Below, one piece after another: positions 1-64,000 of a stretch of 64,000 nucleotides of DNA. How positions within the stretch are numbered: position 1 is the stretch's first letter; every line of letters starts with the position of its first letter. Source of the stretch: Raja brachyura (taxonomy: Eukaryota); contig OY740807.1 in NCBI GenBank assembly GCA_963514005.1, positions 18,724,001 to 18,788,000 of the forward strand, given 5' to 3'. The notes below the pieces were generated by a model. The model did no database searches. It had not been told where the DNA came from and saw only the letters and a program-made list of their open reading frames with translations. A program made the position numbers and the translations under genes.

Positions 1-183
1 AACCACACACACAATACTCCAGGTGCGGCTGAAGCAATATTGTGCCAGGACCTCCATGCACCGGCTAATGAAGGCAAGTTTCCTGGAGCCCTTCTTCACC
101 ATCTTACCTGCCTGTGTTTTGCAGTCTGCAGGGATCTTTAGACTGATACAATGGGGTTTTTTTTATTCCTCAATAATCCTTAT

Positions 184-500
184 GGGGCTGTCCCACTGTA
201 TGAGGTAATTCAAGAGTTCTCCCGAGTTTCCCCCGATTCGAACTCGGAGAATTACAGTAATAGCCGCTCATAGGTACTCGGGGCTCTCGTGGATATTTTT
301 CAACATGTTGAAAAATCATCGCGAGTCTTTACGAGCTTACCACATTTTCCTAGTACCTGCTGTTAGCGTTACGAGCCGCTAAGAGGCGTCCCGAGCTCCG
401 ACATACCCGCAACGTACATTCTACCTGCTTACCACGAGTTTGATTTTTTTTTTAAAACTCGGAAGAGCTCTTGGGTAAACTCGTACAGTGGGACAGGCCC
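184..500. mobile_element. Non-autonomous DNA transposon (MITE), Harbinger-like
   Basis: TIRs ggggctgtcccactgtatga / tcgtacagtgggacaggccc, TTA/TAA-like flanks, internal 22-bp palindrome at 295-316. Confidence 0.75.
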
Positions 501-824
501 ATAAGGATCCTACCTTTCACAGTGCCCTACCGTTAATGGACTCAAGAGCCACAGAGACATCCAGCATTAAATTAGGCCCTTCAGCCCAACTTGTCCATGC
601 CACCCAAGAAGCCTCATTCCTGCGTGTTTAGCCCATTTCCATAGTCTCCCCAAAATGCATCATCTTACACTCACTGCTCCATCAATATTATTCTGCTGTT
701 AAGACAAGCCTCCTCACTACCAATTGTGACGTAACATTGGGTAGGAGCCACAAGGTACATGGTATTGGACACCAAAATGGTATTGTACCCAACAAATGGT
801 ATTGCGGACTACATGCCCCTAACA

Positions 825-1373
825 ACTCTCATCAACTTCTACAGATGCGCCATAGAAAGCATTTTATCACGATGCATCACAGCATAGTTTGAACCATAGA
901 TACATCTCAGCTCCATCCAAGACCACAAGAAATTGCCAGAGAATTGTGGAGGCAGCCCAAACCATCACACAAACCAACCTCCTCCCTTCCATTTAAACCT
1001 CACGCTTCCTTGGCGAGTACAATCAAGGACGAGTCGCAACCTGGGTTCTCCCCTCTCCCATCAGGCAAAAAGGTATTAAAGTGTGAAAATGCTCACCTTC
1101 AGATTCAGCAACAGTTTCTTCCCAGCTGAACCATCTTACCACAACTCGAGAGCAGTCCTAAACTACTATCTATCTCATTGGAGACCCTCGGGCTATCTTT
1201 GATCAGACTTTATGGCCTTTACATTGGACTAAACATTATTCATGCTGTTCCCTTTGTCATGTATCTGTACACTATGGGGATGGCTCGATTGCAATCATGT
1301 GTTGTCTTTCCGCTGACTGGTTAGCATGCAACAAAAGCTTTTCTCTGTACCTCAGTACACGTGACAATAAACT
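825..1373 (+). mobile_element. Rex1/Babar-like LINE 3' fragment
   Basis: Degenerate RT C-terminus (NFYRCAIESIL..CIT....QDHKKL) and a 3' end aaaagcttttctctgtacctcagtacacgtgacaataaact. Confidence 0.65.
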
Positions 1374-1401
1374 TGGACGTTAGCCAAGCGAGTAAAGCTC
1401 A

Positions 1402-2082
<681 letters not shown>

Positions 2083-2161
2083 TCAAGGAAAACCTTTCAT
2101 ATCCCGTTGGGTCCCATCACAGCAGCTGTCTCCTTACGTCATCTTTATTTCCATTCTTTCA

Positions 2162-2678
2162 GGGGCCGCACAGTGGCGCAGCTGGTCGAGCTGCTGCCTC
2201 ATTATGTCAGGGACCCGGGATCGATCTTGATCTCGGGGACTGTCTGTGTGGAGTTTGCACGTTCTCTCTGTGACCATGACATCCCAAAGACATGAGAGTT
2301 TGTCATTTTCTCGGCCTCTATAAATTGCCCCCCAGTACAAGGGTTCCCAACCTGGGGTAAATTACCCCTGGAGGTATATTTTGCCTAACCAGGGGGTAAA
2401 TTTGTTGATTCTGGATTTGTTAAAAACAGTATTTTAAAATGTCCCCTTTGTCAGTTGCTTCATTATGGTAGAAGTGCCAACTCAAATTACTGAACAAAAA
2501 CAGGGTGGGGGTAAATTTACTTTCGAAAAGTTGCCTGGGGTAAACGGGATGAAAAAGGTTGGGAACGCTTGCCCTAGTGTGTAGAGTGCAAAAGTGGGAT
2601 AAGATAGATAAAGTGATATGATGGTCGACGTGGTCTTGGCGGATTGAAGGACTTATTTCCATGCTGTATCTTTCAATC
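2162..2678 (+). mobile_element. HE1/V-SINE-like tRNA-derived SINE, interrupted by a hAT MITE
   Basis: tRNA-like head (gtggcgcagctgg...ggatcgatc), core ctgtctgtgtggagtttgcacgttctc, tail ...gctgtatctttcaat. Confidence 0.8.
2338..2571. mobile_element. hAT (Charlie-like) MITE
   Basis: TIRs caagggttcccaacct / aggttgggaacgcttg; degenerate 8-bp TSD ccccagta / ccctagtg; subterminal ggggtaaa repeats. Confidence 0.8.
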
Positions 2679-2835
2679 CATCGGGTGAATTACATGAATG
2701 TCCCAGTGGCCCCATGTTCATTGTAACAGAAGTCAACTGCTCAAAATCACAATGCCTGCTTGTGGGAACAAATCAATCCCTGTCATTGTCCTTCCCCTTT
2801 GATCCAGCTGACTAACTATGCCTCAGTCACAAAAC

Positions 2836-2889
2836 GGGGTGGGAGATTGCAACCTTCGCGTGGCCCGCCCTGTTTCGACTAATGCAATC
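2836..2889 (+). ncRNA. Minimal HDV/CPEB3-like self-cleaving ribozyme (predicted)
   Basis: P1 GGGGTGG/CCGCCCT, P2 GATTGCA/TGCAATC, P3 ACC/GGC, L3 TTCGCGT, P1.1 partner GT, J4/2 CTAA with putative catalytic C at 2879. Confidence 0.75.
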
Positions 2890-2972
2890 AACTCGACGTG
2901 CACAAACGGAAGATCAAATAGAACAAGTTGTCCAACAACTTTAGGCTGTGCACGCCACACAAAAGAAGAAGT
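2836..2972 (+). mobile_element. Short non-autonomous retroelement with 5' HDV-like ribozyme and (GAA)n tail, copy 1
   Basis: Perfect 11-bp TSD agtcacaaaac at 2825-2835 and 2973-2983; homologous copies at 19754-19861 and 40636-40771. Confidence 0.85.
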
Positions 2973-3705
2973 AGTCACAAAACATCCTCAATGAATTCCC
3001 TTCAGAGAAACAATTTCAATGTGCCCAGAAAATCACTTGCCTAGTTAGTGTCGGGGGCGATTCTTGCAAATCCTGCTTCCACGTTTCATCCTGCATGAGC
3101 CGTGAATTGAAAAAGTCTTTGATGCGCAACACAATAACTGGGTTAGCTCGACCTCTCAGAGGTGACAGCCTGTCCCCTCTCTCAGATCATCTGCATTTTC
3201 CTGCCGTCATAAGCTATGCTTTGAACTTTCAGTGAGGGATATTTATTCCTTCATCTAGAAATGTTATTGATTTAAAAAAAAACCCTGCATCTGCCAACTT
3301 TTCCATTATAAATGTACACATCTACATTTAAGACAGCAGCTGCCCAAGTAAACCAGATTATCAAACACCTCCACATTTTTTTTCAGCACCCTCCCTTCAC
3401 CAGACTGAATACAGAGGTAGACTTCTCCCTGAATCCTGTTCATTCCTTTACCACATAATCTCTGTTCCTCCGTGGCTCACATCTCTTCACTTTCGACCAT
3501 TATCTTGCACATTGGCACCGACTTCTACTTCAGCGCTTTTTTCTTGTTGGAAGCCTTGACTTGAGACGCCTTTTCAACTCAGTTTTTTAACCTGTGGAAT
3601 TCTCCCTGCTTTGCTCCTTGCTTGCTACATAAATGTTTAACACGGCTAAGCAAGGCGCACCATCGACCTGATGTCTTTGTTCCTCTCCTTTTGCAACCTT
3701 CTATT

Positions 3706-3914
3706 AGACACACAGTGCTGGAGCAACTCAGCGGGTCAGGCAGCATCTTTGGAGAATAAGGAAGGGCGACGTTTTGGGTCGGAATCCGTCTTCAGTTCCA
3801 CCCGAAACGTCACCCATCCTTTGTCTCCCAGAATGCTGCTTGTCCCGCTGAGTTACTCCAGCACCGTGTGTCTATCTTCGGTGTAAATCAGCATCTGCTG
3901 TTCCATTCTACACA
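3706..3914. mobile_element. Penelope-like terminal repeat, fold-back pair
   Basis: tagacacacagtgctggag...gacgttttggg followed by cccgaaacgtcacc...ctccagcaccgtgtgtcta in inverted orientation. Confidence 0.7.
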
Positions 3915-4379
3915 ACTTCCCCTTTCATTTTTCTTTCCAAATTTAACGTGGCTAGAAACTTGATCATGCTTAGAATAAGCCATCTTTCTGATGTTTTCGA
4001 GTTCATTTACTGAAACCAGCACGGGGATCACCTTGTTCCTCATTGACCCTGTACAAACACTGGAGGAGCTCCAGTTAGTGTGGAATAGGTCAAAATCTTT
4101 CATCTTTTGTAATTTGTTTTTCTGTGCAGACATCTCTAAACTCCGTTTAATCACCTCTACATAACGCAGTCCAAGTCGTGTTATTAACTCGTCTCCTCCT
4201 TTGCAGTGAATGTGTGTTTATAAATGGAGCCAACTTAATGTCAGAATGAAACGATCATTTCTTGCACTATAATGAATTGTTAACTCACTAACTGCATTGC
4301 TAAAATGTTATAAATTCTTATATCTTCTGAATTTGTAGTCGGCAGGGCAATACTCTGCATGTCGCCAACTTGGATGTGT

Positions 4380-5160
4380 TGTGCATGCTAACGTGCTGTT
4401 AGTGCCCCTTTAAAACTATCTAGTGAAGATGATTTTACTATATTATTGTCTAGTTTATTCCAGTCCCTTAAGGTTCTTACAAAGAATGAGTTCTTATAAA
4501 TATCTGTCCTGGCGAATGAGATTTCTATTTGCATATCATTTCTCTTTCTTGTTCTCCTTTCTGTTGAGTATGTTATGTATCTATCTGCAGCTATGCCCAC
4601 AATCCCCTTTTGAATCTTGTACAACATGGCTAGTCTGCTCCTTGCCCTTCTTGTTTCCAGCGTTTCCCGCTGCAGGTCGGACAGCATCTGGGTGACACTG
4701 CTACCTCTATTGTAGTTTGCGATGCAAAAGCGTGCTGCTTTCCTCTGTACCCCTTCTAGTTTGTTGATATGACCAGTTTTGTAAGAGTCCCAGGCGCATG
4801 AAGTGTATTCCAGTAAGCGTCTAACCAATGTCGTACATGCTGAGGTTTTCACTTCAATAGGGCAGAAGCAGAGGTTTCGTCTAAGGAATCCTAGTGATCC
4901 TAGTTGGCTTTAGTGACCGTGTTGTCCACGTGTTCCCCTCACGAAAGCTTGCTATTAAGATTCACTCCAAGGTATGGTTGTGAACTTGTGCGATGAAGTA
5001 TTTGTCCACAGAACACGTAGTCTCGAGTAGGTGGTTTATTCTTGTTTGAAATTACCTAATTGAGCATTTGGTTGGGTTGAAGCTCATCTTCCATGTGTTT
5101 TCCCATAAATCCAAGGACTTAAAGCCTTCTTGTAATGAGTTCATATCCTTTACATCAGTG
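4380..5160 (-). mobile_element. CR1/L2-group LINE RT C-terminal fragment, distinct from HER1
   Basis: ORF 4388-4852 has LVR.LLEY...WD...LEGVQRKAARF...SVT.ML..L...LE.RR...SFF.RT.RDWN.L; the upstream part is frameshifted. Confidence 0.8.
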
Positions 5161-5405
5161 GCAGGTGTCATATCCTCTACACAGTGACTGATATAAAGAA
5201 GCTAAAAATACTCAGTTACTAACTTTGTCCTTTCTATCCTCCCTGTACATCCCGTGGGGTTGAGAAGGAAAGATAGATCAGCCAAGAATGAATGGCGGAG
5301 TGGACATTATGGGCTGAATGGCCTAATTCTGCTCCTAGAACTTATTAATAGGTTAACTAACGCTTAACCTCCATGCCATCTGCTCCATGCCCGCATTCCT
5401 TGTTC

Positions 5406-5695
5406 GTCCCACAGGCAATTTTTTTTGGCGACTAGGCTGTCGCCACATGGTCGCGGTGTGACGCCTACATCAACGGGCGCTAGGTACCGGCGACTGAATT
5501 GTCGCCGACAGGGTCGCTGCTCGTCGTAGCTTGTCGCAGGTGGACGTAGGTTGACTTTGGTTGTCGCCTGTGCGCTCGTAGGTGGACAACCTAATAGATC
5601 ACCAGTTGTCGGAACCTTGCTTTTTCGACTTCCTGCTACGACTGTGACAGTTGCCGGCAGTCGCCGAAACAAATCGCCTAAGTAGGACAGGCCCT
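5406..5695. mobile_element. Harbinger-like MITE, left TIR truncated
   Basis: Right end aagtaggacaggccct-taa matches the TIR family at 184-500; internal gtcgcc/gtcgta repeats; subterminal inverted ttttggcgact / agtcgccgaaa. Confidence 0.65.
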
Positions 5696-5865
5696 TAAAG
5701 GTGAACATACCTAGTCACTGTCAGGCTCCATTCACCAGGCTGCATTGCAGGCTGTTGGTACGAGAGCTGTGCCCAGCACAACCCACTTCCTGATTTATTC
5801 ACAGAATCAATCTGTAAATTGCAATTATTAATAATAACTCAACATCCCACCACAGCAGAAATTCA

Positions 5866-6093
<228 letters not shown>

Positions 6094-6204
6094 TCACCAT
6101 TGACCCTGTTTATGCAACGTCATACTGGCTTCAAGCAAACTGGCTTCCTGCGGATGGTAGGCTCTGGCACTCGCCCAGTAATGGAGTGCAGAGGTGGGTT
6201 AAAG

Positions 6205-6556
6205 TGAGGGCACACGCACGTTATATTTGGCTTGGGCAGCTTACAACATTGATTTCTCTAATTTCAAGTAGCCCTTGCATCCCTCCTTCCATCCCTCCAC
6301 CCCCTCGTTAGTTGTCATATTAGTTCCAATGTTCACATTCTTGTATCCCACTTCGCCAGCCACCAATAGTCCATTATGGGCTCCACCCTTCTTTGGTCAT
6401 CTGTTGCCAGCCCTGCTTTGGCCTCGTCTTATCTCCAGTTCCCTCCCCATAACTTTCAGTTTGAAGAAGGGTCCCGACCCGAAACGTCACCCGTCCTCTT
6501 TCTCCAGAGATACTGCCTGACCCGCTGAGTTACTCCAGCATTTTGTGTCTATCTTA
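6205..6556 (+). mobile_element. Penelope-like element 3' fragment with degenerate hammerhead motif
   Basis: GIY-YIG C-terminal remnant (ttgggcagcttacaa..attgatttctctaatttcaagtag), pyrimidine-rich UTR, then ttgaagaagggtcccgacccgaaacgtc. Confidence 0.7.
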
Positions 6557-6834
6557 ATACTGTAAGTTAGAAGTTGGTATTCAGAGTATCGTGCAGCTAA
6601 ACCACAAACGCTAAAGGCTGTTGACAGATGAAGTTTGGATTCAGTGCCTGTGGTGCTGCAGTTGGGCAGGTGTTGACAGCAGTGGTTGAGGATGCAGTCC
6701 GCAGAGATTGGTTAGGTGTGGTGGACTGGCTCAGTCTACTATAGCGGCAAGGCTGACTGACAGCTAGATGTCCCCCTGGGCTCTTGCGGGGGCAGGAGGG
6801 GAGGGGACAGAGGTTCACATCCCAGTCGGAAAAA

Positions 6835-7365
6835 GGCACGGTGGCTCACTGGTAGACTTATAGCTCCAGAGAACTGGGTTCGATCCTGATGATGGGTGTT
6901 ATCTTTGGAGACTTCTCACGACCGTACAGGCTGTAGGGTCGTGAGAGGTCTCCTTTGGTCGTAAAAGGTCACCCGCGACATATCGCCAGGGGTCGCCCAT
7001 ATGGTCGTGAGAGGTCTATGGTCGTGAGAGGTCTCCAAAGAGTCGTAGCGTTTCTGGTCGCCGCTGAATTTTCAACATGTTGAAAATTTCAGCAACCTAT
7101 CGCGGGTGCCAGCAGTCGCCTGTATAGGTCGCGTAAGTGGGACAGGCCGTTAACGCAGTTTGAACATTCTCCCCGTGACCTGCGTGGGTTTTCCCAGGTT
7201 TCCTCCCACACCCCAAGGACGTACAGGTTTGTAGGTTAATTGGCTTTGGTAAAAATTGAAAATTATCCCTAGAGTAGGATAGTTTTAGTGTACGGGGATC
7301 ACTGGACGGCATGGAATCGGTGGGCCGAAGGGCCTGTTTCCACGCTGTATCTCTAAACTAAACTA
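6835..7365 (+). mobile_element. HE1/V-SINE-like SINE interrupted by a MITE
   Basis: Head 6835-6903, body resumes near 7154, tail gggccgaagggcctgtttcc...ctctaaactaaa. Confidence 0.8.
6905..7150. mobile_element. Harbinger-like MITE fragment nested in a SINE
   Basis: Right TIR aagtgggacaggccgt-taa, ggtcgtgagaggtct repeats, palindrome aattttcaacatgttgaaaatt at 7067-7088. Confidence 0.65.
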
Positions 7366-7863
7366 CAAAACGGGCCACAGATTAAATTTTGTTTTATTCA
7401 TTCGATGAATGCAGGCTGACCCAGCATTTAATTGTCTGCCTCTCGCCGTCCTTGAGAAAGGACATTAGAGGGTGAAATCTCGAGGGCTGCCGTGTCCTGT
7501 ATGAGGTAGAAGATTCACCATTTGCTGTCTGGATTGGACGACTGTAGTTATGGAGAAAGACTGAATACGCTGGGCTTGTTTTCCCTGGAGTGAAGGAGGC
7601 CGAGGGGTGACCTGATAGTGGGTATATAAATAAGATGCATAGAGTAGGTGGTCAGAATCATTTCACCTTAATTGGGGCCTCAAAAACAAGACAGCACATG
7701 TTCACGGTGAGACGACATAATCTTAAGGGAGATTCAAGGGGCTTGTTTGTTTCTATACATTGTGGTCGACATCTGGAACTTGCTGTCGGAGGTGGTGGTG
7801 GAATCAAATACAATCATGACATTTAAGAGACATTAGTATATTTTATATATTTCTATTGGGCCA

Positions 7864-8151
7864 TAAATAAGGATAAGGGGAGAGTCTTTTAGGACCGAGA
7901 TGAGAAAAACTTTTTTCACACAGAGTGGTGAATCTCTGGAATTCTCTGCCACAGAAGGTAGTCGAGGCCAGTTCATTGGCTATATTTAAGAGGGAGTTAG
8001 ATGTGGCCCTTGTGGCTTAGGGGATCAGGGGGTATGGAGAGAAGGCAGGTACAGGACACAAAGTTGGATGATCAGCCATGATCATATTGAATGGCGGTGC
8101 AGGCTCGAAGGGCCGAATGGCCTACTCCTGCACCTATTTTCTATGTTTCTA
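7864..8151 (+). mobile_element. HER1/CR1 LINE 3' end
   Basis: Conserved CR1 3' region (gtggtgaatctctggaattctctgccacag) ending gggccgaatggcctactcctgcacctattttctatgtttcta. Confidence 0.85.
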
Positions 8152-9029
8152 TAAGCAAGGAAATGCCTAAGGTTAAGGGAGAAATGGTCAGCAGGGATGT
8201 AGTGGGCTGAAGAGCCCGTTTCTGTGGCGTTTGACTCCGTGGCTCTTGTTCTAGATTATTGCGTTCGGGGAAACATCCTCCTGCATCCACCCTGTCCAGC
8301 TCCCTCAGGGTTGCGCATGGTTCTGACCATTTATTGCAAAGCTCGCTGACGCTCATTTTTAAAACCACAAATATTCTGATTTTCACCCTTGCAGCATGCT
8401 TCACAAAGGTAAAACAAACAAAGGCTGCAGTTAGTTGCAATTCAGCACTGCCGGATCCACTCTGAATCATAGGACGTGACATCATTTTTTTCCCCCCCGC
8501 TTACAATTAAGAAAAGCGGCGGTTTCCCTCCGGAGCTGAGGCCGAGGGAGAGCAGGAGCCAAGTCGTGCATCTGCCAACCCATGAGCTCACAGTGCAGGT
8601 GGCATTATGTGGAAACTCTTCCCATTGGAAAAAAGGTACTGCTATTCCTGGGAAACTGCCATCCAGAAACCACTGGGAAACTGGAACTGGTGGGAGCAGG
8701 ACAGGAAGAGCTGTACAAGGCATTAATTAAACGATTTGCCAAGTCGTGTCTGCAGCCAGATCTTTTCTACCTGGGCGCTGAAAGCTTTGCTGGCGTTTAA
8801 TGGTTTCGAACTGTATTTATATTAGTGGGATTCAAGTTCTCTGGGGAAAAAAAAAAAACTGCCTTCAGATACAGCAGAGGCATCCCAAAGCCTGGGAGCA
8901 GACACAGGGATTGCCAAAGGGACCAGGTCTACTTTAATGATCCACTTTGAATGGGTTCAGTATCTGGTCATTGTTTGATCGGCTCCTTATTGACGAGGAA
9001 TGTGTATGATGTCATGTGGAACAGGCAAC

Positions 9030-9130
9030 CTGACTGAAGAAGGGTCTCGACCCGAAACATCACCTATTGCATTTCTCCAGAGATGCTGTCTGACCTGCTG
9101 AGATACTCCAGTTTTTTTGTGTCTATCTTT
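9030..9130 (+). mobile_element. Penelope-like terminal fragment
   Basis: ctgaagaagggtctcgacccgaaacatcacc...ctccagagatgctg...tgtgtctatctt. Confidence 0.7.
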
Positions 9131-9689
9131 GGTGACATTTAAAGGCAGATGGTGAAGAGGTGAAGTGAAGGTGTCCCAGACAGAACACGTGCTCTTGATT
9201 GGGTGCTGCCCTGGGGTGCGTTGGTGGGGAAGGTACAATGTAAGGGGCCTGAAGACTCCCCAGAGAGGGCAGCAGGACACGTGCCGGCCATAAGGCTCAA
9301 GCCTGCCAGTTGTTCAATGACTTGGCTGTGAATGGCCAAGAGCAGGAAATCAGCTTTGAATGGCAGCTCCCTTCAACTGCACTGCTGCCCTCTGACCCTG
9401 GCCATTTCGGCACAAATCCCGCCCAGCAGCACCTGCATCTCACACCTTCAGGCTGCACCGCAACCTTGCAGTCACAGCACGGGTGCAGGGCTCACACCCA
9501 CGTCACGCAGCCAATCTCAGCAGCAGCAACTCTCTACACCACCTCCTTCCCTCTAGAGGAGAGTTGACCCACCACACCCGACTCCCAGTCCGGTCCTTCA
9601 TGGCGGCAGGCGTTAGAGGCCCTGGAACAAGGACTTGACAGGCACTAGGCCTGCACTCGCTGGAGTTTAGGAGGAGGGAGAACTGCACG

Positions 9690-9929
9690 GAAACTTACCG
9701 AATAGTGAAAGGCCTGGATAGAGTGAATGTGGAGAGGATGTTTCTAATAGTGGGACAGTCTAGGACCAGAAGCCATAGTCACAGAAGTAAAGGACATACC
9801 TTTAGAAGGGAGATAATAAGGAATTAATTTAGTCAGAGGGAAGTGAATCTGTGTAATTCATTCCCAAGGATGGCTGTGGAGGCCTAGAAAATGTATATTT
9901 GGCGGAGATGACAGTACAGATGTCAGGGT

Positions 9930-9968
<39 letters not shown>

Positions 9969-10052
9969 AGGCAGGAGAATGGGGTTTAGGGGAAAAGATG
10001 GATCAGCCATGATTAAATGGGCCGAATGGCCTAATTCGGCTCCTAGAACTTA
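9690..10052 (+). mobile_element. CR1 LINE 3' fragment containing a poly-G run
   Basis: ETYRIVKGLDRV...FL.VG.SRTR.H-like sequence and a gggccgaatggcctaattc tail. Confidence 0.8.
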
Positions 10053-10180
10053 TGCCAGGGTTGATGGTATCCACACAGTGTACATTCCTCGTCACATCTC
10101 TACTCACGACCCGTCACATCCGTGTCTGAGTTACACACTGCAAATGCTACAAGAATTAACTCATTAAGCATTTTGTGCTT

Positions 10181-10455
10181 AAGAAGGAACTGCAGATGCT
10201 GGAACAATCGAAAAATTTTGCTTGGGTTTACACCCCAACGGTATGAACATTGACTTCTCTAATTTCAGGTAGTCATTGCTTTCTCCCTCCTTCCCTGCTC
10301 TCCTACATAGCCTAATGTATCCGCCTATTCCTTTCTTTCCCCCCCCCCACCCCGACATCAGTCTGAAGAAGGGTCTCGACCCGAAACGTCACCTCCTCCT
10401 TTTCCCCCATAGATGCTGCCTCACCTGCTGAGTTTCTCCAGCATTTTTTGTCTAC
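10181..10455 (+). mobile_element. Penelope-like element 3' end with intact minimal hammerhead motif
   Basis: Encodes LGLHPNGMNIDFSNFR* (GIY-YIG C-terminus typical of Penelope-like ORFs), followed by CTGAAGA-A-GGGTC-TC-GACCC-GAAA-CGTC at 10363-10390. Confidence 0.75.
10361..10392 (+). ncRNA. Minimal type I hammerhead ribozyme motif (predicted)
   Basis: CUGANGA box, stem II GGGUC/GACCC, GAAA box, palindromic ACGU helix III, GUC cleavage triplet; helix I is only 2 bp (gt/ac). Confidence 0.55.
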
Positions 10456-12046
10456 TCTCATTTTGTGCTGTGCTGTTCTGAGCAGTATTGCGACCAGAAT
10501 ATAGGTGTTGCCTCAAATTCTCAAGCTATCAATGAGTGTACATTTCCTTTTGTTTAAGTAAGGGTTGTACAATAATTCATAAAATGCCCCCTAGGCAAAT
10601 ACGTTAACATATTGATCTTAGCTACTCATTCTGTAACTTTTATGCATCTGATTCATTGTAGAGCAGGGTAGGTATTTTCTCAGTGGCTGTTGGAAGCATT
10701 CCTTAGATACCAATGTCAGTGCAACCCAAGAGCGGCTCACTGTTAGCCTTGTAACCTTGCATTCAGTTAAAACCACCGACCACACCCGACCTGTACAATG
10801 CACTACTGAAACTGACTGCCGATATCAACTCACTTCATGTCACCTACTTTTGTTTCTTGGATCCAGGATTGGCTGGGGGACTGGGGATGGTGGGGGAGGG
10901 GGTGAGAGGGATGGAGAAGGATTTCTCGAGGGGCACAGTCAATATTTACCCCTCCACCAACCAACACCAAAACAGATAATCTGGTTACTGCCACGTTACC
11001 CCGAGGAGCAGGCTTGGCTTGGGCAACTTACAACCCTGCGGATTGATTTCTCCAACATCACGTAACCCTTGCACTCCCTCTCTCCCCGTCCCTCCCCCAC
11101 CCCAGTCTTCCTGTTAAATTCACTGTTCGTATTCCTTTGTTATCACCTCGTCCCCAGCCCACAATAGACTGTTGTGGGCTCCACTGTTCATGAGTCATCG
11201 ATGCAGTCCAACGATGACCCATATGTTAGTTCCTTGTTGGGCCACTTTTCCACCCCACACTCTAGAGGCAATTTACAGCATTGGCAGCATTGCCGCTACT
11301 CTTCAAAGAGTGACTGTGTTTCAGGAGAGCCAGGTTCACGGGGCTGTAGCCTGCTAAGGGATGTAATGAGGCTGTGAAAAGTGGAGCAGGAGGCATGTGT
11401 TGCTTTTCTTTCAATGTATGACAGATGCTCAGTGGAGCAGACATGATGTTAAGAGCAGAGAGGTTTGAATAATTTAGAGCCTGGAATTCCCGAGGCAGTG
11501 CCTGAGGTTTGCTTTTATTCTGGTTCGGTAGATTTGGAGTTCACTGACTGGGCTGATGTGGGACAAACAGGCTATTGCACAGAGGGAACAACAGGAGGTT
11601 ACTGATGAGGTGGGTGGTGACCGGGCAGTGTGGGATGCAGAGCTGTGCTCCCGCTGTTTTTGCCTGGTTCCGAGCACCTCAATGCCTTCACGAATGTTCC
11701 TCCTTCATTTTGAGCAGAGAAGGGATTTTCATGATCTCCGGAGCCTGCCCGCAGAATCCACAGTGCAGTTTTGGAGCAGTCCTTCAGTTACTTGAAGAGG
11801 GAGCAGGGAGACCCTCTGTGGCTGCCACTGCAAGACCTGTCCCCTCCAGAAGCCATCAGCCGTAAATCAAAAGCCAGCTGAAAAGTCAACCACACAGAGT
11901 TCGCTCTGGTGAGGACCTCAGAGTATAAACTGGGCCTAGAACTGGATGAAGCCGGTCCCGTGAATAAGCAGCCACTATGGGTCACAGGCAGGAGTAGAGC
12001 CCAAAGTTACACTGGGCCACGAGTGTTCGGGCAAACTGTTTTGTGT

Positions 12047-12322
12047 GTGGTGCAGCAGGAGAGCTGCTCCCGTACAGCGCCAGAGACCCGGGCTCGATTC
12101 CAACTGCGGGTGTTGTCTGCACGTTCTCCTCTGTGACCACATGGGTTTTATCCGGGTGCTCCGGTTTCCTCCCACGTTCCAAAGACGTGCAGGTCCGCAG
12201 CTTCTGTAAATTTCCCCCTAGTGTAGGATGGAGTAAGGAACTAATGTATGGGTTAAATCGTTGGACAGCGCAGACTCAGTGGCCAAAGGGTCCATTTCCA
12301 CGCTGTAACTTGCAACTACACT
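12047..12322 (+). mobile_element. HE1/V-SINE-like SINE
   Basis: gagctgctcccgtacagcgccagagacccgggctcgattcc head and conserved core. Confidence 0.8.
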
Positions 12323-12649
12323 GAAGACCAGGAGACCAGGCCGAGAGGCCTGTAACCAGATGTTGCTTCCATCACTGGGCCTCCACCACCTCTGGTAACC
12401 TCAGCGTGTGGCCCCTCAGTGTGTCAAAGTGACACATTGCGGGGAGAAGCTGTGTGGAGAGGTAGGTTCTTTTCACCTCCTGACCTTTGACATACGGATA
12501 ATTGACAAGAACATGGAGCAGGTGCTCCAAACGTGAAAAACCTAGAACTGATGTAGCAAAAGCACGTAAAAAAATACATCTCTAACTTAATGTGCTCAAT
12601 AAATAAACAAAGGAAGTCAACAGCTGGATTCCAGTTGAACGACAATGCA

Positions 12650-12946
12650 GCTTAATGGTGCAGTGGTAGAGTTGCTGCCTTACCGTGCCAGAGATCCAGC
12701 TTCGATCCCGACTATGGGTGCTGTCTGTACGCAGTTTGTACCTTCTCACCATGACCTGTGTGGGATTTCTACGGCAGCTCCGGTTTCCTCCCACACTCCA
12801 AAGACATGCAGGTTTTGTAGGTTAATTGGCTTGGCAAATATGTAAATTATCCATAGTGTGTGTAGGATAGCATTAATGTGCGAGGATCACTGGTCGGTAC
12901 GGACCCGGTGAGCTAAAGGGCCTGTTTTCGCGATGTATCTTTAAAT
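12650..12946 (+). mobile_element. HE1/V-SINE-like SINE
   Basis: ggtgcagtggtagagttgctgccttac head, core, and aagggcctgtttt tail. Confidence 0.85.
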
Positions 12947-12966
12947 TATTATATTATATTATTCTA

Positions 12967-13251
<285 letters not shown>

Positions 13252-13368
13252 TCACACTGATCATTTTCTTACATATAATTGAGTGCAGTGCAGCGGTGGT
13301 TGAAGAAGGTGCTCACCACCACTTCCTCAATTGTACTGACCTTGTCCATATTCTGAACAATTCTGACA

Positions 13369-13639
13369 GGCAGCACGGTGATGCAACAGCAGATTTGCTG
13401 CCTTACTGCACTAGGAACTTGAGTTTGATCTTGACTACGGGTGCTGTCTGTGTGGAGTTTGTACGCTCTCCCCGTATTTGCGTGGGTTTTACCCGGGTGC
13501 TCTGGTTTCCTCCCACACTCCAAAGACATTCAGGGTTGTAAGTTAATTGGCTTTGGTAAAATGTGTGTGTGCGTGTGCTAGTGTACAGGGTGATCGCTGG
13601 TCGGCGAGGACTGGGTGTGCTGAAGGGCCTGTTTACATG
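13369..13639 (+). mobile_element. HE1/V-SINE-like SINE
   Basis: ggcagcacggtg head, ggagtttgtacgctctcccc core, gaagggcctgtttacatgctgtatatcta tail. Confidence 0.8.
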
Positions 13640-14419
13640 CTGTATATCTAACCTAAACTCATTGCAACGTTTAAGAAACCTTTAGACAGGTATAATGTGT
13701 AGGATAGGTTTGGAGGGATATGGGCCAAATACAGGCAGGTGGAACTAGTGTAGATAGGACATGTTTGTCGGCATGAGCAAGGTGGGCCGAAGGGCCCATT
13801 TCCATGCTGTAAGACTATGACTCAAAACAACCAAGGTGTTCCCTTATGTTCCTCCCCTTCCAGAAAGAATCACCTCCAATGACCTTCAAACCATTTCTCC
13901 TGAGCTCATCCTCCTCTTGTTTTACTGCTGGCACCTCATCAGCAGGCAGATAACTCAGACCATGGGTGTCCTCGCTGACATCAATGAATGCTAGGAGGCC
14001 ATCATGACAGGTAGCAGTATTCAGTTATGTACAAGGTCTGCAGTAGTACATGGATTATCCAGCAATGGCCATTGCAGTAGGTTTTGCATTGACCAGTAGC
14101 CTACATTAAATCACCTTATATGGAGATGGATCAAGTGGAGAGTGAGAGAAGTAGATCGTCTACGACTGAAGAAAATAAAATCCTCAATTAGCAACGTGTT
14201 TGCTGCCCAGTTCTCAAGATAGAGATGCTGCACATTCTGTTCACAAATGGCAAGTTGTATATGAGGTGTCGCAATTTGACACAGACAGTAAACTACTAAG
14301 TGTTCTCTCTTGTGAAACCTTGCTGGCAAAAACAGTCTCCAGGGGTTTATAATCCATCCTATTTCTGATCAAAAATAAACCTGAACAACTGTGGCCCACA
14401 GACACCGGGAACCATTGAG

Positions 14420-14550
14420 GTCTGAAAATGGGTCTCAACCTGAAACGTCACCCATTCCTTCTCTCCAGAGATGCCGCCTGTCCCGCTGAGTTACTCCAGC
14501 TTTTTGTGTCTACCTTCGGTTTAAACCAGCATCTACAGCTGTTTCTTACA
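14420..14550 (+). mobile_element. Penelope-like terminal fragment
   Basis: tgaaacgtcacccattccttctctccagagatgccgcctgtcccgctgagttactccagc...ttaaaccagcatct; an inverted copy lies at ~14735-14856. Confidence 0.7.
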
Positions 14551-15742
14551 CCACTGGGATACTGTCAGGGCTGGTGTGCATTGTCCGACATCCCAATGGT
14601 CTGCAGTAGTTTATCAGTCACACCGTTTTTTCCTGTCTGCTCTATCTATAAATATAGAGGAATATGCAGAGGAAGTAATACACCACAGTTCTTTAATCTA
14701 ATGAAAAGATGAATAGACAAGTACATACAAGCAATGTGTAGGAAGGAACTGCATATGATGCTTTACACCAAAGATAGACACAAACTGCTGGAGTAACTCA
14801 GTGGAACAGGCAGCATCTCTGCATAGAAGAAATGGGTGACATTTCGGGTTGAGATCATCATCTCTGAACCTCTCCAGTGTCTTTAAAATGTTGTAATTGT
14901 ACCTGCTTCAACCACTTCCTCTAGCAGATTGTGCAAAGGACAATAGTGGGCAAACACATGGGCAGGGCCAGATCGGGGAGACGCGAGAGGATCCACTGGT
15001 CAGGCTGGCAGATGGGCAGAGGCTGACTGTTGCCGTAGTTTTCATCACCTGCTTCTCTTCGATACTTGAACTGCACATCGGTCCTATGGAGGCCACGGTT
15101 TCTGACATCTCCCTTCCTACCCAGCATAACCACAACTAGACTCGAGTCAACAGCCATTCTGTACATCTAGCAGGGAAGGTGCATACACAGAGATACACGC
15201 CTGATTTTTACGCAAATCTGATCAGCAACAAAATACATTTGCGTTGGAAATTTGTGTTGGAGCAAGAGATACAAGTTGTTGTACATTAAATACGACCAAG
15301 GTATCGGAGAGGGTAACCAGGAAGGCTGTGCCTGGGATGTACACAAAGGCAGTTAATAGCCATTGGTCATCCATTTTCCTGCAGCTTTCCTGTTGCAGCA
15401 TTATTACATCCACATTTCTCCACCACGCTACTTGCATGGAGCCCGGTTACTACTGTGTAACACATGGATTGCAGAGCTGCAGTCTCCCACAACTCATGCG
15501 CCAGGCATTCTGGTTCAACCCCAATCTCAGGTGCTGTCTGTGTGGAGTTCGCATGTTCCCCATGTTAGTTTTCTCCCGCCCCCCGCCCCCCCCCCCCCCA
15601 CTAAGTCTAGACATGGGGGTTTGCAGGTTATTGGCCTCTGTAAAGTGCCCCTGGTGTGCAAGGAATGGATGCAAACGTTGGTAACAGAGCTAGTGTGAAC
15701 GGGATGGTTGATGTGGGCTGAAGGGCCTGTATCTTTCAATCA

Positions 15743-16203
15743 CTCCCTGCATGGACACACAGCACCTCCACCCCGACTGAAATCCAGAGCCAGTTTCTTG
15801 CAGACAGTCGCACCTCTCCAGACAACCAAAGAAACAGCAAGGACCAACATCTGGAAAGATGAATGGAACCAGCTCAGACGCGCCCATGACTGGATGGAGA
15901 GAGGAATCACTCCGACTGAACGCCTCGCCAGCGGGCAGGACCTCCCATGGCCAACCTGGAAGACCCTCAACAGATTACAAGTGGAGCAGGGGAGGTACAA
16001 AGCACTTCTGAAAGCATGGAACTACCAGGCAGAAGACACATGCAGCTGTGGAGCAGTACAGACAATGTCCCACCTACTGGAGTGTGACAACGCCCCCCAG
16101 AGCAGCCCCCAGGACCTGGCTGAACCGACCCGACCAGCTGTGACCTGCGCCAGATACTGGCAGAACGACATCTGAGATTGCAACGGACCCGAAGAAGAAG
16201 AAG
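15743..16203 (+). mobile_element. Ingi/Vingi-like (possibly RTE-X) LINE 3' fragment with (GAA)n tail
   Basis: Open frame with RLKSR..., W.TLNRL...GR, zinc knuckle CSCG..QTMSHLLEC, stop at 16175, short UTR, gaagaagaagaag tail; sits in the tail of a SINE (15485-15742) with possible aatca TSD. Clade name is from motif recall. Confidence 0.7.
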
Positions 16204-16847
16204 AATCAAATTAGCTCTAATAGCACAGAAGATTTAGCGTGGGGGGCATTAAGTTTGAAGCAAGGGAGAGGCAGTTTTCATTCTGGCTGCCCACGCTGAC
16301 CCCAGCATGGTTCAACAGCCTGCCAACACGCCGAGCTCCGTGCCACTCATAACCCCGTCCACTTGCCAAAGGCATGAATACACATTTTCCCTCTTTGGAA
16401 AGTTGCTCTAACACAACAAGCAATATTTATGTAAGTGAAGTTTCCTATCAGAGTAGGGCCAGTGGATGGGACCCACTTCACAAAATCTGAATTGTGCATT
16501 GTTCTCCATGAAGCAGGTCAGCAAGATCCCTCATTACTCATCAATAAGTGCACTGTGCCAACATCCCATTTCCTTGTGCTTTAATCACTTTGGAGTGAAG
16601 TTCCCACAAACAGAGAACAAACAGGCACTGTGCGATAATAGAATGTTTTGTGGAACGGTGCAGAGTCCGGACCCAAAGGCGCCGATTCTTCGACCCCAAA
16701 ATACACGTGTTTAATAATCAATTACCAGCAAAGTGGTGGAGCACCCTGTTACTAGGCACCGCGATAATCCACACTGCGCAGAGAATTCATTCCACAGTTG
16801 CCTAGGTAGCAGGCAGGGAGACCAATGGTGGAGATTTTACATGTTGA

Positions 16848-17166
16848 GCAACACAGTGGTGCAGCGGTAGAGTTGCTGCCTAACAGTGCTTACCGCACCA
16901 GAGGCCCGGGTTCCATCCCGACTACAAGCGCTGTCTGTACGGAGTTTGTACATTCCCCGCGACATGCAAGGGTTTTCTCAGAGATCTTCGGTTTCCCGCA
17001 ACGCTCCAAAAGAGGTTCAAGTTTGTAGGTTAATTGGCTTGGTATAAGTGTAAATTGTCCCTAGTGTGTGTGTTGGATAGTGTCACTGTACGGGGATCGC
17101 TGGTCAGTGCCGACTCGGTGGGCCGAAGGTCCTGTTGCCGCGCTGTATCTTTAAGCAAAACTAAAC
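16848..17166 (+). mobile_element. HE1/V-SINE-like SINE
   Basis: Full head, core and tail. Confidence 0.85.
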
Positions 17167-17779
17167 CTTGGACTTATCCAAACCCAAAGGGCGGTCAGCA
17201 GCCTGGGAGGCCGAGCTCGGTACGTACGGCTCCTCTCCCTGCCCCGCTCCCACACACTGCAGGCTGGCAAGAAGCTGCTCAGCTGGTTAGGGTGCAAATA
17301 CCAAACAGTCCGTCCCACCCCAAGCTTCGACACTACAGATTTCCACTTGTTGACATTGGGAGGAGGATTCCACCCATGGGGACAAACAATTACACGGCTC
17401 CTGCGGTTAGAAAACCACATTCCAGACTAGTTACTGGCGGTGAACGTTTCCCTGGCGACGGAGCAGGGTTGTGCCAAGCTGCAGAGTATAAACTAGATCC
17501 AAAATGTTATTTCCTGAAGCAGCAGGGGCAGGGGGTAGGGATCAAGGTAATTTTTAGGGATATATATCAGTCAGCCTATTTCACGATCAGTCACAGCCTA
17601 GGAGAATCCAGTTCTGGAGAAAGACTGAGCACAAGGGGCTTCCCAATGATCCACTGCCTGCACTGCTCCCAGGTTGTCTCATTGCTCCTCGCTCAGCCCA
17701 GGACATTCCACTCTCTGCCCTTAATGTCCCCAGGGTGTTTCAGTGCATCTGCTCTGCTAAAGATGTTTAGTTCAGAGAT

Positions 17780-17918
17780 ACAGGAGCACCCGGAGAAAAC
17801 CCATGCAGGTCACGGGTCAAATGTACAAACTCCATGCAGACAGCACCATAGTCAGGATGGAACAACGGTCTCTGGCACAGTAATGCAGTGACTCTACTGC
17901 TGTGCCACCGTGCTGCCA
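17780..17918 (-). mobile_element. HE1/V-SINE-like SINE 5' half
   Basis: Reverse complement of the head (ctctactgctgtgccaccgtgctgcc) and core. Confidence 0.7.
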
Positions 17919-18123
17919 CAAGGCAAAGGCTCACAGGCCAGCGTTAAATACCTCTCAGGATACCACTCCAAACCCTCATGGTCCTTCTGAAATAGAAGTG
18001 GCCATTGTAAGGGGAGTGGAGGCCTTGATTCAGCAACTCATCCCAGGCTCGAGTCCAAGACACATTGCAGCAGATCCACGTGGCTCATTTAGTTATCCTT
18101 TAAACAGCAACTGTTCAACCCGA

Positions 18124-18253
18124 TGTGTAGGAAGAAACTGCAAACGCTGGTTTAAACCGAAGATAGACACAAAATGCTGGAGTAACTCAGCAGGACAAGC
18201 AACATCTCTGGAGAGAAGGAATGGGTGACGTTTCGGATCCAGACCCTTCTTCA
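18124..18253 (-). mobile_element. Penelope-like terminal fragment
   Basis: tgtgtaggaagaaactgc...gatagacacaaaatgctggagtaactcagc...gggtgacgtttcggatccagacccttcttca. Confidence 0.7.
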
Positions 18254-19753
18254 TATTTCATTGTTTAACCTGACTCGAGCATTACAGAAAATAATGATTC
18301 GGGTTTGTGATTCGGTGGCAAGGAATGCACCGGCCTCAACTCGCTTGAAAACTGAGCATTTCCTGCGTTAGTCTCATGACAACAAGCAGAGGAATGATTG
18401 CCTAGAAACAGCTATTTTCCCAACACTTGTTCACTGAAACAAATGATCTAATAGCATAGCGATGAGAATAACATAACGATCAGAAACCAGGGATGGAGGG
18501 GAAATATGGAGTAAAAACCACCAGGGCAGTTTAAAATACAAGGCCTATTCGCACCATCTCACTCCTGGCAACTCGATGCGGTGCGGACAGAGTGGCCGAC
18601 GGCAACAGAGCCGCCGCAGGTGAGGGTGGGAGGTGTGAGCGGTGCCTGGAGGGGGCGGGGGGGTCGGTGCTGGGACCACCGCCGCGTCCCACCTATCACA
18701 CCATCTGCACGGGAATGTGAATGCGGGTTAGGCAGCATCTATAGAGTGGTGGACAAAAATGCTGGAGAAATGCTTGAGTCTGAAAAAGGGCCAAACTCAG
18801 ACATAGATGCTGCCTCACCCGCTGAGTTTCTCCAGCATGGTTGTCTACATTACCATTTTAAATAGTGTGTGATGGGCTTAAGCCAATTAAATTGCTCGTT
18901 CTTTATGGGGAACCCGACGACAAAAAAAACGATTCTCATTGGTGAGTGTGACTTTATTTATTTATTCATATTTCTTTTTTTGAGCGTGAGAACTTCTGTC
19001 ATCTGCATGAGAGCGTGAGAATTTCCTCAAATGCATTAGTCTCACGCTCAATGCGCGAGATTTGGCAGCCCTGAAAATAACAGGTGGACAATGCAAGGTG
19101 GACATGAATGACGGATAGGTCACTGAGAAGTGCCAAGTGCCAAACACGGCACCTTTGGGGCTTTTACTTAAACTATTACAAATGTTTAACTGGCAGGTAC
19201 ACAAACATCATAAGGTGCAATAAAGTCATTGGATAGCATTCGGGAGCAGGAAGCCGATTAATTTCTCTCCCAGATTTCCCCCAGGCATGAATGGGATTGT
19301 TTAAGTGTTACACACACTGAAGGCATGGAGTTCCCCATTGTCCAGGGAACGCTGCTCATTTACATTCTGCTGCTTGCATCAGCACGTCTGCAAAGGTGCA
19401 GGGACACCCACTTAAGCTCAAGTTCTCTGGGCTCAGTCCCAAGTGCCATAGACACACTGGTCAAACCTGCTTTGGTTTCTGTGGTGGAGCCTTTGTTGCT
19501 CTGCTCACATCAAAACTGGAGCAGGCCCAGAAAGACAAATCCAACATGATGGAGAGAGGTAGCCACCTCCCTGAGTAATGCCTTTGGTTGAAGACCCACT
19601 CCATGGGTTCTGAGCACCTAATCTTAGCCAATTGGCTCTCTTCCAATTTTCATACCAATTCAGGCCTCGGGGAGTACAGGCTGGTCCAATTGTGGTGGCA
19701 AAGTCCTGCGAGTGCTAGAGGCCTCAGGAGCTAGGACTGCGCCAGTAGAATGG

Positions 19754-19861
19754 TCTTCTTCAGCCTAACGTTGTAGGCCGACTTGTTCTATTTGATCTTA
19801 TTTGATTGTGCGCATTCGTCGAAACAGGCCGGACCACGTGAAGGTTGCAATCTTCCACCCC
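19754..19861 (-). mobile_element. HDV-ribozyme-headed short retroelement, copy 2 (internally deleted)
   Basis: Minus strand GGGGTGG AA GATTGCA ACC TTCACGT GGT CCGGCCT GT TTCGA CGAA TGC..., then shared gatcaaatagaacaagt...ttaggctgaagaaga; no TSD seen. Confidence 0.8.
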
Positions 19862-21040
19862 GCTAAGAGGGTGAACCGGGGTAAAGCCTCCAGCGCTTTC
19901 AAGGTAGGTTGGAGGATGTGCCCCCAGGACACAAGGTGACCGGGCATGGAGAGGGAGGGGTGGCAGTTAGCGGGAACTGCTCCAGTACATCGAGCGGGCG
20001 GGCAGGAGTTCGGACTTGAAGAATGGCGCCAAAAATGGCAGCACCCGCATGTGTAATATATGCAAAAGGAATTTCACTGTGCAGTTGCAAATGTGACAAA
20101 TCAAGCACTATTGACTCCAATTGAAGCTCTTGCTGAAGATCCAGTGATGACAGTGTTCATCGACGGTCTGTGGCCATCCCATCATCTGCACTGGGACTTG
20201 TGGTTACTCATAACACAAGGTGGACAAGAGATTCTGCTGGGCTCAACCCCATATTTACACTTGGGCACGGATGGTCCACAAGTCTTAGCTTCCGGTCTTC
20301 CATTACCTTAGGATCAAGATGCCCTTCTATCAATTGATGCTTGAGGCACCAATATTCCCCGTACCCACTCCACCCAGACAAAGGTCTGATCACCGCGCCA
20401 ATCCTTGATCCAGCCGCGCGCCCTAGCCCGGTCGTAGGTCCCGCCCACCGCTCCTGGCCGCATCCCCCAATTACCTGCTCGCCCCCCAGGCTCCCATCAT
20501 GTCTGCCACCACCGTGCCAGCAAACAGTCTCCAACCTTCACCCACCCTGCCCTTGCCCCAGTCCCTATGGAAACGCCCACATACATTGCAGGCTAGGACT
20601 CGCCGATCATGCCCGTACATGGAGCAGGATGCCTGAAAGATCACAATGAACTTATTCAACCAACACAATGATGCAGAGACTGCCAATATTTCGAACGGCA
20701 CTTAAACAAACAAATTGTCGCAAAGTGGGTGTGGCGGGCGAGGTGTTGCCAGTAAATATCCCTTCTCTCTCTCGCTCCACTTCCTCCTCTGCTGCCAAGT
20801 TACTGGCTGGCTTGTTCCATTGACTTTTTTAAATGCAGCTTTCAAGGCCAGAATCTCAGTACATCAACTCCCACTTACTCCCAGACCTTGGGTTTAGAAA
20901 ACCAAACTGCTAAAAATAGTGGACTGTAAACAAAACACATTTTGTCTGCAGCAGTAGAATGGAACAAACATTCTCTGCACACACTCTCTTTCCATCTTAG
21001 TGGGTGCCAACTAATGCTGTGCAACCTCTCCACAGACCGG

Positions 21041-21325
21041 TGGCACGGTGGTGCATTAGTAGAGTTGCTGCCATTGACTTGGGTTCGAACCCGACAATGG
21101 GTGCTGCCTGTACGGAGTTCGCACATTCTCCCCGTGACTATGTGGGTTTTCCCCGGGTGCTCCAGTTTCCTCCAACAGTCCAAATATGTACAGGTTTGTA
21201 CGTTAATTGACTTCGGTAAAGACTGTAAATTGTCCCTATTTGTAGGCTAGTGCTAGCTTATGAGGATCGCTGGTTGACGCTGGGCTCGCTGGGCCGAAGG
21301 GCCTGTTTCCGCATTGTTTAACTGA
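21041..21325 (+). mobile_element. HE1/V-SINE-like SINE
   Basis: Head, core and gggccgaagggcctgtttccgc tail. Confidence 0.85.
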
Positions 21326-22871
21326 ACCACTGTTCACAAACTAAACACGGCACTCAACGTGGGTTCTGTCACTGTCTCCGCGCCACCTCAGGGTAGGAAT
21401 ATTTCAGACCAGTACAAATCTTGTTCTTGCGTGACAGGGATTAAAGAACAGTGCAGGGTCACACTTGCTCAGTCCTTCACTGAAGCAAAGGATGCTTGAT
21501 ATAGATGGAACTGAGAGGTTCATTAAGTAAGTCCTACGTTACCTACAGAAAGCCAAAATAAGTTATCACTCTCTCTTCTTCGAGTAACAGAACAGTCCTA
21601 GACTCACACGGCACAAAAAGACAGGCCCTTCAGCCCATCGTTTGCAGACCAAACATTTTATTCTCCCGACAATCCTCACCCATTGCCTCCTTCAGGGAAG
21701 TACTTTTGCAGAAAGGCTTGAGAGACTGATAGCAGTGTTGGTGACTGATGCAAGGAGCGATGGATGTTGGCAGAGTAAAACTCAACTGTTTATTCACAAT
21801 ATTGGGATCACAGTGACATTGTAATAATTCTAAACCATTATCTATTATTTTGCAAGCCTTCAGTGAAATTTCCAATTAGCTATAATACCCACTTTGTGAA
21901 TGAACACTTGAGCACTTTCTGTAATTAGTGCTCTGCAGCAAAATAATTACGAGATTGATTGCATCAAATGTGTAATAATAAAGTGAGCAGTTACAAGACA
22001 TTTAAATATTTGTTTTATCTTCTTGTTATGTTGATTCACTAACTCAGGAGCAGGTTTGGTTACCCGAAACTGCTCTGCAAGAAAAGAAAGTTCTTCTTTT
22101 CAGCATTAAAAGTAGAGATCGACAAGAGAAAGGCCATTTGCTTAATAGCACGTAACGTGAGATTTTGGACATGTATTGAGAACTTTTAAACAAATTACGG
22201 TTGCTGGGAATGTGAAATAACTGCAGACGACGCTGGGAAAACGCAGCTTGCGCAGCGTCAAAGGGAAGAGAAACAGTTAACGTTTCAGTTTCCAAGAAAA
22301 TCAGTTGAGCTTTTCCAACATTTTCTGTTTTATTTTTGGACACATATCCCAATGAAATCTGATCCCATGAGAAATTACACCAGGTCTCCATTAACCTGGA
22401 TGTAAAATGCATTGGACCATAGCATTTGTGAATGTAATGAAATCATCAATGTGCACAATGCATATTCTGCAGAAATCAGATGAATTGACTGCCATTTTAC
22501 ACCTGCATTGGCGCTGATCTTTGCACAAGTGCAATGCAGGCAGGCAGGCAGGCCTCCACGGGGGAAAGGGGGGGGAAGGGGCACCCTGTGAACTCTGAAC
22601 ATGTGGCTAAATGCAATGAATGTGGACCCAACACAAAACAATGGCATCATCTCAGATAGACATGGTGGTCAGCAAGGTAGAGTTGGGCCTAAAGGCCTAT
22701 TGCCGTGTTGTAATACTCCATGACTCTATGATCTCCCTCTAAGCTTTTTCTATCCATGTACCTGTTCCAATGTGTTTTAAACATTAAAATTGTACCCTTC
22801 TCAACAGCTTCCTCTGGCAACTTGTTTCATGTACCCATCACCCTTCATGTGAAAACGTCGCCCTTCAGATC

Positions 22872-23160
22872 ATAGAGAAATAGAAATTAGGTGCAGGAGT
22901 AGGCCATTTGGCCCTTCGAGCCTGCACCGCCATTCAATATGATCATGGCTGATCATCCAACTCAGTATCCCGTACCTGCCTTCTCTCCATACCCTCTGAT
23001 CCCCTTAGTCACAAGGGCTACATCTAACTCCCTCTTAAATATAGTCAATGAACTGGCCTCAACTACCCTCTGTGGCAGAGAGTTCCAGAGACTCACCACT
23101 CTCTGTGTGAAAAAAGTATTTCTCATCTCGGTCTTAAAGGATTTCCCCCCTTATCCTTAA
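22872..23160 (-). mobile_element. HER1/CR1 LINE 3' end
   Basis: Reverse complement of the same 3' end seen at 7864-8151 and 49245-49861. Confidence 0.85.
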
Positions 23161-23392
23161 GATCCTCCATGGCTCTCTAGTGACCATCTACAAGAGGAGC
23201 AGAGTCACAGGACAAGGTGACAGCTCTGAGCACTTCCATCACAAGCTTTTAGTGGACTCAACATGGCACATCCTAGAGTTGCATTAAAATACCAGGGTTC
23301 ATCTACAGACAATGCATCCAGCTAACCTAGAGGACCAGGTGCTCACTGGTCAGAATGACTGTGAGAAATCATCAGCAGTGGCAGAGTTCTCA

Positions 23393-23536
<144 letters not shown>

Positions 23537-23818
23537 CTAAAAAATGTACAGAGAGTGGTCACTGGCGGGTATCACCACAGTTTAACGAACCTTACCAGAG
23601 CAGCACTCACTCTAGCCTGTCTGGATATGTGGGGACCCCTAATAATCCTGCGCCTATTGGACCACTTTAGAGGACATTTCAGAGTCAGACCTACTGATAT
23701 ATCAAGCACCTGGTTGAGCCAGTACCCCTGATCCCCCTAGGGCAGTTAAAGGAATATCAACAACTCTCCGTGTGATGGCCCAAGGTAAGAGAATTCCTCC
23801 TTAAATTTCTACCACTAG

Positions 23819-24105
23819 GGCGGCACAGTGGTGTAGCGTTAGAGACAGCGAACCAGGTTCGATCCCGACTACAGATGCTGCCTGTGCAGTGTTTGTACAT
23901 TCTCCCCGAAACCTGCGTGGGTTTTACCCAGCATCTCTGGTTTCCTCCCACACTCCAAAGCTGTACAGGTTTGTAGGTTAATTGGCTTGATGAAATTGTA
24001 AATCGTCCTTAGTGTGTGTAGGATAGTGTTAGTGCACAGGGATCGCTGGTCAGCAAGGACTTGGTGGGCCAAAGGGCTTCGTTCCTCACTGTAACTCTAA
24101 ACAAA
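23819..24105 (+). mobile_element. HE1/V-SINE-like SINE
   Basis: ggcggcacagtggtgtagcg head, core and tail. Confidence 0.85.
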
Positions 24106-24709
24106 ATCAAACCTAAATTACAATTCTGAGCCTTTTTCTAAACCTTTCCGTTAGTCACTCAATGCTTTGTTGCATAGTTTTAAGCACCGTCTAACCTGTG
24201 CCTATTTTTCCCCCCAATACTAAGAGAACCCCAGCTTCTCCAATCGTTGCCAGAAGGTCAACCTTGGAAATTGTATTTGACACGTTCTGAAGTGCTCTCC
24301 ATCTTTATGCCAGATGGAATCACCCACACAGCCAAACACATCCATCCAAATGCAATGCCATGCAAGTTTGGCATAAAAATCGATTTTCAATTCCATTCCT
24401 GTAGATTAAAATATTATGGACACAGATTTTTTTTCTTTCAAATGTATGATCTTCTTTTATGGCTTCTAACAACTCAATTATTTAGATCCCTGGTCCCTTT
24501 GGTCTGCAACTCCTTTCAAACCCTGAATTGCCAAGGATCACATCCCCTTACAAAATGTATTGCATCGTATCATTTGCTTGAAGTCATTTGCTATCTAATA
24601 AACCTTGCATAATGTCTTTGTGTATTTTGCCACAATCCTCCAAACTATAACACTAATAGGACTTTGAAACTGTATTTCTAATCAAGTCTGTTTCTATAAA
24701 TTGCTTATA

Positions 24710-25058
24710 GGCAGCACGGTGGCTCAGCGGTGGAGTTGCTGCCTTCCAGCACCAGAGACCTGGGCTTGATCCTGAGAATGGTTGCTGTTGGCACGGTGTT
24801 TGTACGTTCTCCCTGTGATTGTCTGGGTGCTTTGATTCTCTCCCACATTCCTAGGTGCAGGTTTGTAGGCTAAATTGTCCTTCGTGTGTAGGATAGAACT
24901 AGTCTGAAGAAGGATCTCGACCCTAAACGTCACCCACCCCATCTATCCGGAGAAGCTGCCTGACCCGCTGAGTTACTCCAGCATATTGTATACGGGCGAT
25001 GGTTAGTTGGCGTGGACTCGTCATGCCGGAGGGTGTATCTCTAAAACGGAAAACTAAA
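24710..25058 (+). mobile_element. HE1/V-SINE-like SINE with nested Penelope-like fragment (~24901-24987)
   Basis: SINE is interrupted after gtaggatagaactagt by ctgaagaaggatctcgaccctaaacgtcacc...gagttactccagcat and then resumes. Confidence 0.75.
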
Positions 25059-27155
25059 ACCTGCAGCAGTTGCAGGTCAAATCCTTGTGGAATACCATTT
25101 CCACAAGCGCACATAGCCCAGCAGTTAATCTTCATCAGGAGGAACAGCAGATCACAACATTTCTTGCTCTCTCTCTCCTCTCAATTAAACCATGGAAAAC
25201 CATTTATCCAACTTAGCACCAATATTACTCAATACCAACACCATACCAGGAAATCTCTGTTTGGAAAGGTTCACAATTGATCCAGAATCTATGACATTTG
25301 GGGGAAGAGAAACCAAATTTCAACTGTCCTCCCCTGAAAATGGGCTTTCTGATTCCACGTGTAAATAATTGCCAAGTTATCTCTGTCATTTCTGGATTTT
25401 CCTATAAGAGGAAACCGCCTTTAACCATATAACAATTACAGCACGGAAACAGGCCTTCTCGGCCCTTCCAGTCCGAGCCGACCATTTATTTTCCCCTAGT
25501 CCCATCTACCTGCACTCAGACCATACCCCTCCATTCCCTTCCCGTCCATATACCTATCCACTTTACTTTTAACTATCTGCCGTAACTATTCCTTTTTCAT
25601 GTTTATAGAGCGTGAGATCACTTTCAGTATCTCCTGAAACTTGTAAGCTGAAGTAAATACATACCAAGTTCGAACAATGGGTCTTTTCAATTTAATCCCT
25701 TCAATTCTCAGTTACATTCCTATAATCATCTGAACCACAGCAGATCTATGCAACCTTCTAGATAACGTTTGATAAGCTGCAATTGTTAACATTCCAGTTG
25801 CGGGTGGTCAGAACTGATTGCAATACTCCAAATATGGTTCATCTTGATATTCCAGTTCCCTTGAGAACAAACTACCATTCCATGAGCACGTTTGTTAATG
25901 CTTTCCATCTGTCAACTAGCTTAAACCCAGAGACATAAACACTAATTCCTCTGCTCTCTACAATTCTCAGCATTAACAGCGTTTTCTGATTTATCTTTCT
26001 TGGACAGAGATTGAATTTCAATTATCATAGATTTGCCTTTGCTGTAATCCATGCCCCTTTGTAACTTTCTGTTCCTTTCTGAACGACCAAGTTTCCCAAT
26101 TTAGTATCCAATTTGGATATGTAACTCTATGTTCATCATGTGTAGGAAGGAACTGCAGATGGTGGTTTAAATCGAAGGTAAATACAAAATGCTGGAGTGA
26201 CTCAGTGGGACAGGCAGCATATCTGGAGAGAAGGAACTCCAATCTGTAATTGCAAACTAGCTTCCAAAACATCGCACTTTCATTTCTACTAATAGTGATG
26301 ACATCTATAGACACCCCCTCATCCATCGCCTCAGTCACCCCGACAGTGTGGCTGGGTAGACTCAACCTTTCTTCCACACATCCCTTCTCTGACCAGATCA
26401 GGAGCTAAGTCTATACCAGATGCAGTTGGGTCCCCAACCATTGATGTTAAACCACTCACCTCCCCGCTCGAACACTGATTCAATATATGATGTTTGAGTC
26501 ATAGTCATCACCTTTCGGCCCAACCTGTCCACACCGGCCAACCTGCCCCGTCTACACTAGTCCCATCTGCCTGCTTTTGGACCATAGGTCTCTAAATGTC
26601 CCTTAAATGTTGCGATAGTACCTGCCTCAACTACCTCTTCTGGCAGCTAGTTCCATACGCCCACCACACTTTGTGTAAAAAAGTTACCCCTCGGGTTCCC
26701 ATTAAATCCCCCCCACCCCACCCCTTAAACCTACATGCTCTGGTTCTCCATTTCCCTCCTCTGGGTAAGAGACTGCGTTTATCCGATCTCAAGGACAGGG
26801 TGAAAACACTAATGCATATGACACTAATTAATGTATACAGTAGATAATGCGAATATCTGATGAGTTTCTGCACTTTTTTCTTTTGTATATACATTTTTAT
26901 TCGGAATTAAGCAGGTTTTTGGAAATGAATATTCTCTCAAGGTGCAACTTTGAATAATTTGAGAATGTGCGCTTCTATATTGACTGTACCGCTACTCGTA
27001 GTCTTTTAATTTTCCAAGCAAGAAGTGACCTACTAATTCCTTTGAGCAAAACAGTACTTTAAATTTTCTATTTTGACATGTGTCATTTATAACCCATTCT
27101 TCCAATTTGTTAACATACTCTGTCACTATTTTCTTCAATGTGAACTTGAAAAGTG

Positions 27156-27436
27156 CGGCATGGTGGCACAGCGCCAGGAACCCAGGTTCGATCCTGACTA
27201 CGGGTGCTGTCTGTACGGAGTTTGTAGGTTCTCCCCGTGCCCTGCGTGGGTTTTCTCCGAGATCTTCGGTTTCCTCCCGCACTCCAAAGACGTCCAGGTT
27301 TGTAAGTTAATTGGCCTGGGTTTGTATATTTGGTATAAGTGTAAATTGACGCATGTGCTGTTAATGCGCGGGGATCGCTGGTCGGTGCGGACTCGGTGGG
27401 CCTGTTTCCACACTGTACCTCGAAACTAAAGTAAAC
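27156..27436 (+). mobile_element. HE1/V-SINE-like SINE
   Basis: Well-conserved core ggagtttgtaggttctccccgtgccctgcgtgggttttctccgagatcttcggtttcctccc. Confidence 0.85.
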
Positions 27437-29421
27437 TTTGGTGTTGTGAAAAACTTGGAAGATTCCTTAATGGTTTATTTCCATACGGTACAAGAAAGGT
27501 GCCAGTTCTGGGGCAGTGAAACACCACTGCCCGCCTTCCCTCCCCCCACCAATTTAATGATCTGCGTGTTTGTGTACAGAGCAATTATTTAGGAACCAGT
27601 CCCCACCCTGACCTTGATGCAGCAATTCATAAACATTCCAATGTAGGAAAAAAAGAGGTGCAGTTGCAGGATCAGATAAACTTTGCCAACAAGTCTGTTC
27701 AGCCCATGGCTCCATTCTAAAAATGTCCCAGCCCAACGCCACCTCCTAGCCCTGGGACTGTAGATCTGCAGCTCACAGATCTTCAAGTACATATCCAAGT
27801 ACTCACTCTTTCAATGTGATGAGGATTTCTCCCACCTGCTCAGACAGAGTTCTAGACACTTTTTGCCCTCTAGGTGTATGTTTCTTTCTCCTCAGCTCCC
27901 CCATAACCCCTCTGCCAATTAGCAGTTTTTGTTTCATGAGAAAGTAATGATACCTTATCCCATCTTCCCTCCCATTAGGGTTTTCCAGTCCTGCCCACAT
28001 CCTTGCAAGTCTCCTCTGCACCAACCCCAGTGCCATTGCTCCTTTCCCGTGGTGACCAGTCGAGCTGTGGTCCAACCAGCGTGGCATGGTCACATTCAAA
28101 ACTGTGGTGCATTGAAACTACTTCTCTCAAAGGGCAGTGCATCTGTGGGGTTCTCCGTCCCCCCAAGAGGCCACATCATTAGATGCATTTAAAGTGGAGG
28201 TAGATAAATATTTGAAAGATCAAGGAATAGAGGCACAGATGTTGAAGCCAGCGTAGATTACATCGAATGGCAAAGCTGGCTTGAAGGCCCTGACTGCCTT
28301 CTTCTAAGTTCCTGTGCTCTTAATCTTGTGCATTTGCAATGTATCTCCCCAAGTATGAAACTATTTACGTCTCCCTGTGGTCTTTCCCACTTCTGTCAAT
28401 TTCATCCAATTCAAGGTCAAATTGTTGTTGCATACTGCTTTATCACTCCCTGAGCATCAGTCTAAATGATTTATATACATTATTAAAAGCAAATGACTAA
28501 ATACTGAGCCCCGAGGAACTCTACTGATAAAGGGTTTCCTATCACAAAAACACATGTTAACCACTTCCGTTTCCGCCCTCTGGGCCAATTTATGATCCAG
28601 TCTCTCCGAGATCCTCGAGTTTGTATATGTTTGCCCAGTCTGCTACGTGGCACCTTGCCAGGTTTGGCAAAAAATTCACCAGCCCCTTCAATCCTCCTTG
28701 CTACTGCCCTACAGAATTCAAGTCATTAGGCTGACGCAACCTTCCCTTAACAAACCTATGGCCATTGTCCCAAATTAATCAGCTTCTTCGCAAATGAAGG
28801 TCCACACCAACCATTGCAACTGACCCAATAACTTTCCCACCACCGAAGTTATAATTACTCAGATCATCTCCCTCTTTACACAACAGCACCACGCGAGCAG
28901 CCCTCCCACACCATCCTGTCATTGGGGAGATTGAAGAAATGGAGCCTCTGGAGTTTCCTCTTCTGCTTCCTTTAATTCCCTGGTTCATGAGATGTATCTA
29001 TATTCTAAGATGCTAAATCTCTTAATACTTCCTTTTTCACAAAGTTTATCCTGTTCAATGTTTTACACTCATCCTCCTTAACTCCAACTTAATATTTGTC
29101 TCCACTATTGTAAAGACAGTGCAGTGATTCAGAACTCTCTGCACATGCTCTACCTACACATGCAGGGCATGGTTTTGGTCCCTAATCTTTGGACCCTCGC
29201 TTTCCTTCCTTGCCCTCTTGTTCTGCGTGCACCGACAAAACATTTGTGGATTTTGTGAGATATCATCTGTGTTTTATCATCTCCTTTGAACTTCCTCCCT
29301 TCTACGCTTTCACTTACAATGTCTCAAGGCCTGGTAGAGGATGAGTTGCTGCTCATGATTATTGCTGATTAGGCTACGTGTGGAGTGACGGATTCAGGGT
29401 CCCTCCACCAACATTCATTTA

Positions 29422-30036
<615 letters not shown>

Positions 30037-30220
30037 TCATTGCCATGACTTACCTGACCATCCTTCTCGGACTGAAGGAGATTCCGTAGAACTGACAGGC
30101 CACACAATCCTGGCCGCGGAACTAGACCCAAAACATTAACTCCTGGGCCGGATGCTGACTACCGGTGCTGTCTGTACGTGGTTTGTCTGCTCTCCCCGTG
30201 ACTGCGTGAGTTTTATCCAA

Positions 30221-30442
30221 GATAGAAACATAGAAAATAGGTGCAGGAGTAGGCCACCTATTGATTCAATATGATCATGGCTGATCTAAAATCAGTACCC
30301 CGTTCCTGCTTTTCCCCCCATATCCCCCAATTCTTTTGGCCCCTAGAGCTAAATCGAACTCTCTCTTGAAAACATCCAATGAATTGGCCTCCACTGCCTT
30401 CTGTGGAAGAGAATTCCATCGATTCACAACTCTCTGGGTGAA
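30221..30442 (-). mobile_element. HER1/CR1 LINE 3' end
   Basis: gatagaaacatagaaaataggtgcaggagtaggcc...gattcacaactctctgggtgaaaa. Confidence 0.8.
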
Positions 30443-31812
30443 AAGGTTTGGAGGCAAGGGATGGTACACTCATGGGCCAATGTGCAATGTGCCTGCAATG
30501 AGGCGTGGTGGAGGGAGTCGCGGCAGGCCCTGCAGCAGCCTGGGGCTCAATTTGCACCCGGAACAGACGCGGCCTGCAGCAGCACAAAGCAGATCAACAC
30601 ATCACCAGGCCAGGACAAGCCCTGCAACTACAACCCTGTGCTGCTGCCGGGACAATGGGCCTTTATGGCCAAGTTAACATGCCAACATTTTTGGCAAATC
30701 TGAACTTGAAGGGTACAAGACTTTGCTAGAAACACAGGAAATCTTGTGTACTGTTTGTGTGTCATCTAATCTTATACTCTTGTACTCGAGTACGATTGGG
30801 CCCAATGTATAGTAAGATTGGTACTGAACTGCATATTTTAAAATATTCACTATGCCTAGGTACAAGTGAGAATGAAGTACATTGAACCATTGATTAATTG
30901 CTTTTGAGGTGGTGGTGATGAGCTGACACCTCTGCTGCGGCAGTTTAAATTCCACAGAATGAGTCACTAAACAGTAACAGCTCAGCAAATGGCAGGTCAT
31001 TTGGCTTTTCAGGTTCAGCACCGACTATCTGCGAGAGCAATGCAGCTGCAGCCACCACCCTGCCCTTTTCCAACTAGATGTGCAACATATTTTCCTGCAG
31101 GTTATGATACACTAATCCTAAAGACACCACAATACATTCTAGGTGACAACCACTCACAGCATCAAGCAGTTTTTTCCCCCTCATCTTGCTCACCAATGAT
31201 CAAGGTAAATGAGATAGCTTAACCATCCACCCAGCAACAGCACTCCCGGTCGGCACCATCCAGAACCACCTGCCCATTTCATTACATTCCCTCCACCATC
31301 AGTGCACCGTGGCTGTGGTACGCGTTACCCTTAATGTTCACGGTAGGTGCTCGCCAGGCTCCTGACTGCACCTCACACACAGAGCCATGACTCCCAAAAA
31401 TGAGCGCAGGAGGTTGCTGGCAACACCACTGCCTGCCGGTTCCTGCCCAATTCTAGTCTCCTTGTGAATACCCATTGAGCGTCTCCAGCATTTTCAGTTT
31501 GGATTTCACATTTCCCACAAAATGCAAGTTTTGGTTTTATTTTGCTACTGCATGCCAACAGTTGGTGGAAACTGAATGCACAGCTATGAACCCCAGGCTT
31601 TGCCCAACGTGGCACTGTCTGGAGATGTGCATGTGCATTCACCAGCGTTTGAGCCAATATTCCTCTTTTAACACCAACAATGTTATTCTTATTATTACTG
31701 TGCGTGGGTCCTTGCTGGCCTTGATCCACCATTAATTCCATGAAAGGCTTGTGAAGTAACCAGTCTGAGCAAGAGCAGATCTTGCTCAACAACATTCCTT
31801 ACCTTTATCAGT

Positions 31813-33803
31813 GAGGTCAAGTTAACCACAGGTTCATGCTCTTTTACCTCATTAACCAGATGCTCAGTGAAGTTTTGTCCATCCAGTTGTTATTTTGCTT
31901 TACTCTGCTTTGACATTCCCAAAATCCATATCGTCAGTGTCAATATTTTCACCCAGCACACAACAAATAGAAATCAGCTAAAGATACAACCGTACACAAA
32001 CATCGTAGCCCAGCAAGGATTCAGGCACCGTTATTGCATCCACATGTTCCCATGTAGGATAGAACTAATGTACCGGTGATTGCTGGTCGGTGTAGACTCG
32101 GTGGGCTGAAGGGCCTGTGTCCAAGCTGATCTAAACTAATCTAAAACTGTATCTATACTAAAACATTAATGAATTCTGTGGTGAGGAGAGGGGGCTCTCT
32201 GATCTACAGGTTGTTCCCAGGTACATACTGAAGCGAACATCAAGTGCTTCAGGACGATCTTCATCTCGGTGAAAGACACACTTGGGCCTTCCTGAAACCC
32301 ACTGGTCTTGCATTACAACTCAGGTCAAGGAGCATCTCTGGAGAATGTGGGTAGGTGATGTTTTGGATCGGGAATTTTCTTCAAATAGGCATGGCAGATG
32401 GAGCAACAAAACATTGCTAGTTTGATCGTCTCAATTGAGAAAACAAATGCAGAGTATTTTATGAATGTCAAATTAGGAGGAAAAATAATATGTTGACCTT
32501 TATTGCAAGAAGATCCAGCTATGGCAGCAGAGATGGTTTGCTTCAATTATACAGGGGCCTTGGTGAGACCACAGCTCAGGAGGAGTGTGACATCTTGGTC
32601 TCCTGACCTAATCGGTATTCTTGCAGAAGGGGGAAATGTAGCAAAGATTTACTCGACTCCTCCCAAGAGTGGTGAGTCTATCAGAAAAGAAATGCTACAT
32701 AAAATGAAGAGGGTTATAGGTAGAGGGGATGGCAGAAATATTTTTCCCTCGCTAGGAGTGAATAAAACTAGAGGCATAGATTTAGGGCAAGGGAGATGAC
32801 ATTTTGATGGGACCACCATCACCTAGAAATGGGCAAGTAGCTGGAATGCATTGCCTGAAAGAGCGGTGGACACAGAACCACTGACAGGAGTTAACCAGTG
32901 TTTGGACGAGCACTTGAATTGCCTCGGCATAGAAAGCTTACAGACCAAGTGTTGGAAGATGGGTTAAGTAATGGATGGATGCCCAGTGATCAGCATGGAA
33001 GTGTTGGGCTGATTGGCCTGTTTCCAAACTACACTGACTCTATTCACTAGGGACTGAAAAAAAATGAAAAGCGATTCGTGAAACTTCCAAAATCCTTAAG
33101 TCACTTCCCTTGCCTGGGGAGTCTGGGCCCTGGGATCATGGCCTGGGAATAATGAGTGGGCCATTTGGGACAGAGTTGAGCAGCTATTTCTTCTCTCGGA
33201 GGCTGGCGAAACTTAGGAATTCTCTATACTGCAAGGACCTGGAGGCTCAGATATTGATCATGGTCAAAACAGAGACTGGTAGATCACGTGAACTGAGGGA
33301 ATGGAAGGATGGGGAGATAGGTCAGGGAAAGAAGTGTCGGAGGTAGGTGGTCAGATGGAAGTGTGTTGAATGGCACAGCAGGTCATAGATTTACTGCCTC
33401 CAGATCAGAGCGCCCCCTCTCCTCACCATAGAATTCACTAACGTTGTAGTATAGATACAGTTTTAGATTCGTTTTAGATACAGCTTGGACACAGGCCCTT
33501 CAGCCCACCGAGTCTACACTGACCAGCAATCACCGGTACACTAGTTCTATCCTACATGGGAACGTGTGGATGCAATAAAAGTCCCTGAATCCTTGCTGGG
33601 CCCACCCTATGGCTACAATGTTTATGTACCATTGTATCTTTAGCTGATTTCTATTTGTTGCGTGCTGGGTGAAAATATTGACACCGACAACATGGATTTT
33701 GGGAATGTAAAAGCAGAGTAAAGCAAACTAACAACTGGATGGACAAAACTTCACTGAGCATCTAGTTAATGAGGTAAAAGAGCATGAACCTGGTTTTGAC
33801 CTC
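31813..33803. repeat. Long inverted duplication: arms ~31813-32205 and ~33402-33803, spacer ~1.2 kb
   Basis: Arms are reverse complements over ~390 bp (e.g. ggttcatgctcttttacctcattaac / gttaatgaggtaaaagagcatgaacc) and include apparently unique sequence plus a SINE tail. Confidence 0.9.
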
Positions 33804-33959
33804 TCCACATGCATGAACGGATATGGTTGCAACAGGTCCTATACTGGACAACACTGCCCCACACTGAGGGTCACACTATACTCTAGCCCACGCTATCCCC
33901 ACATCCTGCAACGCGTTAGGAATTTGGTGTTACCACCTGTAAATCAACCCATTGTCCAA

Positions 33960-34360
33960 CACAATGAGTTTAGAAGGACGAGAGGGAACCTCATTCATAC
34001 CAAATAGTGAAAGGCTTGGATCGAGTAGATGTGGAGGAGACGTTTCCACTGGTGGGGAAGTCTAGGTCCAGAGACCCTAGCAATAGAATAAAAGGACGTA
34101 CCTTTAGAAATGAGATGGAGGAATTTCTTTGGTCAGAAGGTGGTGAATCTGGGGAATTCATTGCCACCGAAGGCTGCGGAGGCCATGTCAATGGATATTT
34201 TTAAGGTGGAGATTGAAAGATTCTTGATTGGTACGGGTGTGAGGGGTTATGGGGCGAAGGCAGGAGAATGGTGTTGGGAGGGAAGAAAGATCTGTCATGA
34301 TTGAATGGCAGAGTAGACTTGATGGGCCGAATGGCCCAATTCTGCTCCCATAACTTATGA
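33960..34360 (+). mobile_element. CR1 LINE 3' fragment
   Basis: ORF 34007-34204 KGLDRVDVEETFPLVGKSRSR... and tail gatgggccgaatggcccaattctgctcc. Confidence 0.8.
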
Positions 34361-34544
34361 ACACGAATACACCCCTCACCCAGCCCCACCTAAATGCCAC
34401 ATGCCCTCCACCTCCCTCCCTTAACAGTCAGAGGTAGAAAGTTGATTCTCTCTTCAGGCTACATGGAGCTGGTGAATGGACAGTCAAGGAAGAGGAAGAA
34501 AGTTCTGGAGCATGCACCAGTTGCAGAGAGAGTGTGCATGAGGG

Positions 34545-35317
34545 TAGACTATTATCTGAATGGTGGCAGATTAGGAAAATGGGAGATGCAACAAGACCTG
34601 GGTGTCATGGTACACCAGTCATTGAAAGTAGGCATGCAGGTGCAGCAGGCAGTGAAGAAAGAGAATGGTATGTTAGCATTCATAGCGAAAGGATTTGAGT
34701 ATAGGAGCAGGGAGGTTCTACTGCAGTTGTACAGGGTTTTGGTGAGGCCACACCTGGAGTATTGCATACAGCTTTAGTCTCCAAATCTGAGGAAAGACAT
34801 TCTTGCCATAGAGGGGATACAGAGAAGATTCACCAGACTGATTCCTGGGATGTCAGGACTTTCATATGAGGAAAAACTGGATAGACTCGGCTTGTACTAG
34901 CTGGAATTTAGAAGATTGAGGGGGGATCTTGTAGAAACTTACAAAATTCTTAAGGGGTTGGACAAGCTAGATGCTGGATTGTTCCCGATGTTGGGGTAGT
35001 CCAGAACAAGGGGTCACAGCCTAAGGATAAGGGGGAATTCCTTTAGGACCGAGATGAGGAAAACATTCTTTACACAGAGAGTGGTGAGTCTCTGGAATTC
35101 TCTGCCACAGAAGGTAGTTGAGGCCAGTTCATTGGCTATATTTAAGAGTGTGTTAGATGTGGCACTTGTGGCTAAAGGGATCAGGGGGTATGGAGAGAAG
35201 GCAAGTACGGGATACCGAGTTGGATGATCAGCCATGATCACATTGAATGGCGGTGCAGGCTCGAAGGGCCGAATGGCCTACTCCTGCACCTATTTTTCTA
35301 TGCTTCTATGTTTCTAT
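34545..35317 (+). mobile_element. HER1/CR1 LINE 3' fragment (~770 bp)
   Basis: DYYLNGGRLGK.EMQQDLGVMVHQSLKVGMQVQQAVKK...LYRVLVRPHLEYC, with in-frame stops, running through to the 3' tail. Confidence 0.9.
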
Positions 35318-35519
35318 GGAATGTTCCCAGCCCAAAGCTCGGAACAGGTTTGGGAGAGTTGCCAAACTCTGAGCTCACACATGGCCGAGGGAAGCAGGCT
35401 GAACATAAAAAAGGCAAACAATCAGCCACAGGCAGGCTCCGGGTAAACAGGATTTCCTCAACTCGACTTAAAAATTTAAAAGATCACTCGCAATCGGCCA
35501 CTTTGCCCAATGAAGTTTA

Positions 35520-35750
35520 CTGCCCCGCCTGATGCCCTGACCGCAGGAGTTGACGGTTCGGCTCCGCCCGTGGTGGGTTTAGCCCAGCCGGCAGCGAGCC
35601 CCCCCCCCCCCCCCCAAAATGCCTCCGCATCAGTTTCCAGAGATGCTACAAAAGCCGCGTATTTGCATGTTGCTTCATTTCGCGCCTTAATTTGCATAAA
35701 GGCAAAGTCACGCAACCGAAAAAATATCCACATCGTCACGGCAACCAAAG
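35520..35750. promoter_or_regulatory. Candidate intronic enhancer (two octamers, GC boxes, X-box-like motif)
   Basis: ATTTGCAT at 35661-35668 and 35690-35697, ctccgccc at 35562-35569, gtcacggcaac at 35735-35745, in a locally CpG-rich, apparently non-repetitive segment. Confidence 0.35.
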
Positions 35751-36721
35751 GCTGCTTTTTCACTCTCTGAAAACCAGCTCTCCCTCCGTGCAGGGCTGCA
35801 CACACTCCCCATTCCTCGCCCTTCACACTGCACCCCACCTCCCTCCTCCTGCAACTACTCCCAGCGAGCAGTCAAACAGATGACACAACTAGGAAGAAAC
35901 GCATGCACTTCTGATCAAAGGCAAACATACCAAGATCCACCTTGCTTTTCATCAATTTGCTGCTCAAAAGTTTGTTTAACAAATCCTACCCCAGAGCAGA
36001 ACTTGAACTTTAAACGTTCAACACGTTTCATTCCAACCGCTTGAGACGTCTCCGAAGCCAGTGAAGGATTGCAGCTGAGAAACTACAGACTCGCTCTGCA
36101 TGCAAGCAGACTTCTTACTGCAGTGTCTTAACTGAGTAGCTACAAGAGTTACCAAGTTAAACTGGCCTCAGACACAGTGGACACAGAGGGACAAGGGCCA
36201 ACAGGCCAAACAACAGTAGAAATATTATTACAGTGCAACACACCCCACAAAAGATTACCAGTCCCACTTAGATACAGGTTTTCAAACCAGTCTCAACCTC
36301 ACCCATTACATGAAAACAACTTATACTTGAACTTCATTTTAATGCCAATATCCAATAGAGTTTGTGCTAACTCGCACAGATCAGCAGCCTTCTGCCAAGC
36401 ATGTATATCTATGTAAATAGACCCGGCTGCTTTGTGGGACTGTGTGGGGAGGGAGAACATGAAACAGGAGTGACAATACCCCATCTTCTACCCCTCCCTC
36501 CGCCCTGTCCTAATGTTAAAACTTTCATACCCCAGCCATTGAGTCCAGAGGAGGGGTCATGACCCAAAATGCAATGGTCCATTCCCCTCCGCAGATGCTG
36601 CCTGACCCACTGGAGTTCTTCCAGCAGTGGATTTTTTTTTAACTCCGGTTTTCAACATTTGCAGACTTGTGTCTCCATTTCCCACCATTGCTGGGCCTGA
36701 ACCCCCTCACCCAATGACGGC

Positions 36722-37112
36722 CATTACAAAAAGTGGTGGACACTGACCGGTCAAACACAGGCACTGACCTCCCCACCATCGCACGGATTTCAAAAGGCAG
36801 CCAGTATCATCAAGGACCCACACCACCCTGGCCGCACTCTTATTTCACTTCTGGCATGGGGAAGGTGGTATAGGAGTGTGAAAACTAACATCCAGTTTCA
36901 TGAACAGCTTCCTCCCAACAGCCATCAAGCCATTGAACACAATGAACTCCACCTGAACCCCAAACTGCCCAGGTTGGAATAGGGACTCGAGTGTTGCTTT
37001 GTTTTGCACTGTTCAAACTTATTAAATTATGTCTTTGTTTGTTTAGAAACCAGTTGTGTTGCTGCAAGTAGGAATTTCATTTTTCCGTTTCAGTATACAT
37101 GACAACAAAAGA
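36722..37112 (+). mobile_element. Rex1/Babar-like LINE 3' fragment
   Basis: ggcactgacctccccaccatc...atcatcaaggacccacaccaccctggcc...aacagcttcctcccaacagccatcaagc. Confidence 0.6.
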
Positions 37113-38034
37113 CTCTGGACATGTTTGGGTTTGGCCTCCCAATCAACAATCTACAGTCTCATCTAAATCACAACATCAGGGCAAAACACACAAACATCTA
37201 AAGAGTCCTGGCCAATATTTGAGGGCGATTTCAACACTTGCTCAAAGGGTGTGTCGGGGAGGGGGAATCCCAACTCAACAACAAGAAAAAGAGCAAGTAA
37301 GCAACTTGGGGGGAGTTCAAAGAATTGATGATAGCCATCATCGACTAACCCCTCCCAGCCAAAATGGTGGCATCAAGAAATGACAAATGCAGGAGAGAAG
37401 TGAAGGAGAGATTAAGCAGTCACCTCGAGCACAAAAACCACAGAAATATCAATTTCTGTCCCATGAACATGATTACCTTTAAGGTTCCCTCCTGGTTTCA
37501 CATCACGTTCACTTGTGTACAAATCACTAAATCATGAACCCAAACACTAAACCTAACCAGTGGGATGATCTTCTCCATTCCTCAAATGAGCTTCCCCACT
37601 ACAGTGGTTCAACCCCCTTCTCAAGGAACAACTGTTTTGAGCAATAACCAGAAATGTCCACATCTCCAGGAACAAAGTTGGAAGGGACGTTCGTTAACAT
37701 TCACCAAGAGAAAATATATTGGACAATGGTATTCACCAAGGTAGAATTGGCAAGGCCACTGCTTCCCAATGGCCAAAATGCTTTGCAAAGAATTCTACCC
37801 TGAGAAAATACTTGGGGACTGAATTTCAAACAAGATAATGAACATCAATTTAACAAATGACTTTGAAACTCCAGATGGATACTACAAGGATTAGCAAATT
37901 CCTCCTGCGAAGTTGCACATTATAACAGACTTAAACAAAGCATCCATATTACATCAAACCTTAAACTGCAAAATCCAGTCAGGTTCATTAGGGAGACAGC
38001 CTTCTGAAGGAGGACACAGAATCCAGATCCTTAT

Positions 38035-38325
38035 GTTTAGTTTAGTGATACAACGTGGAAACAGGCCCTTCGTTCCACCGAGCCCTCACCAACCAGCGAT
38101 CCCTGCATACTTACACAATCCTACACACACCCCAGGGACAATTTACAATGATACCAAGCCAATGATCCTAAAAACCAGTATGTCTTTGGAGTGTGGGAGG
38201 AAATGGGAGATCCCGAAAAACGGGGAAAACGTACAAACTCCTTACAGACAGCAGTCGTGGTCAGGATCGAACCCGGGTCTCTGGCGCCATTGGGCAGCAA
38301 CACCACCACTGCGCCAACATGCCAC
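38035..38325 (-). mobile_element. HE1/V-SINE-like SINE
   Basis: Reverse complement of head, core and tail. Confidence 0.8.
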
Positions 38326-39574
38326 CTTTTAACGGTTTTACGGTTTCATGGTTAAAGTAATGTCAAATGCAGCTGCATTGGACACATTACGCATACGAAG
38401 GAGTAGGCCATTTAGCCCCCAGCCTGATCATTCTTTTAATAACATCACAGCTGATCTGACTCTGACCTCAATTCCACATTCCCATTATCATGCTGACATC
38501 TTAGTCCTTTCTCACTCTTCAAACCTAGCCTGGCCAACCTTCCTTCATAGGACAACATGTCCTTTCCATATTTTTGGCCTGGCAAACATTCTCTGAACTT
38601 TTTACCACCCTCTAGCAACCATCCTAAATGAGGAGATCACTGCTGTGATAGCATTCCTAATCTAATCTGTCAACAGAAGCATGTCTTCACACCCTCTTTG
38701 TGCTGTCCCCCGATAAACTATGAACTCTGGTGAGCTTCCCCAATTACATCCTGTACCTGTAGATTGGCCTTCTGCGAATCATACACTTGGACACCCAGAT
38801 CTCTCAACATTCATGTGAATTTTTTTTTAAAGGTTTGTCTGTCAAAATGCACAATTACACATTTTTCCCCACGCTGCACTCCATTTACCAGATCTTTGAC
38901 CACTCACCTAATCCCACTAACATCCTTTTGCAACCTCATGCTCTTTCACAATTGACCTTCTACCAGTCTTTGTCATCAGCAAATTCGGCAATAGTATCTT
39001 ATGTTGTTTTCCGGTTGCCAGTCAGTCTTCCAATTGTTATTCCATGCACTATGAGCCCTTCCTATTTGCTGGTGGCTTAGAATTTGGTCTAGTGCTACAA
39101 CTATCTGGAATCCTTAGCACGTCCACCCATTTCCCCTTTGTCCTCTGCATGTTACTTCTTCAAGTAACTCCAACACTGCAGGTAGGATTTCCCTTGCACA
39201 AAACAATGTTGACTTGGTCCTGCTGCATCTTTCATTGGAGCTTCTAACATTCTCCACCTGACTGACGTCGAGCTAATTGGATAGGAACACTTATTAAACG
39301 GAGGCATGGGAGAAGTCTAGCACGCATCAGTAAGCCCGTTTCATCCACTACAGGGACAGTGTCAACATTCTCGGTGCAAGAGTGCATTTCACATTGGTGG
39401 CAGGAGCAACAATGAGCGGGACATCACTAATTATAGGAGAGAAGGCAACACCCAAGGTAGGTCTCAGAGTGCGCTGCCACTCTACAATGTCGGTGTGTAA
39501 TTGCTCTCCCCTTGGACTAGGGGAAAAAGAAGCTATTGTGACAAGTTGATGCACCTAGTAGTCAATGCCCACAG

Positions 39575-39885
39575 AGTGGATGTGGAGAGGATATTTCCAC
39601 TGGTGGAAGAGTCTAGGACTTGAATTAAAGGACACTCTTTTAAGAAGGAGACGGGGAGAAATTTATTTAGTCAAAGGGTGGTGAATCTGCAGAATTCTTT
39701 GCTACAGAAAGCTGTGGAGGCAGTCAGTGGATATTTTTAAGGCAGTGATAGATTCTTGATTAGTACAGTGTCCGTGGTTATGGGAAGAATGCAGGATGGG
39801 GTTAGGAGGGAGAGCTAGATCAGCCATGATTGAATGGCGGAGTAAACTTGATGGGCCGAATGGCCTAATTCCACTCTTATCTGTT
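39575..39885 (+). mobile_element. CR1 LINE 3' fragment
   Basis: gtggatgtggagaggatatttccactggtgg...gatgggccgaatggcctaattcc. Confidence 0.8.
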
Positions 39886-40635
39886 ATAACATGACATCGC
39901 TATCACTCGTCCTGTGTGGGGAACAGGCAGGAAATGAATGTGCAAACTGCTTGGGCTCTGACTTAGCCAAAATATTTTCAAGTGCAAGAGTTGTCTGTCA
40001 AAGAGGCAACGTTACTGCGAGGGGTTTCTTGCCGGTTTGTCAACAGGACATGAATGGAGTAGTGACAGTAACAGTGAGCTGATAAAGAAACGCCAGGGGA
40101 GAGCATGCACAGGGCAGAGCTTCCTATTTGTACACAGATGCGCCCAATATCAGACGGCAATCACCAATCAGTCCTTCTCTGGGGTGGATGGGGGCGAGGG
40201 GGGGGGGGAAGGGAGCAAGGAGAGGGCGGTGGCAGCGTAAAAACAAGACTTAACAGATGGTGGATCTCGCTCTCAGAAATAACTCGAGTGAAGCCTGCAA
40301 AGGAAGAATGCGAGCAGTGCCAGTGCAGGCAATGATCCGCTATCGCACCTCCCCATCTACAGACTACAGCTGCATCAAGTCATTAACAGAAGTGAAAGAT
40401 AACAATAGCATTTACTGTGCAGAAGTGCCGCCTCTGGGCTCTTGAATTTTACAATGCTAAACAGCTCAACCTCTTGTTTTTGGACATGTGTTTACCCAAG
40501 TTAAAATGATCGCTATCACAGCGCAAGAAGGCAGCGTTGTGACCTCCACCAGGTCTCCCGTTACCAGCGTAACCGGTGAAGGGTCCAGGCCTGAAACATT
40601 GGGCATCCATTTCCTCCACAGATGCTGCCCGATCT

Positions 40636-40771
40636 TCTTCTTCTTTCGTGTGGCTTGCACAGCCTAAAGTTGTTGGACAACTTGTTCTATTTGATCTTCT
40701 GTTTGTGCACGTCGAGTTGATTGCATTGGTGGAAACAGGGCGGACCACGTGAAGGTTGCAATCTTCCACCC
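40636..40771 (-). mobile_element. HDV-ribozyme-headed short retroelement, copy 3, nested in a Penelope-like fragment (~40575-40845)
   Basis: 12-bp TSD gctgcccgatct / gctgcctgatct (11/12); minus strand GGGTGG AA GATTGCA ACC TTCACGT GGT CCGCCCT GT TTCCA CCAA TGCAATC ... gaaagaagaaga. Confidence 0.85.
40719..40771 (-). ncRNA. Minimal HDV/CPEB3-like ribozyme (predicted; first P1 G absent)
   Basis: Perfect P2 and P3, L3 TTCACGT, J4/2 CCAA; same strand as the SERCA pre-mRNA. Confidence 0.7.
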
Positions 40772-41144
40772 GCTGCCTGATCTGCTGAGGTCCTGTAACA
40801 CTGGGTTTTTTTCTCGTGCTTCCAGCATCTGCAGAATCTGGTGTCACGATTACCTGATAGTATTACAGCAAGGCTGGCTGAACAAGTGAGAAACCACATC
40901 TAATTCTATTCTGAGGCCCAGTCTCAGATCGTAGCTGGCATCTAAACCCTCCCCAACCAAAGAGCTGGTGGTCAGCTTTAATTGGGCGTGCACGTTTCAG
41001 ACCTTGCAGTTTTTCAGCCATAAGGTGCTTTTGAAGTGTAGTGTGTGGGCACGCCTGGCAGGATCTCACAAACAGTAATTCGACAGTCGCTGGATCATCT
41101 GTTTCCACAATATTGTGTTGAGGTACACATTAAGCTCGGCATAA

Positions 41145-41458
41145 ATGGTGGAGCCACTGCCTAACAGTGCAGAGACCCAGGTTCAACCCTGCCCTCCGGT
41201 GCTGTCAGTGAGGAGTTTGCAGGTTCTCCCGGTGATCCTGTGCATTTCCCCTGGGTACTCCAGTTTCCACCCACACCCTACAACACAGGGGTTGGTGGCT
41301 TGAGTGGCCGCTGTAAAATGTCGGAGTGTGTAGGCGAGTAGTAGAATCTGGAGGATTCGAAAGGATCGTGACGAGAATAACATGAACAGGATGATTGCAA
41401 AATGGGTGGGTGTTGGTCAGCGCGGACATGGTTGGCGGAAGGTGCTGTGTGACTCTGC
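41145..41458 (+). mobile_element. HE1/V-SINE-like SINE (diverged)
   Basis: agagacccaggttcaaccct...ggagtttgcaggttctcccggtga core. Confidence 0.65.
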
Positions 41459-42020
41459 AAAACATTACCCCAGCTCTTTAAAATGTGCCATAGGACAGTG
41501 GACAAGGCTTGAGCTTAATCTCATCAGTATGATAATGTCTTTTTCTGCAACACTGACTGTGCTGTATTATCTGGAAAGAAACCGAGAGCCCATTCTAATA
41601 TGCAATGTGCCACTGCAGCAACAGAGACTCCTCAGGTGATTATTCTGCCCTTTTAAAAAGTGCCAAGCGCATTTCACGCACAATCCTCATGACTAAGAGC
41701 GGTTCATCCCATTAGCCTTGGCTGAAAGGACAAGGAAGCGCCGCAGAAAGTGCTATCATTCACCCTCCGCACAGCAAGGGGCCAGTAACAAGGCACCAAG
41801 TGTCCTGAACTTGCTGCCCCAGGCCTCACAACCTGCCCAGCAAAACCCTGCAGTCCTTCACAGCAGCTCCGCCAAGGCCAAGGCAACCTCACCACGCGTA
41901 GCACCAGAACTAACCAAAGCGCTGGCGGCGTTCTCCAACCCTGGCCACGCACAAGTGAAAGATCCCATCCTTCCTTCATTCTTCCATTTGCTGAATGTGA
42001 CAGAAGCCCGCGGCATGGAA

Positions 42021-42318
42021 CAGCACTGTTGGGCAGCGGTAGAGTTGCTGCCTTACGGCGCCAGAGACCTGGGTTGGATCCCGACTACAGGTGCAGCATG
42101 TACAGAGTTTGAATGCTCTCCCCATGACCGCGTGGGCTTTCCCTTACTGTTCCAGGTTCCTCCCGCACTCCAAAGAACTACAGGTTTGTTGGTTAATTGG
42201 CTTCGATAAAAATTGTAAATTGTCCCTCGTGTGTAGGATAGTGCTGGTGTACGGGGATCGCTTGCCCACAAACACTCGGTGGGCCCAAGGGCCGGTTTCC
42301 GCGCTGTATCTCTAAACC
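42021..42318 (+). mobile_element. HE1/V-SINE-like SINE
   Basis: Head, core and tail gccggtttccgcgctgtatctctaaac. Confidence 0.85.
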
Positions 42319-45224
42319 AAACCCACTTGACCTCCAGTGAATGCCAGCACATGACCACTCAACCCATCAAACATCTCCAACCATTTTAACAAATACTCAA
42401 ACCGAGTCACTTTGAATCCACAGCTGGTGGTTTTGCCCCCCCCCCCCACACATCATCTACAGTCAAGATGTCACTCTGTCTATCCCACCCCTCTGCCAGA
42501 ACTTCTCATCACCACCAAACTCAAGAAGAGACTCCCAATTTCTTACCCGGGGCGGACCCAGTAGGCTGGAGAACTATCACGATGCCACAGAAAATCTAAA
42601 GTAAAGTGCTGGAAATGCTCCAATTTAGGATGGTTACAATTAAAAGGCAGACTGATCCTCCTTTCTCCTCGGGTGCGGCCAAAACTGCCACGTATTAGCC
42701 ACAGTGTTTGATCCAGCACAGCAGAGCAGGGAAGGGTGGGAAATGAGATGGGGTGGGGGGGGGAAGAGGAGGACAACATTAATTCAGTAACAAGATGGGA
42801 GAAGGGTTGCACTTAAATATCAGTCAGGTGGAGGCACAAAAGGATTAACCATGAATCAGGCTTAGTAATGGAGGTATTAGTTGCTTGCTAACAATGGTGG
42901 CGTGGCCCCCGTGCAGGTTAAGAACATAAATACAGGAGGGTCACTAAACAATCAAACCCATTCTTTGCCAAGGGTGCGGTGGGGATATGGAAGGTGCCGC
43001 CACGTGGAACCGTTGAATCAGAGAGCACTTGTGTATTCATGGGGAAGCTTGACATACAATGATTGATGCAGTGGGAGAGTTACAAAGGAGAGTGTGCACA
43101 CAGGTAACCTAGGCGGGGCACCTCACTAAATATAAGCACCGGCTGGGGAAGTATTCCGTTTGATCTCTGCCACTATGCCATCAATGTGTACTGGAATTAT
43201 TGACTCATATCTCCAATGCACTGGGTGGGACAATGAGGTGCGGAGCAGGGCTGAAGTGGGATGGCAAGGTAGAAATGGGGCAAATTAATGCTTTCCAGGG
43301 CATCGCCTGCCATCAGGTGATAATCTGTTTCTTGAAGGGATAGATGGTCACTGCACCAGGACCTCATGCTCCACGGTTCCCAACTTCATAGGTTATAGGA
43401 GCAGAGTTGGGCCATTCAGCCCATCAAGTCTACTCCACCATACAATCATGGCTGATCTATCATTCCCTCTTAACCCACTTCTCCCCCATAACCCCCGACA
43501 CCTGCACTAATCACACTGGTCAAAGAAAAAAGTGGCCTGAAGTCAACAGCAAACCTTCCTGCAGGAAAATGCGTTCTTTGCATACCCACAGCTCCCATGC
43601 AGAGTATTGCAGCTTTCAATCTGCATTGACAGGCAATGCTGTAAATGCTGCTGCATTTGGTAAATCCCCCTCTGGCCGATCAGTAAATGCATGGTTACCA
43701 ATTGCCAGCCAAGAGCTAGAGCTGCTGATGCTACTTGCTTCATTGGTGCCTTTGACTTGGAGGGATTTAAATCAGCAGAGCAGCGTTTCTGACCAGGAAC
43801 TATTCAGCAACTCCACATGGGGGGGGGGGGGGGGGGGGGGGGGGGGGAGGAAGAAAGGGTACAAGCAAGTTGCCCTCGTGGCCAAACAGCCAACCAATGT
43901 CAACGACCTAGGGACCATCATGAAAGTCACTCGGACAGCTTTCACAATCTTCTATTGACTCACCCAGAAACAGTCAGCACCTTGAAAGGGACAACTCCTA
44001 GGCGAGGGAAACCAGTGTGTCAGCATGTACTCATTTCACACATCTCTGCCTAGTGTTCTTTACTCTGACAGCTTTCACTTGATGGACGGTGCTATTCATC
44101 TCACTGCATTTTGGACAAGGAGTTTCATATTCCATCAGTCGGTGGTGTCTCCCGATTCCCCCAATGGATTTATTTTTCATTTATAGCGCCACTTCCCCAC
44201 TCTCTCTTAAAACATTCAAATCCCTTCGCAACTACTATCCTAGATCAAATCACCCCGGTCTTTTATCTGGTGGGAACATCCTTGAACTGTTCAGAATTTC
44301 TTGTTGGTCACAATCCCGCTGTTTTGGGATTATCTATGCCAATGTCTTCAAACAGGAGAGAAGAGCCACAACATTGTGGGCTCTTTGGCCGTCAGTTCCG
44401 GCTGCGATTTGCTCTGTGCCTTTTCACACATCTTGTTTCCCTCTCCCTGACCCTCAATCTGAATCTCGACCCGAAACATCACCTATTTTTTTTTCCTCCA
44501 GAGATGCTGTCTGACCAGCTGAGTAACTCTGGTACTTTGCGTCTATCTACTAGTAATCAGATCTGGTCATCAATGGTATTCTGTGGAAGAAAGATTAGCA
44601 CCCAGCAGATTCCATGTGGTGGTCAGTGAGAAGGTGTGCAATTAAGCTAGAAGGTTACCCGGTGGGAAGGAGGAGAGAAAGGGAAGAAGGGGTCATGCCA
44701 ACTCATCACAACCTGAGACTCCGACCCGCAACAGGTTCGCGGGAAGTAACCCATCAGTTCCAATTGGTAGATGCCGAGAAATTGTGAGCAGTGTGTCATT
44801 CCCCCTAGATGAAGGATTCTTGTTGCATGCCCAATGTTCTGGCAAGGTATAAGTGCGGCACACAGAGTGACACAGCCAATGAGCAGTCACTTGATTGCAT
44901 CCGAGTCATCCTTTGGCCCAATTGCAAGCATTACTGGCAGAGAGTGAATGAGGACGGAGTGTCATGCTCGTTGGGTTTGCGATAATTACCACTGCGGGTG
45001 GCAGCTTGATTGAAAATAAAGAGAGTTTGCTAAATAACTTCATTACATAATTGATTTCAGGACCCCTGAAGGCACAAGCTTAGGATCGAACAGAAGGGAG
45101 TAGAATTGAGAAGTTAGCAAAGAGGAATGAGAGAGCGCATCAGTTTTCATGGCCGTCACCATGAACTGCTTTGAGGGACCGGTGATGGCAACATTAACTC
45201 CAGCCTTCCAGCCAGACTTTACCC

Positions 45225-45910
45225 ACTGCACTTTGCTTCCCGTCGCAAGTTCTCATTTCCATAGCAACAACCATCTCCCTGACCCTAAACTCATCTCTGG
45301 AACATGTAGACAATGAGGACTCCAATCTTAAATTCCTATTTATTGACTATAGCTCTCCTTCGATGCCATCCAAACTCTGCAAACTAATTTCCAGCTCCCC
45401 CCTCTGCTACTGGATCCTTGACTTTCACTGACCTCAGTGAGGACCAGAGACAACACCTCCTCGACAATAACTATCAACACTAGCGCCCTGCAAGGATGCA
45501 TGCTCAGCTCCCACTTCACACTCACCACCAAACGGCCAAATTCAGCTCTAAATCCATCTGCAAGTTTGCAGATATCATCGTTGTGGTGGATTGAATCTCA
45601 AACAATGATGAGATGGAGTATAGGAAGGAGATAGACAACTTAATGACATGATGTCAGGGCAACAACCTCTTGTCAGGCTTCTGAATGGTCCTACCATAAG
45701 CTAGGGTACTGTTTGATTCACCTCTACCCCATTGGACTCTGTTTAAGGAACTGTCGGGCGACAATGTTGATAACGATATTCTGCACTCTATCTTCCCCTT
45801 TGCTCTATTGCTCCACTGATCGTGTCTATGAATGGTATATCTGATCTGTTTGGATAGCAGGCAAAACAAAGCTTTTCACCGTACAAAGGTACATGTGCTA
45901 ATAATTACCT
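45225..45910 (+). mobile_element. Rex1/Babar-like LINE, degraded RT and 3' end
   Basis: TSSTITINTSALQGCMLS remnant (ORF 45437-45634), KFAD remnant (caagtttgcagat), and the aaagcttttcaccgtac...aataa 3' end. Confidence 0.6.
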
Positions 45911-46663
45911 AAACCAGTAAATGCCATGTTCAAACTTGGGCTGGACAGGAGAACAGAGTAACATTGTCCCTTAATGAATCTTTCAAAGGGACCAAGGTTG
46001 GTCCTTCCATTCCAGGCAATGTTAATTCATCACCAACGTCCTTCAAAGTCATATCATAAGACAACCCCCCACCACAGCCCTGTGACTGAAGACTGGACAC
46101 ATCTCCATCCTGCATGGTGGGGTTCAGAGGGTTCTGCTAAGGCACTAATGCTAGCAATGCAGAGATGGTGGCTTCAGATTCACGCACAGATTCCAAAGCT
46201 GATTTCACCAAGTCTTGTCGTTCGCAAGCAGGAACAAGAAAAAGCAAATGACCGAGTCATAAAGTCTTAGAATCATAGTCACACAGCATGGAAACAGGCC
46301 CTTCAGCCCAACTTGCCCACGCCGATCATCTGCACCAGCCCCATCTGCCTGTGTTTGGCCTATATCCCTCTAAACCTATCTTTTGTAAATATTTGGACAG
46401 TACCCGACTGGATAATTGATAACATTTAGTTCAGCAAAGGAAGTCATTACCTCTCCCCCACCAGTTCCATCCACACAGATGCCTCACTGACCCATTCCAT
46501 TGCTTGGTTAATATGAAGAGGTACTAACTATATCTCGGCTGTCATTCACTCCGGGCCAGTCTGCAACACCGAGGCACACCAGAGCATTCGCCGATCCACA
46601 GAGCACCACCATGTTGTGCAGCTCACCAGAAATTTCAGGGGACAACCTTGAGGCCAAGGGTCA

Positions 46664-47072
46664 TTGGAATTTAGAAGGATGAGCGGGGGGATTTATAGAA
46701 TCATATCAATTATAAAAGGACTAGACAAGCTAGAAGCAGGAAAAATATTCCCAATGGTGAGGGAGTCCAGAACCACGGGCCACAGTCTAAGAATAAAGGG
46801 GAGGCCATTTAAAACTGAGATGTGAAAAAAACATTTTTACCCCGAGTTGTGAATTTGTGAAATTCTCTGCCACAGAAGGCAGTGGAGGCCAATTCACTGA
46901 ATTTAAAAGAGTTAGATAGAGCTCTTGGGGGGCTAGCGGAATCGAGGGGCATGGGGAGAAGGCAGGCAGAGGTTACTGATTGTGGATGATCAGCCATGAT
47001 CACAATGAATGGTGATGCTGGGTTGAAGGGCTGAATGGCCTCCTCCTGCACCTATTTTCTATGTTTCTATGG
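46664..47072 (+). mobile_element. HER1/CR1 LINE 3' fragment
   Basis: tggaatttagaaggatgag...cctcctcctgcacctattttctatgtttctatg. Confidence 0.85.
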
Positions 47073-47775
47073 TTATAGTGCAAATACTTCAATACACACA
47101 AGCAAATAGAAGTGCAGTGTAGCTGAGATGGTGCATTTGCAGTGATGCTGTACATGGCTCCCAATAAATTAGAGCAAGCTCCTGAATTCTTCATTTTCTC
47201 ATCAAATCACAAGGTACATTTATGTATTACCCGTAACATTAAAAAAACCAGGCCACTTCACATGAGCTTCATCAAAGACGATCCGACTGAGCAACCAAAT
47301 TAAATTGCTAGATTGTTACCCTGGGCATCACGGATTACAGAATCAAGGCAGGTAGGTGGAATTGGGATACAAATCAGTGTCATCCAATGTGTAGGCAGGA
47401 ACAGATGCTGGTTTAAACCGAAGACAGACACAAAAAGCTGGAGTACCAACGTTAATTATTAAACAGATCCCAGGGCTGATGGTCTGATCCTGAATGGATC
47501 AGTTGCAGTTCAGAAGCTGTGGGAACATTCATGACTTTGGGAAGCTGGTGAGAGTTTAAACAGGTTCTATTTGTGGTCCACCTCGCCAGGCACGCTCCTC
47601 ACTCCCCCATATGTAATGGAGCTTTCAGGCGTATGGTCAGCATATTGACCGTACTGTTTCAGCTTCCGTTGAGCAGCTGAGATCGGTGCGTTTCGGTCAT
47701 GCCCTCCATTAGAAGAGAACGTATGGACTTGAGGAAAACTCCACAGAGAAGCAGATCCAAGGCTCACAAAGATAA

Positions 47776-47960
47776 TGTAGGAAGGAACAGCAGATGCTGG
47801 TTTAAACTAAAGGTAGGCACAAACAGCTGGAGTAACCCAGCAGGTCAGGCAGCATCCCTGGAGCAAAGGAACAGGCGACGTTTCAGGTTGGGATCCTTCT
47901 TCAGACTTATACCAGTGATGCTGCCTGACCCGCTGAGTTACTCCAGCTTTGTCTACCTTC
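47776..47960. mobile_element. Penelope-like fold-back fragment
   Basis: Minus-strand hammerhead-like agtctgaagaaggatcccaacctgaaacgtcgcc, then an inverted gatgctgcctgacccgctgagttactccagc. Confidence 0.7.
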
Positions 47961-48401
47961 ATTCACAAGAATAAGATGGAACCATCTGCATGACACGCAC
48001 TTTCCCAGAGTTAGTTTAGCTGAACAATTCCCATTCCTCTGAAGTTGGAACTGCGAAGTTCGCCGGCTGCTCTTCCCAGGCTAATAAACATGCACTCACT
48101 AAACGCAGCTTCCGACTTCAGTCACGTCCTTTAAATTACAAAGCAAGATGAAAGAGGATAAAGCGGGAACAAAAGCCCGGGCAATGGAGCTCATGTTCAG
48201 CTCCGTGCGTCAGACAAGAGTTTCTTCTTTCTCATGAACCTCGGACAAAAATTCCCATAACCCCAGGGTCCCTTCATGCATTTTGTTTTAGTTTAGAGTT
48301 TTGCTGCTGTTAACCCTTTCACGTGCAGTTTTAGCACAAAATATATAGTCAGATGCCAATCAAAAAAGTGGCAGTGGGCTGGAGATGGATGAGCTTTCTT
48401 A

Positions 48402-48617
<216 letters not shown>

Positions 48618-49244
48618 TCAATCTGGCAGAGGCAAGCAAACTGACTCACTGTTTGAATCTTTCATCCAAATACACTGAGAACGACAAAACTCAAAACGGG
48701 CCTAGAATCCAGTGGGTGGCAAGTGCAGCAACTAGGGAGAGAAAGAGGTCATCGGCAAGGGTGCCAGTCTGAACGGTCGATCCACAACAATTGAGGTCAG
48801 TAAATAGATCCCATCACAAAAGCCACAGGAGAGCTAAAGAATGGGTGGAGGCTGTTGGAGTCATGAATCTCACTGAGTGTAAGGGTGGCTCAGCCGGTTC
48901 CACTCTCATGCCCTCTACTCTTACGCACGGGTCCTTATCCAGTTCCCCTGAATGTGCCCTTGCATCTCCGTCCATTATTCCCTCACTCAAATGCTAAACA
49001 CGTTGATTTATTCTCCAATCACTTTCATTCCACGTCCACTGGCTCTTCACCCCACCATTAATAGAAAGTGTGTCTCTCTCCATTTGCTGTTTCTATACTT
49101 GTTGTTGTAAAACCCTTGATCAGATCACCGTAAACCTTCTCTGTGGCAAAGAGAACAACCCTAGCTGCTCCAGTCTTTCCACACAACTCCAGTCCCCCTT
49201 GAATCACTTGAAATCTAACCTGTACCTTCTCAAATGGCTTTATA

Positions 49245-49861
49245 AGGATTTGAGTATAGGAGCAGGGAGGTTCTACTTCAGTTGTATAGGGTCTTGGTGA
49301 GGCCACACCTGGAGTATTGTGTACAGTTCTGGTCTCCAAATCTGAGGAAGGACATTATTGCCATAGAGGGAGTACAGAGAAGGTTCACCAGATTGATTCC
49401 TGGGATGTCAGGACTGTCTTATGAACAAAGACTGCATAGACTCGGTTTATACTCTCTAGAATTTAGGAGATTGAGAGGGGATCTTATAGAAACTTACAAA
49501 ATTCTTAAAGGGTTGGACAGGCTAGATGCAGGAAGATTGTTCCCGATGTTGGGGAGGTCCAGGACAAGGGGTCACAGCTTAAGGATAAGGGGGATATCCT
49601 TTAGGACCGAGATAAGAAGGAATTTTTTCACACAGAGAGTGGTGGGTCTCTGGAACTCTCTGCCACAGAGGGTAGTTGAGGCCAATTCATTATTTAAGAG
49701 GGAGTTAGATGTGGCCCTTCTGGCTAAGGGGATCAGAGGGTATGGAGAGAAGGCAGGTACGGGATACTGAGTTGGATGATCAGCCATGATCATATTGAAT
49801 GGCGGTGCAGGCTCGAAGGGCCGAATGGCCTACTCCTGCACCTAATTTCTATGTTTCTATC
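49245..49861 (+). mobile_element. HER1/CR1 LINE 3' fragment, young
   Basis: Open ORF 49282-49770 YRVLVRPHLEYCVQFWSP...RRLRGDLIETYKILKGLDR...RTRGHSL...FFTQRVV.LWNSLP with the canonical tail. Confidence 0.92.
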
Positions 49862-51252
49862 TTTCCTGGTGCGCACATAATTCTGCACTCCACGGCTGCA
49901 TTTGTACAGCAGAGATTCCTTCTCCTTATACTCCCACCACATCCATCTATATGTCCCCCCATTTCCCTTACATCCCACCTCTTTCCCCTCGTCACCCACA
50001 TACCTTCACTCCTCTTCTTTCCTTATTTGACACCAATGCGTCTCCTTTTCAACTCTAGCCTCTAACTAGCTCCACACATCTACCCAAGAGCTCCACCTAA
50101 CCTTTATCCACCTATCACTTGCCAGGCTTTGCCCACCCCCACCACTTTTCCTCCCACATCAAAAGATGTGCTGGTTTGTAGGTTAATTTGCCTCTGGAAA
50201 TTGTCCCCAGTGTGTAGGGAGTGAAGGCAAAAACAAAAGCAATGTGAACGGGTGGTTGTCAGCTGGCCAAAGGGCCGGTCGCCATGCTGTATCTTTCAAT
50301 TAATCAACCCTTTTTATCCCAACGGGTATTAATCTTGATCACAAGCTTTTATGGTACATTTCCCAAGCACTTGCTTCAACTCAAGTCACCACCCATCTTG
50401 TTCAATGGCCCTCTTACTTAAAAAGTAATGCTAGTTGAACAGGATTCGCCTTCGACAAATTCATGTTGACTTTCCTTAATCAACCCACACCTATCCAGTG
50501 CTCAAAGCATTCCCACGCTGACATATGCTTAGAAGATAATGACTCGGGCTGCTGCAATTTCCACTTTGTTCTCTCCACATCCCCCACATGCCAGCTGATT
50601 TGTTAACCATCGGAGATCTATCGAGTGCTCGCTCTTACTTGTGATCCAGCAAGACACGCTAGAAGATCATGCAATGGCCCTTCAAGTCGTAGTGGGAACA
50701 AGCTCTGCAGCAGAGCTTGCAGCCGGTTTGATCGCAGTTCACACCAGAATTGTCATTGAGGGAGGCCAGTGGTTGGAGACGGGAGAAGGGAGAAGTAGGC
50801 ATTTCAAAGAATATTAATCCAACTTAAGAGCGCTTTGGACAAAATACAGTAAACTCTGATCATTGGTGACCACAGATCACTGCCAGAGGAAGCTTTAGAA
50901 GCATGTTGCTGCCAGAGGACAGGTACAAGGATGTCTTTCAAAAGATATGTGGACACATATGGATAGGAAAGGTTTAGAGGGTTGTGGGCCAAATTGCAGG
51001 CAAATGGGACCAGCCCAGAAAGCAGACTTGGTCAGCATGGACAAGGTAGGCCGAAGGGCCTGTTTGTGGTGATGCATAGCTCGGTGAGTGAGTTAATCCT
51101 CAAGATTCAGTATCAGGCTCACCAGGTAAGTAACCTCATACTCATTTAGTTTAGAGATAGTGATCCCCACATTAACTCTAGCAGAGTTGTTACTGCAGCT
51201 CTCATTCCAGCAGAAACCCTGCATGTTGTAGTGTTAACATGACTCAAGTTCC

Positions 51253-51789
51253 CCCTCTGCCCCTCTCCCTCCCTCTCTGCCCCTCTCCCTCCCTCTCTGC
51301 CCCTCTCCCTCCCTCTCTGCCCCTCTCCCTCCCTCTCTGCCCCTCTCCCTCCCTCTCTGCCCCTCTCCCTCCCTCTCTGCCCCTCTCCCTCCCTCTCTGC
51401 CCCTCTCCCTCCCTCTCTGCCCCTCTCCCTCCCTCTCTGCCCCTCTCCCTCCCTCTCTGCCCCTCTCCCTCCCTCTCTGCCCCTCTCCCTCCCTCTCTGC
51501 CCCTCTCCCTCCCTCTCTGCCCCTCTCCCTCCCTCTCTGCCCCTCTCCCTCCCTCTCTGCCCCTCTCCCTCCCTCTCTGCCCCTCTCCCTCCCTCTCTGC
51601 CCCTCTCCCTCCCTCTCTGCCCCTCTCCCTCCCTCTCTGCCCCTCTCCCTCCCTCTCTGCCCCTCTCCCTCCCTCTCTGCCCCTCTCCCTCCCTCTCTGC
51701 CCCTCTCCCTCCCTCTCTGCCCCTCTCCCTCCCTCTCTGCCCCTCTCCCTCCCTCTCTGCCCCTCTCCCTCCCTCTCTGCCCCTCTCTC
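51253..51789. repeat. Perfect 20-bp minisatellite (ccctctccctccctctctgc) x ~26.5
   Basis: 26 identical units at 51261-51780 plus partial flanking units. Confidence 0.97.
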
Positions 51790-54602
51790 TAGGGCAGCAA
51801 AGTCTGTTTGGAGGGACTGACTGAATGATTCATGATTGCTAGACTCGTTTAGTGTCCTCAGTCTGAAGGCTTTCTCACTTCCACAACGTCACCAGCTCAT
51901 TTCGAATGCATTCACCGTGATGTTCCATGTTCATCTTGCCTGCCACTTACATTAGTAACCAAACATGACAGAGTGTGGAAGGCACAGCTGAAACATCCTC
52001 CCTTTCAAAATGTAAACTATTCAGTCCTGATGCATTTTGACACGAGCTGCCTTTATCTCACCCATGGCAGGTTCTTGCCTCATCGATCAATCCGTTTGCT
52101 CATCCAAGTCTCCCATGACCGTCCACGACCCTCTCCTTCCCCCCCAACTAACCCCAGGTTGGCCGTCCAAGGAACGTGGCAGTCATCTAATGTCAGAAAC
52201 CCCACGGGCCAGGAGCATCTCCAGTCCTAACCAGCGTTGTCATGGAAACCAGGGGCAGGGACTGGAAACAGAGTTTGTTCACAGTGGCATCCATCCAAAA
52301 GGCAGCTCTGACAGGGAATGAGGAGTTCAGTCACTTCTTTCCAAATTCTTGGAATTCCCAATTGGAAATGTGCCACCATACACAGTGCTGCAATCCAGCA
52401 CCACCCACTCAGGCAGCAAAGGAAAGGCAACAAATATCAGCCTTCCCAGTAGCACACCCACCCCGAGAACAAAACAGAACGTAGGTTTGTGTTTCTGCTT
52501 CTGCTGATTAGATCTCAGTGCAAGCAGACTCAAAGAGTTTGCAGGAACATGTCAGGACTTGGCCTCATCCTCCATGTACTAGCAGAAGCCCAGCCCACTA
52601 AAGCCTGGCTGAGGATGATCTTCCTGGCTCTGTGCTATATGTGGCATGCTCAGATGTGTTATTTTCCTAGACCATGCTGGCCTTATGAAAGCATGCCTGC
52701 CCTAATCACACTCCGTGCAGTAACTGTGCGTCATCCAAACAAAGAAATCCAGCCTTTCCATCCACCTACCACCCACTGGATCCCCTCCCTAATGTGATCC
52801 CATCTTGTGCATTTATAATCACCACCTTTACTGTGATTCCAGCTCTGAGAACCTTTGTGTCCCCACTTATCACCCACAACCTTCACCAGCTTTCCCCCTC
52901 ACCTGGTTCCAATCTGCCCTTTTCCTTCGTCTGCATCCATCTATCACCCACCTGCCCGATTCCCAACTCCATCCCTTTTCTTCCTTCCCCCCCCCCCCCC
53001 TCCCCATTGGATCCATCCTTGATCCACCTATCACCCACTGGTCCCCCCCTGTCTCAGCCCTCCTCCTCCTCCTCCTCTGCTTTTTGCAGTGGGCTATTTT
53101 CCCTCTCCACTGTGTCCTGATGCAGGGTGCTGATCTCAAACACCAACGATTCCTTCCTCCTCCGCATTCCCCACCCACAGATGCTGATTGGAGTTTCTCT
53201 CGTGGTTTGGTTCTTGTTTCCACCACAGGGAAGACGATTGACTCCATTAGTTGCGTGGGACTTTGGTCAACCAAAGGTCCTGGTCTACTTATCTAAAAGG
53301 GATGTGGTTCCCGGTAAAGATTCAGTCTGGTTCCAGGAATAGCAGTATGTCCTAACAGTGAGTACAGATCTGATACGCATTCTCTAGTGTTTAGAAGAAT
53401 GAATCGGGACATCATTGAAACTTAACATTCTCTTAGGGCTCAGCTGGCTGAGCACCCAGCTATCGGAAAGATACCATAAATCTGGAAAGAGTTATTTTGC
53501 AGAACTCGAGGAACTTGGTTATAGCAAGGGGTTGTGCAGGCTGGAACTTTATTCCTTAGGAGATGGAGGGGAAATCTTATAGAGTTGCATAAAATAATGA
53601 GGGGCATACTTTGGGTGAATGCACAGAGTCTTGTCCAAAGAGAAGAGGAATCAGAGGATAAAGATTTTCAGGTAAGTGTGGAAAGACTTAATAGGAACCC
53701 AAGGGGCAACTTTTTAACCACAGAGGATGGTGGGTACATAGAACAAGCTGTCAGATGGTGGTTGAGGCAAGTACATTAGCAACTTCCACCCACAATCCAC
53801 CCTCCAGTGATGCTTCCATCTGCCACATGCCCTCGATGACAGAGCATGAGAGATTGGAAGGTGCCATCTAAGTAACCTTGGCAAGTATCTGTTCCATTTT
53901 GTAGATGGTACATAATGCAACCACAAAGCACCTGGTGGCGGGGAGGGTCTACTCAGGATAATAGATAAGATGGCAGCCTAATGAGCTCCTTTTTAGTGGA
54001 TGGTATCAGGATGAGCACTCCATCACACACATCTGATTTGGTAGAGAGGCCTTAGAGGGTCAGGAGGCGAGTCACTTGCCATAGGACCTCCATAGTAGCC
54101 TCAGTATTTCTGTAGTTGGTTCAATTCAGCTTTTGGTCCCTCACTTTGTTGATGGTGGTGGGGCAAGAGGTTCAGTGATGGAGATACCATTTGGGATTCT
54201 GTACCACTGCATTTCCAATCAAAGATAGTCGCTGGGTCCTGAGATTGTATCCCTCAACTCTCTCCAGCAAACACAGGTTTTATTACCAGGTTGTCGTTTT
54301 TTTACATTTAAAAAAAAAATTGTACACAAATCATTTGGCTCATATAATATTCTCAAACTGTGAGCCAATGATGGACCCTGCCAAAAGGGACTATTGATTC
54401 ACAGTGCCCGCTGAGACCTTTGTGGTACGCACTCTCGGATGTTAGCAACACTGTCCAAACCCTCACACACCATTACTTAAATGTCCACCTCTTCATTATA
54501 GCGCAATGACAAACCAGATTAAATGCTAAACGCAAACCCACAGGCTTCACAAACAATTGAACGCGAGTAATTTAAAGTATAAATGGAAAAGTCAATATTT
54601 AC

Positions 54603-54620
54603 CTTCTTCCGCAGGAAGTT
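54603..54620 (-). CDS. ATP2A3: SERCA Ca2+-ATPase coding exon 2 (18-nt microexon, ELPAEE-G)
   Basis: Minus strand reads ...cctgaaccag|AACTTCCTGCGGAAGAAG|gtaaat; 18 bp, phase 1/1, matches the conserved SERCA exon 2 peptide (E)LPAEE(G). Absent from the ORF track. Confidence 0.9.
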
Positions 54621-54804
54621 CTGGTTCAGGATGACCATGGAAAAGAGAAAAATAAATAAATTAGTGAATCATTCAGCAACTATGCCTGAAGACTTTATAA
54701 TTGGGAAGATTCACAGCCTCAGGGTCATTCACACCATTCATCCAACATTCGTTCTCAAGAGCCATTAATAGGCAAGCAACTTATACGTTTTATACAAGTT
54801 TATT

Positions 54805-55118
54805 TTATTTTGAAGATGTAGCACTTCGCCCACTCCTCAAAGTCCATGCTGACCATCGATCACCTCTTTACACTAGTTCTACGTAATACCACATTTGTAT
54901 CAATTTCATACACACTACCAATAATTTAGAGAGATCAATTAAGCTACGAACACACACGTCTTTGGGATGGTGGAGGAATCCGGAGCAAGCTGAAGAAAAC
55001 CCACGTGGCCACAGGAAGAACGTGTAAACTCTGCACAGACAACACACGCGGCCAGGATCAAACCCGAGTCTCTGGCGCTGTGAGGCAGCAACTCTACCAG
55101 CTGCACTAGTGTGCCACC
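54805..55118 (-). mobile_element. HE1/V-SINE-like SINE
   Basis: Reverse complement head at 55060-55118, about 200 bp upstream of the exon 2 acceptor. Confidence 0.75.
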
Positions 55119-55458
55119 CATTTTTTTTTAGTCTATCAATTTAAGGAAATAGTTCAAACAGTTTATAAAGTCTAAATTCAAGAAACGCCCTCAGCCTCAC
55201 ACTGCCCTTATCAAAATCATTCTAAATGTGTGCCAAATCGAGTGAGCGTTTTCCCATCCATGCACCAAAGCCCACTAAAGCCGGCTGATCTCCTCACCCT
55301 CATAACCCCATTCTCCTGCCTTCTCCCACAACCCGTGACACCCGTACTAATCGCTGGCGCTGTTGGGCGGCAACTCTACTGTTATTCCCACTGTGAATTT
55401 TTGTATCCCAGCCCAGTTTTAAACCTTTTACATAGAAAATGGAAAGTAGAACAATACA

Positions 55459-56232
55459 GGAGGGCACCAGTAAATGGGGAATTAGGAGAGGGCACCAGTA
55501 AATGGGGAAATTAGGGGAGGGCACCAGTAAATGGGGAATTAGGGGAGGGCACCAGTAAATGGGGAAATTAGGGGAGGGCACCAGTAAATGGGGAATTAGG
55601 GGAGGGCACCAGTAAATGGGGAATTAGGAGAGGGCACCAGTAAATGGGGAATTAGGGGAGGGCACCAGTAAATGGGGAATTAAGGGAGGGCACCAGTAAA
55701 TGGGAAAATTAGGGGAGGGCACCAGTAAATGGAAAAATTAGGGGAGGGCACCAGTAAATGGGGAATTAGGGGAGGGCACCAGTAAATGGGGAATTAGGGG
55801 AGGGCACCAGTAAATGGGGAATTAGGGGAGGGCACCAGTAAATGGGGAATTAGGGGAGGGCACCAATAAATGGGGAATTAGGGGAGGGCACCAATAAATG
55901 GGGAATTAGGGGAGGGCACCAATAAATGGGGAATTAGGGGAGGGCACCAATAAATGGGAAATTAGGGCAGGGCACCAGTAAATGGGGAATTAGGGGAGGG
56001 CACGAGTAAAAGGGGAATTAGGGGAGGGCACCAGTAAATGGGGAATTAGGAGAGGGCACCAATAGATGGGAAATTAGGGCAGGGCACCAGTAAATGGGGA
56101 ATTAGGGGAGGGCACCAGTAAAAGGGGAATTAGGGGAGGGCACTAATAAATGCGGAATTAGGGGAGGGCACCAATAAATGGGGAATTAGGGGAGGGCACC
56201 AGTAAAAGGGGAATTAGGGGAGGGCACCAATA
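55459..56232. repeat. 28-bp G-rich minisatellite (ggggagggcaccagtaaatggggaatta) x ~27
   Basis: Tandem units with scattered point variants (cagt/caat, ggga/gaaa, occasional 1-bp indels). Confidence 0.95.
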
Positions 56233-56793
56233 ATGCTGGGATCTGCAGCAGGACGACATGCACCATTCTCTGTAATGAACACACAACTGACCATATGGGA
56301 AGATTGTTACCTCCGAGCAACAGCCAACCCTTACATCAAGGTTTCTCACAGCAAAACATTTTCAAACACAGGACACTAGGACAATCGTTTTACACCATTC
56401 TTGTCAAACAGAGATGACAAGATCTCATGCTTTTGGACGTGGGGAGCAGCGAGTCGATGGTGGTTAAAAACACACCAGGGATGCAAGAGGATCACGAGCC
56501 AGTCAGTAGACCAGGTTAGGAGGGAGGCAGTTCCTTGCCCAAAGAGTGATGGCCACTGGAACCAGTTGTTGGGGAGTGTGGACAGTGCCTACTCTGTCCT
56601 GGGGGGGTTCCATGGTAGGAGACACAGGGACAACAAACCAAAACAATATAGATTCCCTGGACTGGCTTCCATCTTCTACACCCATCCTGAGAAACTGACT
56701 CGACTGATTTCTGTCTTGTTCTCCAGTTGTCAGTTTGGGCCACCTCCCAGGGGGTGAAGCTGCTACTTGCCACCTAGTCGGGAGGGACATCTT

Positions 56794-57054
56794 AGTTTGG
56801 AGATGCAGCGTGGCAATAGCCCCTTCAGCCCACCGAGTCCACACTGACCACTACTTCTATCCTTCACTCTGGAGACAATCCGATTAACCGACAAACCTGC
56901 ACATCTTTGGAGTGTGGGAGGAAACAAGAACACCCAGAGAAAACCCACGCAGTCACAGAGAGAAACGTACAAACTCTGCATGGACAGCATTTGTAGTCAG
57001 TATCAAACCTGGGTTTCCGGTGCTGTTAGATAGCAACTCTACCGTTGCACCACT
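56794..57054 (-). mobile_element. HE1/V-SINE-like SINE
   Basis: cccttcagcccaccgagtcc...tttggagtgtgggaggaaac...agcaactctaccgttgcaccac. Confidence 0.75.
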
Positions 57055-59532
57055 ATGGGCATCTCTGCCAAACGAAGGCGGACTTTATCTTGCTGATGCC
57101 AAGCTCTGAATGTACAAATACTAAGCCTAGTCCTACACCAACAGTTCAGCTGCCTGCTCACCCCAATGCTGCACCTTAAACTGAAAGAAGAAAATTGCCC
57201 AGAGCTGTGCCGCAAACTGCCTTGTAGATTCCCCGAGACTTATCATCAGGGTACATACAGGTCCAAGATGAGAATAACAGCCATTGAAGATGGGAATGTT
57301 TTTCACTATTCATTCAATTCCATGCTTCCTATGTCACTAAATATTGAACGACAATGTAAATATGCCTCAAACTGTTTAATGTAATTGGATAAACACTTGA
57401 AAGTTTAGACCAAACGAGGGATGGGACCGTCTGTCAGATCTGGTGCAGCAAGACTTATATGGATGTTACTTTGGAGAACCGAAAATATTGTTTAATACCT
57501 GGTGGATTATCTCACGAATTGCAGCACACCTGATGAATGGTTCGTCTGGTATAGATAAAACCTAAGCCTCGGGAATACAAACCCAGCAACCCAGAACCCA
57601 TCAGTCCATTTAGTGAATATTCAGCCACACATCCTTGTCAAATATTCAACACCTCTAGACATTCCCTGTGAATATTCATCTCAGGCATTCTCCGGCAAAT
57701 ATTTTTTCGGTCTCTCCCCTGCAGTCTCACCCCCAGGCCATGAGTATCTCCCCATAGATATTAACCCTCCTCCTTTCAACTGAGCCAGGCTTCTCTTAGA
57801 AGATATTCGGCCCCGACCCAAACATCAGCACCCACACCCTTGCTGGGGTGTTCCTGCAGAAAGCGGGTAGACTGTGGACCTACACTCCACATGCCCGACC
57901 TCCCACCAGCTCGCACGTCTCTGGTGCCCAAGCCTTGGTCCCAAATACATTCTGGCTGCTTCGGCGCTCTGTGTCATCACCATCCCAGGCCACCCGACTG
58001 ATCCTGGTCGAGGTGCGATGTAGGTATGGCTTACAACTAGACACACCATATGGCCAGTTGGTTGAATAAACGAATTACGCACTACTTGCAGCTCCTCACA
58101 TCTCATTCCAATTCTCAGTCCTCACTGTACTGCCCATAGTTGGATTAAGGAGCGATAACAGCAATCTGCTGGAAAAACCTAACCAGAAGGAATTGTCAAT
58201 GTTTCAGGTGCAAGCCCTGCATCAGGACTCGGGTCAACCTGCTCACTTCCTCCAGTGGATTGGTCGTTACTCCAGATTCCAGCATCTGCAGGCATTGTGC
58301 CTCCGATGGAATATGGGACAGACACAGAACACACACACAGACAAACTGTGCTGGAATTTCTAAGCACTGACACCCAACCTCCTCAAAACCACTGCATCAT
58401 TGTGCAGAGGAAGCAGCAAGCGTTGTGATCGGTGAAGAACATCCTATACGTTGCAGAGCCGAGCCACAGAGGAGAAAGCCCAGAGGGCCAGGGTGGGGGA
58501 AACGGCTTCACCCACCGACTGACTAGACAGCAATAAACCCGTCCCCTCTAGCGAGTGGAGAAGTAGTCAAGAAGACGAACAGAGCAGGAGAAGGCCTCAT
58601 CTGTGAGGGCAAGGTTAAAATAAAGCATGAAAACTGATGGGCTGAATGGCCCGGTTCAAATGCTGTAAATTCCATGTAATTCTACCATCCACTGATGGAA
58701 TAATATGCCTGTATAACTGCTTAACAAAACAATACAGGAGGCACATTCATGTGGGGTGAGTGGATCGCCACGTGGGACTTGGTTTAATATTAGCAGCTGA
58801 GATGAGGATCAGGCCACTGGAGAAAAAGATTCTGCACTCCCATCCAGGATCAGATCAGAGAGCAGCAAAGGGTACTCTTCACAAAGTGCAGCAATCGCTG
58901 ATCGGAACTCACTCCACCGTTATCACCCACTCTTATCAGTTGCTACACTTTGTGTTGGTGTCGACAGTGCAAGAGGCGCCAACCTCAGCCACTTATTTAT
59001 AACGGCAGCTTAATTAGGGTTTGCCTCACATTTGCCGGGTTTGCCTTTCCCTCACATGGACCACAGGGGATGCAGCCCCCCCCCCCCCCCCCCTATCCTC
59101 ACTTCCTTCAGTCGACCAACAGCTGCAATAGCAATCCCATTAGTTCTCTCCCTGGGCCCTGCTGCCTTCCCTGATCCTCAATGTTCTTTAAACCTCTTTG
59201 ACCGAGCTATTCATCTACCTATCCGCCCGTGTCCACCTGACAATTTCCACTGGTCAGGCTGGTGTCAGCTGTCAGAGTGGGCTATCAAATCGCGTAGGCA
59301 TCACAACCCATCCAGACCCCAACCTCACTCGCTGCCCAGACAAGGAACTTCCCATTCCAGGCTCCAGCAGCTCAAGGGGTGGACAACAGGGATGGAAGAG
59401 CCATTCCCAGCAGTGCACCAACTCTATCATTGTTGTCACTTTGACCCAGAGACACCAGCATAGCTTGTCACACCAATATAATGGGAGGACGATTCCCTAA
59501 AATGTGATCAAGCAGAGTGGTTACCTTGTGAA

Positions 59533-59712
59533 CGAAGGAACTGCAGATGCTGCTTTACACCAAAGATAGACACAAAATGCTGGAGTAACTCAACAGGTCG
59601 GGCAGCATCTCTGGAGAAAAGGAATAGGTCTTTCATCAGTCTGATGAAGGGTCTCCACCCAAAACGTCACCTATTCCTTATCTCCAGAGATGCTGCCTGA
59701 ACCACGGAGTAG
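59533..59712. mobile_element. Penelope-like fold-back fragment
   Basis: gcagcatctctggagaaaaggaatagg ... ctgatgaagggtctccacccaaaacgtc ... cctattccttatctccagagatgctgc. Confidence 0.7.
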
Positions 59713-60812
59713 TTATCTTGCTGCTTGTACACATTCCTGATTAACCTGGTCACTGGTCAGACCAGCCAGGAGAGAGATCAGGCGAGTCTAGAGTGACCTC
59801 ACCACCACCAACATACGGGCCGTGCAGGCCACAAGCAATTTGGGCTTCAAGGCCTCAAGTGATAGACAAGGTCTTTCCACCTCTGCTATCCTATAGCTGA
59901 TCCAAGGTGCTGGAGTGAAGAGTCTGGGTTGTTGGCCAAAGGGCCAGTCGGGAGGGGGGGGGGTTGCGAGTGGTCACTAGGTGTCGAGCAACATTATACA
60001 ATTGGGAGGGGCGGGGGGGTGGGGAAACTGGGCTTGCTCAATACCACGATGCCTGGAGGAGAGCTGGTCCTTGAATGAAGGGGTTCCGGCTGAACGAGAT
60101 CCCCAGTTTTGGCCAGGACCCTAGTAAGAAGTCCCCTTTCAGCTGCCCAGTAGTCATTGTGGGACCTGGGAATGACTGGACTTGTAGAGGGTCCTACCCA
60201 GGGTGGGGCAGAAGCCATCGAGCGACCAGAGGTCCAGCAGAAAACCAGACGGGAATCAGAGTCCACGACACACCCGACAAGCCCACAATGTTTACCCTCA
60301 ATCGCTCCTTATTAAAACTGGACCCTGTCACCCAATTTGCAGGCAACAGAACAAACAAAATGTCTGTGTTTTCCATTCATTTACAGAGATAAACAGATGT
60401 CAAAGCAAACAGAAGTGATCACGTTACCCGACATGGCACTTCACAGTCGGGCAGCAGCAAGGTTTTCCCTGCCCTCTGTTCTAGTTTTCCTACATTTATC
60501 TTCTATCTACATCACCCTCAGTCATGGGAGACAGCTCACGGCAACGTGACCCCCTTAGCTGCAGAAATCTATACTCCATTCAACTAAGTTATCTTAAGAT
60601 AGAGAAAATGTAGGAACAAGCAGTCGCTGATATACAATATAATATTTCAGGCCGTGATCCTTCTTCAGATTGATTGGTCACATTTTATGTTGGGTCTGAA
60701 GTGTCGCACCTATCCATGTTCTCCAGAGATGCTGCTTGACCCACTGAGATGCTCCTGCACTTTGTGTCCTTTGACCATGAGATAGTTTTAATTCAATGGA
60801 AACCCAAGTTCT

Positions 60813-61425
60813 AAGAGCAGAATTGGGCCATTCAGCCCATCAAGTCTACACCACCTTTTAATCATGGCTGATCTATATTTCCCTCTCTACCCCATTCTCC
60901 AGGCTTCTCCCCATAACTCTCGACACCCTTACTAATCAAGAATCTGTCAAACCCCACCATAAAAATATCCATTGACGGCCTCCACAGCTGTCTGTGGCAA
61001 TGAATTTCACAGATTCACCAACATCTGACTAAAGAAATTCCTTCTCATCTCCTTTTTAAAGGTACGTCCTTTTATTTGGGAACTATGACCTCTGCTCCTA
61101 GACTCTCCGACTAGTGGAAACATCCTCTCCACATTCACTCTGTCCAGGCCTTTCACTATTTGGTAAGTTTCAATGAGGTTTTCCCCCCCCCCAATCCTAT
61201 GATTGCAGGCCCAGTGCCGTCAAATGCTCATCATATGTTAACCCAATCATTCCTGGGATCATTCTCGCAAACTCCTCTGGACCCTCTCCAATGCCAGCAC
61301 ACCCTGCCTTCAGATATGGGGCCCAAAACTGCTCACAATACTCCAAACGCAGTCTGACCAGTGCTTTATAAAGCCTCAGCATTACACCACTGTTTTGTAT
61401 TCTAGTCCTCGCGAAATAAATGCTA
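60813..61425 (-). mobile_element. CR1 LINE 3' fragment
   Basis: ORF 61197-61382 MLRLYKALVRLRLEYCEQFWAPYL and the reverse-complement tail. Confidence 0.85.
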
Positions 61426-63355
61426 TCAGTTGAGATGTGCAGGAAGGAACTGCAGATGCTGGCTTAAACCAGCATTGTGCGTCTTATCAGTGGAGAACTG
61501 GATCAGCCAGTAGCACTGAAGGCAGCAAGAAAGTGCTCTTCCACATTTGGCTACTTTGCAACGTTACACCGCACAGTAAATGCATCACTCACTATCTGTT
61601 AGGACTTTCAATATAAAACACAGATGATTTGTGGCCTATCCCAAGATAACATGCACTTTTCAAACATCTTCTTGGCTAACATGGCTCCTTTGCTCATAAA
61701 AAATCAAATTAAAATTTAAGGCACAAAACCAGCGCCAGACAAGGCACAGAAACAGCGATTTAAAAAAAAATTTATTAAACGGGCCATGTATCCATGAAAA
61801 GGCAGTCCCATGTACTTCCATGTACCACTGCCAGGGCGAGCACCTTTGCCACCAGAGGAACCACTGTATTTAAACATGGAAAAAGCCGACTGCTGGAATG
61901 TCCCAGCATATCAGGCAAAATCAGCGGAGAGGGAAAAGCACAACCCTAATCCCACCTGAGCAACGGAACGCCAAGGACCATCTCTTGTTTTCTAATAGTG
62001 TCTTTTTACAGTTTTCCTCACGAATAATGTGTGCAATTTTGTGGATGATTTATGTACAGTTAACGTTTTAGTGCATTGACATTGAGGTTCTGTGCCTGTG
62101 ATGCTGCTGCAAGCACAATTTTTCATTGTACATGGGCCATGCTGATGCCTACTTCATCAATCTAGTGCCGCCAGGACACTAGGCTTAAAGTAAGAAAATA
62201 AGTCATTGCAAAACTCCTTGGACCATGAATGAACTTTTCTGGGACATAGATGTTGCAAGAAGGGGGTCTATTGCATTCATGTGGACTATGATCTGACTGA
62301 CTGAAGTAGCTTCTCAATGTATCTCTGTACATATTATAATAAATAAATCATTCTGCAGACAACAATCAACTCAACGTTTTAGTCTGGTCAACAAATCAAC
62401 ACTGGAGAAGGGTCTTGACCCGAAACGTCACTCATGTTTTCTCTCCAGAGATGCTGCCTGTCCCGCTGAGTTACTCCAGCATCTTGCATTTCTACAATGC
62501 AGAGGAAGCCACTTTGACGGCAATGAATGCTCAATACTAGATTGGATGAACAAAGGTCGAATGAAACAGCATCGTCTTGAGGGAGACCACAAAAACAATA
62601 AGTGGGGAAATAGGCCTGCTCTGAGCAGATACACGATAGTTCCCTTTAGTTTAATTCAGTTTTGTTCATCGTCACCTGTACTGAAGTAGAGTGAAAAGAG
62701 AGGGACAAATCAAATTGGCCTCCTCCTGAGTCAAAGGAAAACATGGAAATATCAGGCCTGTCTGCCATTTCAAGGCCTCGCTCGCCAGTTGGTTGTGCTT
62801 TGTGAAACAAAAACTCTGACAAACAGCCCAACGACTGACAGTTCAGTCACAACCTCATCTGCTCCGCTGGTGGTTTCTGGGTTCAGTTGTTATCTTCAGC
62901 ATCAGTGCACAGACTGCCTGCACACAGACGGGTAAAGCTGCATTAGCACAAGCTCAGCTGCTCAACCAGAGATCTCCCTGGTCACAGCGAGCATTGGACA
63001 AAATACCCTGTCCCCTCTCTAAACTAGATTTGATTAGGGGTGACTCACGAGTTGCTAGCAACACACCCTTATTCTCACACCAACCTCTGTTTATCAGACC
63101 TTTACAAAGCATGTTGTTCATCAGAAAATTCATGGCCTCCCAGTGAGAAATTCCTGGTAAGGACCTTTCTGCATCACCATCTCCCAAACCCACACATTAA
63201 ATCAACAATTAAATGTGGAAATGGAATGCCCACCCCCCAAAGAAAATTCATTGCTCGCTTCCCTGCTCACTTCAAGCACAGCTTCCCGTCATTAAAAATA
63301 GGACAAAACACTGGAGTAACACAGCAGGCCGGGTGGAAAATCCAGAGAACATCAG

Positions 63356-63605
63356 GGGGCAGCACAGTGGCAGCGGTAGAGGCTATGGGCGCAGTCTGTA
63401 CAGAATTTGTACGGTTCTCCCTGTGACCACATGGGGTTTCTCAGGGATCTCCGGTTTCCTCCCACTCTCCAAAGACGTGCAGGTTTATAGGTTAATTGAC
63501 TTCTGTAAAAATTGTCCCTCGTGTGTAGGATAGAACTAGTGTGCAGATGGCCGCCGCAGACTTAGTGGGCCAAAGGACGTTTCCACACTATCTCTAAAAC
63601 TAAAA
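63356..63605 (+). mobile_element. HE1/V-SINE-like SINE
   Basis: ggggcagcacagtggcagcggtagag head, core and ctctaaaactaaaa tail. Confidence 0.8.
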
Positions 63606-64000
63606 CACGGATAGGTGACGTTTCAGGTCATAACCCTTCTTGGGACTCGTTGAGTTACTTGAGTGCGTTGTGTCCTCCTTGAGTTCCGACCCGAAGCATC
63701 ACCTAGACATGTTCTGCAGAGGTGCTGCCTGACCTGCTGAGTTACTCCAATACATTTGTCTTTTTAAAAAAAAAAAAGCCAACATCTGCAATTCCTTGTT
63801 TCTCCATCCCTCGTCATTAATATGGAGGTTTGCAACGCACAGGTCCATTATTGGGACAGGGCTTTTGATTGCTCCAATTCCAGACACATTCAAAGCCCCA
63901 TCCCCCCCATGTCAATCAGCTGCGAGAATCTTGTTACTGTAAGGGCCGGGTTACACATCATAATTGCATGCTCTGAAATACTATTAAGATTCTTGTTAGT

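Follow-up and report, generated by a model that had tools for sequence, protein, structure and literature searches.

A 137-base insertion at 2836-2972 of the 64,000-nucleotide stretch of Raja brachyura DNA analysed here (the window) raises the question of what fixes the 5' end of so short a retroposed element. The preliminary description of this locus saw in it a SINE-like element with a self-cleaving ribozyme placed in front of a LINE tail. In the present study, we arrive at a related but different reading, to which we assign a probability of roughly 0.7, namely that this non-autonomous element was built from both ends of a LINE with one ORF, probably of the Vingi clade, and that self-cleavage of a predicted HDV-like ribozyme inherited from that LINE likely fixes its 5' end.

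The insertion and its empty site

The insert lies between two copies of an 11-bp duplication, AGTCACAAAAC, at 2825-2835 and 2973-2983, and its first base is G2836; all of this, given in the preliminary description, can be read directly in the sequence. Contigs of four other DNA runs were aligned to 2650-3180, and those of three runs jump from 2824 to 2973, skipping 148 bases (the 137 plus one 11-bp copy) with 11 ambiguous letters at the joint, while the fourth run yielded one contig with both flanks and no insert. These empty sites, with a single copy of the target sequence, establish 2836-2972 as a real insertion with a true duplication, and, since the flanks in three of the four runs differ by ~5-10% from the window, they come from other organisms or lineages.

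Read on the + strand, the insert begins with a predicted minimal HDV-like ribozyme of 54 nt, which is also the 5' end of the partner LINE (2836-2889), and continues with the remaining LINE-derived 5' UTR (2890-2907), of which 2897-2904 is predicted to pair with 2947-2954. A junction segment that differs among subfamilies and among separately formed derivatives (2908-2934) leads to the LINE 3' end (2935-2962), including the stop codon of the LINE ORF at 2942-2944, and to a tail of (AAG)3 and one T (2963-2972). Two further copies stand on the - strand of the window, with starts as previously described. One, at 40637-40771, is 94% identical, lacks G1 and begins one G in, at 40771, next to a 12-bp duplication (40772-40783 and about 40624-40635) that carries one mismatch. 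The other, at 19761-19861, belongs to an older subfamily with an internal deletion and starts at G1 with GGGGTGG at 19861, although its tail is shortened and no duplication was seen around it. The window also holds two other abundant short repeats (for example at 12682-12951, 13371-13658 and 27168-27432; 6459-6555 and 18126-18258), one with a tRNA-like head and one with palindromic arms; insertions of the latter interrupt several copies of the present element. Both are presumably known cartilaginous-fish repeats. Tandem arrays of 20-nt and 28-nt units lie at 51130-51700 and 55426-56345.

The family is large. In the 2.7-Gb genome, a tail 18-mer has 5,135 + 5,132 = 10,267 exact matches and a head 28-mer 3,710 + 3,683, with 0 matches for the reversed controls of both. 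A rough total of 23,500-28,700 copies follows from the extent to which the head and tail match lists overlap along the first 24.8 Mb of one contig. The element was found in runs of eight organisms, the copies of its youngest subfamily differ pairwise by ~5.6% (22 copies), and the head core had 0 matches in a metagenome scan. Several individual loci deserve mention. A tandem segmental array at about 14.57-14.95 Mb of G000:C1 (L171, L173-L184) carries 13 copies of one insertion, and at L293:250-385 a young short element with its own duplication interrupts the endonuclease region in an older copy of the partner LINE. In the second hit in L051 (about 2011-2066, +), a long (AAG)n run stands immediately behind head nt 1-56; this is possibly a ribozyme-only insertion, or else a deletion. 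In runs X16, X17 and X18, a contig joint leads back by 68 bases at window 2834-2901, with high contig depth in two of the runs; the resulting doubled head resembles the two-signature SIDER2 layout and may be one copy inserted within another.

Where the copies begin

Because searches with the whole element favour full-length matches, the copies for the 5'-end analysis were picked by the tail alone. From the first 100 matches listed, 90 were taken, and removal of 16 duplicates sharing both flanks left 74 insertions, comprising 3 LINE 3' ends and 71 short copies. The head is kept in 66 of these 71, the other five being truncated and headless, though few truncations are expected under any model, since an RNA of 137 nt is easily copied in full. 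Among the 60 copies with a contiguous head, the alignment starts at nt 1 in 53, at nt 2 in two, at nt 3 in four and at nt 5 in one; the remaining headed copies, sorted by eye, have the head beyond a later nested insertion (5) or GGGG followed by a small deletion (1).

A pooled set of 198 copies of mixed ascertainment, with one duplicate pair included, points the same way. Target duplications were found in 146 of the 198, against 2 of 393 in a mismatched-pairing control, and all but four of them are 9-16 nt long. Their ends fall at G1 in 65 cases, 1-4 nt inside in 41 (mostly where the target happens to continue with G, and in about six through a missing G1), 1-3 nt before it in 37 and 6 nt off in three; 113 of the 146 end at most 1 nt from G1. 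Pairwise identity is 26% over the 20 nt upstream of G1 and 89% over the first 20 nt inside. Only 6 of 19,503 pairs share 14 or more of the 20 upstream bases; three of these share the downstream flank as well and the other three stop at 14, and a 5' transduction is therefore not apparent in any of them. Contigs of the four other runs (264, 142, 231 and 135 in number) diverge at 2836 and continue with unrelated sequence, their upstream agreement being 0.34-0.36. The alignment of 5' junctions that the preliminary description proposed as a check thus gives a pile-up at G1, with no homology running upstream, in the tail-picked copies, in the pooled copies and in the four other runs. LINE heads are less sharp (n = 24), with starts at nt 1-2 in eight, nt 3-5 in five, nt 8-16 in seven and nt 39-64 in four. 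In the putative RNA runs, 17, 29, 17 and 1 contigs extend upstream of G1, but three of these runs are RNA by guess and one of the three is probably DNA, and the contigs do not count as evidence of read-through.

The joints themselves are informative. T precedes G1 in 94 of the 198 copies (p 7e-12 against 25%), and where the junction carries extra bases (38 cases), the last of these is T in 23 and G in four. The T-rich extra bases fit an untemplated A on the cDNA that is used in joining. Joining through untemplated bases has been proposed for R2 in general terms, and variable non-templated bases occur at R2 5' junctions (PMC3774820); for L1, an untemplated G is taken as the mark of a capped template (PMC6425141). 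The present junctions show no cap-derived G, in a comparison that presumes a partner RT able to copy the cap, and some of the extra bases may be mutated duplication ends.

The marks of target-primed insertion were all recovered, namely a duplication of variable length (146/198), a simple-repeat tail and an empty site. The remark in the preliminary description that neither a tRNA head nor a clear A or B box is visible also stands, as ARAGORN finds no tRNA at 2700-3100 and the best box matches are no better than those in shuffled sequences (465 and 818 of 1000 shuffles as good).

Origin of the two ends

Three of the tail-picked loci continue upstream into the end of an ORF with a Cys/His motif, and the stop codon of this ORF lies inside the common tail. 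Walking upstream from the tail led to an element of ~3.1 kb with the same head, a short 5' UTR, an endonuclease, a reverse transcriptase (RT) and a weak zf-RVT match, and a ~3.1-kb copy bears both head and tail. The short element corresponds to nt 1-72 of this LINE (72-77 nt of head being kept) plus its last ~37 nt: LINE copies begin with the same GGGGTGG head, and nt 100-136 of the short element, which has no ORF, match the LINE tail with its stop codon. The supposition that the 5' strand of P1 is missing from every LINE copy was dropped once more copies had been examined. An RTE LINE was likewise rejected as the partner, since the RTE-like family with PF20049, though also tailed by (AAG)n, has another 3' end at 30 of 30 loci. 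That family (L211-L240) carries its (AAG)n tail directly after the ORF.

What can be said of the partner is read from broken copies. The 60-odd copies seen are all broken, with a longest open stretch of 350 aa, and they show the endonuclease and RT domains of a single ORF in order; the usual truncation ladder is present (first-look candidates fall from 655 for the 3' end to 51 for the RT start and 44 for the 5' end). Among longer proteins there are 618 homologs, typically of ~1000 aa, and the closest intact one, the best of the 618, has 1019 aa and is 68% identical to the partner. RNase H gave no match in protein P0001 or in the C-terminal pieces of the partner, PF00075 is absent from all 120 homologs listed of the 618, and a PDB search returned distant RTs only. 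A single ORF without RNase H is among the stated features of Vingi, and the absence of RNase H separates Vingi from Ingi, according to PMC13708176. In an RT tree with long branches and no named Vingi or Ingi reference, the partner groups with 18 unnamed or uninformatively named homologs and two sister LINEs (96/96), apart from the rows that we take to be RTE-, CR1- and Rex1-like. The assignment to the Vingi clade is probable and not proven, because that tree contains no named Vingi reference.

Deletion derivatives of the partner arose repeatedly, as shown by at least six junction types among 30 loci picked by the 18-mer adjoining the junction, and minor derivatives with T4-T5 runs have also transposed, with tail and duplication. 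The bipartite build with a LINE tail, put forward in the preliminary description, therefore holds, at 137 nt, whereas its separate ribozyme does not: the head is the partner LINE's own 5' end, which makes the element an internal-deletion derivative of a known class and not a SINE. The SINE-like label falls with it, as the element, devoid of a tRNA head, derives from LINE ends instead. That we are dealing with an internal-deletion derivative of a probable Vingi LINE, headed by a predicted ribozyme, is well supported.

The predicted fold and its relatives

Nucleotides 1-54 parse as a minimal HDV-like ribozyme with a 7-bp P1 that includes a G1-U wobble (2836-2842/2865-2871), a 2-nt J1/2 (2843-2844), a 7-bp P2 (2845-2851/2883-2889) and a 3-bp P3 (2852-2854/2862-2864) closed by the L3 loop (2855-2861; UUCACGU in the element at large). 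After P1 follow G-U, with the P1.1 G at 2872, five bases in the place of P4 (2874-2878), and C-N-A-A, whose C (2879), the first position of J4/2, is the predicted catalytic base. G2836, the first base of the insert, is also the first base of P1, so that the insert starts at the predicted cleavage site, as previously proposed. A strict fold descriptor is passed by 117 of the 198 pooled copies, 116 of them with P1 at the element's first base, and failed by 81; none of 200 shuffled heads passes. Of 176 copies, 171 retain the predicted catalytic C, and the base next to it differs between subfamilies. In 149 of the 176, P1 has a U-G wobble where the LINE has U-A.

The nested double pseudoknot of P1, P1.1, P2 and P3 with the G1 wobble is supported by the descriptor and by covariation across five families, all of them from one genome. 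At the gathering score Rfam reports nothing in the window, and a typical copy reaches an HDV family at E 4.1, over exactly the 54-nt span of the fold; the HDV-like models of Rfam include P4 and do not model both pseudoknots. The nested folding energy, a calculation that leaves pseudoknots outside, is no better than that of shuffles (z -0.7). All three window copies carry a fold defect, and the strict descriptor finds none of them in a scan of the window. The copy at 2836-2972 has G2858 instead of A in L3, and C2864 where 151 of 176 copies have T, which breaks one of the three P3 pairs; given this broken pair, it is probably a poor cutter. The C2864 change occurs in 24 of the 176 pooled copies, a pool that was seeded with the window copy itself.

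We also searched the genome with the Rfam model of the CPEB3 ribozyme, RF00622, and obtained 41 matches among 59 scored candidates, 32 of them above the cut-off and the best at 65.8 bits; none of 14 control genomes has a match. Thirty fetched loci form four families of the same topology with a nearly constant L3, scoring 36-66 bits (cut-off 35), whereas the heads of the partner LINE and of the short element give no match to RF00622 at E 0.01. Compared with the short element, the four sister families preserve both L3 and the C-N-A-A junction, and the changes in P1, P2 and P3 are compensating ones. One sister family directly heads a related ORF (E 2e-45), another adjoins a related ORF on the opposite strand (E 7e-64), and a further one has no ORF in the fetched flanks. 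These three families (L375-L395 and L397; about 1510-1580, match strand) have full CPEB3-type heads at 37-66 bits, one of them near the CPEB3 consensus in P2 and P4.

The fourth sister family is a second short one (L396, L398-L404; about 1510-1680, match strand), which measures about 140-170 nt and has an (AAG)n tail and its own P4-less HDV-like head. It starts at its own G1 in seven of eight copies, P1 has 6 bp in five of the eight, and duplications were seen by eye in all six copies with the tail in view. It has likewise lost P4 and yet kept the predicted catalytic C. Two families with different heads that both end at the structural G1 are the best indirect sign, from sequence, that the fold may set the boundary.

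Predicted pairing between head and tail

In the short element, pairing is predicted between the 8-12 bases right behind the fold and bases right in front of the tail. It is also predicted in two LINE copies, whose arms are separated by 3 kb, and in the second short family, where the paired letters are others; in each of nine tests, with hand-chosen windows, 0-4 of 500 shuffles were as stable. Furthermore, 30 LINE loci were selected through their 5' UTR, and in 12 of them the head is inverted against the body, often skipping more than 2 kb (L346, L347, L349, L350, L352, L355, L356, L358, L361, L362, L370 and L373; about 1410-1470), and in six of the 12 a duplication seen by eye surrounds the whole inverted unit. 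Further inverted heads occur in L281, L283, L306 and L308. The inverted heads reach up to nt 76-489 against a truncated body, several of them inside one target duplication; the idea that they always end at nt ~80 was given up, since four of 16 do so and the others end at nt 196-489. Such copies resemble what we take to be twin priming, with the difference that priming lies near the RNA 5' end and far from where the first cDNA stopped. Together, duplex and inverted heads suggest that the RNA 5' end may sit at the insertion site.

Discussion

The order of events that we propose is as follows. A copy of the element would be transcribed from upstream or from its own head, and the 54-nt fold would cut before G1, dropping the upstream sequence and leaving an uncapped end, as fold and junctions together suggest. 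The LINE protein would then bind the common tail, nick the target and prime on (AAG)n; the sharing of the tail and the duplications are observed, and the binding is what we infer from them. Reverse transcription would proceed to G1, often with an untemplated base added, and the end would be joined by chance microhomology, a pattern seen at the junctions for which this chemistry is the presumed cause. The short head-tail duplex probably keeps both ends together, and the repeated origin of deletion derivatives may be explained by just this holding of the two ends.

A fixed 5' end could also be made in other ways. An internal promoter for RNA polymerase II with its start at +1, comparable to Pr77 of L1Tc, would produce a similar pile-up without 5' transductions, and cleavage would then be secondary or a clean-up of read-through. 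L1Tc and NARTc provide a precedent, as their first 77 nt are both promoter and ribozyme, cleaving just before +1 (PMC3383444), and a similar length of LINE head, 72-77 nt, is kept here. We nevertheless regard this as unlikely: G is rare among the extra junction bases (4/38), in a second family, whose head sequence is another one, the boundary again goes with the structural G1, the features of the catalytic core are kept in five families, and promoter and ribozyme can coexist. A Pol III origin, that is, a true SINE whose start falls at G1 by chance, would suit a short and very abundant element whose dominant family, unlike the LINE 5' UTR, has no internal T4 run. Against it stand the absent tRNA head, the chance-level A- and B-box matches, the identity of the head with the LINE 5' UTR and the transposition, with tail and duplication, of the minor derivatives with T4-T5 runs, and we hold it to be very improbable.

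More subtly, the fold might be dead or weak in the short element and kept as a protein-binding, exonuclease-blocking 5' module, G1 then marking a stop of decay or of reverse transcription. The missing P4 and the P1 wobble in 149 of 176 short copies in place of the U-A of the LINE would agree with this, the inverted LINE copies and the head-tail duplex suggest a binding role for the head, and well-folded SIDER heads of trypanosomes can be inactive (PMC4035085). However, ribozymes without P4 are active in phages (PMC10879173). The predicted catalytic C persists in 171 of the 176 copies, next to a base that differs among subfamilies, and the second family, which lost P4 in the same way, has kept this C too. 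Accordingly, we give this account little chance. Self-cleavage of the inherited head remains the reading that we prefer, with precedents in the cleavage of L1Tc and NARTc just before +1 (PMC3383444) and in the ribozymes of R2 SIDEs, which are likewise non-autonomous and cleave in vitro (PMC3414825).

A wider view would join all of these observations, though we put it slightly short of an even chance. Vingi-type LINEs might be headed clade-wide by active CPEB3-type ribozymes, the mammalian CPEB3 ribozyme being the domesticated head of such an element. The 54-nt P4-less version found here might cut; self-cleaving sites would then lie scattered in this genome by the tens of thousands, and we would know of no smaller retroposon defined by a ribozyme, and the head-to-tail duplex might hold the cleaved 5' end at the insertion site and so give rise to repeated deletion derivatives and to inverted heads.

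If the fold cuts, ribozyme-defined 5' ends would extend to the Vingi clade, and 137 nt would represent a natural minimal template, in a clade that is under development for RNA-based gene insertion (PMC13708176). Ribozymes of the HDV type without P4, so far mostly from phages, would be present at 10,000 or more places of an animal genome, and sense-strand copies in introns could cut host pre-mRNA. Additionally, through the sister families the question of where the CPEB3 ribozyme came from becomes testable, and the human genome contains a Vingi remnant, X12_LINE (PMC5753468). In a literature search that covered few subscription papers and no Repbase, Dfam, patents or supplements, we found no ribozyme placed on Vingi, no description of the short skate family, no derivation of the CPEB3 ribozyme from a retrotransposon head and no minimal build in an animal genome.

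The class as such is already known from NARTc/RIME and the R2 SIDEs, and this known architecture limits the surprise. NARTc and RIME of trypanosomes, derived from L1Tc and ingi, likewise join ~77 nt from the start of an Ingi-related LINE to a short piece of its 3' end and carry an HDV-like head fold whose cut site is the +1 of the element (PMC3383444, PMC4035085). The skate element is shorter than NARTc (137 vs 263 nt), lacks P4, ends in (AAG)n and occupies an animal genome with at least 10,000 copies; its partner has no RNase H match, and its ribozyme is a predicted one. The Vingi-1_EE derivatives of the hedgehog are also many internal-deletion derivatives of one compact LINE without RNase H, and four clades, RTE, Ingi, Vingi and R2, are said to make bipartite non-autonomous LINEs (Kojima 2018, PMC5786205).

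The mammalian CPEB3 ribozyme (RF00622) has the same topology, a 2-nt J1/2 and the same letters in L3 and P1.1; it is a single intronic copy, whereas the skate head lacks P4 and has no RF00622 match. The R2 SIDEs of Drosophila also join a ribozyme to a LINE 3' end, are copied in trans and have their 5' end freed from a co-transcript, but they measure ~530 nt and occur only in 28S genes and in small numbers (PMC3414825), whereas the skate element is dispersed and presumably uses an APE-type LINE. The minimal HDV-like and theta ribozymes, finally, share the lack of a P4 domain and the catalytic C as the first base of J4/2; nearly 99% of these P4-less ribozymes come from tailed phages (PMC10879173), whereas the skate fold stands at the head of an animal retrotransposon.

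What the first reader, a model, noticed from the sequence alone, without database searches (positions are those of the whole stretch)
2836..2889. Minimal P4-less HDV/CPEB3-like ribozyme heading a short repeat family (three copies)
Seen: the first 54 nt of the repeat parse into every element of the HDV nested double pseudoknot in the right order. P1 GGGGTGG pairs with CCGCCCT (7 bp, first pair G.U). P2 GATTGCA pairs perfectly with TGCAATC. P3 is ACC/GGT (GGC in this copy), L3 is TTC(A/G)CGT, then GT, a 5-nt loop TTCGA in place of P4, and J4/2 C-N-A-A. Across the three copies J4/2 reads CTAA, CGAA and CCAA, so only the position that is unconstrained in HDV ribozymes varies while the catalytic C and both As are kept. 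Established: L3 UUCACGU, a one-pair P1.1 with GU, and CGAA are the mammalian CPEB3 ribozyme arrangement; HDV-like ribozymes process the 5' ends of R2, RTE and Ingi/L1Tc retrotransposons. Inference: this is a compact, CPEB3-like ribozyme family spread by retrotransposition in a cartilaginous fish, possibly undescribed and possibly relevant to the origin of the CPEB3 ribozyme.
Basis: partly seen in the sequence, partly recalled or inferred. Interest (0 to 1): 0.9.

Follow-up and report, generated by a model that had tools for sequence, protein, structure and literature searches.

The report
Minimal ribozyme heading a Vingi retroposon
A 137-base jumping element with over ten thousand copies in this vertebrate genome begins with a stripped-down RNA fold that likely cuts itself free from host transcripts, and related jumping genes carry near letter-for-letter matches to the mammalian CPEB3 ribozyme, which would point to where that ribozyme came from.

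Summary
Real, and larger than three copies. Window 2836-2972 is a 137-nt non-autonomous retroposon (11-bp target duplication, GAA tail) with at least 10,735 genomic copies. It is an internal-deletion derivative of a 3.1-kb single-ORF LINE of Vingi architecture found here, which carries the same 5' 54 nt. That head parses as an HDV-like double pseudoknot, numbered like CPEB3 over positions 1-38, with a 5-nt loop in place of P4. Copies start at the predicted cleavage site G1. Related LINEs from other organisms carry the same fold with compensatory stem changes and a P4. Cleavage is untested, and this copy is probably impaired by two rare changes. The family scores nothing on Rfam CPEB3. Sister Vingi-type LINEs, in this genome and in a metagenome contig, do (up to 65.8 bits; 35 of 38 letters), which suggests the mammalian CPEB3 ribozyme is an exapted LINE 5' end. 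Ribozyme-headed deleted LINEs (NARTc, R2 SIDE) and P4-less ribozymes (phage) are known separately; ten paper searches did not show this combination, but four key papers and Repbase/Dfam were unavailable. No related earlier scan finding. New variant; interest 0.72.

The parts
2825..2835 (+). 5' target-site duplication (11 bp), ending directly before G1
   Evidence: identical to 2973-2983
2836..2972 (+). whole short internally deleted element, 137 nt
   Evidence: contigs of four public runs lose their match at 2836 and about 2971
2836..2889 (+). predicted P4-less HDV-like ribozyme; predicted cleavage between 2835 and 2836
2836..2842 (+). P1 5' strand (pairs with 2865-2871); G1.U36 wobble; pair 5 is U.G in most short copies and U-A in 7 of 7 LINE 5' ends examined
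2845..2851 (+). P2 5' strand (pairs with 2883-2889)
2852..2864 (+). P3 and L3 with U20, C22, G25; this copy carries rare variants at 2858 (2 of 71 copies) and 2864 (3 of 71; breaks the first P3 pair)
2872..2878 (+). G37 (P1.1 partner of C22), U38, and the 5-nt loop that replaces P4
   Evidence: the competing 2-bp hairpin costs +2.0 kcal/mol, pair probability 0.03
2879..2882 (+). J4/2 with the predicted catalytic C2879 (C in 67 of 71 copies)
2890..2907 (+). rest of the part shared with the LINE 5' UTR (element positions 1-72 match LINE 5' ends at 86-92%)
2935..2972 (+). part shared with the LINE 3' end: last codons, stop codon at 2942-2944, very short 3' UTR and GAA tail
2973..2983 (+). 3' target-site duplication
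40634..40771 (-). second copy, 93% identical, lacks G1
19750..19863 (-). third copy, other subfamily, P1 mismatch, P2 3' strand and 3' end partly deleted

Best explanation
The finding is the 5' head of a high-copy, internally deleted derivative of a Vingi-type LINE, and that head is predicted to fold as an HDV-like ribozyme without P4 that likely cuts the element's RNA out of host read-through transcripts at G1. Shown: the element joins the LINE's 5' 72 nt to its 3' 38 nt, has target-site duplications and a GAA tail, starts at G1, and shares the head with the autonomous LINE. Inferred: Mg2+-dependent cleavage before G1 with C44 as general acid gives a defined 5' end; the LINE's endonuclease/reverse transcriptase binds the shared 3' end and copies the RNA by target-primed reverse transcription; because the ribozyme lies 3' of the cut, each full-length copy inherits it. 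The window copy is an old, antisense intronic insertion and probably cleaves poorly or not at all.
For: Copy number 10,735 (core 21-mer, reversed control 0), 9,490 (3' 20-mer), 1,320 exact intact 54-mers. Of 89 copies picked by the 3' end alone, 74 reach the ribozyme, 12 are truncated or other, 3 are LINE 3' ends. In 71 non-duplicate copies G1 is kept in 64 and flanks upstream are unconserved; of 31 copies with a duplication of 10 nt or more, 21 end directly before G1 and 5 overlap it by one base. The two columns with a major second letter are J1/2 position 8 and J4/2 position 45, both unpaired; position 32 switches U.G to U-A, while the next 48 nt hold several subfamily differences. The partner LINE: RT, relatives of about 1,000 aa with endonuclease plus RT and no PF00075 among 120 listed, a full-length 3.1-kb copy L327, and the same P4-less head in 7 of 7 LINE 5' ends fetched. 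Four independent relatives among 80 metagenome loci carry a clean HDV fold on the sense strand 157-384 nt before the ORF match, with changes on both sides at 13 of 17 stem pairs relative to this family; in L279 and L272 the target duplication ends one base before G1. P4-less HDV-like ribozymes cleave in vitro (PMC10879173, passages); L1Tc/NARTc and R2 SIDEs are the mechanistic precedent (PMC3383444; PMC3414825 abstract).
Against: No cleavage or transcription was observed; public runs were contigs only. A 5' boundary at G1 is also what an internal promoter starting at +1 would give (Pr77 precedent). The four relatives were chosen by a descriptor that demands pairing, so 85 of 85 paired cells is by construction; only their position and letter differences are evidence. 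Within the genome no two-sided compensatory change was seen, and only 28 of 71 copies keep all features. All four clean relatives keep P4. Only one P1.1 pair, a 2-nt J1/2 and no P4 may make the fold marginal. Rfam does not score the element. The name Vingi rests on architecture; no labelled Vingi sequence was in the tree.
Confidence: 0.78

Rival explanations
1. The head is a relic: P4 loss crippled the ribozyme, and the 5' end is set by an internal promoter in the same 54-72 nt, with the fold kept only for RNA stability or protein binding.
For: L1Tc's first 77 nt are both promoter and ribozyme; the HDV fold can protect 5' ends in R2 templates (PMC13708176 passage); all four clean relatives keep P4; no activity data here.
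Against: G1.U36, U20, C22-G37, G25, C44 and the two As persisted through at least three subfamily waves while unpaired positions 8 and 45 changed; a second family in this genome has the same P4-less junction length on a different core and also amplified; P4-less phage ribozymes are active.
Confidence: 0.17
2. An ordinary small-RNA-headed SINE whose first 54 nt only look like an HDV fold.
For: Short length, high copy number, target duplications and microsatellite tail are SINE-like; Rfam and MFE folding do not flag the head.
Against: No tRNA or Rfam small-RNA match; the head is the 5' end of the autonomous LINE itself; 0 descriptor hits in 200 shuffles; homologous folds sit at the 5' ends of related LINEs.
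Confidence: 0.02
3. The ribozyme has been co-opted at this locus to regulate the host calcium-pump gene, as proposed for CPEB3.
For: All three copies lie in introns of a SERCA-type gene.
Against: The flagged copy is antisense to the gene and probably misfolds; the two sense copies are broken; about one core match per 250 kb genome-wide makes intronic copies expected.
Confidence: 0.03

Closest known systems
NARTc/L1Tc and RIME/ingi of trypanosomes (PMC3383444, passages)
   Same: Short non-autonomous element sharing a 5' HDV-like ribozyme and a 3' end of about 30-40 nt with an Ingi-related LINE; cleavage site at +1.
   Different: Vertebrate host; partner LINE lacks RNase H; ribozyme is 54 nt without P4 against 77 nt with P4; over 10,000 copies; promoter activity untested.
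R2 SIDEs (PMC3414825, abstract)
   Same: 5' ribozyme joined to the 3' end of the parent LINE by internal deletion and mobilised in trans.
   Different: Not rDNA-specific; APE-type, not R2-type, partner; dispersed and abundant.
Minimal P4-less HDV-like ribozymes, drz-Mtgn and theta (PMC10879173, passages and section 7)
   Same: No P4; first J4/2 base is the catalytic C; short L4 and J1/2.
   Different: Nearly 99% of those are in Caudoviricetes phages and none was reported from the eukaryote set searched (human, mouse, protists); this one heads an animal retrotransposon and has a CPEB3-type single P1.1 pair.
Mammalian CPEB3 ribozyme (Rfam RF00622; PMC4836649 and PMC8233481, passages)
   Same: Identical spacing over positions 1-38, G1.U36, U20/G25, C22-G37, U21/U38, L3 letters, C-N-A-A.
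   Different: No P4; different stem letters; no Rfam score; mobile and multicopy. Sister LINE families, not this one, match CPEB3 by letter.
Vingi LINEs and their bipartite non-autonomous derivatives (PMC5786205 and PMC13708176, passages)
   Same: Compact single ORF, APE endonuclease plus RT, no RNase H, internal-deletion derivatives.
   Different: The 2018 list of ribozyme-bearing clades (R1, R2, R4, RTE, Ingi, LOA) omits Vingi; no labelled Vingi reference could be compared here.

Membership tests
HDV-like ribozyme | Nested double pseudoknot order P1-J1/2-P2-P3-L3-P3'-P1'-P1.1-(P4)-J4/2-P2' with 6-7 bp P1, about 7 bp P2, 3 bp P3 | tested here: met
   first P3 pair broken in the window copy, intact in 63 of 71 copies
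HDV-like ribozyme | Core letters G1.U/C, U20, G25, C22-G37, catalytic C, J4/2 adenines | tested here: met
   G1 64, U20 69, C22 71, G25 62, G37 68, C44 67, A47 70 of 71; features from PMC4836649 and PMC6326823 passages
HDV-like ribozyme | Compensatory change in stems among homologues | tested here: met
   13 of 17 pairs change on both sides across five lineages; relatives were pre-selected for pairing, and none of this is seen within the genome's own family
HDV-like ribozyme | Mg2+-dependent self-cleavage before G1, lost in the C-to-U mutant | not testable with these tools
   needs in vitro assay
Minimal (P4-less) HDV-like ribozyme | P4 replaced by a short loop | tested here: met
   5-nt loop in the short family and in 7 of 7 LINE 5' ends
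Theta ribozyme | Phage genome, cleavage site at a tRNA 3' end | tested here: not met
   vertebrate intron, no tRNA
CPEB3 ribozyme (RF00622) | Score above 35 bits on the Rfam model | tested here: not met
   no match at E<=10; sister families score up to 65.8
Short internally deleted LINE derivative (SIDE/NARTc type) | 5' and 3' termini shared with an autonomous LINE, no ORF, target-site duplications | tested here: met
Vingi clade (partner LINE) | Single ORF of about 1,000 aa, APE plus RT, no RNase H, about 3 kb | tested here: met
   definition from PMC13708176 passage
Vingi clade (partner LINE) | RT groups with named Vingi elements apart from Ingi | tested here: inconclusive
   tree of 29 rows has no labelled Vingi or Ingi sequence
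tRNA-, 5S- or 7SL-headed SINE | Head derived from a small RNA gene | tested here: not met
   head is the LINE's own 5' end

The most novel reading that the evidence does not exclude
Vingi-type LINEs as a clade carry HDV-like ribozymes at their 5' ends; this vertebrate genome holds at least five such families, two of them P4-less and giving thousands of intact 52-54-nt ribozymes, the first in an animal; and the mammalian CPEB3 ribozyme is the exapted 5' end of one such LINE or its short derivative that landed in the CPEB3 intron before placentals and marsupials split.
Probability: 0.55. Interest if true: 0.85.

Novelty: new variant of a known kind. Interest (0 to 1): 0.72.

Why it matters
If active, this is a natural P4-less HDV-like ribozyme in an animal genome, where such minimal forms were reported almost only from gut phages, and it comes as a ready-made mutational series of over 10,000 copies. 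It adds Vingi, a LINE clade now used for gene writing (PMC13708176), to the ribozyme-headed retrotransposons, which bears on 5' UTR design of such templates. Above all, it makes the origin of the CPEB3 ribozyme directly testable: sister LINEs match it in the letters of P1, P2, P3 and, in one family, P4, which are normally free to vary. Thousands of intronic self-cleaving sites would also predict a measurable depletion of intact sense-strand copies in genes.

Tried and rejected
Rfam on the window and on 2815-2900: no ribozyme match at the element. MFE folding: z -0.69 and -0.97, uninformative for a pseudoknot. MAFFT alignment of six ribozymes misplaces J4/2 because P4 lengths differ, so helices were compared by position in a script. 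Viral contigs: no relative. Prokaryote genomes: 10 fragments, not analysed for 5' ends. Descriptor hits in L259, L292, L302 and L323 have long linkers or mismatches and lie away from a LINE 5' end; treated as chance. Most of the 80 metagenome loci lack the LINE 5' end, and several that reach it show no clean fold, so clade-wide presence is not shown. No target duplication found for the full-length copy L327. Public runs: contigs only, RNA status mostly guessed; no evidence on transcription or cleavage. Cluster look-up gave no element names. A GU-UUCG-AC hairpin that would hide G37 and C44 was considered and is unfavourable. The two sense-strand window copies being broken is anecdotal, since 43 of 71 copies are imperfect anyway. 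Earlier scan findings: four unrelated phage notes by sequence, none by words or place. Papers not held: Ruminski 2011, Webb 2009, Webb and Luptak 2011, Kojima 2011; Riccitelli 2014 seen only as cited by others.

Full report
OBSERVATION. The spacing equals that of the CPEB3 ribozyme over positions 1-38: G1.U36, U20, G25, C22-G37, U21/U38 (features from passages of PMC4836649). Five nucleotides then lead to C44 (window 2879), where CPEB3 has P4. A descriptor of the HDV fold finds only this site in the window and none in 200 shuffles (written after seeing the site). Rfam does not match the element. The other two window copies are damaged: one lacks G1, the other has lost most of P2.

THE ELEMENT. 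It runs 2836-2972 between 11-bp target duplications and ends in a GAA tail. The genome holds 10,735 exact matches to a core 21-mer, 9,490 to a 3' 20-mer and 1,320 to one intact 54-mer. To avoid selecting for the ribozyme I took copies by the 3' end: of the first 100 places listed, 89 were examined (11 in one tandem cluster left out); 74 reach the ribozyme, 12 are truncated or other, 3 are LINE ends. After dropping 3 segmental duplicates, 71 remain. Homology starts at G1, and 21 of 31 duplications of 10 nt or more end directly before it. The strongly polymorphic columns are 8 (J1/2) and 45 (J4/2 N), and they track subfamilies; column 4 has a second letter in 7 of 71 and the CpG columns show ordinary decay. 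Only 28 of 71 copies keep every feature, as expected of neutral decay after insertion. Subfamilies are 3.9% and 6.3% from their column majorities. Contigs of four public runs show the same boundaries and the same common variants at 2867 and 2880, and show that the window's letters at 2858 and 2864 are the rare ones. These two changes favour a competing fold (-17.7 against -9.9 kcal/mol for P1+P3), whereas in an intact copy P1+P3 is within 0.2 kcal/mol of the minimum. All three window copies sit in introns of a SERCA-type gene on the minus strand; the flagged one is antisense.

THE PARTNER. A pattern asking for the 3' end with a different upstream sequence (306 matches) led to a truncated LINE (L081) and then to its family (715 candidates). 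The ORF's stop codon lies inside the shared 3' segment. It encodes an RT; its relatives are proteins of about 1,000 aa with endonuclease and RT domains, the best 69% identical, and none of 120 listed has PF00075. That is the Vingi architecture as described in PMC13708176 (passage); the name is not confirmed by a labelled tree. LINE 5' ends are rare (39 matches). Seven fetched all begin with the same P4-less head, with a Watson-Crick U-A at P1 pair 5, and L327 is full length at 3.1 kb. The window element shares positions 1-72 with the LINE 5' end and 100-137 with its 3' end. An older short subfamily joins the whole 5' UTR to the 3' end at the start codon. So this is a SIDE/NARTc-type derivative, and P4 was already missing in the LINE.

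OUTSIDE EVIDENCE. Among 80 metagenome loci of related LINEs, clean HDV folds lie just upstream of the ORF in four independent ones (L250, L258, L272, L279 with its duplicates L280 and L281). All keep P4. Thirteen of 17 stem pairs differ on both sides from this family in at least one relative; L258 is the closest, 30 of 38 letters. Because the descriptor required pairing, the pairing rate itself is not evidence; position, strand and letter changes are. In L279 and L272 the target duplication ends one base before G1.

THE CPEB3 LINK. L279, a full-length LINE with a 14-bp duplication, scores 55.6 bits on Rfam CPEB3 (cut-off 35) and matches the consensus at 35 of the first 38 letters, counted. The differences are position 9, a change tolerated in CPEB3 (PMC8233481 passage), and 21 with 38, which together make a second P1.1 pair. 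In the window's own genome RF00622 gives 58 matches among 59 candidates scored, 32 over the cut-off, best 65.8. I examined 27 of the 32: all fall into four further repeat families. Three keep P4 (11, 5 and 5 copies); one copy, L351, runs into a nearly full LINE ORF with tail and an imperfect duplication, and one family has a P4 stem nearly identical to CPEB3's. The fourth (6 copies; 369 exact 20-mer matches) is a second P4-less short element with a 6-bp P1 and a 5-nt loop. In an RT tree the CPEB3-lettered LINEs group together (92/84) inside a 100/98 clade apart from the partner of our element (decayed copies have long branches; L354 left out for lack of coverage). Stem letters are free to vary in HDV-like ribozymes, so this identity points to common descent; an exapted LINE 5' end is the simplest reading but is inferred, and mammalian flanks were not examined. 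From memory, a sea urchin ribozyme (drz-Spur-3) also resembles CPEB3 closely; this is recalled, not checked, and may mean part of the link is already in print.

MECHANISM. Shown: structure of the element, boundary at G1, shared ends, conserved core. Inferred from L1Tc, R2 and HDV biochemistry: read-through transcript, self-cleavage before G1 with C44 as general acid, recognition of the 3' end by the LINE protein, target-primed reverse transcription. I put activity of intact copies at about 0.75. The main rival is an internal promoter with a relic fold.

LITERATURE. Ten full-text searches listed no paper whose title or abstract reports a ribozyme in Vingi, a P4-less ribozyme in an animal, or a LINE origin of the CPEB3 ribozyme. 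Seen as passages: PMC5786205 (lists six ribozyme-bearing clades without Vingi; four clades make bipartite derivatives), PMC13708176, PMC6765202, PMC13635239, PMC6326823, PMC8233481 (no occurrence of 'origin' or 'retrotranspos'), PMC8256844 (HDV-like ribozymes in lamprey, lancelet, sea urchin; spread by retrotransposition suggested), PMC3383444, PMC4908430, PMC5753468 (human genome has a Vingi trace, X12_LINE), PMC4836649; passages and one section: PMC10879173; abstract: PMC3414825. Not held: Webb 2009, Ruminski 2011, Webb and Luptak 2011, Kojima 2011; their text or supplements, Repbase, Dfam or patents could already hold these sequences. No supplements were read.

VERDICT. Real feature; new variant of a known kind; interest 0.72, mostly for the first animal P4-less case and the testable CPEB3 origin.

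Noticed in passing
L279:3617-3689 (same locus in L280, L281): 5' ribozyme of a full-length Vingi-like LINE with 14-bp target duplication; 55.6 bits on Rfam CPEB3, 35 of 38 letters as the mammalian consensus, different P4.
   Followed up: yes
L341-L350, L351-L358, L364-L367 (G000): Three further repeat families whose 5' ribozymes keep P4 and pass the Rfam CPEB3 cut-off; L351 continues into a LINE ORF, L342 is a short derivative with target duplication, L344/L346 have a P4 stem nearly identical to CPEB3's.
   Followed up: partly
L359-L363, L368, L369-L398 (G000): Second P4-less short retroposon (about 150-175 nt, GAA tail, target duplications, 369 exact 20-mer matches) with a CPEB3-type core, 6-bp P1 and a 5-nt loop almost the same as this family's; its autonomous partner was not sought.
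   Followed up: partly
L245, about 420-550: LINE 5' end that parses by eye as an HDV-like fold with a long hairpin inserted in L3; resembles the 5' end of Vingi-1_Acar as recalled, not checked.
   Followed up: no
window 2897-2904 and 2947-2954: An 8-bp complement between the LINE-derived 5' UTR part and the 3' UTR; the core hexamer is a palindrome present at both ends of the autonomous LINE too, perhaps a protein-binding motif or a 5'-3' pairing.
   Followed up: no
window 1402-54618, minus strand: Exons of a SERCA-type calcium ATPase gene; the flagged copy is antisense, the two sense copies are both broken.
   Followed up: partly
L123:2802-2937: A young short copy inserted into the 5' coding region of an older copy of its own partner LINE.
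   Followed up: no
L068, L121, L148, L344, L346: Several LINE copies have the ribozyme-bearing 5' end inverted against the body, as in twin-priming insertions.
   Followed up: no
G000 C1 14.79-14.95 Mb: Copies recur at regular spacing of roughly 8-30 kb, suggesting a tandem segmental duplication.
   Followed up: no
position -1 of 71 copies: The base before G1 is mostly a pyrimidine (T 32, C 20, G 12, A 7), a possible insertion or junction bias.
   Followed up: no
window 15699-16172: Open frame with a C-terminal-like motif of another non-LTR element; not examined.
   Followed up: no
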